A stretch of 39,665 bases of DNA from Verrucomicrobiia bacterium (GCA_035701135.1 DASSNZ010000420.1:1-39665); one strand, 5' to 3'. Counted from the first letter of the stretch, positions 1 to 39,665 are shown. Notes: generated by a model from the sequence alone, not told the origin. Translations and numbers: made by a program.

Positions 1-2
1 TT

Positions 3-1196
3 GCGCCGCTGGTGTTTTCCTCGGTGATTGCGACGATGGTTTCGCGGAGTTTTTTTGGAATCAAACCGTGGTACACGGTTCCGCCGTTCGAGTTCACGCG
101 GGTGACGCAACTGCCGTGGTTCATCCTGTTAGGCATTCTGGCGGGAATGCTGGGCGCGTTTTTTCTGAAAATGCTCCAGGTCAGCGGAGATATTTTTAAA
201 AAAATTCCGCTGCCGCTCTATATTCGGATGACGCTCGGCGGACTGATTGTCGGCGCAATTTCCATCAAGTTCCCGGGCGTCTGGGGAAATGGATACGAGG
301 TGACGAACCGGATTCTCCAGGATACAACACAACTGCTTCCGGAATTTTCGCACAGCCGGGATCTGCTGTTCGTGATCCTGTTAGGCGTGCTCGTCGCGAA
401 ATTTGTCGCGACACTGGCGACGGTGGGATCAGGCGCGGTGGGCGGCGTTTTCACACCGACGCTTTTTCTGGGCGCAAGCCTTGGCGCGGCATTTGGAACA
501 GGGCTTCATCAACTTGGCGGCGGACGGGAATTGCCCGTGGCCGCGTTCGCGCTGGTGGGAATGGGAAGCATGTTGGCGGCGACGACTCGCTCGCCGCTGC
601 TGGCGATGATCATGGTTTTTGAAATTTCGCTGGATTATTCGCTGATGCCGCCGCTGATGCTCGGATGCGTTGTTTCCATTCTCGTCGCGGGCCGGTTCGT
701 CTCCGAATCGGTTTACACCGAGCCGCTGCGGCGCAAGGGATTCATCGTTCGCCAGGAATCCACGCGGCCAGGAACAGCCACGGAACGAACTGTCGGCGAC
801 ATCATGCGTGAACCGATTCCGCCGTTGCGCGAGAACGCGACAATGAATCAGATTGCCGAGCGATTTCTCAGCAGTTCAAACAATTTTCTGCCGGTGGTGG
901 ACGCGAAGGAACGATTCATCGGGCTGGTCGCATTGCTGGATCTAAAGGAATATCTCGGTGCGGGCGCTGAATTGAACGCGGTGATTGCCTACGATGTGAT
1001 GCGTCCGCCGCCGCCATGCGTGACGCCGAATCAGCGTCTGCTGGACATTTTGCCCGTGGTGCTTTCAAGCGAGCAGAGAAATATTCCGGTGGTCAATTCG
1101 TTGAAGGAAAACCGGCTGGTCGGCGCAATCGCACGCGCGGAAGTTTTGAACCTGTTCTCGGAAGCCATTGCGGAAAGCAGCACGCAAGGGGAATGA
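3..1196 (+). CDS. ClC-family chloride channel/antiporter, C-terminal part with CBS pair (5' end outside window)
   Basis: The ORF is open to the window edge. It has several hydrophobic helices, the ClC-like motif GAVGGVFTPTLFLGASLG and RSPLLAMIMVFEIS. The C-terminal ~150 aa shows a tandem CBS pattern (VGDIMREP...FLPVVD; VMRPPP...IPVVN...LVGAI). Confidence 0.85.
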   Translation, partial: APLVFSSVIATMVSRSFFGIKPWYTVPPFEFTRVTQLPWFILLGILAGMLGAFFLKMLQVSGDIFKKIPLPLYIRMTLGGLIVGAISIKFPGVWGNGYEVTNRILQDTTQLLPEFSHSRDLLFVILLGVLVAKFVATLATVGSGAVGGVFTPTLFLGASLGAAFGTGLHQLGGGRELPVAAFALVGMGSMLAATTRSPLLAMIMVFEISLDYSLMPPLMLGCVVSILVAGRFVSESVYTEPLRRKGFIVRQESTRPGTATERTVGDIMREPIPPLRENATMNQIAERFLSSSNNFLPVVDAKERFIGLVALLDLKEYLGAGAELNAVIAYDVMRPPPPCVTPNQRLLDILPVVLSSEQRNIPVVNSLKENRLVGAIARAEVLNLFSEAIAESSTQGE

Positions 1197-1203
1197 AGTT
1201 TCA

Positions 1204-1281
1204 GGTTCGGATTTTTCAAACAAGGAATTGGAAATCCGAAGTTCGAAAACCGAAATCCGAAAGAAGCCCGAATCCGAAAAC
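1204..1281. repeat. Low-complexity periodic CCGAA(A/T) array with an inverted partner (ggttcggattttt / aaatccgaa...)
   Basis: Direct reading: ggaaatccgaagttcgaaaaccgaaatccgaaagaagcccgaatccgaaaac. It lies in the spacer between two convergent genes. The same motif family occurs at 18640-18760 and 39461-39500. Confidence 0.6.
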
Positions 1282-1416
1282 ATAAATTTCAACTTTCTCG
1301 AAAATTCTGAAACCGTTTTTGATCTTTCTGTAAACATAGTGCCTGCAAAACAATTTTTTCCGAAAACGGACAACATTCGTAATTTTGCCGAGGTTAATTC
1401 GATAACTCTTCCGTTT

Positions 1417-2691
1417 TCAATTGCCCAGCGGACGCGCGCCGGTTTCGCCAGGGCTTGCGGGCATTTTGAATTGCTCGACGGAATCCGGATGCGCGGGATC
1501 GAATCCTTTGAAGTCGTCGGAAATATATTTCGCGAGGCCGAGCTTGTCATTTTGGATTCCCTGCACGACGCATTTCGCCAGTTCGTAGCTGCCGTAATTG
1601 TTGTGATGCGTTCCATCCTGAAACGCTTTGTCGAGATTGGTTCCAAGACTTTTATATAAAATTTTGCTCATCGCATTCAGGTCAATCAACGCGGCGTTTT
1701 CCTCCTTCGCGACTTCGCGGACGGCATCGGGATAACCCGCGAGCGTATCGTGCTCAACACCCGCTTTGCGTTCCATGGAAGTGACAAGGATGGGGATGCC
1801 GCCTTTTTTCCGCGCGCCGGAAATGAATTTTTTCAGATTGGATTTGTAATCTTCCAAAGCGTCAGGCGCGTGGTCTTTCATGTCGTTATGACCGTATTGG
1901 ATGAGCAAATAATCTCCGGGCTTCATCGCGCTGAGAACTTTGTCCAGCCGTTTTGCGCCGAGCGAACTTTTCAACGTCTCGCCGGATTCGGCGTTGTTCG
2001 CGATTGCGATTTCCGAATTAAAAAATCGCGGCAGCATCTGGCCCCAACTGTTCCACGGCTCCCTGGGTTGATCGCAAACGGTGGAATCGCCAAGCAGAAA
2101 AACGGTGGGAACGTCGTCGGCGCGAACAATTTTCAGCGCGCACACGCACGGACGCGCGCCGTTGAATTCCAGCGTGAGTTTTTCGTCCCACGCCCATATT
2201 TCCGTGGAACGCTCGCGACTTTTGAGTTTCACCGCGCCATCGCCGGGAATTTTCGGCGTCCGGACATTGACGACGAAGCTGCGCGTGATGAATTGCCCTT
2301 TGGCCGTTTGCGCGTTCTCGATCATCAACCTGCGAAGCTCGGCCTTGATCGTATTCGTGGAAGCGCCTTCGGAATCGCCGAGTGTGACGGTGACTTTGTA
2401 ATTTCCCTCGGGCAGCGCGACGGAAAAATAAAACGGCTTGTCGCTCGCGCAAAAATCCGAGCGCAACGGATCGGAACCGCCGCGGTCAACCGCACCAGGC
2501 GTCGCGCCCGGCTCGAAACCAAAACCGGTTTCCCTGCTGTAAATATTTTCTGGAAGAACTCGCGTATAACCAGGCGCGACTTTGCCGGGACCAAAATCGA
2601 ATTGCATCGGCGCGGTGTTCGCGGCGGGAACGGGCGCAACAAAACAAAATAAAATGGCGGCGGAAATCGAAAATATGGCTTTGGAATTCAT
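1417..2691 (-). CDS. Secreted SGNH/GDSL hydrolase, rhamnogalacturonan acetylesterase-like, with an N-terminal beta-sandwich region
   Basis: The start was trimmed to ATG 2691 (MNSKAIFSISAAILFCFVAPVPAA, a signal peptide). SGNH blocks are present: FLLGDSTVCDQ, GHNDMK, DGTHHNNYG. The ATG overlaps the upstream stop by 4 nt (ATGA). Confidence 0.8.
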   Translation of the reverse strand: MNSKAIFSISAAILFCFVAPVPAANTAPMQFDFGPGKVAPGYTRVLPENIYSRETGFGFEPGATPGAVDRGGSDPLRSDFCASDKPFYFSVALPEGNYKVTVTLGDSEGASTNTIKAELRRLMIENAQTAKGQFITRSFVVNVRTPKIPGDGAVKLKSRERSTEIWAWDEKLTLEFNGARPCVCALKIVRADDVPTVFLLGDSTVCDQPREPWNSWGQMLPRFFNSEIAIANNAESGETLKSSLGAKRLDKVLSAMKPGDYLLIQYGHNDMKDHAPDALEDYKSNLKKFISGARKKGGIPILVTSMERKAGVEHDTLAGYPDAVREVAKEENAALIDLNAMSKILYKSLGTNLDKAFQDGTHHNNYGSYELAKCVVQGIQNDKLGLAKYISDDFKGFDPAHPDSVEQFKMPASPGETGARPLGN

Positions 2692-3431
2692 TTGAATGAT
2701 ACGAGTGAATCGGATTTTGGAGCGGATGGTTTGCTGAATTGACCGATGCGAAGAAACTGGATGGTTTGCCGAATGGCTTCGCGATTTCGCGTGATGAACG
2801 GATGCGTGGCGTGAACGACAACGTGGTCGCGCATTCCGGCCAGCTTCGTTCTGGCGACGGAAACTTTCCCGTCGTCGCAACCGGGAATCAGCGCGCTGTT
2901 GATCCAGTTGATCGAGCGGTCGCCGGCGATGACGCCGACCGCGAAGTTTACGGAATTCAAAGTGTTAGGCGTTGAATTTTCGTCCGTGCCCAATTCGTTT
3001 CCCGCCGGGCCGTTGATGATTTTGAAAAGGCGAAACCCGCCGAGTTTGTCCACGACTTCGCTGCCCTGATTCGGCGGCGCGAGCATGACGACGCGGCCCA
3101 GCGCGGGAATCGCGTGCCGCGCGAGGTAGCTGCGCACGAGAATGCCGCCCATGGAATGTGTGACGAAATGGATTTGCGCCGCGCCGTCGCGCTCGCATTC
3201 GCCGACCGCTTTTCCGATCGCGTCATCCGCGAGTTTCTGAATGGATGCGGTGCGTGAAGGATAGTTCACGTTTCGCACGTTGTAACCGGCTTCGGTCAGC
3301 GCGCGTTCCATTTTTTTCATCGAATGACTGGTGCGGCATAATCCGTGCAGCAGGATCACGTCTTCACGCGCGCCGGAGCCGGAGGAACAAAATACGGAGA
3401 CGGCCATGAGAAAAATTATTTTCGAGAGCAT
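2688..3431 (-). CDS. Secreted alpha/beta-fold hydrolase (esterase/lipase-like)
   Basis: N-terminal signal peptide, an HG oxyanion-type motif (VILLHGL) and the nucleophile elbow THSMGG. It is translationally coupled to the downstream SGNH hydrolase. Confidence 0.8.
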   Translation of the reverse strand: MLSKIIFLMAVSVFCSSGSGAREDVILLHGLCRTSHSMKKMERALTEAGYNVRNVNYPSRTASIQKLADDAIGKAVGECERDGAAQIHFVTHSMGGILVRSYLARHAIPALGRVVMLAPPNQGSEVVDKLGGFRLFKIINGPAGNELGTDENSTPNTLNSVNFAVGVIAGDRSINWINSALIPGCDDGKVSVARTKLAGMRDHVVVHATHPFITRNREAIRQTIQFLRIGQFSKPSAPKSDSLVSFK

Positions 3432-3471
3432 TTCAAATCCGCCGTTTCGTTCCGGTCAATCGGGCTAAACA

Positions 3472-3500
3472 TTGACACGCGCGCGATGACGTTCCAAATT
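3472..3500 (+). promoter_or_regulatory. Possible sigma70-like promoter for the peroxiredoxin gene
   Basis: TTGACA at 3472-3477, a 17-nt spacer, then CAAATT at 3495-3500, about 40 nt upstream of ATG 3543. The -10 element is weak. Confidence 0.3.
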
Positions 3501-3542
3501 CGGAAAAACGAATAATTCCAAAACCCTGAAAAATCAAACATT

Positions 3543-4022
3543 ATGGCAATACCCGTCGGCTCAAAGGCTCCAGATTTCACGCTCAAATCGAAAACCGCGT
3601 CCGGTCTGGCGGACATAAAACTCAGCGATCATTTCGGAAAGAAAAACACGCTGCTGCTGTTTTTTCCGGCGGCGTTCACGAGTGTTTGCACGCAGGAAAT
3701 GTGCGACATCACCGCAGGTTTGAATGCGTATTCCGGCCTGAACGCGGCTGTGATCGGCATCAGCGTGGACACTCCGTTCGCGCAGGAGGCCTGGGCGCAA
3801 AAAGAAAAAATTTCAATTCCGCTCGCCAGCGATTTGAACAAGGAAACGATAAAAAAATACGACGTCGTTTTCCCGATGCTCGCCGGCGTGGGCGACACCG
3901 CGGCGCGCGCGGCGTTTGTGATTGATAAAAACGGTGTCGTGCAATACAGCGAGCAAACTCCAACGCCAAAGGATTTGCCAAACTTTGACGCAATCAAAGC
4001 GACGCTGGCGAAGCTGGGTTAA
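3543..4022 (+). CDS. Peroxiredoxin (AhpC/TSA family, AhpE/redoxin-like)
   Basis: The PxxxTxxC active-site motif (FPAAFTSVCTQE), KAPDFTL near the N-terminus, and a typical ~160 aa length. Confidence 0.9.
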   Translation: MAIPVGSKAPDFTLKSKTASGLADIKLSDHFGKKNTLLLFFPAAFTSVCTQEMCDITAGLNAYSGLNAAVIGISVDTPFAQEAWAQKEKISIPLASDLNKETIKKYDVVFPMLAGVGDTAARAAFVIDKNGVVQYSEQTPTPKDLPNFDAIKATLAKLG

Positions 4023-4102
4023 CTTTGACCCTTGCAAAAAACTTCGGCGCTTCGCCGTGGCGCGGGCGAATGCCCGCGGGTTTCCGAGCAGAAAATTGAA
4101 AT

Positions 4103-4133
4103 GCACGGGCAGAATGCCCGTGCCATTTTTTTT
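4103..4133 (+). terminator. Rho-independent terminator after the peroxiredoxin gene
   Basis: gcacgggca-gaa-tgcccgtgc forms a 9-bp stem and is followed by ca + T8. Confidence 0.7.
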
Positions 4134-4159
4134 GCACAGATCCTGCTGTTGGATTTCGC

Positions 4160-4342
4160 ATGAGCGCAGAAGTTTTTATCGGAATGATTGAGGAAATGAT
4201 CGAAATCAAAGTCCAGCAACACGCCGAGATGCGTTTGAAAACGAACGCGGAAGTCACGAAAGTTTTGCAGGAAAAACGCGAGACGGATCGCCGTCGCCTG
4301 CAACAGATTAAATCGGAACTGGCGAGATTGCTTGGAAATTGA
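4160..4342 (+). CDS. Hypothetical small coiled-coil protein (60 aa)
   Basis: An isolated ORF that starts after the terminator. The sequence is helical and charged (RRLQQIKSELARLLGN). I see no clear RBS and recognise no family. Confidence 0.25.
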   Translation: MSAEVFIGMIEEMIEIKVQQHAEMRLKTNAEVTKVLQEKRETDRRRLQQIKSELARLLGN

Positions 4343-4539
4343 AACGAAAAATGCTTCGGAAAACGCGGGCCGGAGTTGATTTGCAATTTGAGAAATTTTT
4401 CGTAATTGAGAATTTTTAAATTATTCCGCGCTTTTTTCTCCGCGCCCGGAAAGCAGAACCGTTTTCGTTCCAGATTGCAAACCGCCGATTCGCCGGATTT
4501 TGAAATTTTCGGCGGTTGCAGGCGGCTGAAACGTTCGGG

Positions 4540-4713
4540 TCAATTCGCCAAAACGAGACGCGCCACCACCGCCAACTCCAGAAACAGGACAATCAGAATC
4601 ATCGCGTCGAGAGCTCTGAATCGCGCGCCGTGCGGCTGGTTCACCGGCGCAAGCGTGGATGTGTAGAAATCAGCCTGGAGAGGCGGTTTGCCATTCGAAG
4701 CAATTGCTTTCAT
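4540..4713 (-). CDS. Hypothetical small tail-anchored membrane protein (57 aa)
   Basis: ATG at 4713 is preceded by gagagaagg, which is SD-like. The C-terminal hydrophobic helix is AMILIVLFLELAVVARLVLAN. An inverted repeat aaccgccga/tcggcggtt (4480-4517) lies just downstream of the stop. This is only the 3' part of the long 4540..5304 track ORF, which otherwise shadows the + strand gene. Confidence 0.3.
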   Translation of the reverse strand: MKAIASNGKPPLQADFYTSTLAPVNQPHGARFRALDAMILIVLFLELAVVARLVLAN

Positions 4714-4827
4714 GCCTTCTCTCAAGCAAGGATCGGGCCGGGTTCGCGGGATGTGAAATTTCGCGAAAAACGAGGAAAAAACCCCATTCCGCCCTTTGCC
4801 TCGAGTGTCTAGAACTTGGAGGAATTT

Positions 4828-5586
4828 ATGAAAACGAACCCGAAAACGCCCGGCTTGAGAGTCCTTCATTCTGTCGCCGCGTGCATTCTGGCCATGTCCG
4901 CATTGCCGCTGACCGGTTGCCGCACGGCGGGATTTAAAAAAAGCGACGCCGCGGCGGACAGTTTGCGGCAATCGAGCGCGGCAGTTCAGGCGGAAAGCCG
5001 CGCGCTTGGCGCGACGATTCAATCGCTGAATCATCTGGTCAACACGCCTCAAGGCGATTTGCGCCGGCAATACAAAGCGTTCGGTAATTCGCTCGACCGC
5101 CTCATCGCGCGATGCGACGAGGCGGACGGAGCATTGCAAAAAATCCGGGAGCGCAGGGACAATTATCTGAAGGCCTGGAACAATGAATTGTCCACAATGA
5201 CTTTTGAAATCGTGCGGGACAACAGCGAAGCGCGCCGTTCGGCGGTGAGCAATCAACTCGACACGATCTGTCAGCGCTACGAGCAGACGCAAACCGTCGT
5301 GCATCCGCTCATCGCGTATTTCCAGGATATTCGCAAAACGCTCGACCCGGATTTAACGCTGGGCGGGCTGGAATCGGTGAAAAACCTCGTTGCGAAAACG
5401 GAAAATAACACGCGGAAAGTCCAATCCGCTCTCGCGCAGTTGACCGGAGAACTCGCCGAATCGGGAAATCGCCTTTCCTCAACAATCGTGGCGGAAGCGA
5501 ATTCAAATCGGGAAATGAATTCCAGCAGCGCGCCATCTTTGCAATCGCGGAACAACGATCCGGGCGAGCAAACCGCGACGCGCTAA
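4828..5586 (+). CDS. Lipoprotein of unknown function, coiled-coil rich
   Basis: GGAGGA at 4818-4823 lies 4 nt before ATG 4828. There is a signal peptide with a lipobox (LPLTGC). The mature part is helical and Q/R/L-rich. Confidence 0.75.
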   Translation: MKTNPKTPGLRVLHSVAACILAMSALPLTGCRTAGFKKSDAAADSLRQSSAAVQAESRALGATIQSLNHLVNTPQGDLRRQYKAFGNSLDRLIARCDEADGALQKIRERRDNYLKAWNNELSTMTFEIVRDNSEARRSAVSNQLDTICQRYEQTQTVVHPLIAYFQDIRKTLDPDLTLGGLESVKNLVAKTENNTRKVQSALAQLTGELAESGNRLSSTIVAEANSNREMNSSSAPSLQSRNNDPGEQTATR

Positions 5587-5589
5587 ATG

Positions 5590-5994
5590 TTAGGAATTTC
5601 CCGCGCGACTCCGCCGTTTCAGGCGCGCGTAAATGACGCGCGCCACGGTGGATTTGAGAAGAAACTGAGCCTGCGCAAGCGCGTCATCGAGCCGCGCGCA
5701 TTCTTCCAGTTCGGATTCATTCAAGGGCGTTTGCGCGGCCAGAATCGCCGCCGCTTTGCAGCATTCCTCGCGCATCGCGTCAATCTGTCCGGCCAGCCGG
5801 GCGGTGCGTCCAATCGGCAAAACGGCTTTTGTTTTCTTCGCATTCACTTTCACGCCAATACGGTTCCTTCTCCCGCGCGGGGCGTCATTCGGCGGACGGC
5901 TGATTTCCGGCTCGGTGTTTGTCTTACAATTGGATTCGCGCCGGGCGTATCGCGAAATTGGAAGTTCAAAATGCGATTTTCGGTGTGAATTCAT
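5590..5994 (-). CDS. Hypothetical protein with a basic N-terminus and helical C-terminus
   Basis: The ORF fills the gap between two better-supported genes. Its C-terminal half is protein-like (LNESELEECARLDDALAQAQFLLKS). I recognise no family, and competing + strand ORFs look like arginine-rich shadow frames. Confidence 0.3.
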   Translation of the reverse strand: MNSHRKSHFELPISRYARRESNCKTNTEPEISRPPNDAPRGRRNRIGVKVNAKKTKAVLPIGRTARLAGQIDAMREECCKAAAILAAQTPLNESELEECARLDDALAQAQFLLKSTVARVIYARLKRRSRAGNS

Positions 5995-6079
5995 CTCATT
6001 TTTCGCGATTTTCCGGCGGAATTGCGTGGCACGCTTTGCGCTTTCAATGAGCGGGATTCACGTTGTTTCCCAAACCCGT

Positions 6080-6859
6080 ATGAACCTTTTTCGAAATCGC
6101 AGGCGATTGTTTCAAAGCGCGTTGGCGTTTGTTTTTTCAATTTGGCTGGGCGCGGCGCATTCGGTCGCATCAACCGCCGAGGAAACTTTTCCAATTTTCC
6201 AAACGCGCACGGCCACGTACACAAACGTGACAGTCACAACCAAATCGAAAAATTATGTTTTCATTCTGCATTCTGCCGGAATGGCGAATATTGCAATCGA
6301 AGATTTGACTCCAGAATTGAAAGAGACGCTCGGTTACGCGACGAAAACGGAGAAACACACGTTCGCCGGTTCCATTCTTCCCAAAAACCTGATGCCGAAA
6401 ATCAGCGGGCAATTCAAACCGTTGGAAGATTTGTGGCGCGAACGCGTTCAGCCAAAACTGAATCATCGGATTTCAAAAAATACACTCGATATTATTTTTG
6501 CGATCTCGCTCGTTTCATATTTGTTTTTTTGTTTCTGCTGCCAGTTGATTTGCAGGAAAGCGGGAAAACCGGCGGGGTTCCTGATTTGGATTCCGGTCGC
6601 GCAATGGATTCCGCTGCTGCGCGCCGCCGGAATGTCGGGCTGGTGGTTTTTGGCGATGTTCGTTCCGCTTTTGAATGTGATCGCGATTATTTTATTTTCA
6701 TTGAAAATCGCCAAAGCGCGCGGCAAAAGCGCTCTCGTCGGCGTGCTGCTCCTTCTGCCGGTTACGAATTTTATCGCGTTTCTTTACCTTGCCTTCTCAG
6801 GTGAACCGAAAAAAGAAGAGGGCAAAAAGTATCGCAGCATGAGTTTGCAAACCGCGTAA
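6080..6859 (+). CDS. Membrane protein with an N-terminal signal peptide, a periplasmic domain and a C-terminal multi-TM region (DUF5684-like, by recollection)
   Basis: Trimmed to ATG 6080 (MNLFRNRRRLFQSALAFVFSIWLGAAHSVAS). The C-terminal segment GFLIWIPVAQWIPLLRAAGMSGWWFLAMFVPLLNVIAIILF is typical of that small membrane domain. Confidence 0.7.
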   Translation: MNLFRNRRRLFQSALAFVFSIWLGAAHSVASTAEETFPIFQTRTATYTNVTVTTKSKNYVFILHSAGMANIAIEDLTPELKETLGYATKTEKHTFAGSILPKNLMPKISGQFKPLEDLWRERVQPKLNHRISKNTLDIIFAISLVSYLFFCFCCQLICRKAGKPAGFLIWIPVAQWIPLLRAAGMSGWWFLAMFVPLLNVIAIILFSLKIAKARGKSALVGVLLLLPVTNFIAFLYLAFSGEPKKEEGKKYRSMSLQTA

Positions 6860-6951
6860 ATTTTCGAAGGTTTTAAGCAGAATTTACAGAATGACGGAAT
6901 TGGATTCCTCGCCAAAGTATTCTGATATGATGTCCTTCTGTCAGAAATAAT

Positions 6952-6977
6952 CCTCTGCACCTCAGTGTCTCTGCGTT
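6952..6977. repeat. Solo arm of the CTCTGCG..CTCTGCG hairpin-repeat family
   Basis: cctctgcacctcagtgtctctgcgtt closely resembles ctctgcgcctcagcgcctctgcgtt, which is found three times in 32680-33125. Confidence 0.5.
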
Positions 6978-7072
6978 AAAATTGAGATTGCCTCGTTTTA
7001 ATCCGTTTCAAAATAAGAGACGTCAGCCGATGCGCTTGCTCCGGCGTGCGCGGCTTGGCAGACTGAGCGGAA

Positions 7073-8245
7073 ATGCGCGAAACATTGCGTGATTGGACCG
7101 AAAGCGCGGAAACGTTCGTGCTGGAGGTTATTTTTGAGGAACGCCGCGGCACTGCCGCCGCGCTGGTGCGCGCCATTCTTTACCTGATTTCGCGGTTGTT
7201 TCAGGTTGCGGTGAAAACGCGCCAGTTCCTTTACAACGTCCGAATTCTTCGCGATTCCACGCTCGGCGTTCAGGTGATTGCCATCGGAAATCTCACCGTC
7301 GGCGGAACGGGAAAAACGCCGGTTGTCGAAAAATTCGCCCGCGAACTTCAGGACCAGGGACGCACCGTGGCGATTCTCTCGCGCGGCTATCGTTCCAAGC
7401 CGCGTCCGCTGCATCAGCAATTGCTCAACAAACTCTTTCTTCGCGAGGACACCACGCCGCCGCGAATTGTTTCCGACGGCAAATCGCTCCTGCTCGACTC
7501 GGAAACCGCCGGCGACGAGCCTTACATGCTTGCGTCGAATCTCAAAGACGTTGTCGTTCTCGTGGACAAAGACCGCGTGAAAGCGGGCCGCTACGCGATT
7601 GAGAAATTCGGCTGCGACACGCTGCTGCTCGACGACGGATTTCAATATTGGAAACTGCGCGGACGACGCCAGGACATCGTGCTGATTGATCGCCAGCAAC
7701 CTTTCGGCAACGAACTGCTTCTGCCGCGCGGAACCTTGCGCGAACCGCCGTCGCATCTGGCGCGGGCCAGCACGATTTTCATCACGAAAAGCAACGGCGA
7801 AACCGCCGAATTGCGCCGGCGCATTTCGGAACTGAATCCCACGGCGGGAATCATCGAGTGCGTTCACCATCCGCTTTATCTCGAAGACGTTTTCACCGGC
7901 GAACGTCTGGAATTGGATTTTCTGAAAGGCCGGCGCGTCGCGTCCTTCAGCGGCATCGCGCAACCCGAAAGTTTTGAACAGGGACTCGTCAATCTCGGCG
8001 CGGAACTGGTTTATTCCAAACGATTCGCTGACCACCATCGCTTCACGCAACAGGAGGTTTTGAACGCGATCAACCGCAGCAAAAAACGCCAGGCGCAAAC
8101 CATCGTGACCACGCAAAAAGACGCGGTGCGTTTTCCAAAACTGGATCGCCGCGATCTGCCGATTTATTTCATGCGCGTGGAAATTAAAATCGTGAGCGGC
8201 GCGGATGACTTCCGCGATTGCGTCCGCCGAATCTGCTTTCGCTGA
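7073..8245 (+). CDS. lpxK: Tetraacyldisaccharide 4'-kinase
   Basis: P-loop GNLTVGGTGKTPVV, then SRGY and DDGFQ motifs, and a typical length. Confidence 0.9.
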   Translation: MRETLRDWTESAETFVLEVIFEERRGTAAALVRAILYLISRLFQVAVKTRQFLYNVRILRDSTLGVQVIAIGNLTVGGTGKTPVVEKFARELQDQGRTVAILSRGYRSKPRPLHQQLLNKLFLREDTTPPRIVSDGKSLLLDSETAGDEPYMLASNLKDVVVLVDKDRVKAGRYAIEKFGCDTLLLDDGFQYWKLRGRRQDIVLIDRQQPFGNELLLPRGTLREPPSHLARASTIFITKSNGETAELRRRISELNPTAGIIECVHHPLYLEDVFTGERLELDFLKGRRVASFSGIAQPESFEQGLVNLGAELVYSKRFADHHRFTQQEVLNAINRSKKRQAQTIVTTQKDAVRFPKLDRRDLPIYFMRVEIKIVSGADDFRDCVRRICFR

Positions 8246-9150
8246 TGATGGAAATGTTGCTCTACGTCGTCGCGCGGATCGGTGTCGCGCTGATTCAATC
8301 GCTTCCGCTCAAAACCGTCGCGTGGATTGGCCGGCGCTGCGGCGCGATTGCGTATTGGATTGACGCGCGGCATCGTCGCGTGGCGTTGCGCAATCTGACG
8401 GCGTGTTTCGGCGCGGAAAAATCCGCGGCGGAAATTCGCGAAATCGCCCGGGAAAATTTTCGGCGGCTCGGTGAAAATTACGTTTCCGCGATCAAGACTG
8501 CGTCCATGACGCTCGACGAACTTCGGCCCCACGTTATTTTCACCGGCGACGAAGCAATTCTTTCTCCGCCGCCGGGTCAAACGCCGCGCGGCATTGTCAT
8601 CGCGATCGGGCATTTCGGAAATTTCGAGCTTTACGCGCGCTTCGGCCAATTTTGTCCCGCGTATCAATGCGCGACGACGTATCGCGGTTTGCGCCAGCCG
8701 TCGCTGAATCGTCTGATGCAATCGCTGCGCGAGCGTTCGGGCTGCTTGTTTTTTGAACGCCGGTTCGACGCCGCCGCGCTGAAAGCCGCGATGAACAAAC
8801 CCGGCATGTTGCTCGGTTTGCTTGCGGATCAGCACGCTGGAAAAAGCGGATTACGGCTTCCATTTCTCGGGCGCGATTGCTCGACTTCGCCCGCGCCAGC
8901 GCTGTTTGCTTTGCGTTATCATTGCGCGTTGCACACGGGAATTTGTTATCGCACCGGACTGGCGCAATGGCGGATCGAAGGCGGCCCGGAAATTCCGTTG
9001 CGCGAAAATGGCGTCGCGCGCTCCGTCGCCGACATCATGCGCGACGTGAATCTCGCGTTCGAAATCGCCGTGCGCCGCGATCCCGCGAACTGGTTCTGGG
9101 TTCACAATCGCTGGAAACCGCTTCGCGGGAAGTTGGAAGTTGGAAGCTAG
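8245..9150 (+). CDS. Lipid A biosynthesis (LpxL/HtrB/MsbB-type) lysophospholipid acyltransferase
   Basis: ATG 8245 overlaps the lpxK stop by 1 nt. It has an N-terminal TM helix and the acyltransferase HX4E motif (GHFGNFE). Synteny with lpxK and waaF supports the call. Confidence 0.8.
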   Translation: MMEMLLYVVARIGVALIQSLPLKTVAWIGRRCGAIAYWIDARHRRVALRNLTACFGAEKSAAEIREIARENFRRLGENYVSAIKTASMTLDELRPHVIFTGDEAILSPPPGQTPRGIVIAIGHFGNFELYARFGQFCPAYQCATTYRGLRQPSLNRLMQSLRERSGCLFFERRFDAAALKAAMNKPGMLLGLLADQHAGKSGLRLPFLGRDCSTSPAPALFALRYHCALHTGICYRTGLAQWRIEGGPEIPLRENGVARSVADIMRDVNLAFEIAVRRDPANWFWVHNRWKPLRGKLEVGS

Positions 9151-9264
9151 AGTTTGGAAGATGGAAATGATGACGACAACGCTTTTAGCAAATAAGTAAA
9201 ATTTGAAATTGTTTAATGCGAGTCCTCTCCCCAACTCCCAACTCTCAACTTCCAGCTTCCATCC
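9128..9264. repeat. Imperfect inverted repeat of GGAAGTTG-type octamers bracketing the spacer between the acyltransferase and waaF
   Basis: Left arm: ggaagttggaagttggaagctagagtttggaag. Right arm: ccccaactcccaactctcaacttccagcttcc. The arms encode the last residues of the upstream gene (KLEVGS) and the first residues of waaF (SPTPNSQLPAS). Confidence 0.6.
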
Positions 9265-10349
9265 TGGTGCGCGGCGTGAATTGGCTGGGCGACGCGGTGA
9301 TGACGACGCCGGCATTGATGCGATTGCGCGAACGTTTTCCCGACGCGCGCATCGTGATTTTGACGCCGGAAAAACTCGCGGAACTTTGGCGGAATCATCC
9401 GGCGGTGAACGAAATTATTTCCATCGCGCCCGGCGAAGGATTGTTTTCCGTGAGCCGAAAATTGCGCTCCGGAAAATTCGATCTCGCGCTGGTGTTTCCC
9501 AATTCTCCCCGCTCGGCGATGGAGCCATGGCTCGCGCGCATTCCACAACGAATCGGATACTCGCGTCCCTGGCGGAATTTTTTCCTGACAAAAACCGTGG
9601 CGGCGCGCGCCGAATATTTTCCGATGCGAAAATTATCGGAAGAAGCGATTCGTTTGCTGATCGAAAATTCGCGAGCCAACACGAAATTTAATCCTCCGCC
9701 GAAAGCGCATCACATTTTTGAATACCTTCATCTCGCCGGCGCGCTTGGCGCGAATCCCGAGCCGTTGCCGCCGCGCCTTTTCGTCGAGGAAAAAGAAATT
9801 CGAGACGCGGCGATCCGGTTCAATTTGAATTCGGAAAACCGCCCGATTTTCGCATTGAATCCCGGCGCCGAATACGGTCCGGCGAAACGCTGGCCGGCTG
9901 AAAAATTTATCGCCGTCGCGAAGGAAATTCAGCGGCAAACGAATTGCGCCTGGATTTTGCTCGGCGGAAAAAACGATTTGCCAATTGCCAATCAGATTGA
10001 GTCCGGACTTCAAAATTCAAAATTCAAAATTCAAAATTGCTGCGGCAAAACTTCGCTTCGCGAATTGATGGCGTTGCTGAAATGTTGCCGCGCGCTACTG
10101 ACGAACGACACCGGTCCGATGCACGTGGCCGCCGCGTTGGAAACGCCGGTCGTCGCGCTGTTCGGCAGCACTTCGCCCGAACTCACCGGGCCGGGTTTGC
10201 CGGGCGATTCGCGGAATCAATGGCTTAAATCCGACGCGCCCTGCTCGCCGTGTTTTTTGCGCGAATGCCCGATTGATTTTCGCTGCATGACGGAAATTCC
10301 CGTCGAGCGCGTTGTGAATGCGGTATTGAAAACGGCGCGCACGAACTGA
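9216..10349 (+). CDS. waaF: LPS heptosyltransferase II-like glycosyltransferase (GT9)
   Basis: N-terminal ILVRGVNWLGDAVMTTPAL, then NPGAEYGPAKRWP and TNDTGPMHVAAALETPVVALFG, all typical of RfaF/WaaF. Confidence 0.85.
   Translation: MRVLSPTPNSQLPASILVRGVNWLGDAVMTTPALMRLRERFPDARIVILTPEKLAELWRNHPAVNEIISIAPGEGLFSVSRKLRSGKFDLALVFPNSPRSAMEPWLARIPQRIGYSRPWRNFFLTKTVAARAEYFPMRKLSEEAIRLLIENSRANTKFNPPPKAHHIFEYLHLAGALGANPEPLPPRLFVEEKEIRDAAIRFNLNSENRPIFALNPGAEYGPAKRWPAEKFIAVAKEIQRQTNCAWILLGGKNDLPIANQIESGLQNSKFKIQNCCGKTSLRELMALLKCCRALLTNDTGPMHVAAALETPVVALFGSTSPELTGPGLPGDSRNQWLKSDAPCSPCFLRECPIDFRCMTEIPVERVVNAVLKTARTN
10009..10038 (+). repeat. Heptanucleotide tandem repeat (TTCAAAA) x4 plus a partial copy, inside waaF
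   Basis: Direct reading: ttcaaaa ttcaaaa ttcaaaa ttcaaaa tt. It is translated as NSKFKIQN in a variable loop. Confidence 0.9.
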
Positions 10350-10376
10350 CGCGTTCTACGGCGGACAGGAAATTTC

Positions 10377-12089
10377 TCATTCCCGAACGACTTCGCGCGG
10401 ATCTTTGTCTTCGCGCAAACCAAGGAACGCCGGCTGACGCAAATGACCATCGCGCGTCCACTCGGCAAATCGCACTTCGCAAACCAATTCCGGCTTTACC
10501 CACGTGCAACGGCGCATTTCAGCAACGGTGAGCGCGCGGCCCCAACGCGAATTTTTAGGCTCCGGCAGATTCGCGAACGGACATTTGGATTGCCGCAGTT
10601 TTTGAAATTTTTCGTAAAGCGATTTCAATAATTTCTGATTGAAACCGGTCCCGACTTTCGAGGCGAACATCAGTTTGCCGCGCTCGTAATAGCCGACCAG
10701 CACCGCGCCAAAATGCGAGCGCGTGCCGCCCGGCGGCGTGTAACCGCCGATGACAAATTCCTGTTCGCTCGTCCATTTGAATTTCACCCAGGCGCCGCCG
10801 CGCCGGCCGATTTCGTATTTTGATTCCGCTTTTTTCGCGACGAGACCTTCGAGTCCGCGCGACTGCATTTCCTTCAACACACGCTCGGAATCCGCCTGAA
10901 TGCTTGCGGAAAAACGAATCGCATCGGGCAGTTGCGCGATGAGCGATTGCGCGATTTCCTTTCGCTTGAGCAACGGCAGGCCGGTCAAATCTTTTCCGTT
11001 CAGTTGAAGCACGTCGAAGACGTAATAAAAAATCGGCGGACGGGATTCTCCTGGAAGATTCGCGGCCTGCAATAGTTGAAACGACGATTTGCCTTCCTCG
11101 TCGAGCGCGACGATTTCGCCATCGAGAACAATTTCCTCGGCCGGCAATCCACGCAACGCGTTCGCGACTTCGGGATATTTGTCGGTAAAATTTTTTTCGT
11201 TTCGCGAAATCAATTTGATTTCGCTTTTCCGCTTGATGCTTAACGCGCGGACGCCGTCGAATTTGATTTCATAAATCCACTCCGCGCCTTTGGGAAGTTT
11301 TTCGGAAACCAACGCTTTCATCGGTTCGACAAATTCGGTCGCGCGTTTCGGCAAAAGAGGCAGGTTGAATTTATTTTTTTTCGAAACGCCGTTTTCGGAA
11401 TCGGCGCGTTTCAAACGCGCTCTCGGCATCTTGCCGGAAGTCTGCAAATTTTGTTTTCGATCGAGACTGCCGGCGGGACGCGCGGCGGCACGTTTCGATT
11501 CCGACGTTCGATTGCTTTGCCATTGCGCGTCGTTGTCAGCGGCGATTTTTTTCAGCGAACGTTTGGTGAGCGCGGATTGATCTTCGGCGCGCGCGGAAAT
11601 CGGACGCGCGTTCTCGCCGCTTTTGAACAGCAGCCACTGCGGTTTTTCGTCGCCGTCGCGCGGCCGCATTCGCACGAGCGCCCATTCGCCTTTGAGTTTT
11701 TTTCCGCGCAACGTGAAGTGAATTTTCCCACTTTTCAGCGCGTCAACCGGATCGCCGTCCGCAACTTCATACGAACCGATGTCCCAGACCATCACGGTTC
11801 CCGCGCCGTAATTTCCTTTCGGAATCGTTCCTTCGAACCGCGCGTAATCCATAGGATGATCCTCCACCTGCACGGCGAGCCGGCGATCTCCTTTTCGCGA
11901 CGGAAAACCTTTCGGCACGGCCCAGGATTTCAGAACGCCTTCCATCGCTAGCCGGAAATCATAATGCAAACGCGTCGCCGCATGTTTTTGCACGACGAAA
12001 AAATTCTCCTTCGGCGCGGAAATTTTTTTTCCGTTCGGCTCGCGCGTCCGGCTGAAATCGCGTTTGGCTTTGTATTCTTTAAGGCTCAT
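10377..12089 (-). CDS. ligD: DNA ligase D, 3'-phosphoesterase plus ATP-dependent ligase domains (no polymerase domain)
   Basis: The N-terminal PE domain reads FVVQKHAATRLHYDFRL...WAVPKG...EDHPMDY. The ligase adenylation motif is EIKFDGVRAL. An OB-fold follows at the C-terminus. Confidence 0.9.
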   Translation of the reverse strand: MSLKEYKAKRDFSRTREPNGKKISAPKENFFVVQKHAATRLHYDFRLAMEGVLKSWAVPKGFPSRKGDRRLAVQVEDHPMDYARFEGTIPKGNYGAGTVMVWDIGSYEVADGDPVDALKSGKIHFTLRGKKLKGEWALVRMRPRDGDEKPQWLLFKSGENARPISARAEDQSALTKRSLKKIAADNDAQWQSNRTSESKRAAARPAGSLDRKQNLQTSGKMPRARLKRADSENGVSKKNKFNLPLLPKRATEFVEPMKALVSEKLPKGAEWIYEIKFDGVRALSIKRKSEIKLISRNEKNFTDKYPEVANALRGLPAEEIVLDGEIVALDEEGKSSFQLLQAANLPGESRPPIFYYVFDVLQLNGKDLTGLPLLKRKEIAQSLIAQLPDAIRFSASIQADSERVLKEMQSRGLEGLVAKKAESKYEIGRRGGAWVKFKWTSEQEFVIGGYTPPGGTRSHFGAVLVGYYERGKLMFASKVGTGFNQKLLKSLYEKFQKLRQSKCPFANLPEPKNSRWGRALTVAEMRRCTWVKPELVCEVRFAEWTRDGHLRQPAFLGLREDKDPREVVRE

Positions 12090-12093
12090 TCAG

Positions 12094-12230
12094 CCACAGA
12101 TTTTCACAGATGAAACACAGACCAAGGAGTCCGGCGGTTCACGAGAATTTCTACGCAAATCATTTTGAATGTTCTGCGGCGCCTGCCGCATTTCCGTCTT
12201 GAATTTGCGCGCATCTGTGTGCATCTGTGG
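12094..12230. repeat. Palindromic MITE/REP-like element (CACAGAT-type terminal inverted repeats) filling the ku-ligD spacer
   Basis: Left arm: ccacagattttcacagatgaaacacagac. Right arm: atctgtgtgcatctgtgg. An internal small hairpin is tgcggc-gcct-gccgca. The architecture matches 33928-34080. Confidence 0.65.
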
Positions 12231-12237
12231 CGCAAGA

Positions 12238-13071
12238 TCACGCGGCTTTGCGCATTTTGCGTTTGTGCGCGGCGGGTTTGTGTTTTGCGGCGCGCGGCTT
12301 TTGCGTTTGTTCCAGGCTTTGCTGCAAAACGGAAACGAGATCCACGACGTTCGTCGGCTTTTTCGGCGCGCCGCGCGCGGCGGGAGTTTTTCCGCCGCTT
12401 TCCACTTTCGCGTGAATGATTTCCAAAAGCGCGTGGCGATAATCGTCGGTGTATTTCGCGGGATCCCATTTGTCCGACATTTTTTCAATCAGGTCTTTCG
12501 CCATTTCCAGTTCACGCGAGCCGATGGCCGGATTCGCGGGAATTTTTAAATCGGACGCGTCCACAATTTCCTCGGCAAAGTGCATGAGTTCGAGCACGAG
12601 AAGATTTTTCTGCGGTTTCACGGCGGCCAGATGTTGCCGCGTTTTGATGACGACTTTGGCGATTCCGACTTTTCCGGTTTGCTCCAGCGCGTCGCGCAAA
12701 AGCGCGTACGCCTTTTCGCCGCGTTTTTCCGGTTCGAGGTAATACGGCTTGTCGAAAAAAATCGGATTGATCTCGTTCAGTTCGACGAAATCAATGATAT
12801 CCACGCTTTGCGTCGCTTCGATGTCCGCGCGTTTGAAATCTTCGTCCTTGAGCACGACGAATTTTCCTTTTTCGTATTCGTAGCCTTTGACGATTTCCTC
12901 CCAGGGAACTTCCTTGCCGTCGGCCTCGGCGACGCGTTTGTAATTCACCGGGCTGAGATCGCGCGCGCGAAGCAGGCGGAACTTGAGTTCCTCCCGCCGC
13001 GTCGCGCCGTAAAGCGCGATGGGAATATTGATGAGACTGAAACTGATGGAACCTTTCCAGATCGCGCGCAT
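12238..13071 (-). CDS. ku: Ku DNA end-binding protein (NHEJ)
   Basis: Trimmed to ATG 13071 (MRAIWKGSISFSLINIPIALYGA, the canonical bacterial Ku N-terminus). The C-terminal tail is lysine-rich. Confidence 0.9.
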   Translation of the reverse strand: MRAIWKGSISFSLINIPIALYGATRREELKFRLLRARDLSPVNYKRVAEADGKEVPWEEIVKGYEYEKGKFVVLKDEDFKRADIEATQSVDIIDFVELNEINPIFFDKPYYLEPEKRGEKAYALLRDALEQTGKVGIAKVVIKTRQHLAAVKPQKNLLVLELMHFAEEIVDASDLKIPANPAIGSRELEMAKDLIEKMSDKWDPAKYTDDYRHALLEIIHAKVESGGKTPAARGAPKKPTNVVDLVSVLQQSLEQTQKPRAAKHKPAAHKRKMRKAA

Positions 13072-13149
13072 ACGACAATTTACGCCGGACCGGCAAGCTG
13101 ACGAATGGGGCGATACCCAGTGTGAAACTGGCAAAATCCAATTAATCCG

Positions 13150-13416
13150 TCAGAAATGCGCGGCTCTGGGTTTTGAATTTTCTTTTCCTACTTTTGTGAT
13201 GATTTTCCCTAAATCCACGTTCATCGCTTTCGCAACGCGCAGGACAGTTTCAAGAGACGGAATTCGGTGTCCTTTTTCCATATAACCAATTGCCTGCTGA
13301 GACAAGCCTGATTCCTGAGCGAGAGCATATTTGGATAAGCCGCGCCGTTCGCGCTCTTCTTTAAGGAGCTGGATAATTTTTTTGCATTCGGCTTCTGTTA
13401 TTTTGGCTAAAGACAC
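13150..13416 (-). CDS. XRE-family helix-turn-helix transcriptional regulator (88 aa)
   Basis: The HTH_3 pattern RGLSKYALAQESGLSQQAIGYMEKGHRIPSLETVLRVAKAMNV. The gene is divergent from the exported-protein gene at 13501. Confidence 0.8.
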   Translation of the reverse strand: MSLAKITEAECKKIIQLLKEERERRGLSKYALAQESGLSQQAIGYMEKGHRIPSLETVLRVAKAMNVDLGKIITKVGKENSKPRAAHF

Positions 13417-13500
13417 GCCAAACAGTTTCTTTAAAACAGGCTTGACACTCCTACTTCCCAGTTGTTACCTAAATGTGAACCTTCCAAAACCACGACAACT

Positions 13501-15420
13501 ATGAAAAAACAACTATTCGTTGGAACTATTGTTTTTCTTTTCGGTTCCATCGTTGCGAATGCACAAACACCACCCGAATTGACCATAACCAACGACTCCC
13601 CCAATTCCGTTCAGGTCAACTGGTCGAATGAAATCGGGACGAGTTATCGAGTGTTGTTCAAAAATTCGTTGTCCACGCCGCAATGGACGCCATTGGAGGA
13701 CGCGTTCTCGGCGGACACAAACGTTTCAGTTGGATTTTCCAGCGCCGATTCGCCGACGGGTTTCTTTCAGGTGGAAATTCCAACCAATAGCGGCATCGCG
13801 ACAGTTGAGATATTCTCGCTGACCAACGGACAATCCGTGAGCGGAACGATCGCCGTTGGCGTCGGGGCGCAGATTGGCAGTCCGCTGATGGGTATTAATC
13901 TTTACCTCGACGATGCGCTGATCGGATACGTAGATTCGGGCGGCGCGGAATTCGACCTGGACACAACTCATTTTGCAAACGGAAACCACACCCTGTATGT
14001 TAGCGCCGTGGACACGGGCAATAATGAAACTGCTTCCGATCCCATAACGCTGGATTTTGAAAATTCGGTGCGCTGGCTGGATGCCGATCAGTTGTTCCAA
14101 TCCTTCTCGCCGATCAATGTGCAATCCGATATTTTTCCCGCCGACTGGACTGTTTTTGTTGAAGACACTAACGGCGCGACAGTGCGGACGTTTTCGGGAA
14201 CCACGCAGGACGGAATGATTCAAACAAATTGGGATGGAAACGATGATAATGGCAATTCCGTTCCAAACGAATCAAGTTATACGATTACCGTAGCCGTCAC
14301 TGCCAGCGATTCCGAGAGCTTGGCAATGATGACTTCCTCGGGCCTGATGACCAGTTCCGGCTTAAGTTCTGTTTCGACGGTAACGAACGGTTACGGCGCG
14401 ACGGAATATATTGTTGACGAACCCCCGCCAGATTCTTCCGCGCTCTATTCTTTAATGCTCGAAAATTATTGGGCGATGCCAGAGAGCGAGAGGATTATCT
14501 TTCCGCAATTCTGGCTTTTGCCTACAAATTCCTCGCCTGCTGTAATAGAAACAAAACTTTCCGCGCGGCAGACGTTTATGAAACAGCACAGCTTCGGCGA
14601 TCAAATGATTGGAAATGCTCAAACGATTTCCGTGAATGGCGTTTCTGCGCAATCCACTTCGGGCGACCTGCACACGGTCCACAATGTCGCTTGGCGGGAA
14701 GCTTCCTGGTCCAGCGGCCAAATTGTTTTGGCAAGGCAGGATTTGGGTTTATTAAACCCTCTTGAAGGAGCGCTGACTGGCTTGTTTTCTGATGTCCGTA
14801 CCGATCTTGAGGAGGCAGGAGTCATTGGAAGAGATCCTTACAACGGAGGTGTTCTCGTATTGCAACACAATGGAGACTTTGATCAGGTGAGGACGGCTTT
14901 GACTTCCACTTCTCCCAACACACGGGAATTCTTTTTCTGGGGGCATGGTTCTCGGGATGGGAATTCGATTGGATTTGCAGGGGGAATTCCAAATGACGGA
15001 ATTCTTGCACGCGACCTTGATTCCTTGCTTGGCAATTTTGTTTCACCGGCACGCAATGGACAACCGATGAAAATCGGAACACATAAGCCTTTTGATTTCG
15101 TCTTTTTGGATGGTTGCATGACAGGCAGAGGTAATCTCCCGGAGGCGTTTGGAATTCCCAAAGCCGTTCCCGGCGCGAGCTATGTGCGACTGAATATTCA
15201 CAAGCGAGCTTTTATGGGATGGGGCGGGCACGTAACCGATTCGATTATTGATAGCGATCATTTCAATTGGTCCAAGGCTTTTTGGGATGAATGGCTAACG
15301 GATGATCCTAACACCGTCACAGTGAGGCAAGCCGTTGACGATGCAACAGTCACTTACCCGTCGGCCGGAGCAACAGGCATGTTAATTAGCGGCAGTGAAG
15401 ATCTGACGTGGAAAAATTAG
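13501..15420 (+). CDS. Exported multidomain protein: signal peptide, FN3/Ig-like modules, a FlgD-Ig-like module, and a C-terminal CHAT/clan-CD-like putative cysteine peptidase domain
   Basis: Trimmed to ATG 13501 (MKKQLFVGTIVFLFGSIVANA). The beta-sandwich-like segments are VQVNWSNEIGTSYRVLF...GFFQVEI, HFANGNHTLYVSAVDTGNNE and NWDGNDDNGNSVPNESSYTITV. The C-terminal part carries FFFWGHGSRDG (His codon 14944-14946) and FVFLDGCMTG (Cys codon 15115-15117). Confidence 0.7.
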   Translation: MKKQLFVGTIVFLFGSIVANAQTPPELTITNDSPNSVQVNWSNEIGTSYRVLFKNSLSTPQWTPLEDAFSADTNVSVGFSSADSPTGFFQVEIPTNSGIATVEIFSLTNGQSVSGTIAVGVGAQIGSPLMGINLYLDDALIGYVDSGGAEFDLDTTHFANGNHTLYVSAVDTGNNETASDPITLDFENSVRWLDADQLFQSFSPINVQSDIFPADWTVFVEDTNGATVRTFSGTTQDGMIQTNWDGNDDNGNSVPNESSYTITVAVTASDSESLAMMTSSGLMTSSGLSSVSTVTNGYGATEYIVDEPPPDSSALYSLMLENYWAMPESERIIFPQFWLLPTNSSPAVIETKLSARQTFMKQHSFGDQMIGNAQTISVNGVSAQSTSGDLHTVHNVAWREASWSSGQIVLARQDLGLLNPLEGALTGLFSDVRTDLEEAGVIGRDPYNGGVLVLQHNGDFDQVRTALTSTSPNTREFFFWGHGSRDGNSIGFAGGIPNDGILARDLDSLLGNFVSPARNGQPMKIGTHKPFDFVFLDGCMTGRGNLPEAFGIPKAVPGASYVRLNIHKRAFMGWGGHVTDSIIDSDHFNWSKAFWDEWLTDDPNTVTVRQAVDDATVTYPSAGATGMLISGSEDLTWKN

Positions 15421-16094
15421 TGAAAACTACTTTGTTGGCTTCGATCGTTTTGCTGGCGATGATTTATTCAGTCATCGCTGGCGAAAACGAGAATTTATTC
15501 CTGAATCAAACGATGGTTCCGTTGGTAAGACAATTCGTGAAGCAAAATCGGCTTGCAGAAACAAACTTAAGCACAAATGACATCATAAAATATAGGGTCA
15601 CTTTTTTTAAAGAAGAACGATCTGGATGTTTAGCAAATCTCAAGTTGAAATGCGGCTACTTTTTTGATGTCTGGTCTGACGGAACTAACGCCGAGGTGCG
15701 TGACTTTGGCGACGCAAACGTCAGGACATATTACAATCTGTCGGATGCGCCGAAAGAAAAAATAGAAGCCGTCAAAAAACTTAACTTGAGCAATAAACTG
15801 AATGAGAAAACAGCTTTGGAGTTGGCGGAAAAGTTTTTTGAATTACAAGGACATAAAAAATCAAATTTCCACTCACCGGAGATTCACCAGTGCAATTGGG
15901 TAGGAACCGATGCTGAAGGTTGGGGTCCGTTGCCATATTACCAGATCAAGTGGTATCGAAAGGATGTGACGCAAACGGAGCGAGAATCAGGGCTTTCAAC
16001 CGTTCCGGAAATCGTTATCGAAGTATCTGGCGTCACATCAAATCTGGTCGCGTATCACAAGTATGGTTCCCTGCCTATCGGCAAAGATTTCTAA
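15408..16094 (+). CDS. Exported hypothetical protein (228 aa)
   Basis: GTG start at 15408 overlaps the upstream stop by 13 nt. The signal peptide is LLASIVLLAMIYSVIAGE. The sequence is AT-rich and lysine-rich, and I recognise no family. The C-terminal helix + beta segment (ALELAEKFFELQG...YYQIKWYRKD...IVIEVSG) is vaguely PepSY-like. Confidence 0.6.
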   Translation: MEKLVKTTLLASIVLLAMIYSVIAGENENLFLNQTMVPLVRQFVKQNRLAETNLSTNDIIKYRVTFFKEERSGCLANLKLKCGYFFDVWSDGTNAEVRDFGDANVRTYYNLSDAPKEKIEAVKKLNLSNKLNEKTALELAEKFFELQGHKKSNFHSPEIHQCNWVGTDAEGWGPLPYYQIKWYRKDVTQTERESGLSTVPEIVIEVSGVTSNLVAYHKYGSLPIGKDF

Positions 16095-16107
16095 AACCAA
16101 CCGCATT

Positions 16108-16692
16108 ATGAAACCCGGCAAGCGACTGATTTTGCGAATTATTCTCGATTCGGTTCTGTGCCTCATAATCGTGGTCGAAATTTTGTTTGGGTATCCTTAC
16201 AGCTATCTGAACAGTGACGATACGATCAGCAATCTTTGGGTTCTTTGCGGACCTTTTGCCGCAACTCATCACAAGCTGTTCTTTTGCAGTCTGGGTTTGC
16301 TGATTGGCGGAATTATCGGCGGACTTGTCGGAAGCAGGACGTGGCCGTGGAGGTTCGGTTTTGGATGCGCTCTGTTATTTATTGCCGGGATTGCGCTTGG
16401 AATCAGGCATACGCTGGTTCGCACTAAACCGGTTGTGGAAGCAAATCAGGCACAAATGGAATTTCTGATTGAAGAGCAAACAGCGTTTGAAAGGTATCTC
16501 GCATTGAAATCCATGGATGAGGGAACAAATGCGCTGGAGAAATTTCGGATTCAAAGCCGCGCGGCTCTCACCAACTTTCTTCTCCAGGCGGATCAGTTTA
16601 AAGGAGTGATTTATGGGACATTAAATACCAAGGAATGGGTCACAAATTCTGGATCATACACGGTGATCAAAAAATATCTGGCTGAACATTGA
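16108..16692 (+). CDS. Hypothetical integral membrane protein (about 3-4 TM) with a C-terminal soluble helical domain
   Basis: Trimmed to ATG 16108, 13 nt after the upstream stop. Hydrophobic segments: ILDSVLCLIIVVEILFG, LFFCSLGLLIGGIIGGLVG, FGFGCALLFIAGIALGI. Confidence 0.6.
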   Translation: MKPGKRLILRIILDSVLCLIIVVEILFGYPYSYLNSDDTISNLWVLCGPFAATHHKLFFCSLGLLIGGIIGGLVGSRTWPWRFGFGCALLFIAGIALGIRHTLVRTKPVVEANQAQMEFLIEEQTAFERYLALKSMDEGTNALEKFRIQSRAALTNFLLQADQFKGVIYGTLNTKEWVTNSGSYTVIKKYLAEH

Positions 16693-16710
16693 TTCCGATT
16701 GCTGTTGATT

Positions 16711-16731
16711 CTGCCGACAGAATGTCGGCAG
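16711..16731. terminator. Hairpin between convergent genes (possible bidirectional terminator)
   Basis: ctgccgaca-gaa-tgtcggcag forms a 9-bp stem. It lies 18 nt after the + strand stop and 4 nt after the - strand stop. There is no clear U-tract on either side. Confidence 0.35.
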
Positions 16732-16735
16732 CACG

Positions 16736-17704
16736 TTATGTCTTCGGCAATTTTTGTTTCAGCGTGAGCACGGGCGCAAAAAGATCGCCGTGTTTTTCGA
16801 CGCGGCCCAAAACCTGGTCGGAGAGAAAAACCAATCGCTCCGCGTCTTTCTTTTTCAACGCGGTTTTTACTTCGTCCCATTCGACCGGAGTTGAAACCAT
16901 CGGACGCTCTTTGGCTCGAAGGGAATACGCGCAGACGGTGGTTTTGTGTTCGTCGTTCTGGCTCCAGTCCACGAGCACTTTTCCACCGCGCAGGCGTTTT
17001 TCCATTTTCGCGACGACGAGATCGGGCCGCGCGGTTTGCAATTCCTCAGCGAGCGCGCGCGCGAACGGTTTGGTGGTTTCGTAAGTCACCGGCGTGTTGA
17101 GTGGAACGTAAATCTGCAAACCTTTCGAGCCGGAGATTTTCGGAAAGCTTTCCAGGCCGAGCGAATCGAATTTTTCCTTGAGCATCAGGCCGACTTCCGC
17201 GCATTGCAAAATCGTGGCGGGCGGTCCGGGATCGAGATCGAAAACGAGCATTGTTGGACGTTTCACGTCGTCCGCTTTGGACAAAAACGTGTGCAATTCC
17301 AGATCGCCGAGGTTCGCGGCCCAGATGATCGAAGGCAGATTGTTCGCGAGGCAATAATGGATTTCGGATTGGTTGCGTTCGCTCCAGACGGGCGCGGTTT
17401 TGATCCATTCGGGACGATACGGCGGGCAGCGTTTTTCGTAAAAAAATCCACCGTCCACGCCGTCGGGATAACGCTTGAGCGTGAGCGGGCGATCTTTTAA
17501 ATGCGGCAGGAGAACGGGCGAAATGCGAATGTAATAATCAATGACGTTCGCCTTGGTAAATCCGGTTTTCGGATAAAAAATTTTATCGAGATGGGAAACA
17601 GGAATTTCGCGCCCGCCGACATCCAATGTTTGTTTGGAAACAGGCGGCGCCGCGGAAGTTTTTTTCCGGGCGGAAGAGGATTTTTTCGGACGCGCCGCGG
17701 GCAT
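16736..17704 (-). CDS. Stand-alone LigD polymerase/primase (NHEJ polymerase) domain protein
   Basis: IPVSHLDKIFYPKTGFTKANVIDYYIRISPVLLPHLKDRPLTLKRYPDGV and LVFDLDPGP are typical of the LigD Pol (AEP primase-polymerase) domain. Confidence 0.9.
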   Translation of the reverse strand: MPAARPKKSSSARKKTSAAPPVSKQTLDVGGREIPVSHLDKIFYPKTGFTKANVIDYYIRISPVLLPHLKDRPLTLKRYPDGVDGGFFYEKRCPPYRPEWIKTAPVWSERNQSEIHYCLANNLPSIIWAANLGDLELHTFLSKADDVKRPTMLVFDLDPGPPATILQCAEVGLMLKEKFDSLGLESFPKISGSKGLQIYVPLNTPVTYETTKPFARALAEELQTARPDLVVAKMEKRLRGGKVLVDWSQNDEHKTTVCAYSLRAKERPMVSTPVEWDEVKTALKKKDAERLVFLSDQVLGRVEKHGDLFAPVLTLKQKLPKT

Positions 17705-17761
17705 AAAGTGAACGGTCCATTCAGCGCGGAAAAATTTTTAAAAAATTTCGCCGTCGGAATT

Positions 17762-17947
17762 TCAGGAATCGAAGGAATCCGGCGCGAATCCTTTTTGCCA
17801 CAGGCCGGGAAAAATCGCGAGTTCCATCGGCTCGTTTTCTTTTTCAAAAAGATTTTCCATCAGCGCGTCGGCTTCCGGGGGAATCAGCGTGCCGTTCGGA
17901 GTTTCGCGAAAAATCTCCGCCTCTTCAGGTTCGAGTTTTCTTGCCAT
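17762..17947 (-). CDS. Hypothetical small acidic protein (61 aa)
   Basis: ATG 17947 lies directly downstream of the upstream gene's stop codon (17953-17955), with only 5 nt between them. The stop is 57 nt upstream of the ligD-pol start. The sequence is E/P-rich and I recognise no family. Confidence 0.4.
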   Translation of the reverse strand: MARKLEPEEAEIFRETPNGTLIPPEADALMENLFEKENEPMELAIFPGLWQKGFAPDSFDS

Positions 17948-17952
17948 GATTT

Positions 17953-18510
17953 CTATTCGTTGATTCCCCAATGGGAAATGTCTCTGTCCAGTTGGACCAT
18001 CCCGGTCAAAGCGGAAAAAGTGCGTTCGTTTATTTCGGAGCCAAGCGCCGGGCCGCCTTCGGGCCAGAGTCCCGGTTGTCCGAAATATTCCATTCCGGCG
18101 CGCCTGGCGACCTGCGCCAGATAACGTCCGGCCGGATTTTCACGAACTTCATTCGGATCGAACAACCCGACCAGCGCAATCGCGCGGGTCTGTTCCATCA
18201 GCCACGATTCAATCCATGAATGCACTTCGACGGGCAATTCATTTCCGCCGTGCGCGGCCACGATAATAATGTCCGCCTGCGCGGCGTCCTTCGCCGCCAT
18301 TTCACGCAAACGCGGAACGGCGAGCACGTCGAATTTCCACATTTGATTGTTGAACTGGCATTCTTCGCCGAGATGCTCGACGAGAAAATCATACGTCCGC
18401 TTCGCGTGTTTGCCGGTTTCAAAATCCTCGTACGCGATGACCACGTTGAAGTTGGAATCCATTCCGGAACCGGATGGACGAAGGGAGGGAAAATTGAGCG
18501 CGCTTTGCAT
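17953..18510 (-). CDS. Hypothetical alpha/beta protein (185 aa; alternative start ATG 18462)
   Basis: Clean ORF with an alternating beta/alpha pattern (NVVIAYEDFETGKHAKRTYDFLVEHLG ... ADIIIVAAHGGNELPVEVHSWIESWL ... AIALVGLF). This is flavodoxin-like or TIR-like by eye only. Confidence 0.6.
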   Translation of the reverse strand: MQSALNFPSLRPSGSGMDSNFNVVIAYEDFETGKHAKRTYDFLVEHLGEECQFNNQMWKFDVLAVPRLREMAAKDAAQADIIIVAAHGGNELPVEVHSWIESWLMEQTRAIALVGLFDPNEVRENPAGRYLAQVARRAGMEYFGQPGLWPEGGPALGSEINERTFSALTGMVQLDRDISHWGINE

Positions 18511-18639
18511 GAATTGACACTATTTTCTGAAGTCAAAATCACAATGGGGTCTTGACCCCAAAACGCCGAATAAGCCCGCACGCGTTCACACGCTGAAATA
18601 AAAAAATGTGCCGCCGGCAACGCGGGATCACAATTCGTC

Positions 18640-18760
18640 GAAATCCCAAATCCGAATTCCGAATTCCGAATCCGCCGGCCGTCAAAACTCAATATTGCAT
18701 TCTACTTTGGATTTCCGGCTTCGGACTTCTTTTGGATTTCGAGATTCGGATTTCGGATTT
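18640..18760. repeat. Long imperfect inverted repeat built from CCGAAT/CGGATTT periodic units
   Basis: Left arm: gaaatcccaaatccgaattccgaattccgaatccg. Right arm: ggatttccggcttcggacttcttttggatttcgagattcggatttcggattt. It sits in the divergent spacer between the 185-aa gene and fba. Confidence 0.65.
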
Positions 18761-18887
18761 GCCCAATTTTTCCGCCGACACCGCACGGGCATCGTTCCAT
18801 TCCAGTTTAGCCGATCTGATTCGTCATGCCGAGCGCTCTGGAAATTTAATTTCCCTTTCCGCCCCGCCCGTTCTATCATTTTCATCT

Positions 18888-18909
18888 GACCGCGCCCTGC
18901 GCGGTTTTT
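18888..18909 (+). terminator. Terminator-like hairpin 20 nt upstream of the fba start
   Basis: gaccgcgc-cct-gcgcggt(c) is followed by ttttt. Only the + strand has a T-run after the stem. Confidence 0.35.
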
Positions 18910-18928
18910 AACTTGAAATCGAATCATT

Positions 18929-19891
18929 ATGCCATTGACACACACAAAAGACCTGTTCGCCAAAGCGCTGAAAGGGAAATACGCCCTGGGCGCTTTCAAC
19001 GTCAACAACATGGAACTCATCCAGGCCATCGTCGAAGCCTGCGAAGAGGAAAAGGCACCGTTGATCCTGCAAATTTCCAAAGGCGCGCGCCAATACGCAA
19101 ATCCCGTTTATCTGAAAAAACTGATCGAAGCCGCCGTGAGCCTTTCCAATATTCCAATCGCCGTTCACCTGGACCATGGCGATTCCTTCGAGCTTTGCAA
19201 GGAATGTATTGATGAAGGTTTTACCAGCGTGATGATTGACGCCAGCCATGAGCCGTTTGAAAAGAATGCCGAGATCACCCGCAAAGTCGTCGAATACGCG
19301 CACAAGCACAATTGCTCCGTCGAATCCGAACTGGGACATCTCGTCGGCGCGCAATTTGACGAAGGCGAAGAAGGCGGCGCGCATTCCACCAGCGGTCATT
19401 ACACCGAACCGGAAGAAGCGGTGAAATTCGTCAAAGAAACCAGCTGCGATTCTCTCGCGGTCGCCATCGGAAACAGCCACGGCGCCTACAAATTCAAAGG
19501 CACGCAACATCTCGATCTCGAACGTCTCAAGCTGATCAAAAAAGCATTGATGGACGCAGGCATGGGCGATTATCCGCTCGTGTTGCACGGAGCCTCCAGT
19601 GTTCCTCAACATCTCGTCGCCGAAGTCAACAAATACGGCGGCAAAATGCCGGACGCGCAAGGCGTGCCGGAAGCGGACATCGAAGTCGCCCGGCGGGTCG
19701 GTTGCACGAAAGTGAATATTGACACCGATCTTCGCATCGCGATGACCGCCGGCATTCGCAAAGTTTTCGCGGAAAAGCCGAGCGAATTCGATCCGCGCAA
19801 ATACCTCGGCCCCGCGCGTCAGGCCGTCAAAGATCTCGTCCGTCACAAAGTCAAAAACGTACTTTGCTGCGCCGGTCACGCGTTTGATTGA
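18929..19891 (+). CDS. fba: Class II fructose-1,6-bisphosphate aldolase
   Basis: N-terminal KYALGAFNVNNMELIQAIVEA, metal-ligand regions VHLDHG and LVLHGASSVP, and typical length. Confidence 0.92.
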   Translation: MPLTHTKDLFAKALKGKYALGAFNVNNMELIQAIVEACEEEKAPLILQISKGARQYANPVYLKKLIEAAVSLSNIPIAVHLDHGDSFELCKECIDEGFTSVMIDASHEPFEKNAEITRKVVEYAHKHNCSVESELGHLVGAQFDEGEEGGAHSTSGHYTEPEEAVKFVKETSCDSLAVAIGNSHGAYKFKGTQHLDLERLKLIKKALMDAGMGDYPLVLHGASSVPQHLVAEVNKYGGKMPDAQGVPEADIEVARRVGCTKVNIDTDLRIAMTAGIRKVFAEKPSEFDPRKYLGPARQAVKDLVRHKVKNVLCCAGHAFD

Positions 19892-19923
19892 TAGCGCGAG
19901 GTTGTTCAATTCGTTTTCAACAC

Positions 19924-19954
19924 GGCGGCGGAATTTTTTCCGCCGCTTTTTTTT
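19924..19954 (+). terminator. Rho-independent terminator after fba
   Basis: ggcggcgg-aatttttt-ccgccgc is followed by T8. Confidence 0.7.
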
Positions 19955-19978
19955 AATTTATCCCGAATTCAAAAAAAT

Positions 19979-20009
19979 GAGGAACGCACGCGGCTCGCGT
20001 GCGCTCCCC
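19979..20009. repeat. GGGGAGCGCACGCG-hairpin element (inverted orientation relative to the copy at 37429)
   Basis: gaggaacgcacgcggctcgcgtgcgctcccc. Its reverse complement, ggggagcgcacgcgagccgcgtgcg, matches ggggagcgcacgcgtctcgcgtgct at 37429-37453. Confidence 0.6.
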
Positions 20010-20115
20010 ACGGAACCTTGATCTGAATTTCAGGTTTTTCCTCTCGCAAAACAATTTGGGCGAATTTAGTTTGCCCAAAACCAGATCGCGGATGGTTTGA
20101 AGCCGGACAAATTGA

Positions 20116-21318
<1,203 letters not shown>

Positions 21319-21333
21319 GAAATTCGCGTTTCC

Positions 21334-22644
21334 CTACGCCGGAAATTCGCGGGAGGATTTTTCGAACGCCTCAAGTTTTTTCGAGAGAAATTTTTTTTCG
21401 GATGCAAGAGCGGCGAGTTCCAGCGCTTTTCTGAAATGATTCGCGGCGATATTCCGCCGGTTTAATTTCGCCTCGAATTCTCCGAGCACCGCGTAAAGCA
21501 AATAATAGGATTCGAGCGATTTACGGTCGCGAATGCTTTCCACGGCCTGAATCCCCGCCTGCGGTCCGTGAACGTGCGCGACGGCTACGGCGCGATTCAA
21601 AGCGATGACCGGCGAGTCATTGAGCTGAATCAACTGATCGTAAAGCGCGAGAATCCGCGGCCAGTTGGTCGAATCGAAATTTTTCGCCGCGCAATGGCAC
21701 GCAGCGATTCCGGCCTGAAGATGATATTCGGTGATTTCGTCGCCATCCGCGGATCGCGCCACATGAAACATGCCGCGCGCAATCATCGGCTGGTTCCATT
21801 GCGCGCGATCCTGTTCTTCGAGCCGAAGCAGATTGCCATCGCCATCCACACGCGCATTCAATCGCGCGGCGCTCAACAACATCAACGCCAGCAACGCATG
21901 AGTCGCCGGGCGATTTCCGGCCGCGTGTCCGGCAAGCAAATTCACCAGCCGGATTGCCTCGTGGCAAACATCCTCGCGCACGAGTTTTTCGCCGGTGGAC
22001 GCTTTGTAACCTTCGTTGAACATCAGATAAAGCGATTGCAAAACGGCGTCCAGCCGGCGCGCCAGTTCCTCGCCGGCGGGAATCTCAAACGGAATTTTTG
22101 CCTCGCGGATTTTTTGCTTCGCGCGCGTCAGGCGTTTCGCAATCGCGGCTTCGCTGGAAAGAAACGCGCGGCTGATTTCCGTGACGCTGAAACCGCAAAG
22201 CGTGTTCAGCGCGAGCGCAACCTGCGCATCCGCGGGAATGCTCGGATGGCAGCATACGAACATCAGGCGCAATCGGTCGTCCGCGATTTCCTGTTCGGAA
22301 AAAACGGTTTCGTCCGGCGCGGGATTTGGACGTTCCATCAGCCGGACAATTTCGTTTTCCTTTTCGCGAAAAACTTTTTGGCGGCGCACCACGTCGAGCG
22401 CGAGATTTCGAGACGCGCGCATAATCCACGCGGAGGGATTTTTCGGGACGCCATAAAACGGCCAGGTTTGCAGAGCGCGCGCGAGCGCTTCCTGAACGAC
22501 ATCTTCCGCGAGGCCGAGATGTTCGATTCCGAAAATCCGCGTCAGCGTCGCGACCATTTTCCCGGATTCGTGGCGGAAAAGATGTTCAAGGATTTGCGGG
22601 ATTTCCCGCGCTTCCGGCGGATGTATTTCGGATGGGTTCACCAT
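21334..22644 (-). CDS. ECF-type RNA polymerase sigma factor with a long C-terminal helical (TPR-like) extension
   Basis: Trimmed to ATG 22644 (MVNPSE...). The sigma-2 region is LFRHESGKMVATLTRIFGIEHLGLAEDVVQEALARALQTW...PSAWIMRASRNLALDVVRR. The sigma-4 region is ALALNTLCGFSVTEISRAFLSSEAAIAKRLTRAKQKI. About 240 further residues follow. Confidence 0.85.
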   Translation of the reverse strand: MVNPSEIHPPEAREIPQILEHLFRHESGKMVATLTRIFGIEHLGLAEDVVQEALARALQTWPFYGVPKNPSAWIMRASRNLALDVVRRQKVFREKENEIVRLMERPNPAPDETVFSEQEIADDRLRLMFVCCHPSIPADAQVALALNTLCGFSVTEISRAFLSSEAAIAKRLTRAKQKIREAKIPFEIPAGEELARRLDAVLQSLYLMFNEGYKASTGEKLVREDVCHEAIRLVNLLAGHAAGNRPATHALLALMLLSAARLNARVDGDGNLLRLEEQDRAQWNQPMIARGMFHVARSADGDEITEYHLQAGIAACHCAAKNFDSTNWPRILALYDQLIQLNDSPVIALNRAVAVAHVHGPQAGIQAVESIRDRKSLESYYLLYAVLGEFEAKLNRRNIAANHFRKALELAALASEKKFLSKKLEAFEKSSREFPA

Positions 22645-22785
22645 GAGTAAAACGTTGGCCGAGCATAAACCGGCGGTGGCGCCGCTGGCGAGCGCGGGAT
22701 TTCCTCGATTATATCCGCATGGAACGAATTTTTGAAGACAGCGATTTCCCTTCGACGTAAAAACAATTTTCGTTAACGTTTCGCC

Positions 22786-25599
22786 ATGGCCGCCGAAGCG
22801 CAACTCACTCCGATGATGGCGCAGTATCGCCGCATCAAAAGCGAACTGCCCAAAGACGCGCTTTTGCTTTTCCGGCTTGGCGATTTTTACGAAATGTTTT
22901 TCGAGGACGCGCAGGCCGGCGCGCAACTGCTCAATGTCGCGCTCACCAAACGCGGCGCCGTCCCGATGTGCGGCATTCCGTTTCACGCGGCGAATTCCTA
23001 CATCGGACGCATTCTGAAAGCGGGCCGAAAGGTCGCCATTTGCGATCAGGTCGAGGAGGCGCGTCCCGGCCAGCTCGTCAAACGCGAGGTCACGCAGATT
23101 CTTTCGCCCGGCACGCATTTCGACGAACGCATTCTCGCGGCGGAACGAAATAATTTTCTCGCGTCGGTTTTTCCGCGCGGAAAAATTTTCGGACTCGCAT
23201 TCGCCGATTTAACGACGGGCGATTTCATGGCCACGGAAGTGGAAAATGAAACCGCGCTGCTCACCGAACTGGAGCGCCTGCGTCCGGCGGAAATTATTTT
23301 TCCCGGTGAATCGCGGATGACATGCGAATTGCTAAGCGGAGCGATTAAACCTTCCGGTTTGACCGATACGGAATCCCTCACCCCATCCCTCTCCCATCCG
23401 ATGGGAGAGGGTGGCCGAAGGCCGGGAGAGGGCAATCCGATCGTCAATTTCTCTTCCACGCGTTGGATTCTCAATGGCTACGACGATTGGGTGTTCGCGC
23501 CGGAAACCGCGCAATTCACCGTGCGCGAGCATTTCAAAGTCGCGTCGCTCGACGGCTTTGGACTGAAAGATCGGAACGCCGTCATCGGCGCGGCGGGCGG
23601 CATTTTGCATTATCTCGCGCAACATCTCCGGCGTGATGTCGCGAATCTCACGCGCATCACCTTTTATCAACGCAACGATTTTCTCGCGATTGATTACACC
23701 ACGCTGCGGCATCTGGAAATCCTCGAGCCGCTGCATCACGACTCGCCGCGCGCCGCATGTCTTTACGGCGCGCTCAACCGGACTGTCACGCCGATGGGCG
23801 CGCGACGGTTGCGCGACTGGCTTTCGCAACCGCTTGCGCTGGCGGAACCGATCCGGCGGCGGCAGGAAGCGGTTCAGGCATTCATCGGAAATTCCGCCGA
23901 ACTGGAAAATTTCCGCGCGCTGCTCGCCGGGGTTCGCGACCTGGAACGCACGATCGGACGGCTCAGTTCCGGAACCGGAAACGCGCGCGATCTCGTTGCG
24001 TTGCGGATCGCGTTGGAGCAAATTCCGGGAATCAAACACGTCCTCGCCGGAATTCAATTCACCGCGCGCGCCACTCCCGATATGGAATTTGATGTTTCCG
24101 AAATGCGGGAAACTCGTCCCGAAAAAAACGCGCTGCTGGAAGAACTCGAATCGCATCTCGCCGAAACGCCCGATCTGGTGGAACTGATTTCGCGCGGCAT
24201 TGTGGACGAGCCGCCGCTCGCGTTGAAGGAGGGCGGAATCATTCGCGACGGATTCGACGCGGCGCTGGACGAACTGCGCAATGCCATGCGCGGCGGAAAA
24301 GATTGGATTGCAAAATTGCAGCAGGACGAAATCGAGCGCACGGGAATCGCGTCGCTGAAAGTGCGTTTCAATTCCGTTTTTGGATATTACATCGAAGTGA
24401 CGCGGTCGAATCTCGACAAGGTTCCGCCGCATTATATTCGCAAACAAACCATCGCGAACGGCGAGCGGTTTATTACGCCCGAGTTGAAGGAGATGGAGGG
24501 AAAAATTCTCGGCGCGGAGGAACGCGGCGTGAAGCTGGAATACGAATTGTTCCAGCGCATCCGCGAAGCCGTGCTCGCGCGCCTGGCGGAAATTCAGAGA
24601 ACCGCCGCCGCGCTCGCGCAATTGGACGTGCTCGGTTCGTTCGCGGAAACGGCGCGGCTTTACAATTACACGCGCCCGCAAATTGGCGACGAGGGAATTT
24701 TGCGAATTCGCGACGGACGCCATCCGGTGCTGGAGCAGAATCTGATGGAGGAACGTTTTGTGCCGAATGATACAGCACTTTCCAGCAGCATAATTTTGTC
24801 TCCCTCTCCGCCGCGTAGCGGGGGAGAGGGCGGGAGTGAGGTGGAGCGATTACAAACCCCTCACCCCAACCCTCTCCCCGCTATTGGCGGGGAGAGGGAA
24901 AAATATTTTACGCTGCCGCAAATCGCGCTGATCACCGGACCGAACATGGCCGGAAAAAGCACTTACATTCGTCAGGTCGCGCTGCTTGCGCTGCTTGCGC
25001 ACACGGGATCGTTCATTCCGGCGGCGGAGGCGCGCGTGGATCTGGTGGACCGGATTTTCACGCGCATCGGCGCGAGCGATGATCTGGCGCGAGGCCAGAG
25101 CACGTTCATGGTGGAAATGGCCGAGACGGCGAATATTCTCAACAACGCCACGCCGCGCGGGCTGATTGTGCTCGACGAAATCGGGCGCGGCACCAGCACG
25201 TTTGACGGATTAAGTCTCGCGTGGAGCATCGTGGAATATCTGCACAATCAGGTCGGCGCGAAAACATTGTTCGCCACGCATTATCATGAATTGACGGAAC
25301 TCTCGGCGCGTTTGCCGAGATTGAAAAATTTCAACGTCGCGGTCCGCGAGTGGCGCGACCAGATTGTTTTCCTGCGAAAAATTATCGAAGGCGGCACGGA
25401 CAAAAGTTACGGAATCCAGGTCGCGCGACTGGCCGGCGTGCCGAAAAGTGTTTTGGAACGCGCGAAGGAAATTCTCCGCAACCTGGAAGAAAGCGAACTC
25501 ACGCCGGAAGGAAATGTGCGCCAGCCTTCGCGTCGCCAGCAGGACCGTGAGAAGCTCAAGCGCCTCGCGCCCGCGCCGCAGATGGATTTGTTCGGGTGA
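22786..25599 (+). CDS. mutS: DNA mismatch repair protein MutS
   Basis: N-terminal TPMMAQYRRIKSE...FRLGDFYEMF mismatch-binding motif, Walker A ITGPNMAGKSTYIRQ, then STFMVEM and DEIGRGTSTFDG. Confidence 0.95.
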   Translation: MAAEAQLTPMMAQYRRIKSELPKDALLLFRLGDFYEMFFEDAQAGAQLLNVALTKRGAVPMCGIPFHAANSYIGRILKAGRKVAICDQVEEARPGQLVKREVTQILSPGTHFDERILAAERNNFLASVFPRGKIFGLAFADLTTGDFMATEVENETALLTELERLRPAEIIFPGESRMTCELLSGAIKPSGLTDTESLTPSLSHPMGEGGRRPGEGNPIVNFSSTRWILNGYDDWVFAPETAQFTVREHFKVASLDGFGLKDRNAVIGAAGGILHYLAQHLRRDVANLTRITFYQRNDFLAIDYTTLRHLEILEPLHHDSPRAACLYGALNRTVTPMGARRLRDWLSQPLALAEPIRRRQEAVQAFIGNSAELENFRALLAGVRDLERTIGRLSSGTGNARDLVALRIALEQIPGIKHVLAGIQFTARATPDMEFDVSEMRETRPEKNALLEELESHLAETPDLVELISRGIVDEPPLALKEGGIIRDGFDAALDELRNAMRGGKDWIAKLQQDEIERTGIASLKVRFNSVFGYYIEVTRSNLDKVPPHYIRKQTIANGERFITPELKEMEGKILGAEERGVKLEYELFQRIREAVLARLAEIQRTAAALAQLDVLGSFAETARLYNYTRPQIGDEGILRIRDGRHPVLEQNLMEERFVPNDTALSSSIILSPSPPRSGGEGGSEVERLQTPHPNPLPAIGGEREKYFTLPQIALITGPNMAGKSTYIRQVALLALLAHTGSFIPAAEARVDLVDRIFTRIGASDDLARGQSTFMVEMAETANILNNATPRGLIVLDEIGRGTSTFDGLSLAWSIVEYLHNQVGAKTLFATHYHELTELSARLPRLKNFNVAVREWRDQIVFLRKIIEGGTDKSYGIQVARLAGVPKSVLERAKEILRNLEESELTPEGNVRQPSRRQQDREKLKRLAPAPQMDLFG
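23375..23433 (+). repeat. REP-like hairpin element embedded in frame in mutS
   Basis: ccctcaccccatccctctccc-atccgat-gggagagggtggccgaaggccgggagagggc. The 9-bp perfect stem is ccctctccc/gggagaggg (23387-23411). It is translated as SLTPSLSHPMGEGGRRPGEG. Confidence 0.75.
24802..24898 (+). repeat. Two REP-like hairpins embedded in frame in mutS just upstream of Walker A
   Basis: First hairpin: ccctctcc-gccgcgtagcggg-ggagaggg. Second hairpin: cctcaccccaaccctctcccc-gctattggc-ggggagaggg. They are translated as SPSPPRSGGEGGSEVERLQTPHPNPLPAIGGERE. Confidence 0.75.
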
Positions 25600-25610
25600 A
25601 CGGCGCGAAT

Positions 25611-27089
25611 TTATTTTGCCGGAGCCGCAATTCTCCAGATGGCCCATCGCCCGCCGCGATTTGACATGAAATAAACCCATTTGCCGTCCGGAGACAAAAG
25701 CGGATAGCGGTCAATCGAGCCGTTGGTTGTCAATTGCTGCTTGTTCGAGCCGTCAAAATTCATGGACCAGATGTCCTCGTTCGGGCGGCCGGTGGAATCG
25801 CTGCCCTCCATCGCTGTATAGACAATTTCGCTTCCGTCCGCGCTCCATGCGGGGTACGAAAACGGTGTTTTTTCGGCGAACCCGAAATTGCTCAGGAAAG
25901 CCTCGTAATGAGCGAGTTCGTCTGCGGCAAGGCTGGATTTGTAACGTTCGAGAATTCTATCGGCGCCAAATGTCAATTGCGTTGCCTGCGAGCCGTCCGT
26001 CCGAACTTCCCATAAATTTCCGTCCGCTCCGATATACGCGATGTATTTTCCGTCCGGGCTGATCGCGGGCTGGCTGCCGATTTGAATCTGGGTCGGGAAC
26101 TGGTTGGGGCCGCCCAGCGTCCAGATTGTAAAGCGTTGTTTTGGATCAAGGGCGTGCGAATCTTCGATGCAAAATGCGATGGTGCCGTCTTTGGATTCGG
26201 TGGGTTGCATGAGCCGTCCATCGCGATGCACGTAAATGTCCGAGATGCCGCCGCGATGCAGCGCGCTGATGCGAAGAATATCCTCGGAATTTGCGCGACG
26301 GCGATTGGAGGCAAACAACAGATATTGGCCGTCCGAGGTGAAGCTCGGGAACATGTCCCGAAAATTTTCGGAAGTAATATGCTCGATGCCGCCCGCGTTG
26401 ATGCTGATTCCGTTCAGATTTGCTCCGGCGACATCCACCGTTTGCAGCGTGTTCGCGCTCGGCAATTTCCATAAATCCGCCGGAGGAACGACATAACTGG
26501 CGACCGAGTAAACAATTCGCGAGCCGTCGGGTGAAAGCGCGAGGCTTTGAACACCGATATTGTCTCCGAATTCGGCGATTTTCGTGGGAACCGAACCGCC
26601 GGCTTCGCTCACGTCTTTATACGCGCGGGACCACATCACGACACCGCGCCAGGATTGGCGGGAATCCAAAATCACTTCGAGATAGGGAACCACGAGAAAC
26701 AATTTTTCGTCCAGCTTCAAATCCAATCTCCGGTTCCCGTCATTGACCTGTTGTGGCAACAACGAAAAAAGCTGGCGGGTCACGTTCGTTGTGACACCCG
26801 AGTAACGCTCGGCAAGACTTGACGGCGGCTTCACGTCCACGGTGTAGGTTTGATTTGCGGAAGAAAAATTCACCGGAACTTCAAGCGGAGCAACGCCGGA
26901 AATAACTTTTTTATTTTTCGTATTTCGAACCGTTACCTGCGCTCCCGCCGGTGCCGTTACAATCTCCAATCGGGGAGACGAACAACCCGCCAGCAGAATG
27001 GCCGACAGTCCGATTGCGCCGAACAAAATCCGGCGCGGGTTTTTTAAGGTGAAAGAATATTTGTAGAGAGTTTTATGAGTGGATTTCAT
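25611..27089 (-). CDS. TolB-like beta-propeller (PD40/WD40-like repeat) lipoprotein
   Basis: Trimmed to ATG 27089. The lipobox is ILLAGCSS. Repeated PD40 motifs are present: PSFTSDGQYLLFASNRR, PAISPDGKYIAYIG, PAWSADGSEIVYTA, PLLSPDGKWVYFMSNRGG. Confidence 0.8.
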   Translation of the reverse strand: MKSTHKTLYKYSFTLKNPRRILFGAIGLSAILLAGCSSPRLEIVTAPAGAQVTVRNTKNKKVISGVAPLEVPVNFSSANQTYTVDVKPPSSLAERYSGVTTNVTRQLFSLLPQQVNDGNRRLDLKLDEKLFLVVPYLEVILDSRQSWRGVVMWSRAYKDVSEAGGSVPTKIAEFGDNIGVQSLALSPDGSRIVYSVASYVVPPADLWKLPSANTLQTVDVAGANLNGISINAGGIEHITSENFRDMFPSFTSDGQYLLFASNRRRANSEDILRISALHRGGISDIYVHRDGRLMQPTESKDGTIAFCIEDSHALDPKQRFTIWTLGGPNQFPTQIQIGSQPAISPDGKYIAYIGADGNLWEVRTDGSQATQLTFGADRILERYKSSLAADELAHYEAFLSNFGFAEKTPFSYPAWSADGSEIVYTAMEGSDSTGRPNEDIWSMNFDGSNKQQLTTNGSIDRYPLLSPDGKWVYFMSNRGGRWAIWRIAAPAK

Positions 27090-27284
27090 AATATTGCCCA
27101 GGCTGATTGCGCGAATTAAATAATGTCCGGAAATTGCTGTCAAGCATCCGGAGACGATTTTTTTTGCGCCCCTTTTTAACATTGAATTGAGCCGGTTAAC
27201 GGCGCGAACAAATGGTTAGGATTCCCGAAATCAGCGCCCGATCTTGCGTTTGGAAACGAATGCAACCGTCGGAACCGGCGGTCC

Positions 27285-29012
27285 TTATTTTTCAGAACCC
27301 AGAATCGTCCATTGTCCGCGAACCAGCTTGCGCACCTGCGGCGTGCCGGGAGGCAGTTTGGATTGATCGAGGAAATTCACGTCGAAAGCCCATTTGCGAT
27401 TTGGCGCGGTATAATAACTGCCGTAGCTCCAGGCGTTTGTCGCGTATTGGCTTTCGAACATCATGACCATGGAACCGTTGTAGGTCAGCGTTTTGCCGCT
27501 CCAGTTTTCCAGCAGTCGCACAAAATTTTCCACTCCGCCGCTGTAGTCTTTTTTTGTGGTCTTCACAATGCCGCTGATCAAAGCGGCGTTGACCGTGGTG
27601 TTCGCGGCGGAAACGTTTTTGCCGTGGTCATCCTGCCAATCGTTCGAAAGAATCGTAATCGCGTCGCCGACAAGGGAGGCAGGTTTGCTTTTCGAGGTGT
27701 CGCTGGAACCTTCCTTGCCGTTGCTCAGATTAAAATTGCCCTGAACGTACATGGGCAACTCGGTCGCCACGGTGAGTCCGTCGTCCGGCAACACGGGACC
27801 GTGAGAAACGCGGACGGCAGTGAGCGTGCTGCCGGACTGCGGACGATGGTCCTCCACGTAGATCGAATTGATTCCGTGACCTTCAAGACCGTCGGCCAGA
27901 TCGTTGATCTGTCCGCCTTTCGTCGGATTTTTCAACCACATGTTAAGTTTGGAAACGTCAATGTCCGTCACGGAAACCGATTTGCCTTCGCGATAATCTT
28001 TGAACGAGTTATCCGTTTTGATGAATGAATAGCTGGTCTGGCCGAATTTATTTGTCGTATCGGGTGGAATGGCGGTGAAGAGATGCCATCCGCCGGTTTT
28101 AACGCTGACATTTCCCGATGAATCCGTGGTGACGATCAGGTCCGCTTTGTTGTAATAACGTTCTTTGCCCACGGCGGAATCGGGATCCTCGCCATCGGGC
28201 GGCGGCTCGAGAATTTGACGCACTGAAGCCGGATCGTTATTGGCGCCGACGGGAAGGGTCAGCGAACTGACTTTTTCGAGATGCTGCGCGTCGTAAGTCG
28301 GTTTTTGATGCGCGTTGTCGTAGTTCGGATCGTTGGGATCGCGATGATTGAAAATCTGGCCCACGGCCGTCACCGAGTCCTCGTAGGTCAATGAATTTTC
28401 CGGCGCGGTGTAAATGGTGCCGTTGCTGTGGACTTTTCCATTGATGACCATTTTCGCGCCGGGATTGATTTCCAGGTCAAGCGTGTAAAAAATCGCAAAC
28501 TGAAACACCGGAATGGACGCGAGTTGAATGTCCTGGCTGACGGTTGCGGAAAGATCATAAAGCCGATTCAGCGGACGCGCCGAAGACGTGACGCGAAACG
28601 GCATCACCAATCCATACAATCCGTTGAACTGCGAATTCAGGTTCATCGTGACAGCCGAGCCAAGGCTTTCGACGCCGGTCGTATCGCTCGCGCCTTTTCC
28701 GTCGCTGAACGCGAATTGCACCGGCCATCCGCTCTCCAGAGTTTTTGGCGTGAGATTTTCATACACGCTCAGGTCGGAATTCACGCTTTGATTGATGAAA
28801 TCGCGGTCCATTTTGGAGATCGCCATTTCCGTCGCGGCTTCGGCTGCGGAAACGGAGGCATTGTAAAGATTGTTCCGCTCGGTCAGCGACGATTGCGTGT
28901 AAGTCAATCGCGTGAGGCTGGCCAGCATCGCGAGCATGATCGCGAGGAAAAACATCGTGAGCGCCAGCGCGTAACCACCGGCCCGCGGTGGAAAATCAAT
29001 TCGGATACGCAT
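27285..29012 (-). CDS. Large PilX/GspK-like minor pseudopilin-associated protein
   Basis: An N-terminal hydrophobic helix is followed by a PilX_N-like segment (GYALALTMFFLAIMLAMLASLTRLTYTQSSLTERNNLYNASVSAAEAATEMAI). It is the last gene of the pseudopilin operon. Confidence 0.65.
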   Translation of the reverse strand: MRIRIDFPPRAGGYALALTMFFLAIMLAMLASLTRLTYTQSSLTERNNLYNASVSAAEAATEMAISKMDRDFINQSVNSDLSVYENLTPKTLESGWPVQFAFSDGKGASDTTGVESLGSAVTMNLNSQFNGLYGLVMPFRVTSSARPLNRLYDLSATVSQDIQLASIPVFQFAIFYTLDLEINPGAKMVINGKVHSNGTIYTAPENSLTYEDSVTAVGQIFNHRDPNDPNYDNAHQKPTYDAQHLEKVSSLTLPVGANNDPASVRQILEPPPDGEDPDSAVGKERYYNKADLIVTTDSSGNVSVKTGGWHLFTAIPPDTTNKFGQTSYSFIKTDNSFKDYREGKSVSVTDIDVSKLNMWLKNPTKGGQINDLADGLEGHGINSIYVEDHRPQSGSTLTAVRVSHGPVLPDDGLTVATELPMYVQGNFNLSNGKEGSSDTSKSKPASLVGDAITILSNDWQDDHGKNVSAANTTVNAALISGIVKTTKKDYSGGVENFVRLLENWSGKTLTYNGSMVMMFESQYATNAWSYGSYYTAPNRKWAFDVNFLDQSKLPPGTPQVRKLVRGQWTILGSEK

Positions 29013-29024
29013 GAGTCAAAAAGC

Positions 29025-29639
29025 TTATTCAATCAGCCGGCGCGTGATCCGGGTCTGAATTCGGTAATAGTCGTACATCCCGCCCTGCCCGATGGTCGTG
29101 ATCGGATATTCCCACTGATAAAATTCGAGCGTCATCCGAATGACGCGATTGTTCACATCGATTGTCAGCACGGTTCCATTGAAATCCTCGGCCTGGAAAA
29201 CCATTTGGTTGGTGACGAATTGCGCGATCACCCTGGGCGTTGCGTCGCTTGCGGTGACGCTTTTTAAATTTTTATCTTCCAAATCGAGATAGTAACGCGT
29301 GTAGGCGCTCAGGTTTGTTGTCGCGTAAATCTGCAACGCATTTCCGATTTGCGGTTCGCCGTCCTCAATATTCGTAAAACCCGCGGCGTCGCCGTTGCCG
29401 ACATAAACCAGCTTGGCCTGCCGGACCTGCTCGCGAATCTGATTCAACGCCCGGCGTCCGTCCGCGGTAGCGGCCAGCTTGGTTTCCGAAACGTGATACA
29501 ACCGCAATCCGAAAAGCTGACATGAAACGAGAGCGACGATCAAAAGCGAAAAAATCGCGACCACAACCATCATTTCCGCCAGAGTGAACGCCCGTGTTCC
29601 GGACCCGCGCGCGAAAAAGTTTGAAGTGAAAGTTTTCAT
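29025..29639 (-). CDS. Prepilin-type N-terminal cleavage/methylation domain protein (pseudopilin)
   Basis: Trimmed to ATG 29639. The motif is G-TRAFTLAEMMVVVAIFSLLIV. There is a 4-nt ATGA overlap with the upstream gene. Confidence 0.8.
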   Translation of the reverse strand: MKTFTSNFFARGSGTRAFTLAEMMVVVAIFSLLIVALVSCQLFGLRLYHVSETKLAATADGRRALNQIREQVRQAKLVYVGNGDAAGFTNIEDGEPQIGNALQIYATTNLSAYTRYYLDLEDKNLKSVTASDATPRVIAQFVTNQMVFQAEDFNGTVLTIDVNNRVIRMTLEFYQWEYPITTIGQGGMYDYYRIQTRITRRLIE

Positions 29640-30097
29640 TGATCGGGAGCGCGAAACGTAACCACCGTGTTTGTGAACAGTCCGCGCGTTGAAAATCGCC
29701 ACACGCAATCCGCCCTGATCTCGCGCAGCGGCGGATTGGTTGAAACGAGCCGGATACTAATGTAATTCGTCGCGTACTCCGGCTCGTGTGAAACGGGAAT
29801 ATCAAGCGTGTCCACCTGCACGAAATTCGTCGGCGGCAATTCGTCCACTTGCGGCCAGGCCTGCGGATCCCACTTTGCCGCGCGCGCCTGCTCCACGCCT
29901 TGCGACGCGAGCGATTGCGCCGCCAACGAATGCGCGCTCCACTCCGCGCGACTTGAAGCCGTCACGTAACCCAGGATGGTTCCCTGAATGACAATTGCGA
30001 ACACCGCCAGTGAAATGACAACCTCGGCGAGAGTAAAACCGGATTGGAATTTTCTTCTCCTCGAACCGAAATCTGAACCGAAATTATTTCCGAACAT
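29636..30097 (-). CDS. Prepilin-type N-terminal cleavage/methylation domain protein (pseudopilin)
   Basis: Trimmed to ATG 30097. The motif is QSGFTLAEVVISLAVFAIVIQG. Confidence 0.8.
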   Translation of the reverse strand: MFGNNFGSDFGSRRRKFQSGFTLAEVVISLAVFAIVIQGTILGYVTASSRAEWSAHSLAAQSLASQGVEQARAAKWDPQAWPQVDELPPTNFVQVDTLDIPVSHEPEYATNYISIRLVSTNPPLREIRADCVWRFSTRGLFTNTVVTFRAPDQ

Positions 30098-30397
30098 CGC
30101 TGTTTTTTCTTTCCCGCGCGGCCATTTAAGAAAAAGCAGCAACAACGCCAGACCGGTTTTTCCGGCAACGTTTGATTTTCCGGGCAAAAAGAAATTTTCT
30201 CAATTCTGCAATGTCCCGCAAATTGACAAAGCCGGGACGAAACTGATCGTGAACCGAACAGATCAAACACAATCTTGAGCGACAATCGCCTTCAAATCGT
30301 CTCCGACTCGTTATGCGGAAAATCCATTTCTCGATTTTGCAAAATCGTGACAACTGCGGCTTGCGGTCGCCATAGATTTGCCTGCATAAAGAAACAA

Positions 30398-32659
30398 ATG
30401 ACGGGAGCGCGCGAACAAACAAAATTCCAATTCTCCTGGCTCACTGTTTTCGTCCTGCTGGTCATCGTCGGCCTCGCGGCGCTCGGTTTGAATTCTCTGA
30501 AAGAAGACCGGCGGGTCACTGAACAGGACGCGCAAGTCGTAGCCAACGCGCTGGCGACTTCGCTGGCGCACGACGGCAGCGTTTCCATGATCGAAGCCAT
30601 CCGGCGTTTCACCGGCGAAACCGAAGCTTCGAGAAACGCTCTCGTTCGCATCGCGTGCGGCGGCGACACCAACGAGGCCGACATCGCAACGAACGCCTTT
30701 TTTCTGTCACGCGTGCCGGCATCGGTCCTCAGCGGATTGCCCCGGGCGCTATGCTTTGTCCAAAATCCCGGTTTGTCGCAAACGCCAGATTTCCCCGCGG
30801 TGCCCGAAACTCCAGAATGGCTGCTGGAAACGCCTGCCGATTGGCTGGAAAAATGGCAAACCGCGGAGCGCCATTCGCGCGAATCGCCGGATTCGCCTGA
30901 AACCAAAACGCAACTCGAAGAAATTGAAAAATCCGACATTCATCCGCTGGACGCCAACGCGCAATTGCGTCTTGCCGAAATCGAACCGCTTTCCTCAAAG
31001 CGAAAACTTCCGCTGTTGTTTAACGGAATTCTTTACAACGACAATCCCACAACGCCGAGCGGAACGCCCATCGCTGATCTCGCTTTGCTCAACGCCATCC
31101 AGTCCGCGCCGTCGGAAACGTGGTTCGGAAAAATCATCACGGAAATCGCGTCGCGGGAATTTTTCCATCCTTCATTTCTTACCGGGAAACTTCTCGATGA
31201 ATTGGACGCCCGGGCGCGACAGGATTTCACGAACATGCTCGAACGGGTTTTCGCCGCGCGCGTGCTTTGGAGCATGGAACAAAACACGCGCCCGATTTTG
31301 AGCGAATGGCGAAATCGTCCGGCTGCCGGACGCGGAATTTTCCACACGCGTTCGGAAGGGAAAAATTATTTTCTGTTTGTAAATCCGTCGCCTTACATTT
31401 TGACAAACGTAATCGTTCGTCCCGGTTCTTCGGCAACGAACGTCGAGCGAGGCATGGATCATTTAATCGCCATCGTGCCGGATTCCGTTTTAGCGAATGC
31501 GATTCAAAAAACTGCCGCGCAAATGGCATCGCGCTGGCCGCGATATTTTTCCGCTGAAATGGAAATGGCCGGAATCCGTTTCCCGGTCATTTCACCCGAT
31601 TCCAAATCGCACGCTGAAAACGCTGGAAAAATTCTGGCCACCACCGGCGGAACAATTTCAGGCGCAACGCCGGGAGTTTTTCCATTCACGATTTCCGTGC
31701 GTCTGGCGAATCCGACGCTGCTTTTCCAGCGGCAACGAATGCGCGTGTTGATTTTTGGCGCGCTGGTCATCGCGGCCGGAGTTGTCGCGTTGTTCGGCGC
31801 GTGGCAATTGCAGAAAAACCTCAGCGCGCAACTCCGGCTCAACGAGCAGAAATCCAATTTCGTTTCCAGCGTTTCGCACGAATTGCGCGCGCCGATCGCA
31901 TCGGTGCGGCTCATGGCCGAAAGCCTGGAACGCGGAAAAATTTCCGGCGCGGAAAAGCAAAACGAATATTTCCGTTTCATCGTGCAGGAATGCCGGCGGC
32001 TTTCATCGCTCATTGAAAATGTTCTGGATTTTTCGCGCATCGAACTAGGCCGCAAGCAATACGAATTCGAGCCGACCGACATGCTCGCGCTCGCGCGTGA
32101 AACGGTGAAGCTCATGGAACCTTACGCGACGGAAAAAGGCGTGCGCCTGGAATTTGAAACATCGAACATCCAACATCGAACGCCGGACATCGAATCGCAA
32201 ACTTCTCAACTCGAAACCCCAAACCCGAAACTCGAAACCCGGAACGTTGAACTCAACGTGGATGGCCGGGCGATTCAGCAGGCGTTGGTGAACCTGATTG
32301 ATAACGCGATCAAGCATTCTGCGAAAAATGAGGTGGTAAAAGTTGAGTTGTTGGAAGCGACGCCGTCAGCCCGGTCCGGCAATCATTTTCCATGCGCCAT
32401 TCTTCTTTCCGTTTCCGACAGCGGCCCGGGAATTCCCGAAAGCGAGCGCGAGAAAATTTTCGATCGTTTTTATCGGCGCGGCTCGGAATTGCGGCGCGAA
32501 ACCCAGGGCGTCGGAATCGGATTAAGCATTGTCAAACATATTGTCGAAGCGCACGGAGGAATGGTGAAAGTGGAAAGCGAAGTCGGAAAAGGCAGCCGCT
32601 TTATCATGGAATTTTCGTTGAACCGCAGAGACGCCGAGACGCAGAGGTCGGTAGAATGA
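30398..32659 (+). CDS. Sensor histidine kinase with a large periplasmic sensor domain
   Basis: Trimmed to ATG 30398. TM1 is FSWLTVFVLLVIVGLAALGL and TM2 is VLIFGALVIAAGVVALFGAW. The H-box is FVSSVSHELRAPI, the N-box is LVNLIDNAIKHS, and the G-boxes are DSGPGIP and GVGIGLSIV. Confidence 0.88.
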   Translation: MTGAREQTKFQFSWLTVFVLLVIVGLAALGLNSLKEDRRVTEQDAQVVANALATSLAHDGSVSMIEAIRRFTGETEASRNALVRIACGGDTNEADIATNAFFLSRVPASVLSGLPRALCFVQNPGLSQTPDFPAVPETPEWLLETPADWLEKWQTAERHSRESPDSPETKTQLEEIEKSDIHPLDANAQLRLAEIEPLSSKRKLPLLFNGILYNDNPTTPSGTPIADLALLNAIQSAPSETWFGKIITEIASREFFHPSFLTGKLLDELDARARQDFTNMLERVFAARVLWSMEQNTRPILSEWRNRPAAGRGIFHTRSEGKNYFLFVNPSPYILTNVIVRPGSSATNVERGMDHLIAIVPDSVLANAIQKTAAQMASRWPRYFSAEMEMAGIRFPVISPDSKSHAENAGKILATTGGTISGATPGVFPFTISVRLANPTLLFQRQRMRVLIFGALVIAAGVVALFGAWQLQKNLSAQLRLNEQKSNFVSSVSHELRAPIASVRLMAESLERGKISGAEKQNEYFRFIVQECRRLSSLIENVLDFSRIELGRKQYEFEPTDMLALARETVKLMEPYATEKGVRLEFETSNIQHRTPDIESQTSQLETPNPKLETRNVELNVDGRAIQQALVNLIDNAIKHSAKNEVVKVELLEATPSARSGNHFPCAILLSVSDSGPGIPESEREKIFDRFYRRGSELRRETQGVGIGLSIVKHIVEAHGGMVKVESEVGKGSRFIMEFSLNRRDAETQRSVE
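32156..32255 (+). repeat. In-frame low-complexity repeat block inside the kinase ATPase domain; the first 39 nt are an inverted copy of the intergenic heptamer module
   Basis: gaaacatcgaacatccaacatcgaacgccggacatcgaa has the reverse complement ttcgatgtccggcgttcgatgttggatgttcgatgtttc. That matches ttcaatgttcggcgttcgatgttggatgttcgatgtttt at 32976-33013, apart from 3 mismatches by eye. A CTCGAAAC-type octamer run follows. The block is translated as NIQHRTPDIESQTSQLETPNPKLETRN. Confidence 0.8.
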
Positions 32660-33219
32660 AACCGAGCAATTCACTTCAATTCCCCTTCTCTGCGCCTCAG
32701 CGCCTCTGCGTTGAAAAAATTGTATCGCGCGAACGGAATCGCCCGCGGTTCAATGTTCGGCGTTCGCTGTTGGATGTTCGATGTTTTTCAATTGATCCAT
32801 GTCCCGAAATCGGAAAAGGCAGCCGCTTTATCATGAAATTTTCGTTAAACCGCAGAGATGCCGAGACGCAGAGGTCGGTAGAATGAAACCGAGCGATTCA
32901 CTTCAATTCCCTTCCTCTGCGCCTCAGCGCCTCTGCGTTGAAAAAATCGTATCGCGCGAACGGAATTGCCCGCGGTTCAATGTTCGGCGTTCGATGTTGG
33001 ATGTTCGATGTTTTTCAATTGACCCATGTCCCGAAATCTGGAACCGCAGAGACGCAGAGATCGGTAGAATGAAACCGAGCAATTCACTTCAATTCCCTTT
33101 CTCTGCGTCTCAGCGCCTCTGCGTTGAAAAAATCGTATCGCTCGAACGGAATCGCCCGCGGTTCAATGTTCAGAGTTCAATGTTGGACGTTCGATGTTTT
33201 TCAATTGATCCATGTCCCG
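32580..33219 (+). repeat. Three tandem copies of a unit comprising the kinase 3' end, the intergenic spacer and the regulator start codon (227 + 227 + 186 bp)
   Basis: The copies are 32580-32806, 32807-33033 and 33034-33219. Each ends in ttcaattga(t/c)ccATGTCCCG. Copies 1 and 2 differ at about ten positions by eye. Copy 3 lacks about 41 nt. Each unit contains an imperfect hairpin (cgcagagacgccgagacgcagagg ... ctctgcgcctcagcgcctctgcg) and a degenerate (TTCGATG)x5 heptamer run. Confidence 0.9.
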
Positions 33220-33904
33220 CATTTTAATCATTGAAGACGAAACGCCGATGCGAACGGCATTGAAAGACGCGCTCACGGCGGAAGGTTATCGCGCGCTCAC
33301 CGCCGCCGATGGCGAGAGCGGATTGCGCCGCGCGCTTGCCGAAAAACCCGACCTGATTCTGCTCGACGTGATGATGCCGAAGCTCGACCGCTTCGCGCTC
33401 TGCGCCGAATTGCGTCGCTTGTCGAATCCGGTTCCGGTGCTGATGCTCACCGCGAAAGGCCAGATTGAGGATCGCGTAAACGGATTGGACGCCGGAGCGG
33501 ACGATTATCTTGTCAAGCCGTTCAGCACGGAGGAATTGCTCGCCCGCGTTCGCGCGCTGCTCCGGCGGCATCAACGACAGACGCGCGCCGCGACGCTTCT
33601 GAAATTCGGCGAAGTGGAAATTGATCTCGCGCGGCAATCCGCGTCACGCGGAAAAAAGCAGATTCATTTCACCGCGAAAGAATTTGCGATGCTGCGTCTC
33701 ATGGCGGAATCGCCGGGCGCACCGGTTTCACGCGAACGTTTTCTGGACGCGGTGTGGGGTTACGCGGCGTTTCCCACGACGCGCACGGTGGACAATCACA
33801 TCGCGACACTGCGACGGAAAATCGAGCCGGATCCGGATTCGCCGCGCTGGATCAAAACAGTGCATGGCGTCGGTTATAAACTGGAATCGGTTTCCGAAAA
33901 GTGA
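33212..33904 (+). CDS. OmpR/PhoB-family response regulator
   Basis: The receiver domain reads ILIIEDE...DLILLDVMMP...MLTAKG. The winged-helix output domain reads LTAKEFAMLRLM...TVDNHIATLRRKIE...IKTVHGVGYKL. Confidence 0.92.
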   Translation: MSRILIIEDETPMRTALKDALTAEGYRALTAADGESGLRRALAEKPDLILLDVMMPKLDRFALCAELRRLSNPVPVLMLTAKGQIEDRVNGLDAGADDYLVKPFSTEELLARVRALLRRHQRQTRAATLLKFGEVEIDLARQSASRGKKQIHFTAKEFAMLRLMAESPGAPVSRERFLDAVWGYAAFPTTRTVDNHIATLRRKIEPDPDSPRWIKTVHGVGYKLESVSEK

Positions 33905-33927
33905 ACACCGAAACGAATCCGAAATCT

Positions 33928-34080
33928 GACACGGATTTCACGGATGAACACGGATTGAAAAAACGGCTCCGCCGCGATGAAGCCAATGTCGCGGGTGTCT
34001 TTGTCGTGCCACTACTTTCTGCGCCGGAAATTCTTCCCGTTAGCCGATATAAATCTGTGAAAATCCGTGCAATCCGTGTC
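33928..34080. repeat. Palindromic MITE/REP-like element (CACGGAT-type terminal inverted repeats)
   Basis: Left arm: gacacggatttcacggatgaacacggat. Right arm: atctgtgaaaatccgtgcaatccgtgtc. About 97 nt lie between the arms. It is homologous in architecture and sequence to 12094-12230. Confidence 0.7.
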
Positions 34081-34173
34081 TCGCTTTAAAGTGCAATTCG
34101 CGTCCGATTTTGCAAAACTGTGACAAACCCGACGCGCGCCGAAGTTAAACTTCAGGCAAACACTGGAACATTT

Positions 34174-37100
34174 ATGAAAATAAAAATGTGGGCCATCGCA
34201 GTCATTCTCGCGCTTGCCATTCCGGCGCGCGGCGCGACCAATAATCTTACGTCGCTGTTGCAAAAGGGATTGTTCGAGGAGGAAGCCAATCGCAACCTGG
34301 ACTCTGCGATTACGAATTATCAATCGCTCGCCGCGCAATTCGACAAGGACCGGAAAGTCGCGGCGACGGCGGTATTCCGATTGGGCGAATGCTATCGCAA
34401 ACTCGGCCAGACCAACGAAGCCGCCGCGCAATACCAGCGCATCGTCCGCGAATTTTCCGATCAACCCGCGCTGGTGACATTGAGCCGGCAGAACCTGGCG
34501 GGAATGGGTGTCGCGCAATCCGGCGGGGCCTTGCCTGATAATATAATGATGCAAGCCGCAACCGCGGCGCAAAACGAGGCTGATTTATTGAAGTCGCAAT
34601 TGAACCGGCTCAAGAGTTTGCCGCCACAACAACTGCGAACGGTCGTCCAGCAAAGTTATAGCAATCCGGTTCTCACAAAATTATTTGAGGATTTGGCCGA
34701 TGCGGAGCAGCAGTTGGCCACTCTTGGAGAGAACTTCACAAGTGACAGTCCAACTTACAAAGGCCAGCAGGATAAGATTGACGCAATCAACAAACAAATT
34801 GATCAGCAAATCAACGGAGTGCTGCTCGGATTATCCATCAAACAGAAAGCCGCCGAGGAACGGGCCAGGGCGCTTCGTGGGCAGGCGGGCAATTCTCAAC
34901 TTGCCGAGGCAAACCAATTCGCCGAACCCGCGCCTGTCACCGACGATGAGGAAAAAGAAATCCGCCGCATTCAGGCGATGATTCAGAACAGTCCGGACTT
35001 GATCAATGCTCCGAAAGGTGATGAAGGGACGCCACTCTTTCAAGCCGCAGGCAAAGGTTGGCTGCGTGTGGCAACTTTTCTTCTGGATCATGGTGCCAGC
35101 GTAAATATACCGGCGGGCAGTAACGGCAAGATATGGGACCATTGGACCGCGTTAATGGAAGCGGCCAACAATGGGCACAAAACCATGGTCGAATTACTGT
35201 TGGGGCGTGGTGCTGACGTAAACGCCAAAGATAACCGGGGCCAAACGGCTTTGTCTCTTGCGGTTGATCGCGGATTCACCGCGGTCATTACGGTTCTGTT
35301 GAATCATGGCGCGGACGTCAATGCGCGCAGCAGCGAAGAAAATGGCGGACGCACGCCATTGTACAGGGCGGCAGCGGCAGGAAATATAGAAGTGATGAAA
35401 CTGCTGATCACTCGCGGCGCCGACGTGAACGCTAAAAGCCGGGGAGGGGTCACTCCTTTATGGGCCGCAGCAGGAGGGGGACATCTTGATGCAATCAAAA
35501 CTTTGCTCGCGGCAAAAGCGGACCCGAACCTGGCCGATGACTCGGGCCTGACTCCATTGGGTAAAGCCTCGCAAGGAGGCGAAATGGAAATCGCGAAAGC
35601 ATTGCTGGCCGCAAAAGCAAATGTGAATGCGCAGGATAAAGACGGCGAAACACCGTTGTTTCTGGCAGCAAAATTCGGGAAAGGAGATGTTGCTGAAATG
35701 TTACTGGATGCCGGCGCGGACCCGAATCTTGTATTTACAGGCGGGAATGCCAATTGGTCGCCGCTGGATTTCGCGGTAGTTGCGGGGAATGAATCTTTGA
35801 CTCGGAAGCTTTTGGAACATGGCGCAGATCCGAATCACGTCGCGTCACCGAGACCGGTAAGTATTGATGGCAACGTTTACAACACTGATTCAGTTGGTCC
35901 CGTTTTAATGACTGCCGCCTATAACAAGAATAATCCCGCTCTCGTGAAAATTCTTCTGGAACACGGCGCGAATCCAAACGTGCGCTTTTCAGATCAACTT
36001 CAAACGCCGTTGCTTTTGAATATATGCAACACACCGGAAGTTTTGAAACTTTTTCTGGAACATAAAGCGAATCCCAACATTGCGAATACAAATGGATATA
36101 CCGCGTTGCATTCCGCCGCTGAAAGAGGATTGACGAACGCCATCGCATTATTGGTCAATCATGGCGCGAATGTCAATGTTCAGGCTAAGGATGGCAGCAC
36201 ACCTTTGTTCGTTGCTGCCTGGTTCGCTCAATCGAATGCCGTGGCGGAATTGCTCGCGTTCAAAGCCGATCCAAACATCAAGACCGACTCGGAAGATTCA
36301 CCGCTTATTCGCGCAGCTCGGGAAAATCAAAATGATATTGTTAAAATTCTTCTTTCGGGTGGCGCCGATCCTAACATTCGCGGTCAACAGGGAATCACGC
36401 CACTGCATTGGGCGGTTTATGAGTCGAACAAAGATATTGTTTCCGAACTGCTGGCGCACAAAGCGAATCCCAATGTGCGGAATAACGCCGGAAACACTCC
36501 CTTGGATTTGGCGAAGCAGGGCATAAAGGGACACATTCGGTTGGAGGAGTTGAAACGACCAGGTCTAAATCAAATTAAAAATGTGGATCCTTCCGAGATG
36601 ACCGAAATCGCCGACATTCTCCGCAAACACGGCGCGTTGGATCAGTTGCCGGATTTTTCCGTCATTCGCGTGACGCGACCGGGATTTTCAGAACCGGCAG
36701 TAATTCTTCGAGAAAACACAAACGGCTGGAATCATTTCACTTTGCTGGAAATGCTGTTGCAAAGCTACCCGGTTCAAGCCGGATTTTTTCCATTTGCTCC
36801 TCCAGCGAGTCAATGGGCGTTCCCCGATCTCGCGCGACTGATTATTCATCGCCCAAGCCGAAAACCTGACGGAAAGGAACAGCAAATGGAAATCAATGTT
36901 CTAAATGCGACCAATGGAGTGGATTGCTCGAAAGATATTCCGCTTGAATTCGGTGACGTGATAGAAATTCCAGTTCGCGAGCATCCGCTCAACAAACCAC
37001 CTGTCGGATTAACAATTCAACAAGGGAAAACCATTGTCTCTTGTCTCGAACGCCGCGTCAGAATCACAGTGCGCAACCAAACCCGCGATTTGACTCTGAA

Positions 37101-37335
37101 GCCGAACGGAGAAGATCCTGGCGTTGGCTGTTTTTATTTAAACGGAGCGTTGCGATTTCCCGATGCCCAAAGCCTGCTGCTTTCGTCCTCGGATTTATCG
37201 CGCGTGAAAGTCACCCGCAAAGATCCGGCGACCGGCAAGACGACGGAATTCGTCGTGGACGTTCCCAAAGTGCGCAACACGCCGCAGGACCTTTTTCTCC
37301 GCGACGGCGATGTGATCGAAGTTCCGGAAAAGTAA
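34174..37335 (+). CDS. Giant exported protein: signal peptide, TPR-like module, chain-length-determinant-like coiled coil, about 15 ankyrin repeats, and C-terminal SLBB-like beta-grasp modules
   Basis: Trimmed to ATG 34174 (MKIKMWAIAVILALAIPARG). The TPR-like segment is AITNYQSLAAQF...FRLGECYRKLGQTNEAAAQYQRIV. The coiled coil contains a PTYKGQQDKIDAINKQI motif. Many copies of G.TPL..AA..G....V..LL..GA(D/N)(V/P)N follow. The C-terminus has GDVIEIPVRE and DGDVIEVPEK. Confidence 0.85.
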   Translation: MKIKMWAIAVILALAIPARGATNNLTSLLQKGLFEEEANRNLDSAITNYQSLAAQFDKDRKVAATAVFRLGECYRKLGQTNEAAAQYQRIVREFSDQPALVTLSRQNLAGMGVAQSGGALPDNIMMQAATAAQNEADLLKSQLNRLKSLPPQQLRTVVQQSYSNPVLTKLFEDLADAEQQLATLGENFTSDSPTYKGQQDKIDAINKQIDQQINGVLLGLSIKQKAAEERARALRGQAGNSQLAEANQFAEPAPVTDDEEKEIRRIQAMIQNSPDLINAPKGDEGTPLFQAAGKGWLRVATFLLDHGASVNIPAGSNGKIWDHWTALMEAANNGHKTMVELLLGRGADVNAKDNRGQTALSLAVDRGFTAVITVLLNHGADVNARSSEENGGRTPLYRAAAAGNIEVMKLLITRGADVNAKSRGGVTPLWAAAGGGHLDAIKTLLAAKADPNLADDSGLTPLGKASQGGEMEIAKALLAAKANVNAQDKDGETPLFLAAKFGKGDVAEMLLDAGADPNLVFTGGNANWSPLDFAVVAGNESLTRKLLEHGADPNHVASPRPVSIDGNVYNTDSVGPVLMTAAYNKNNPALVKILLEHGANPNVRFSDQLQTPLLLNICNTPEVLKLFLEHKANPNIANTNGYTALHSAAERGLTNAIALLVNHGANVNVQAKDGSTPLFVAAWFAQSNAVAELLAFKADPNIKTDSEDSPLIRAARENQNDIVKILLSGGADPNIRGQQGITPLHWAVYESNKDIVSELLAHKANPNVRNNAGNTPLDLAKQGIKGHIRLEELKRPGLNQIKNVDPSEMTEIADILRKHGALDQLPDFSVIRVTRPGFSEPAVILRENTNGWNHFTLLEMLLQSYPVQAGFFPFAPPASQWAFPDLARLIIHRPSRKPDGKEQQMEINVLNATNGVDCSKDIPLEFGDVIEIPVREHPLNKPPVGLTIQQGKTIVSCLERRVRITVRNQTRDLTLKPNGEDPGVGCFYLNGALRFPDAQSLLLSSSDLSRVKVTRKDPATGKTTEFVVDVPKVRNTPQDLFLRDGDVIEVPEK

Positions 37336-37428
37336 GCATTGTTTAGAACGAACAGTCCTCTGCCGCCGCCATTTTGGAACAGGCACTTCGGAAAAATGCG
37401 CGCCCTTGGCCGGAACGATGCAGTTTGC

Positions 37429-37650
37429 GGGGAGCGCACGCGTCTCGCGTGCTGTCGTTGTCGTCTCGACAACGACTCCAATATACAAACTTTTCCACAC
37501 CGATTGATGACGGCAGAATGGTGGTTGGAAGTATTCGGCGAGACGCCGAATACCACACGCCGGAGGCGTATGCTCCGCGTCTCAACTGCATCGCTCCGGC
37601 TGCCGCGATTCGGCGCGCGCGGAGTGGCGCGCCCTACAGACGACAATGAT
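37429..37650. repeat. Cluster of stable hairpins and REP-like elements in the spacer after the ankyrin gene
   Basis: ggggagcgcacgcg-tc-tcgcgtgct (compare 19979-20009). gtcgttgtcg-tct-cgacaacgac forms a 10-bp stem (37454-37476). gagacgc...gcgtctc forms another stem (about 37539-37582), and ggcgcgc-gcggagtg-gcgcgcc another (about 37612-37633). A duplicated motif gac(a/g)ac(g/a)a..tcc(a/t)caat..caaac is also present. Confidence 0.6.
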
Positions 37651-37658
37651 TCCTCAAT

Positions 37659-38489
37659 TCAAACCGCCGTTTTTCCGCCGAAGAAATCCTCGTAGGCGTA
37701 CGCCTGCGCGGCGCAAACAACCGGAACCGCCACCAGCGTGCCGACATAACAGGCCAGCGCTCCCAGCATTATCACGAGCACGCTGACGATCCATAATCCG
37801 AGAATTCCCCAGATGTTAGGCCACAACACGCGGCGGCTGGTTTCCATCGCCGGCCAGAAATCGAGGCGTTTGTCCATCAACAGCGGCCAGGTGAAAGTCC
37901 ACACGGCGATCAGAAGAATTCCGGGAATGACGCACAACATCGTTCCGATCGCGACCAGCACCGTATAAACCAGGCCCGCGAGGAAACATTGCAGAAACGC
38001 CACGCTGAACGGCGAAAACGCATCCTCGAATTTGGCGTCCTCGCCGCGAATCCGTTTCAGGAAAAACCAGAACAATCCCGCCAGCGCCACGCCGGAAAGC
38101 AGCGGAACATTGGCGACGATCGTGCAAACAAATGCCACGCCGACGGAAAGCCAGAATCGCTCCATCACGAGATTCCACCCGCGCTTGAAGCACGAGCCGA
38201 TTTCGATTCGCGGCTGCCGCGTCAATGCGTTTTCCACGAGCACGTCGGGATTTGCCAGAGAAACGGGCGGCGTCGCGCCGAATGCCGGCGGAACAAAAGA
38301 CGTTTCTCCGCCCGCGCCGCCGAAAACATCCGCGAATTCCGGAAACGACGCCAGCGGTTTCCAGTCCGTTTCGCCTTCGGCCTGCATTTGCGTTTGCGCG
38401 TTGACACGTCCCTCGCGCAGCCAGAGGCGGATTTGCTCACCGCTGATTGGCCCGTAGGCTTTTTGGTCGGCACCGATAATTTTATACAT
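37659..38489 (-). CDS. GYF_2 (DUF4339) domain membrane protein
   Basis: The N-terminus MYKIIGADQKAYGPISGEQIRLWLREGRVNAQTQMQAEGETDWKPLASFPEF is the GYF_2 pattern. Five or six hydrophobic helices follow. Confidence 0.8.
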   Translation of the reverse strand: MYKIIGADQKAYGPISGEQIRLWLREGRVNAQTQMQAEGETDWKPLASFPEFADVFGGAGGETSFVPPAFGATPPVSLANPDVLVENALTRQPRIEIGSCFKRGWNLVMERFWLSVGVAFVCTIVANVPLLSGVALAGLFWFFLKRIRGEDAKFEDAFSPFSVAFLQCFLAGLVYTVLVAIGTMLCVIPGILLIAVWTFTWPLLMDKRLDFWPAMETSRRVLWPNIWGILGLWIVSVLVIMLGALACYVGTLVAVPVVCAAQAYAYEDFFGGKTAV

Positions 38490-38504
38490 GGTTTTCCTTT
38501 CTGA

Positions 38505-38909
38505 TTACGGAGCGAGCGAGGCGAACAACGGCAATCCGACATCGCGCAAAACCGCGAACGCCATCCACGCGCCAAAATACATCCACAGCCATAGCGCCCG
38601 AATGGGAATTGCCGAAGCGGCGGATTGGCCGCGGAATTTTTTCCAGATTTCAAGCAATGCGAAAAATCCGCCGAGCGGAACGGACAAAACGACAAACGCA
38701 TTGAAACGCAGCGCCGCCAAAACATGGCCGTGCAACAACTGATGCAGCGCGCGCAATCCGCCGCAGCCCGGACAATCCAGGCCGGTCCATTTGTGGAACG
38801 GGCATTGCGGATAAAACGCGAACCGCGAGGGATCAAAGAAAAAAAGAACCAGCGCCGCGCCCGCCGCCGTCGCGATGCCGCCGATCCAGATGAGCCGACG
38901 CGCGTTCAT
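38505..38909 (-). CDS. DUF2752-family membrane protein
   Basis: The motif CPFHKWTGLDCPGCGGLRALHQLLHG plus flanking TM helices. Confidence 0.8.
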   Translation of the reverse strand: MNARRLIWIGGIATAAGAALVLFFFDPSRFAFYPQCPFHKWTGLDCPGCGGLRALHQLLHGHVLAALRFNAFVVLSVPLGGFFALLEIWKKFRGQSAASAIPIRALWLWMYFGAWMAFAVLRDVGLPLFASLAP

Positions 38910-38916
38910 GTGAATT

Positions 38917-39414
38917 TCATAAACGATGAATCATGTGCCGCGGCATTTCGCCCCAGAACGTCACGGTGCTGAACAATCCGACCAGCCCGGTCAGCACGAG
39001 ACTCGCAATCGAAAGCACCAGTCCGCCGATGGCCATTCCGTGGCCTTCGTACAAATCGGGATGCGCGCGAATCTGCACGAGCGCGGCGATGGAAAACGCG
39101 AGACCGAGAACGTTGAACGGAAATCCGTAGCAGCAACACATGCCGAACGTGACGGAAATAATTCCAAAAACCAGTCCGGTGGTCGCAAGCGAAGTGGATT
39201 TGCGCGCGGCCGGCAGCGGCGCGAGAACGGGCGGGCGTTGCGACGCGAACAGAAGTGAAAATTCGGGAAATTCGCGGAGCGGCTTCCAGGTTGTCGAGCC
39301 TTCCGCCAGCGCAAGCGTCCCCGCGTTGGCGCGATTTTCCGCGATCCATCCGCGCAATTGCTCGCCGCTGACCGGGCCATACTCCTTGTTATCGGCTCCG
39401 AGAATTCTGTACAT
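38917..39414 (-). CDS. GYF_2 domain plus small C-terminal membrane domain (DUF4190-like) protein
   Basis: Trimmed to ATG 39414 (MYRILGADNKEYGPVSGEQLRGWIAENRANAGTLALAEGSTTWKPLREFPEF). The C-terminal TM pair is GLVFGIISVTFGMCCCYGFPFNVLGLAFSIAALV. Confidence 0.8.
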   Translation of the reverse strand: MYRILGADNKEYGPVSGEQLRGWIAENRANAGTLALAEGSTTWKPLREFPEFSLLFASQRPPVLAPLPAARKSTSLATTGLVFGIISVTFGMCCCYGFPFNVLGLAFSIAALVQIRAHPDLYEGHGMAIGGLVLSIASLVLTGLVGLFSTVTFWGEMPRHMIHRL

Positions 39415-39460
39415 ACCGAGACTCTGGCTTAATTCTCCCGCGCGCGTCAAGCGCGGCGAT

Positions 39461-39500
39461 GGAACTGGAAGTCCGAAAACCGAAGCCCGAAAACCGAAAG
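39461..39500. repeat. CCGAAAA-type periodic low-complexity repeat
   Basis: ggaactggaagtccgaaaaccgaagcccgaaaaccgaaag, the same family as 1204-1281 and 18640-18760. Confidence 0.55.
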
Positions 39501-39665
39501 AATTTCTAAACTTTCGAAATCCAAAAAAGGAAGCATGGCGCGCGTGATGGAAACGCTTTTGAAAGTTTCCCGAATGATTAAAATTTTCCGGGGGCGGGGT
39601 GAAGCGGAGAAATGGAAAAAGAAAAACCCCGCCAGTGCCGTGTATAACAGTTCCTTTGAACTTAT

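What the first reader, a model, noticed from the sequence alone, without database searches (positions are those of the whole stretch)
13150..16692. Candidate undescribed envelope module: XRE regulator, exported Ig-like/CHAT-like protease, exported unknown and membrane unknown
Four tightly packed genes form a self-contained unit. An 88-aa XRE repressor-like gene is transcribed divergently from a three-gene string. The GTG start at 15408 overlaps the upstream stop by 13 nt, and the next gap is 13 nt. The string encodes (a) a 639-aa exported protein with three beta-sandwich modules and a C-terminal caspase-fold-like domain, (b) a 228-aa signal-peptide protein I cannot place, and (c) a 194-aa polytopic membrane protein with a soluble helical tail. 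A protease followed by a small exported partner and a membrane protein under a dedicated XRE switch resembles effector plus inhibitor/immunity plus anchor logic. The ensemble matches no named system that I recognise. The unit sits in foreign-looking DNA (see the island finding).
Basis: partly seen in the sequence, partly recalled or inferred. Interest (0 to 1): 0.7.

Follow-up and report, generated by a model that had tools for sequence, protein, structure and literature searches.

The report
Exported caspase-fold protease with partner genes
A small foreign gene island in a soil-type Verrucomicrobia genome encodes an exported cysteine protease of the caspase fold and a partner protein always found just after it; the pair looks like an undescribed weapon-and-antidote (or protease-and-inhibitor) module that recurs across this phylum.

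Summary
All four genes are real and sit at the stated coordinates. They form one low-GC island inserted between ku/ligD and ligD-pol.

Gene A (639 aa) has a signal peptide, Big_7 and FlgD_ig domains, and a C-terminal domain absent from Pfam. An AlphaFold model of that domain matches SAVED-CHAT, a C11 protease and caspases. Its His482 and Cys539 are near-invariant across a family of about 650 cluster representatives.

The conserved core is two genes, not three. A B homologue (224 aa, exported, no family or fold match) followed A in all 22 close loci that retain A's 3' end and downstream DNA. A B-like gene also followed 3 (weakly a fourth) of 5 distant proteins with unrelated N-termini.

Gene C looked like an orphan but is not. 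Its tail is a domain that elsewhere is fused to B or encoded just after B. The XRE gene recurs in 5 loci only.

Tandem arrays of A-3' fragments each followed by B, and N-truncated A genes followed by an intact B, resemble orphan toxin/immunity cassettes.

Best reading (confidence about 0.5): an exported clan-CD-type protease plus a cognate periplasmic neutralising protein, with an optional membrane tether and an optional XRE switch. Inhibition, target and regulation are inferred. This is a new variant of a known kind.

The parts
13150..13416 (-). XRE-family (HTH_3) regulator, 88 aa. It is divergent from A and co-directional with ku, which starts 78 nt downstream.
   Evidence: Pfam HTH_3 E 3.7e-16. 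GC3 is 0.42, like the island and unlike ku at 0.66. It is 89% identical in syntenic L022. HTH_3 genes occupy the same divergent position in L006, L004/L005 and L020.
13441..13472 (.). Conserved block in the 84-nt XRE/A divergent intergenic region: CTTGACACTCCTACTTCCCAGTTGTTACCTAA. It contains a TTGACA hexamer and is a candidate promoter/operator.
   Evidence: 30 of 32 bases are identical between the window and L022, while the adjacent start of A is only 56-59% identical. Its function is inferred. The generic promoter scan did not flag it.
13501..15420 (+). Gene A, 639 aa. Order of parts: signal peptide, an unassigned N-terminal module, Big_7, FlgD_ig, a Ser/Thr-rich linker, then the C-terminal caspase-fold domain.
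   Evidence: There are 74 full-length-type homologues at 37-58% identity; every source name given is Verrucomicrobiae or Limisphaerales.
13501..13563 (+). Predicted Sec signal peptide of A (MKKQLFVGTIVFLFGSIVANA, cleavage after ANA).
   Evidence: Read directly from the sequence. Homologues have equivalent N-termini. No signal-peptide predictor was available.
13801..14001 (+). Big_7 bacterial Ig-like domain of A.
   Evidence: Pfam PF17957, E 6.3e-6.
14143..14307 (+). FlgD_ig Ig-like domain of A.
   Evidence: Pfam PF13860, E 2.8e-8. It also precedes the caspase-like domain in many distant family members.
14686..15417 (+). Caspase-fold (clan-CD-like) domain of A, residues about 396-639. The putative catalytic His482 is at 14944-14946 (FWGHGS) and Cys539 at 15115-15117 (FLDGCMTG).
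   Evidence: AF2 model pLDDT 80, pTM 0.84. Foldseek against PDB. Both residues sit just after predicted beta-strands. His is conserved in 131 of 134 and Cys in 142 of 142 aligned representatives. No Pfam match and no PDB sequence match.
15420..16094 (+). Gene B, 224 aa from the GTG at 15420. It is an exported two-domain alpha+beta protein with a conserved C-terminal tail ...P-I-G-x-D-F-COOH, and is the invariable partner of A.
   Evidence: It lies downstream of A in all 22 close loci that retain A's 3' end and downstream DNA. B-like genes follow 3 (weakly a fourth) of 5 distant caspase-domain proteins. AF2 pLDDT 87 with no real fold match. 26 of 30 sequences end in D-F or D-Y.
16108..16692 (+). 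Gene C, 194 aa. It has three predicted transmembrane segments followed by a helical tail.
   Evidence: Hydropathy. It is 53% identical in syntenic L022 and about 24% in L030.
16375..16683 (+). C-tail domain with the motif ...LK..D.GT.N.... Elsewhere this domain is fused to the N-terminus of B or encoded as a one-TM gene just after B.
   Evidence: An HMM built without any C protein hits window C at E 5e-11, L022 C at 1e-13 and L030 C at 6e-24. The best decoy scores 0.28 among about 1400 ORFs. Occurrences are listed.

Best explanation
The four genes form a horizontally acquired envelope module whose core is a protease/partner pair.

A is exported by the Sec pathway. It carries N-terminal Ig-like binding modules and a C-terminal cysteine peptidase of the caspase (clan CD) fold, with His482 and Cys539 as the catalytic pair.

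B is translated from a start that overlaps A's stop codon and is also exported. I infer that B binds the peptidase domain in the producer's periplasm and neutralises it, acting as a cognate inhibitor or immunity protein. Its conserved, flexible C-terminal ...GxDF tail may be the contact element.

C supplies a membrane-anchored periplasmic helical domain. In other genomes this domain is physically fused to B. I infer that it tethers B, or the A-B complex, to the inner membrane.

The XRE protein probably represses the divergent A-B-C promoter through the conserved 32-nt intergenic block.

Once past the producer's envelope, A would cleave proteins of neighbouring cells or other external targets. 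Cells are protected only by a matching B. That would explain why intact B genes persist next to decayed A genes and in tandem arrays.

Shown: gene order and coupling, export signals, fold, dyad conservation, co-occurrence, the B-C fusion, and the orphan arrays.

Inferred: A-B binding, inhibition, the target of A, the route across the outer membrane, and regulation by XRE.
For: Fold and active site:
- AF2 model plus Foldseek matches to SAVED-CHAT, a C11 protease and caspases.
- His and Cys each follow a beta-strand. They are conserved in 131 of 134 and 142 of 142 of the best representatives of a family of 653 clusters.

Pairing of A and B:
- B follows A in every close locus that retains A's 3' end and downstream DNA.
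- B-like genes, one or two per locus, also follow caspase-domain proteins with unrelated N-termini built from PKD/Laminin_G or Ig_3 domains or with no recognised domain (E 2e-19 to 6e-5). A fourth protein, with PPC/TSP3 domains, has only a weak match (E 0.017). So B tracks the protease domain, not the Ig-like part.
- The stop/start overlap is 1 nt.

Location:
- B always carries a signal peptide, a lipobox-like signal or a transmembrane anchor.

Fusion of the C domain to B.

Orphan-type arrays:
- L014 reads A, B1, an A-3' fragment, B2 (54% identical to B1), another A-3' fragment, then a B3 fragment.
- L019 reads A, B, an A fragment, then a B-like gene.
- L018, L020 and L026 each have an N-terminally truncated A followed by an intact B.

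Rate and distribution:
- At the syntenic locus L022, dN is 0.29-0.35 for A, B and C, against 0.04-0.05 for Ku and XRE and 0.14 for LigD-pol.
- One genome carries several copies (L008, L016 and L021 are all from SMAG_U7763).
- Neighbourhoods vary and some are mobile or defence-type: TrwC, an integrase, type I and MmeI-like restriction systems.
- The island has foreign GC3.

Precedent: C-terminal caspase-like domains acting as toxins of Sec-exported polymorphic toxins (PMC3482391).
Against: - No binding or inhibition data exist, and co-folding could not be run.
- B has no significant structural or sequence relative. It matches no known inhibitor or immunity family.
- No delivery apparatus is linked to the module. 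A has only a Sec signal, so how it would leave a diderm cell or enter a target is unknown.
- The C-terminal domain is not swapped for other toxin types among the 74 homologues, unlike classical polymorphic toxins.
- Pairwise dN/dS is below 1 (0.10-0.24), so there is no direct sign of positive selection.
- Identity matrices for the A protease domain and B do not correlate better (r 0.74) than those for the A N-terminus and B (r 0.80).
- The arrays could come from unequal crossing-over followed by decay, with no conflict logic.
- XRE and C are absent from most loci.
Confidence: 0.5

Rival explanations
1. B is not an inhibitor but a periplasmic folding or maturation factor for A. This would be a steric chaperone, like the membrane-anchored lipase foldase Lif/LipH encoded just after lipA, or a pro-domain supplied in trans. 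The C domain would be its membrane anchor. A would be an ordinary secreted or surface protease used for nutrition or surface remodelling.
For: The genes are tightly translationally coupled and both products are exported. Some B proteins carry an N-terminal transmembrane anchor plus a helical domain, as Lif does. A has no recognisable pro-domain of its own in Pfam. Overall dN/dS is below 1.
Against: Intact B genes persist beside truncated A genes and stand in tandem arrays with only A-3' fragments. A dedicated foldase would lose its purpose there. Two B-like paralogues, plus a third truncated ORF, follow a single A-like gene in L033, and two follow one in L035. A standalone double-B protein sits far from any full A gene in L031.
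Confidence: 0.2
2. The caspase-fold domain acts on A itself or on the envelope. It could be an autoprocessing domain that releases the Ig-like adhesin part, or a sortase-like transpeptidase (as PorU and GPI transamidase are within clan CD). B would be its substrate, acceptor or docking partner, not an antidote.
For: Clan-CD domains do serve as autoprocessing modules of large surface proteins and toxins (PMC3482391). A has a long Ser/Thr-rich linker between the Ig modules and the protease. The domain is always C-terminal to adhesin-type repeats: PKD, cadherin-like, Big_9, TSP3. B has an invariant, exposed C-terminal ...GxDF tail that could be a recognition or cleavage motif.
Against: This reading does not explain why B is kept when A is truncated, nor the arrays of diverged B copies. 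The protease domain evolves faster (mean 45% identity) than the Ig-like part (55%), which is unusual for a housekeeping processing domain.
Confidence: 0.12
3. The module is an intracellular-type stress or anti-phage defence system built on a CHAT-like protease under an XRE switch, as in SAVED-CHAT and other caspase-like defence proteases.
For: The best structural match is SAVED-CHAT. Some homologous loci sit beside restriction-modification systems and mobile-element genes. The XRE protein resembles control proteins and RmrA-type HTH models in PADLOC.
Against: A, B and C give no PADLOC hits. A and B carry export signals, so the protease works outside the cytoplasm. There is no sensor domain such as SAVED, TPR or an NTPase. 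Nothing related was found in viral contigs. Most neighbourhoods are housekeeping genes.
Confidence: 0.03
4. There is no functional unit: four hypothetical genes that merely happen to be adjacent in low-GC DNA.
For: XRE and C are missing from most homologous loci. No known system matches the set.
Against: A-B adjacency holds in all 22 close loci that retain A's 3' end and downstream DNA (L010, a decayed copy, has lost both) and in 3, weakly 4, of 5 distant ones. A and B were the only gene families that recurred in neighbourhood clustering of the first 18 distinct loci. The whole six-gene order is kept in L022. The C domain is fused to B in several genomes.
Confidence: 0.03

Closest known systems
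Clan CD cysteine peptidases: caspases/metacaspases C14, clostripain-type C11, and CHAT domains as in SAVED-CHAT (PDB 8tl0)
   Same: The predicted alpha/beta caspase fold is shared. A His-Gly and a small-residue-Cys motif each follow a hydrophobic beta-strand, in the order His then Cys.
   Different: There is no detectable sequence relationship to any Pfam or PDB member. The domain is exported and always C-terminal to Ig-like or adhesin repeats. It has an invariable exported partner gene. TM-scores are only about 0.45-0.50.
Polymorphic toxin systems with a C-terminal Tox-Caspase domain and a downstream immunity gene, Sec/T2SS class (Zhang et al. 2012, PMC3482391)
   Same: The protein is a multi-domain exported protein with the caspase-like domain as its last domain. 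A small conserved gene lies immediately downstream. Arrays of displaced 3'-fragment/partner cassettes exist. Several copies occur per genome. The module diverges faster than its flanks.
   Different: In the 74 homologues seen, the C-terminal domain is never exchanged for other toxin types. B does not match Imm36, Imm57 or any other Pfam immunity family. Verrucomicrobia were not listed for Tox-Caspase. No RHS, HINT or pre-toxin domains are present.
Protease/cognate-inhibitor operons: alkaline protease AprA with periplasmic AprI/Inh, and staphopain with staphostatin (from general knowledge, not tested here)
   Same: The gene for a small specific partner sits directly next to, and is co-expressed with, the gene for an exported protease. 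As with AprI, the partner is itself exported to the periplasm.
   Different: B shows no sequence or fold similarity to those inhibitors. B is a two-domain alpha+beta protein. B occurs in arrays and survives without an intact protease, which is more typical of immunity genes.
Lipase-specific foldase Lif/LipH (from general knowledge, not tested here)
   Same: It is encoded just after its exported client enzyme. It is anchored by an N-terminal transmembrane helix followed by a periplasmic helical domain, like the long B variants and C.
   Different: No homology was detected. See the evidence against rival 1.

Membership tests
Clan CD (caspase-fold) cysteine peptidases | Alpha/beta/alpha caspase-haemoglobinase fold | tested here: met
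   AF2 model pLDDT 80, pTM 0.84. Foldseek against PDB: SAVED-CHAT E 4e-8, C11 protease 1e-4, CED-3, caspases-1/3/4/6/7 and metacaspase at 3e-3 to 1e-1. TM-scores are modest (0.4-0.5).
Clan CD (caspase-fold) cysteine peptidases | Catalytic dyad in the order His then Cys, each just after a hydrophobic beta-strand, with His followed by Gly | tested here: met
   The motifs are FFFWG-H482-G and FVFLDG-C539. Predicted strands end at domain residues 100 and 157, with His at 102 and Cys at 159. Both are invariant in 23 close homologues. They are conserved in 131 of 134 and 142 of 142 distant representatives.
Clan CD (caspase-fold) cysteine peptidases | Demonstrated peptidase activity and P1 specificity | not testable with these tools
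   This needs enzymology. Arg569 is conserved in 132 of 143 aligned representatives and may hint at an acidic P1 residue, but that is speculation.
Pfam CHAT domain (PF12770) and other named clan-CD families (Peptidase_C11, C13, C14, C25) | Significant match to the family profile | tested here: not met
   No Pfam family covers residues 381-639 in the window protein or in 19 homologues, even at E <= 5. The same holds for 18 distant representatives. NCBIfam gave no hit. An HMM search against PDB sequences gave nothing below E 0.48.
Polymorphic toxin / effector-immunity systems | Toxin domain at the extreme C-terminus of an exported multi-domain protein | tested here: met
   In the full-length proteins among the 150 best representatives the domain ends at or within about 40 residues of the C-terminus, behind diverse N-terminal repeats. 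Many have signal-peptide-like N-termini. That the domain is toxic is not shown.
Polymorphic toxin / effector-immunity systems | Cognate small gene immediately downstream | tested here: met
   B is present in all 22 close loci that retain A's 3' end and downstream DNA. A B-like gene follows 3 of 5 distant loci (E 2e-19 to 6e-5), with a fourth at a weak E 0.017. An immunity function is not testable here.
Polymorphic toxin / effector-immunity systems | Orphan toxin-3'-fragment/immunity cassettes downstream of, or apart from, the main gene | tested here: met
   Seen in L014, L019, L018, L020 and L026.
Polymorphic toxin / effector-immunity systems | A constant N-terminal region combined with alternative, unrelated C-terminal toxin domains | tested here: not met
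   All 74 strong homologues of A retrieved keep the same C-terminal domain. That search is word-limited, so rare variants could have been missed.
Known Tox-Caspase immunity families (Imm36/DUF600, Imm57) | Profile match of the downstream protein | tested here: not met
   Thirteen B-family members scanned against Pfam at E <= 5 gave only scattered single chance hits and no Imm family. NCBIfam and PADLOC gave none.
XRE / HTH_3 transcription regulators | Cro/C1-type helix-turn-helix domain | tested here: met
   PF01381, E 3.7e-16, covering residues 18-70. DNA binding to the 13441-13472 block is not testable here.
Known anti-phage defence systems (PADLOC) | Match of the effector genes to a defence-system model | tested here: not met
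   A, B and C have no PADLOC hit at E <= 1. Only the generic HTH of the XRE protein matches.

The most novel reading that the evidence does not exclude
A, B and the C domain define a previously unrecognised class of Sec-exported effector-immunity modules spread across Verrucomicrobiota. The class would comprise a new clan-CD peptidase toxin family of about 650 sequence clusters, a new two-domain periplasmic immunity/inhibitor family that may plug the protease with its invariant C-terminal ...GxDF tail, and an optional membrane tether. It would diversify by displacing A-3'/B cassettes, as CDI and Rhs loci do, but without any T5, T6 or T7 secretion machinery.
Probability: 0.35. Interest if true: 0.7.

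Novelty: new variant of a known kind. Interest (0 to 1): 0.6.

Why it matters
Verrucomicrobiota are abundant in soil, peat and freshwater, are mostly uncultured, and have almost no described systems for interbacterial conflict or protease control.

If the reading holds, three new protein families gain a function:
- a caspase-fold peptidase domain that Pfam and NCBIfam do not cover;
- its cognate partner B;
- a tether domain (C).

It would also show that an effector/immunity-type module can diversify through orphan cassettes while relying only on Sec export.

The pair would be a compact model for how clan-CD proteases are specifically inhibited. A bacterial protein inhibitor specific for a clan-CD protease would be a useful reagent.

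Even under the more modest reading, a secreted protease with a dedicated periplasmic inhibitor or foldase, about 650 'Ig-like domain-containing' and hypothetical protein clusters gain a testable annotation.

Tried and rejected
- Profile searches. Pfam, NCBIfam and PADLOC scans of B and C, and of the caspase-like domain in 20 members, found nothing meaningful.
- PDB sequence searches. Profile (A domain, B) and single-sequence (C) searches against PDB gave only chance-level hits.
- Fold search for B. Foldseek against PDB and BFVD gave no real match. The best hit was RnlA at E 1e-3 with TM 0.2 and rmsd 18 A. From its secondary structure, a helix plus four strands repeated twice, I suspected a PepSY- or cystatin-like fold. 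I could not support this and do not claim it.
- Insertion scars. I looked for flanking direct or inverted repeats and tRNA genes; only short chance-level repeats and no tRNA turned up.
- Promoter and terminator scan. Counts were no higher than in shuffled sequence.
- Rfam: no RNA family in the window.
- Phage origin: no relative of A or B in IMG/VR viral contigs.
- 'C is an orphan'. This was my first conclusion, from a word-indexed search that returned 2 hits. The domain HMM overturned it.
- XRE as part of the NHEJ operon. I considered this because XRE is co-directional with ku. I rejected it because its GC3 matches the island and a 45%-identical XRE accompanies A-B in L006, where there is no ku.
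- 'Hypervariable under positive selection'. Not supported: dN/dS is 0.10-0.24 and dS is saturated. I claim only several-fold faster divergence than the flanks.
- Mirror-tree co-evolution test between the A protease domain and B: uninformative.
- L010 as an exception lacking B: its A gene is 3'-truncated and runs into unrelated DNA, so it is a decayed copy.

Full report
**What is in the window.** The four ORFs exist as described.
- XRE: 13150-13416 (-), 88 aa, Pfam HTH_3 E 3.7e-16.
- A: 13501-15420 (+), 639 aa.
- B: ORF from 15408 to 16094 (+).
- C: 16108-16692 (+), 194 aa, 13 nt after B.

A starts with MKKQLFVGTIVFLFGSIVANA|QTPP, which reads as a Sec signal peptide. It has Pfam Big_7 (residues 101-167) and FlgD_ig (215-269) domains.

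The window is an entire 39,665-bp contig of an NCBI Verrucomicrobiae MAG. There, B is annotated as VFM25_15590 at 224 aa, and C as VFM25_15595. The 224-aa form starts at the GTG at 15420, which shares one base with A's TAG stop. The same 1-nt overlap is seen in homologous loci.

**Context.** The block lies between Ku (12238-13071, -) with a LigD phosphoesterase+ligase gene (10377-12089, -) on one side, and a separate LigD polymerase gene (16736-17704, -) on the other. So it interrupts an NHEJ cluster.

Module GC is 0.471, against 0.543 for the rest of the window. GC3 is 0.52, 0.47, 0.49 and 0.42 for A, B, C and XRE, against 0.66, 0.61 and 0.62 for Ku, LigD and LigD-pol. All four genes, XRE included, therefore form one compositionally foreign island. 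I found no flanking repeats, tRNA genes or integrase.

**Protein A.** A search of 5.8 billion proteins found 74 strong homologues. Most are 590-700 aa (a few are partial) and they are 37-58% identical. Every source name that is given is Verrucomicrobiae or Limisphaerales. A scan of GTDB genomes found 16 loci, 15 of them in Verrucomicrobiota MAGs and one on a 4-kb scaffold binned as Bacteroidetes.

Residues 381-639 match nothing in Pfam, NCBIfam or PDB by sequence. An AlphaFold2 model built on a 20-sequence alignment has pLDDT 80 and pTM 0.84. Its Foldseek matches are:
- SAVED-CHAT (8tl0), E 4e-8;
- a secreted Bacteroides C11 protease (6n9j), E 1e-4;
- CED-3, caspases-1/3/4/6/7 and a metacaspase.

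His482 (FWGHGS) and Cys539 (FLDGCMTG) each follow a predicted beta-strand. Both are invariant in 23 homologues.

An exhaustive HMMER search of 1.84 billion cluster representatives with this domain's profile gave 653 clusters at E <= 1e-3 and 321 at E <= 1e-10. Among the best 146, His is kept in 131 of 134, Cys in 142 of 142 and the preceding Asp in 136 of 142. In the full-length proteins among these, the domain lies at the C-terminal end. It sits behind very different N-terminal parts: PKD_6 with Laminin_G_3, Big_9 with cadherin-like repeats, TSP3 with PPC, or Ig_3. FlgD_ig often lies directly upstream. No Pfam family covers the domain. Many members have signal-peptide-like N-termini.

I conclude with high confidence that A ends in an exported, probably active, clan-CD-type cysteine peptidase of a family that curated libraries do not yet describe. 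'CHAT-like' is true of the fold only.

**Protein B and the core of the module.** B-related proteins have an N-terminal signal peptide, a lipobox-like signal (LFSGC, LFSAC) or a transmembrane anchor. The B model (pLDDT 87) shows a long N-terminal helix followed by two helix-plus-four-strand units. It has no credible structural neighbour in PDB or BFVD and no profile match.

Of 30 B sequences, 26 end exactly in ...P-[IV]-x-x-D-[FY]. In the model this tail is a low-confidence coil.

By tblastn and HMM searches, a B homologue lies immediately after A in every close locus that retains A's 3' end and downstream DNA: 22 distinct loci including the window. The one close locus without B, L010, has a 3'-truncated A that runs into unrelated DNA. 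In an all-against-all clustering of every ORF in the first 18 distinct loci, A and B were the only real gene families shared by three or more loci. The other recurrent clusters were shadow ORFs inside A or B, plus one generic kinase-like family.

The association reaches distant family members with unrelated N-termini.
- P0123 (591 aa) is followed by one B-like gene (E 6e-5).
- P0161 (1512 aa, Ig_3) is followed by two (1e-9, 1e-5), plus a third truncated ORF that the HMM does not detect (E 0.29).
- P0116 (1108 aa, PKD/Laminin_G) is followed by two (2e-19, 9e-10).
- P0175 (1061 aa) is followed by one weak match (0.017).
- P0231 (1796 aa) is followed by none. Decoy ORFs scored 0.29 or worse.

B therefore tracks the protease domain, not the Ig-like part.

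**Protein C.** The word-indexed search found only one other relative, so C first looked like an orphan. However, some B proteins carry a roughly 95-residue N-terminal extension made of a transmembrane helix plus a helical domain with the motif LK..D.GTTN. In L008 and L011 the same piece is a separate 111-113-aa gene just after B.

I built an HMM from those pieces alone, with no C protein included. It hits the tail of window C at E 5e-11, L022 C at 1e-13 and L030 C at 6e-24. The best decoy among about 1400 ORFs scores 0.28.

So C carries a recurrent accessory domain. It is a separate gene in five distinct loci (three with a 3-TM form, two with a 1-TM form) and is fused to B's N-terminus in three. 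The fusion argues that B and C act together. Because B is extracytoplasmic, the C tail is most likely periplasmic, and three transmembrane segments after a positively charged N-terminus fit that topology.

**XRE.** An HTH_3 gene sits divergently upstream of A in the window, L022 (89% identical), L006 (45% identical, no ku nearby), L004/L005 (unrelated sequence, with a lipoprotein gene in between) and L020. The other loci have housekeeping genes upstream. XRE is therefore a recurrent but optional accessory.

A 32-nt block in the XRE/A intergenic region (13441-13472, containing TTGACA) is identical at 30 of 32 positions between the window and L022, although the adjacent start of A is only 56-59% identical. 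This is a candidate promoter/operator, by inference only.

**Evolutionary behaviour.** L022 is a 4.2-kb JGI metagenome contig with the same Ku-XRE-A-B-C-LigDpol order. Amino-acid identities are 96% (Ku), 89% (XRE), 58% (A), 59% (B), 53% (C) and 83% (LigD-pol). L022's A is also the best hit for window A in the entire protein database (P0001, from a single 4,168-bp JGI contig, the length of L022).

dN is 0.33, 0.29 and 0.35 for A, B and C. It is 0.04 for Ku, 0.05 for XRE and 0.14 for LigD-pol. dS is saturated for A, B and LigD-pol, and dN/dS is 0.1-0.24. The module diverges several-fold faster than its flanks, but I cannot show positive selection. Within A, the protease domain (mean 45% identity across 13 loci) diverges faster than the Ig-like part (55%) and than B (51%).

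One MAG (SMAG_U7763) has three loci.

Several loci show orphan-like structures.
- L014 reads A, B1, an A-3' fragment (55% identical to A), B2 (intact, 54% identical to B1), another A-3' fragment (61%), then a B3 fragment.
- L019 reads A, B, an A fragment spanning about two-thirds of the protease domain (HMM positions 85-262, including the His motif), then a B-like gene.
- L018, L020 and L026 each have an A gene truncated to its last 120-170 residues, followed by a full-length B.
- L031 has a double-B fusion protein among glycoside hydrolase genes, with only a 40-residue A remnant.

Keeping intact B copies next to decayed A copies is the classic signature of immunity genes in CDI, Rhs and other polymorphic toxin loci.

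**Interpretation.** The best-supported model is an exported clan-CD peptidase (A) whose activity is neutralised in the producer's periplasm by a cognate, co-translated partner (B). B is tethered to the inner membrane in some lineages by the C domain, and the operon is switched by XRE in some lineages.

Zhang et al. 2012 (PMC3482391) already proposed that C-terminal caspase-like domains can act as toxins of Sec/T2SS-exported polymorphic toxins with downstream immunity genes (Imm36, Imm57). That is the closest described concept.

The present module differs in five ways:
- the peptidase family is new at the sequence level;
- B is not a known Imm family;
- the C-terminal domain is never swapped for another toxin type among the homologues seen;
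- there are no RHS, HINT or pre-toxin modules;
- Verrucomicrobia is not among the lineages listed for Tox-Caspase in that paper.

I therefore describe it as working like an effector-immunity or protease-inhibitor pair, without filing it as a member of a named system.

The alternatives are set out with their tests in the rival explanations. They are B as a Lif-like foldase, A as an autoprocessing or transpeptidase domain with B as its substrate, and a cytoplasmic defence system. The orphan B copies argue against the first two. The export signals argue against the third.

**Limits.** Export signals and topology were judged by eye and hydropathy, because no predictor was available. The first N-terminal module of A was not modelled. 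Co-folding of A and B was not possible. The taxonomic spread of the 653-cluster family is unknown, because the representative library has no names; the one named distant member is Verrucomicrobiota. Nothing about activity, inhibition, target or regulation has been demonstrated.

Noticed in passing
window 10377-13071 and 16736-17704: The NHEJ genes are split by the island. On the minus strand, ligD-pol (a separate gene) lies upstream of the island, and ku followed by a ligD phosphoesterase+ligase fusion lies downstream. Ku now starts 78 nt after the co-directional XRE gene, so ku-ligD may be read through from the island's XRE promoter. The same arrangement is kept in L022.
   Followed up: partly
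window 17953-18510 (-): A 185-aa ORF directly upstream of ligD-pol has no Pfam match and only a chance-level NCBIfam hit (MioC-like, E 0.045). It may belong to the NHEJ cluster.
   Followed up: no
L001 14135-17917: About 4 kb downstream of an A-B pair in a Verrucomicrobiae MAG there is a WXG100-family gene, several small unknown genes and an FtsK/SpoIIIE ATPase. This is a type VII-like secretion signature, which is unusual for this phylum.
   Followed up: no
L004 1-16000; L002 11172-15800: Some A-B copies sit in mobile or defence neighbourhoods. In L004 these are a TrwC relaxase, a phage-type integrase and a complete type I restriction-modification system directly after B. In L002 they are RadC, an MmeI-like restriction-modification fusion and a Kinase-PolyVal gene.
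   Followed up: partly
L031 3779-5029: A 416-aa exported protein is made of two diverged B-like units. It lies between a GH3-type glycosidase gene and a fucosidase-like gene, with only a 40-residue remnant of the A protease domain beside it. This shows that the B family also exists away from an intact A.
   Followed up: partly
B family C-termini (window 16077-16091): 26 of 30 B proteins terminate exactly at ...P-[IV]-x-x-D-[FY]-COOH. In the AF2 model this tail is an unstructured, lower-confidence segment. Distant B-like proteins have P-x-N-Y-[FW]-[DE]-x-L-G at the equivalent place. The tail may be the element that contacts the protease.
   Followed up: partly
L006 4501-4755: A DUF4258-family small gene (E 1.5e-6), a family I recall as toxin-like, lies about 300 nt beyond the XRE gene that accompanies the A-B pair in this locus.
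   Followed up: no
L020 10402-11367; L021 11906-12835: Two B homologues carry an internal duplication of the first alpha+beta unit, giving proteins of 309-314 aa.
   Followed up: no
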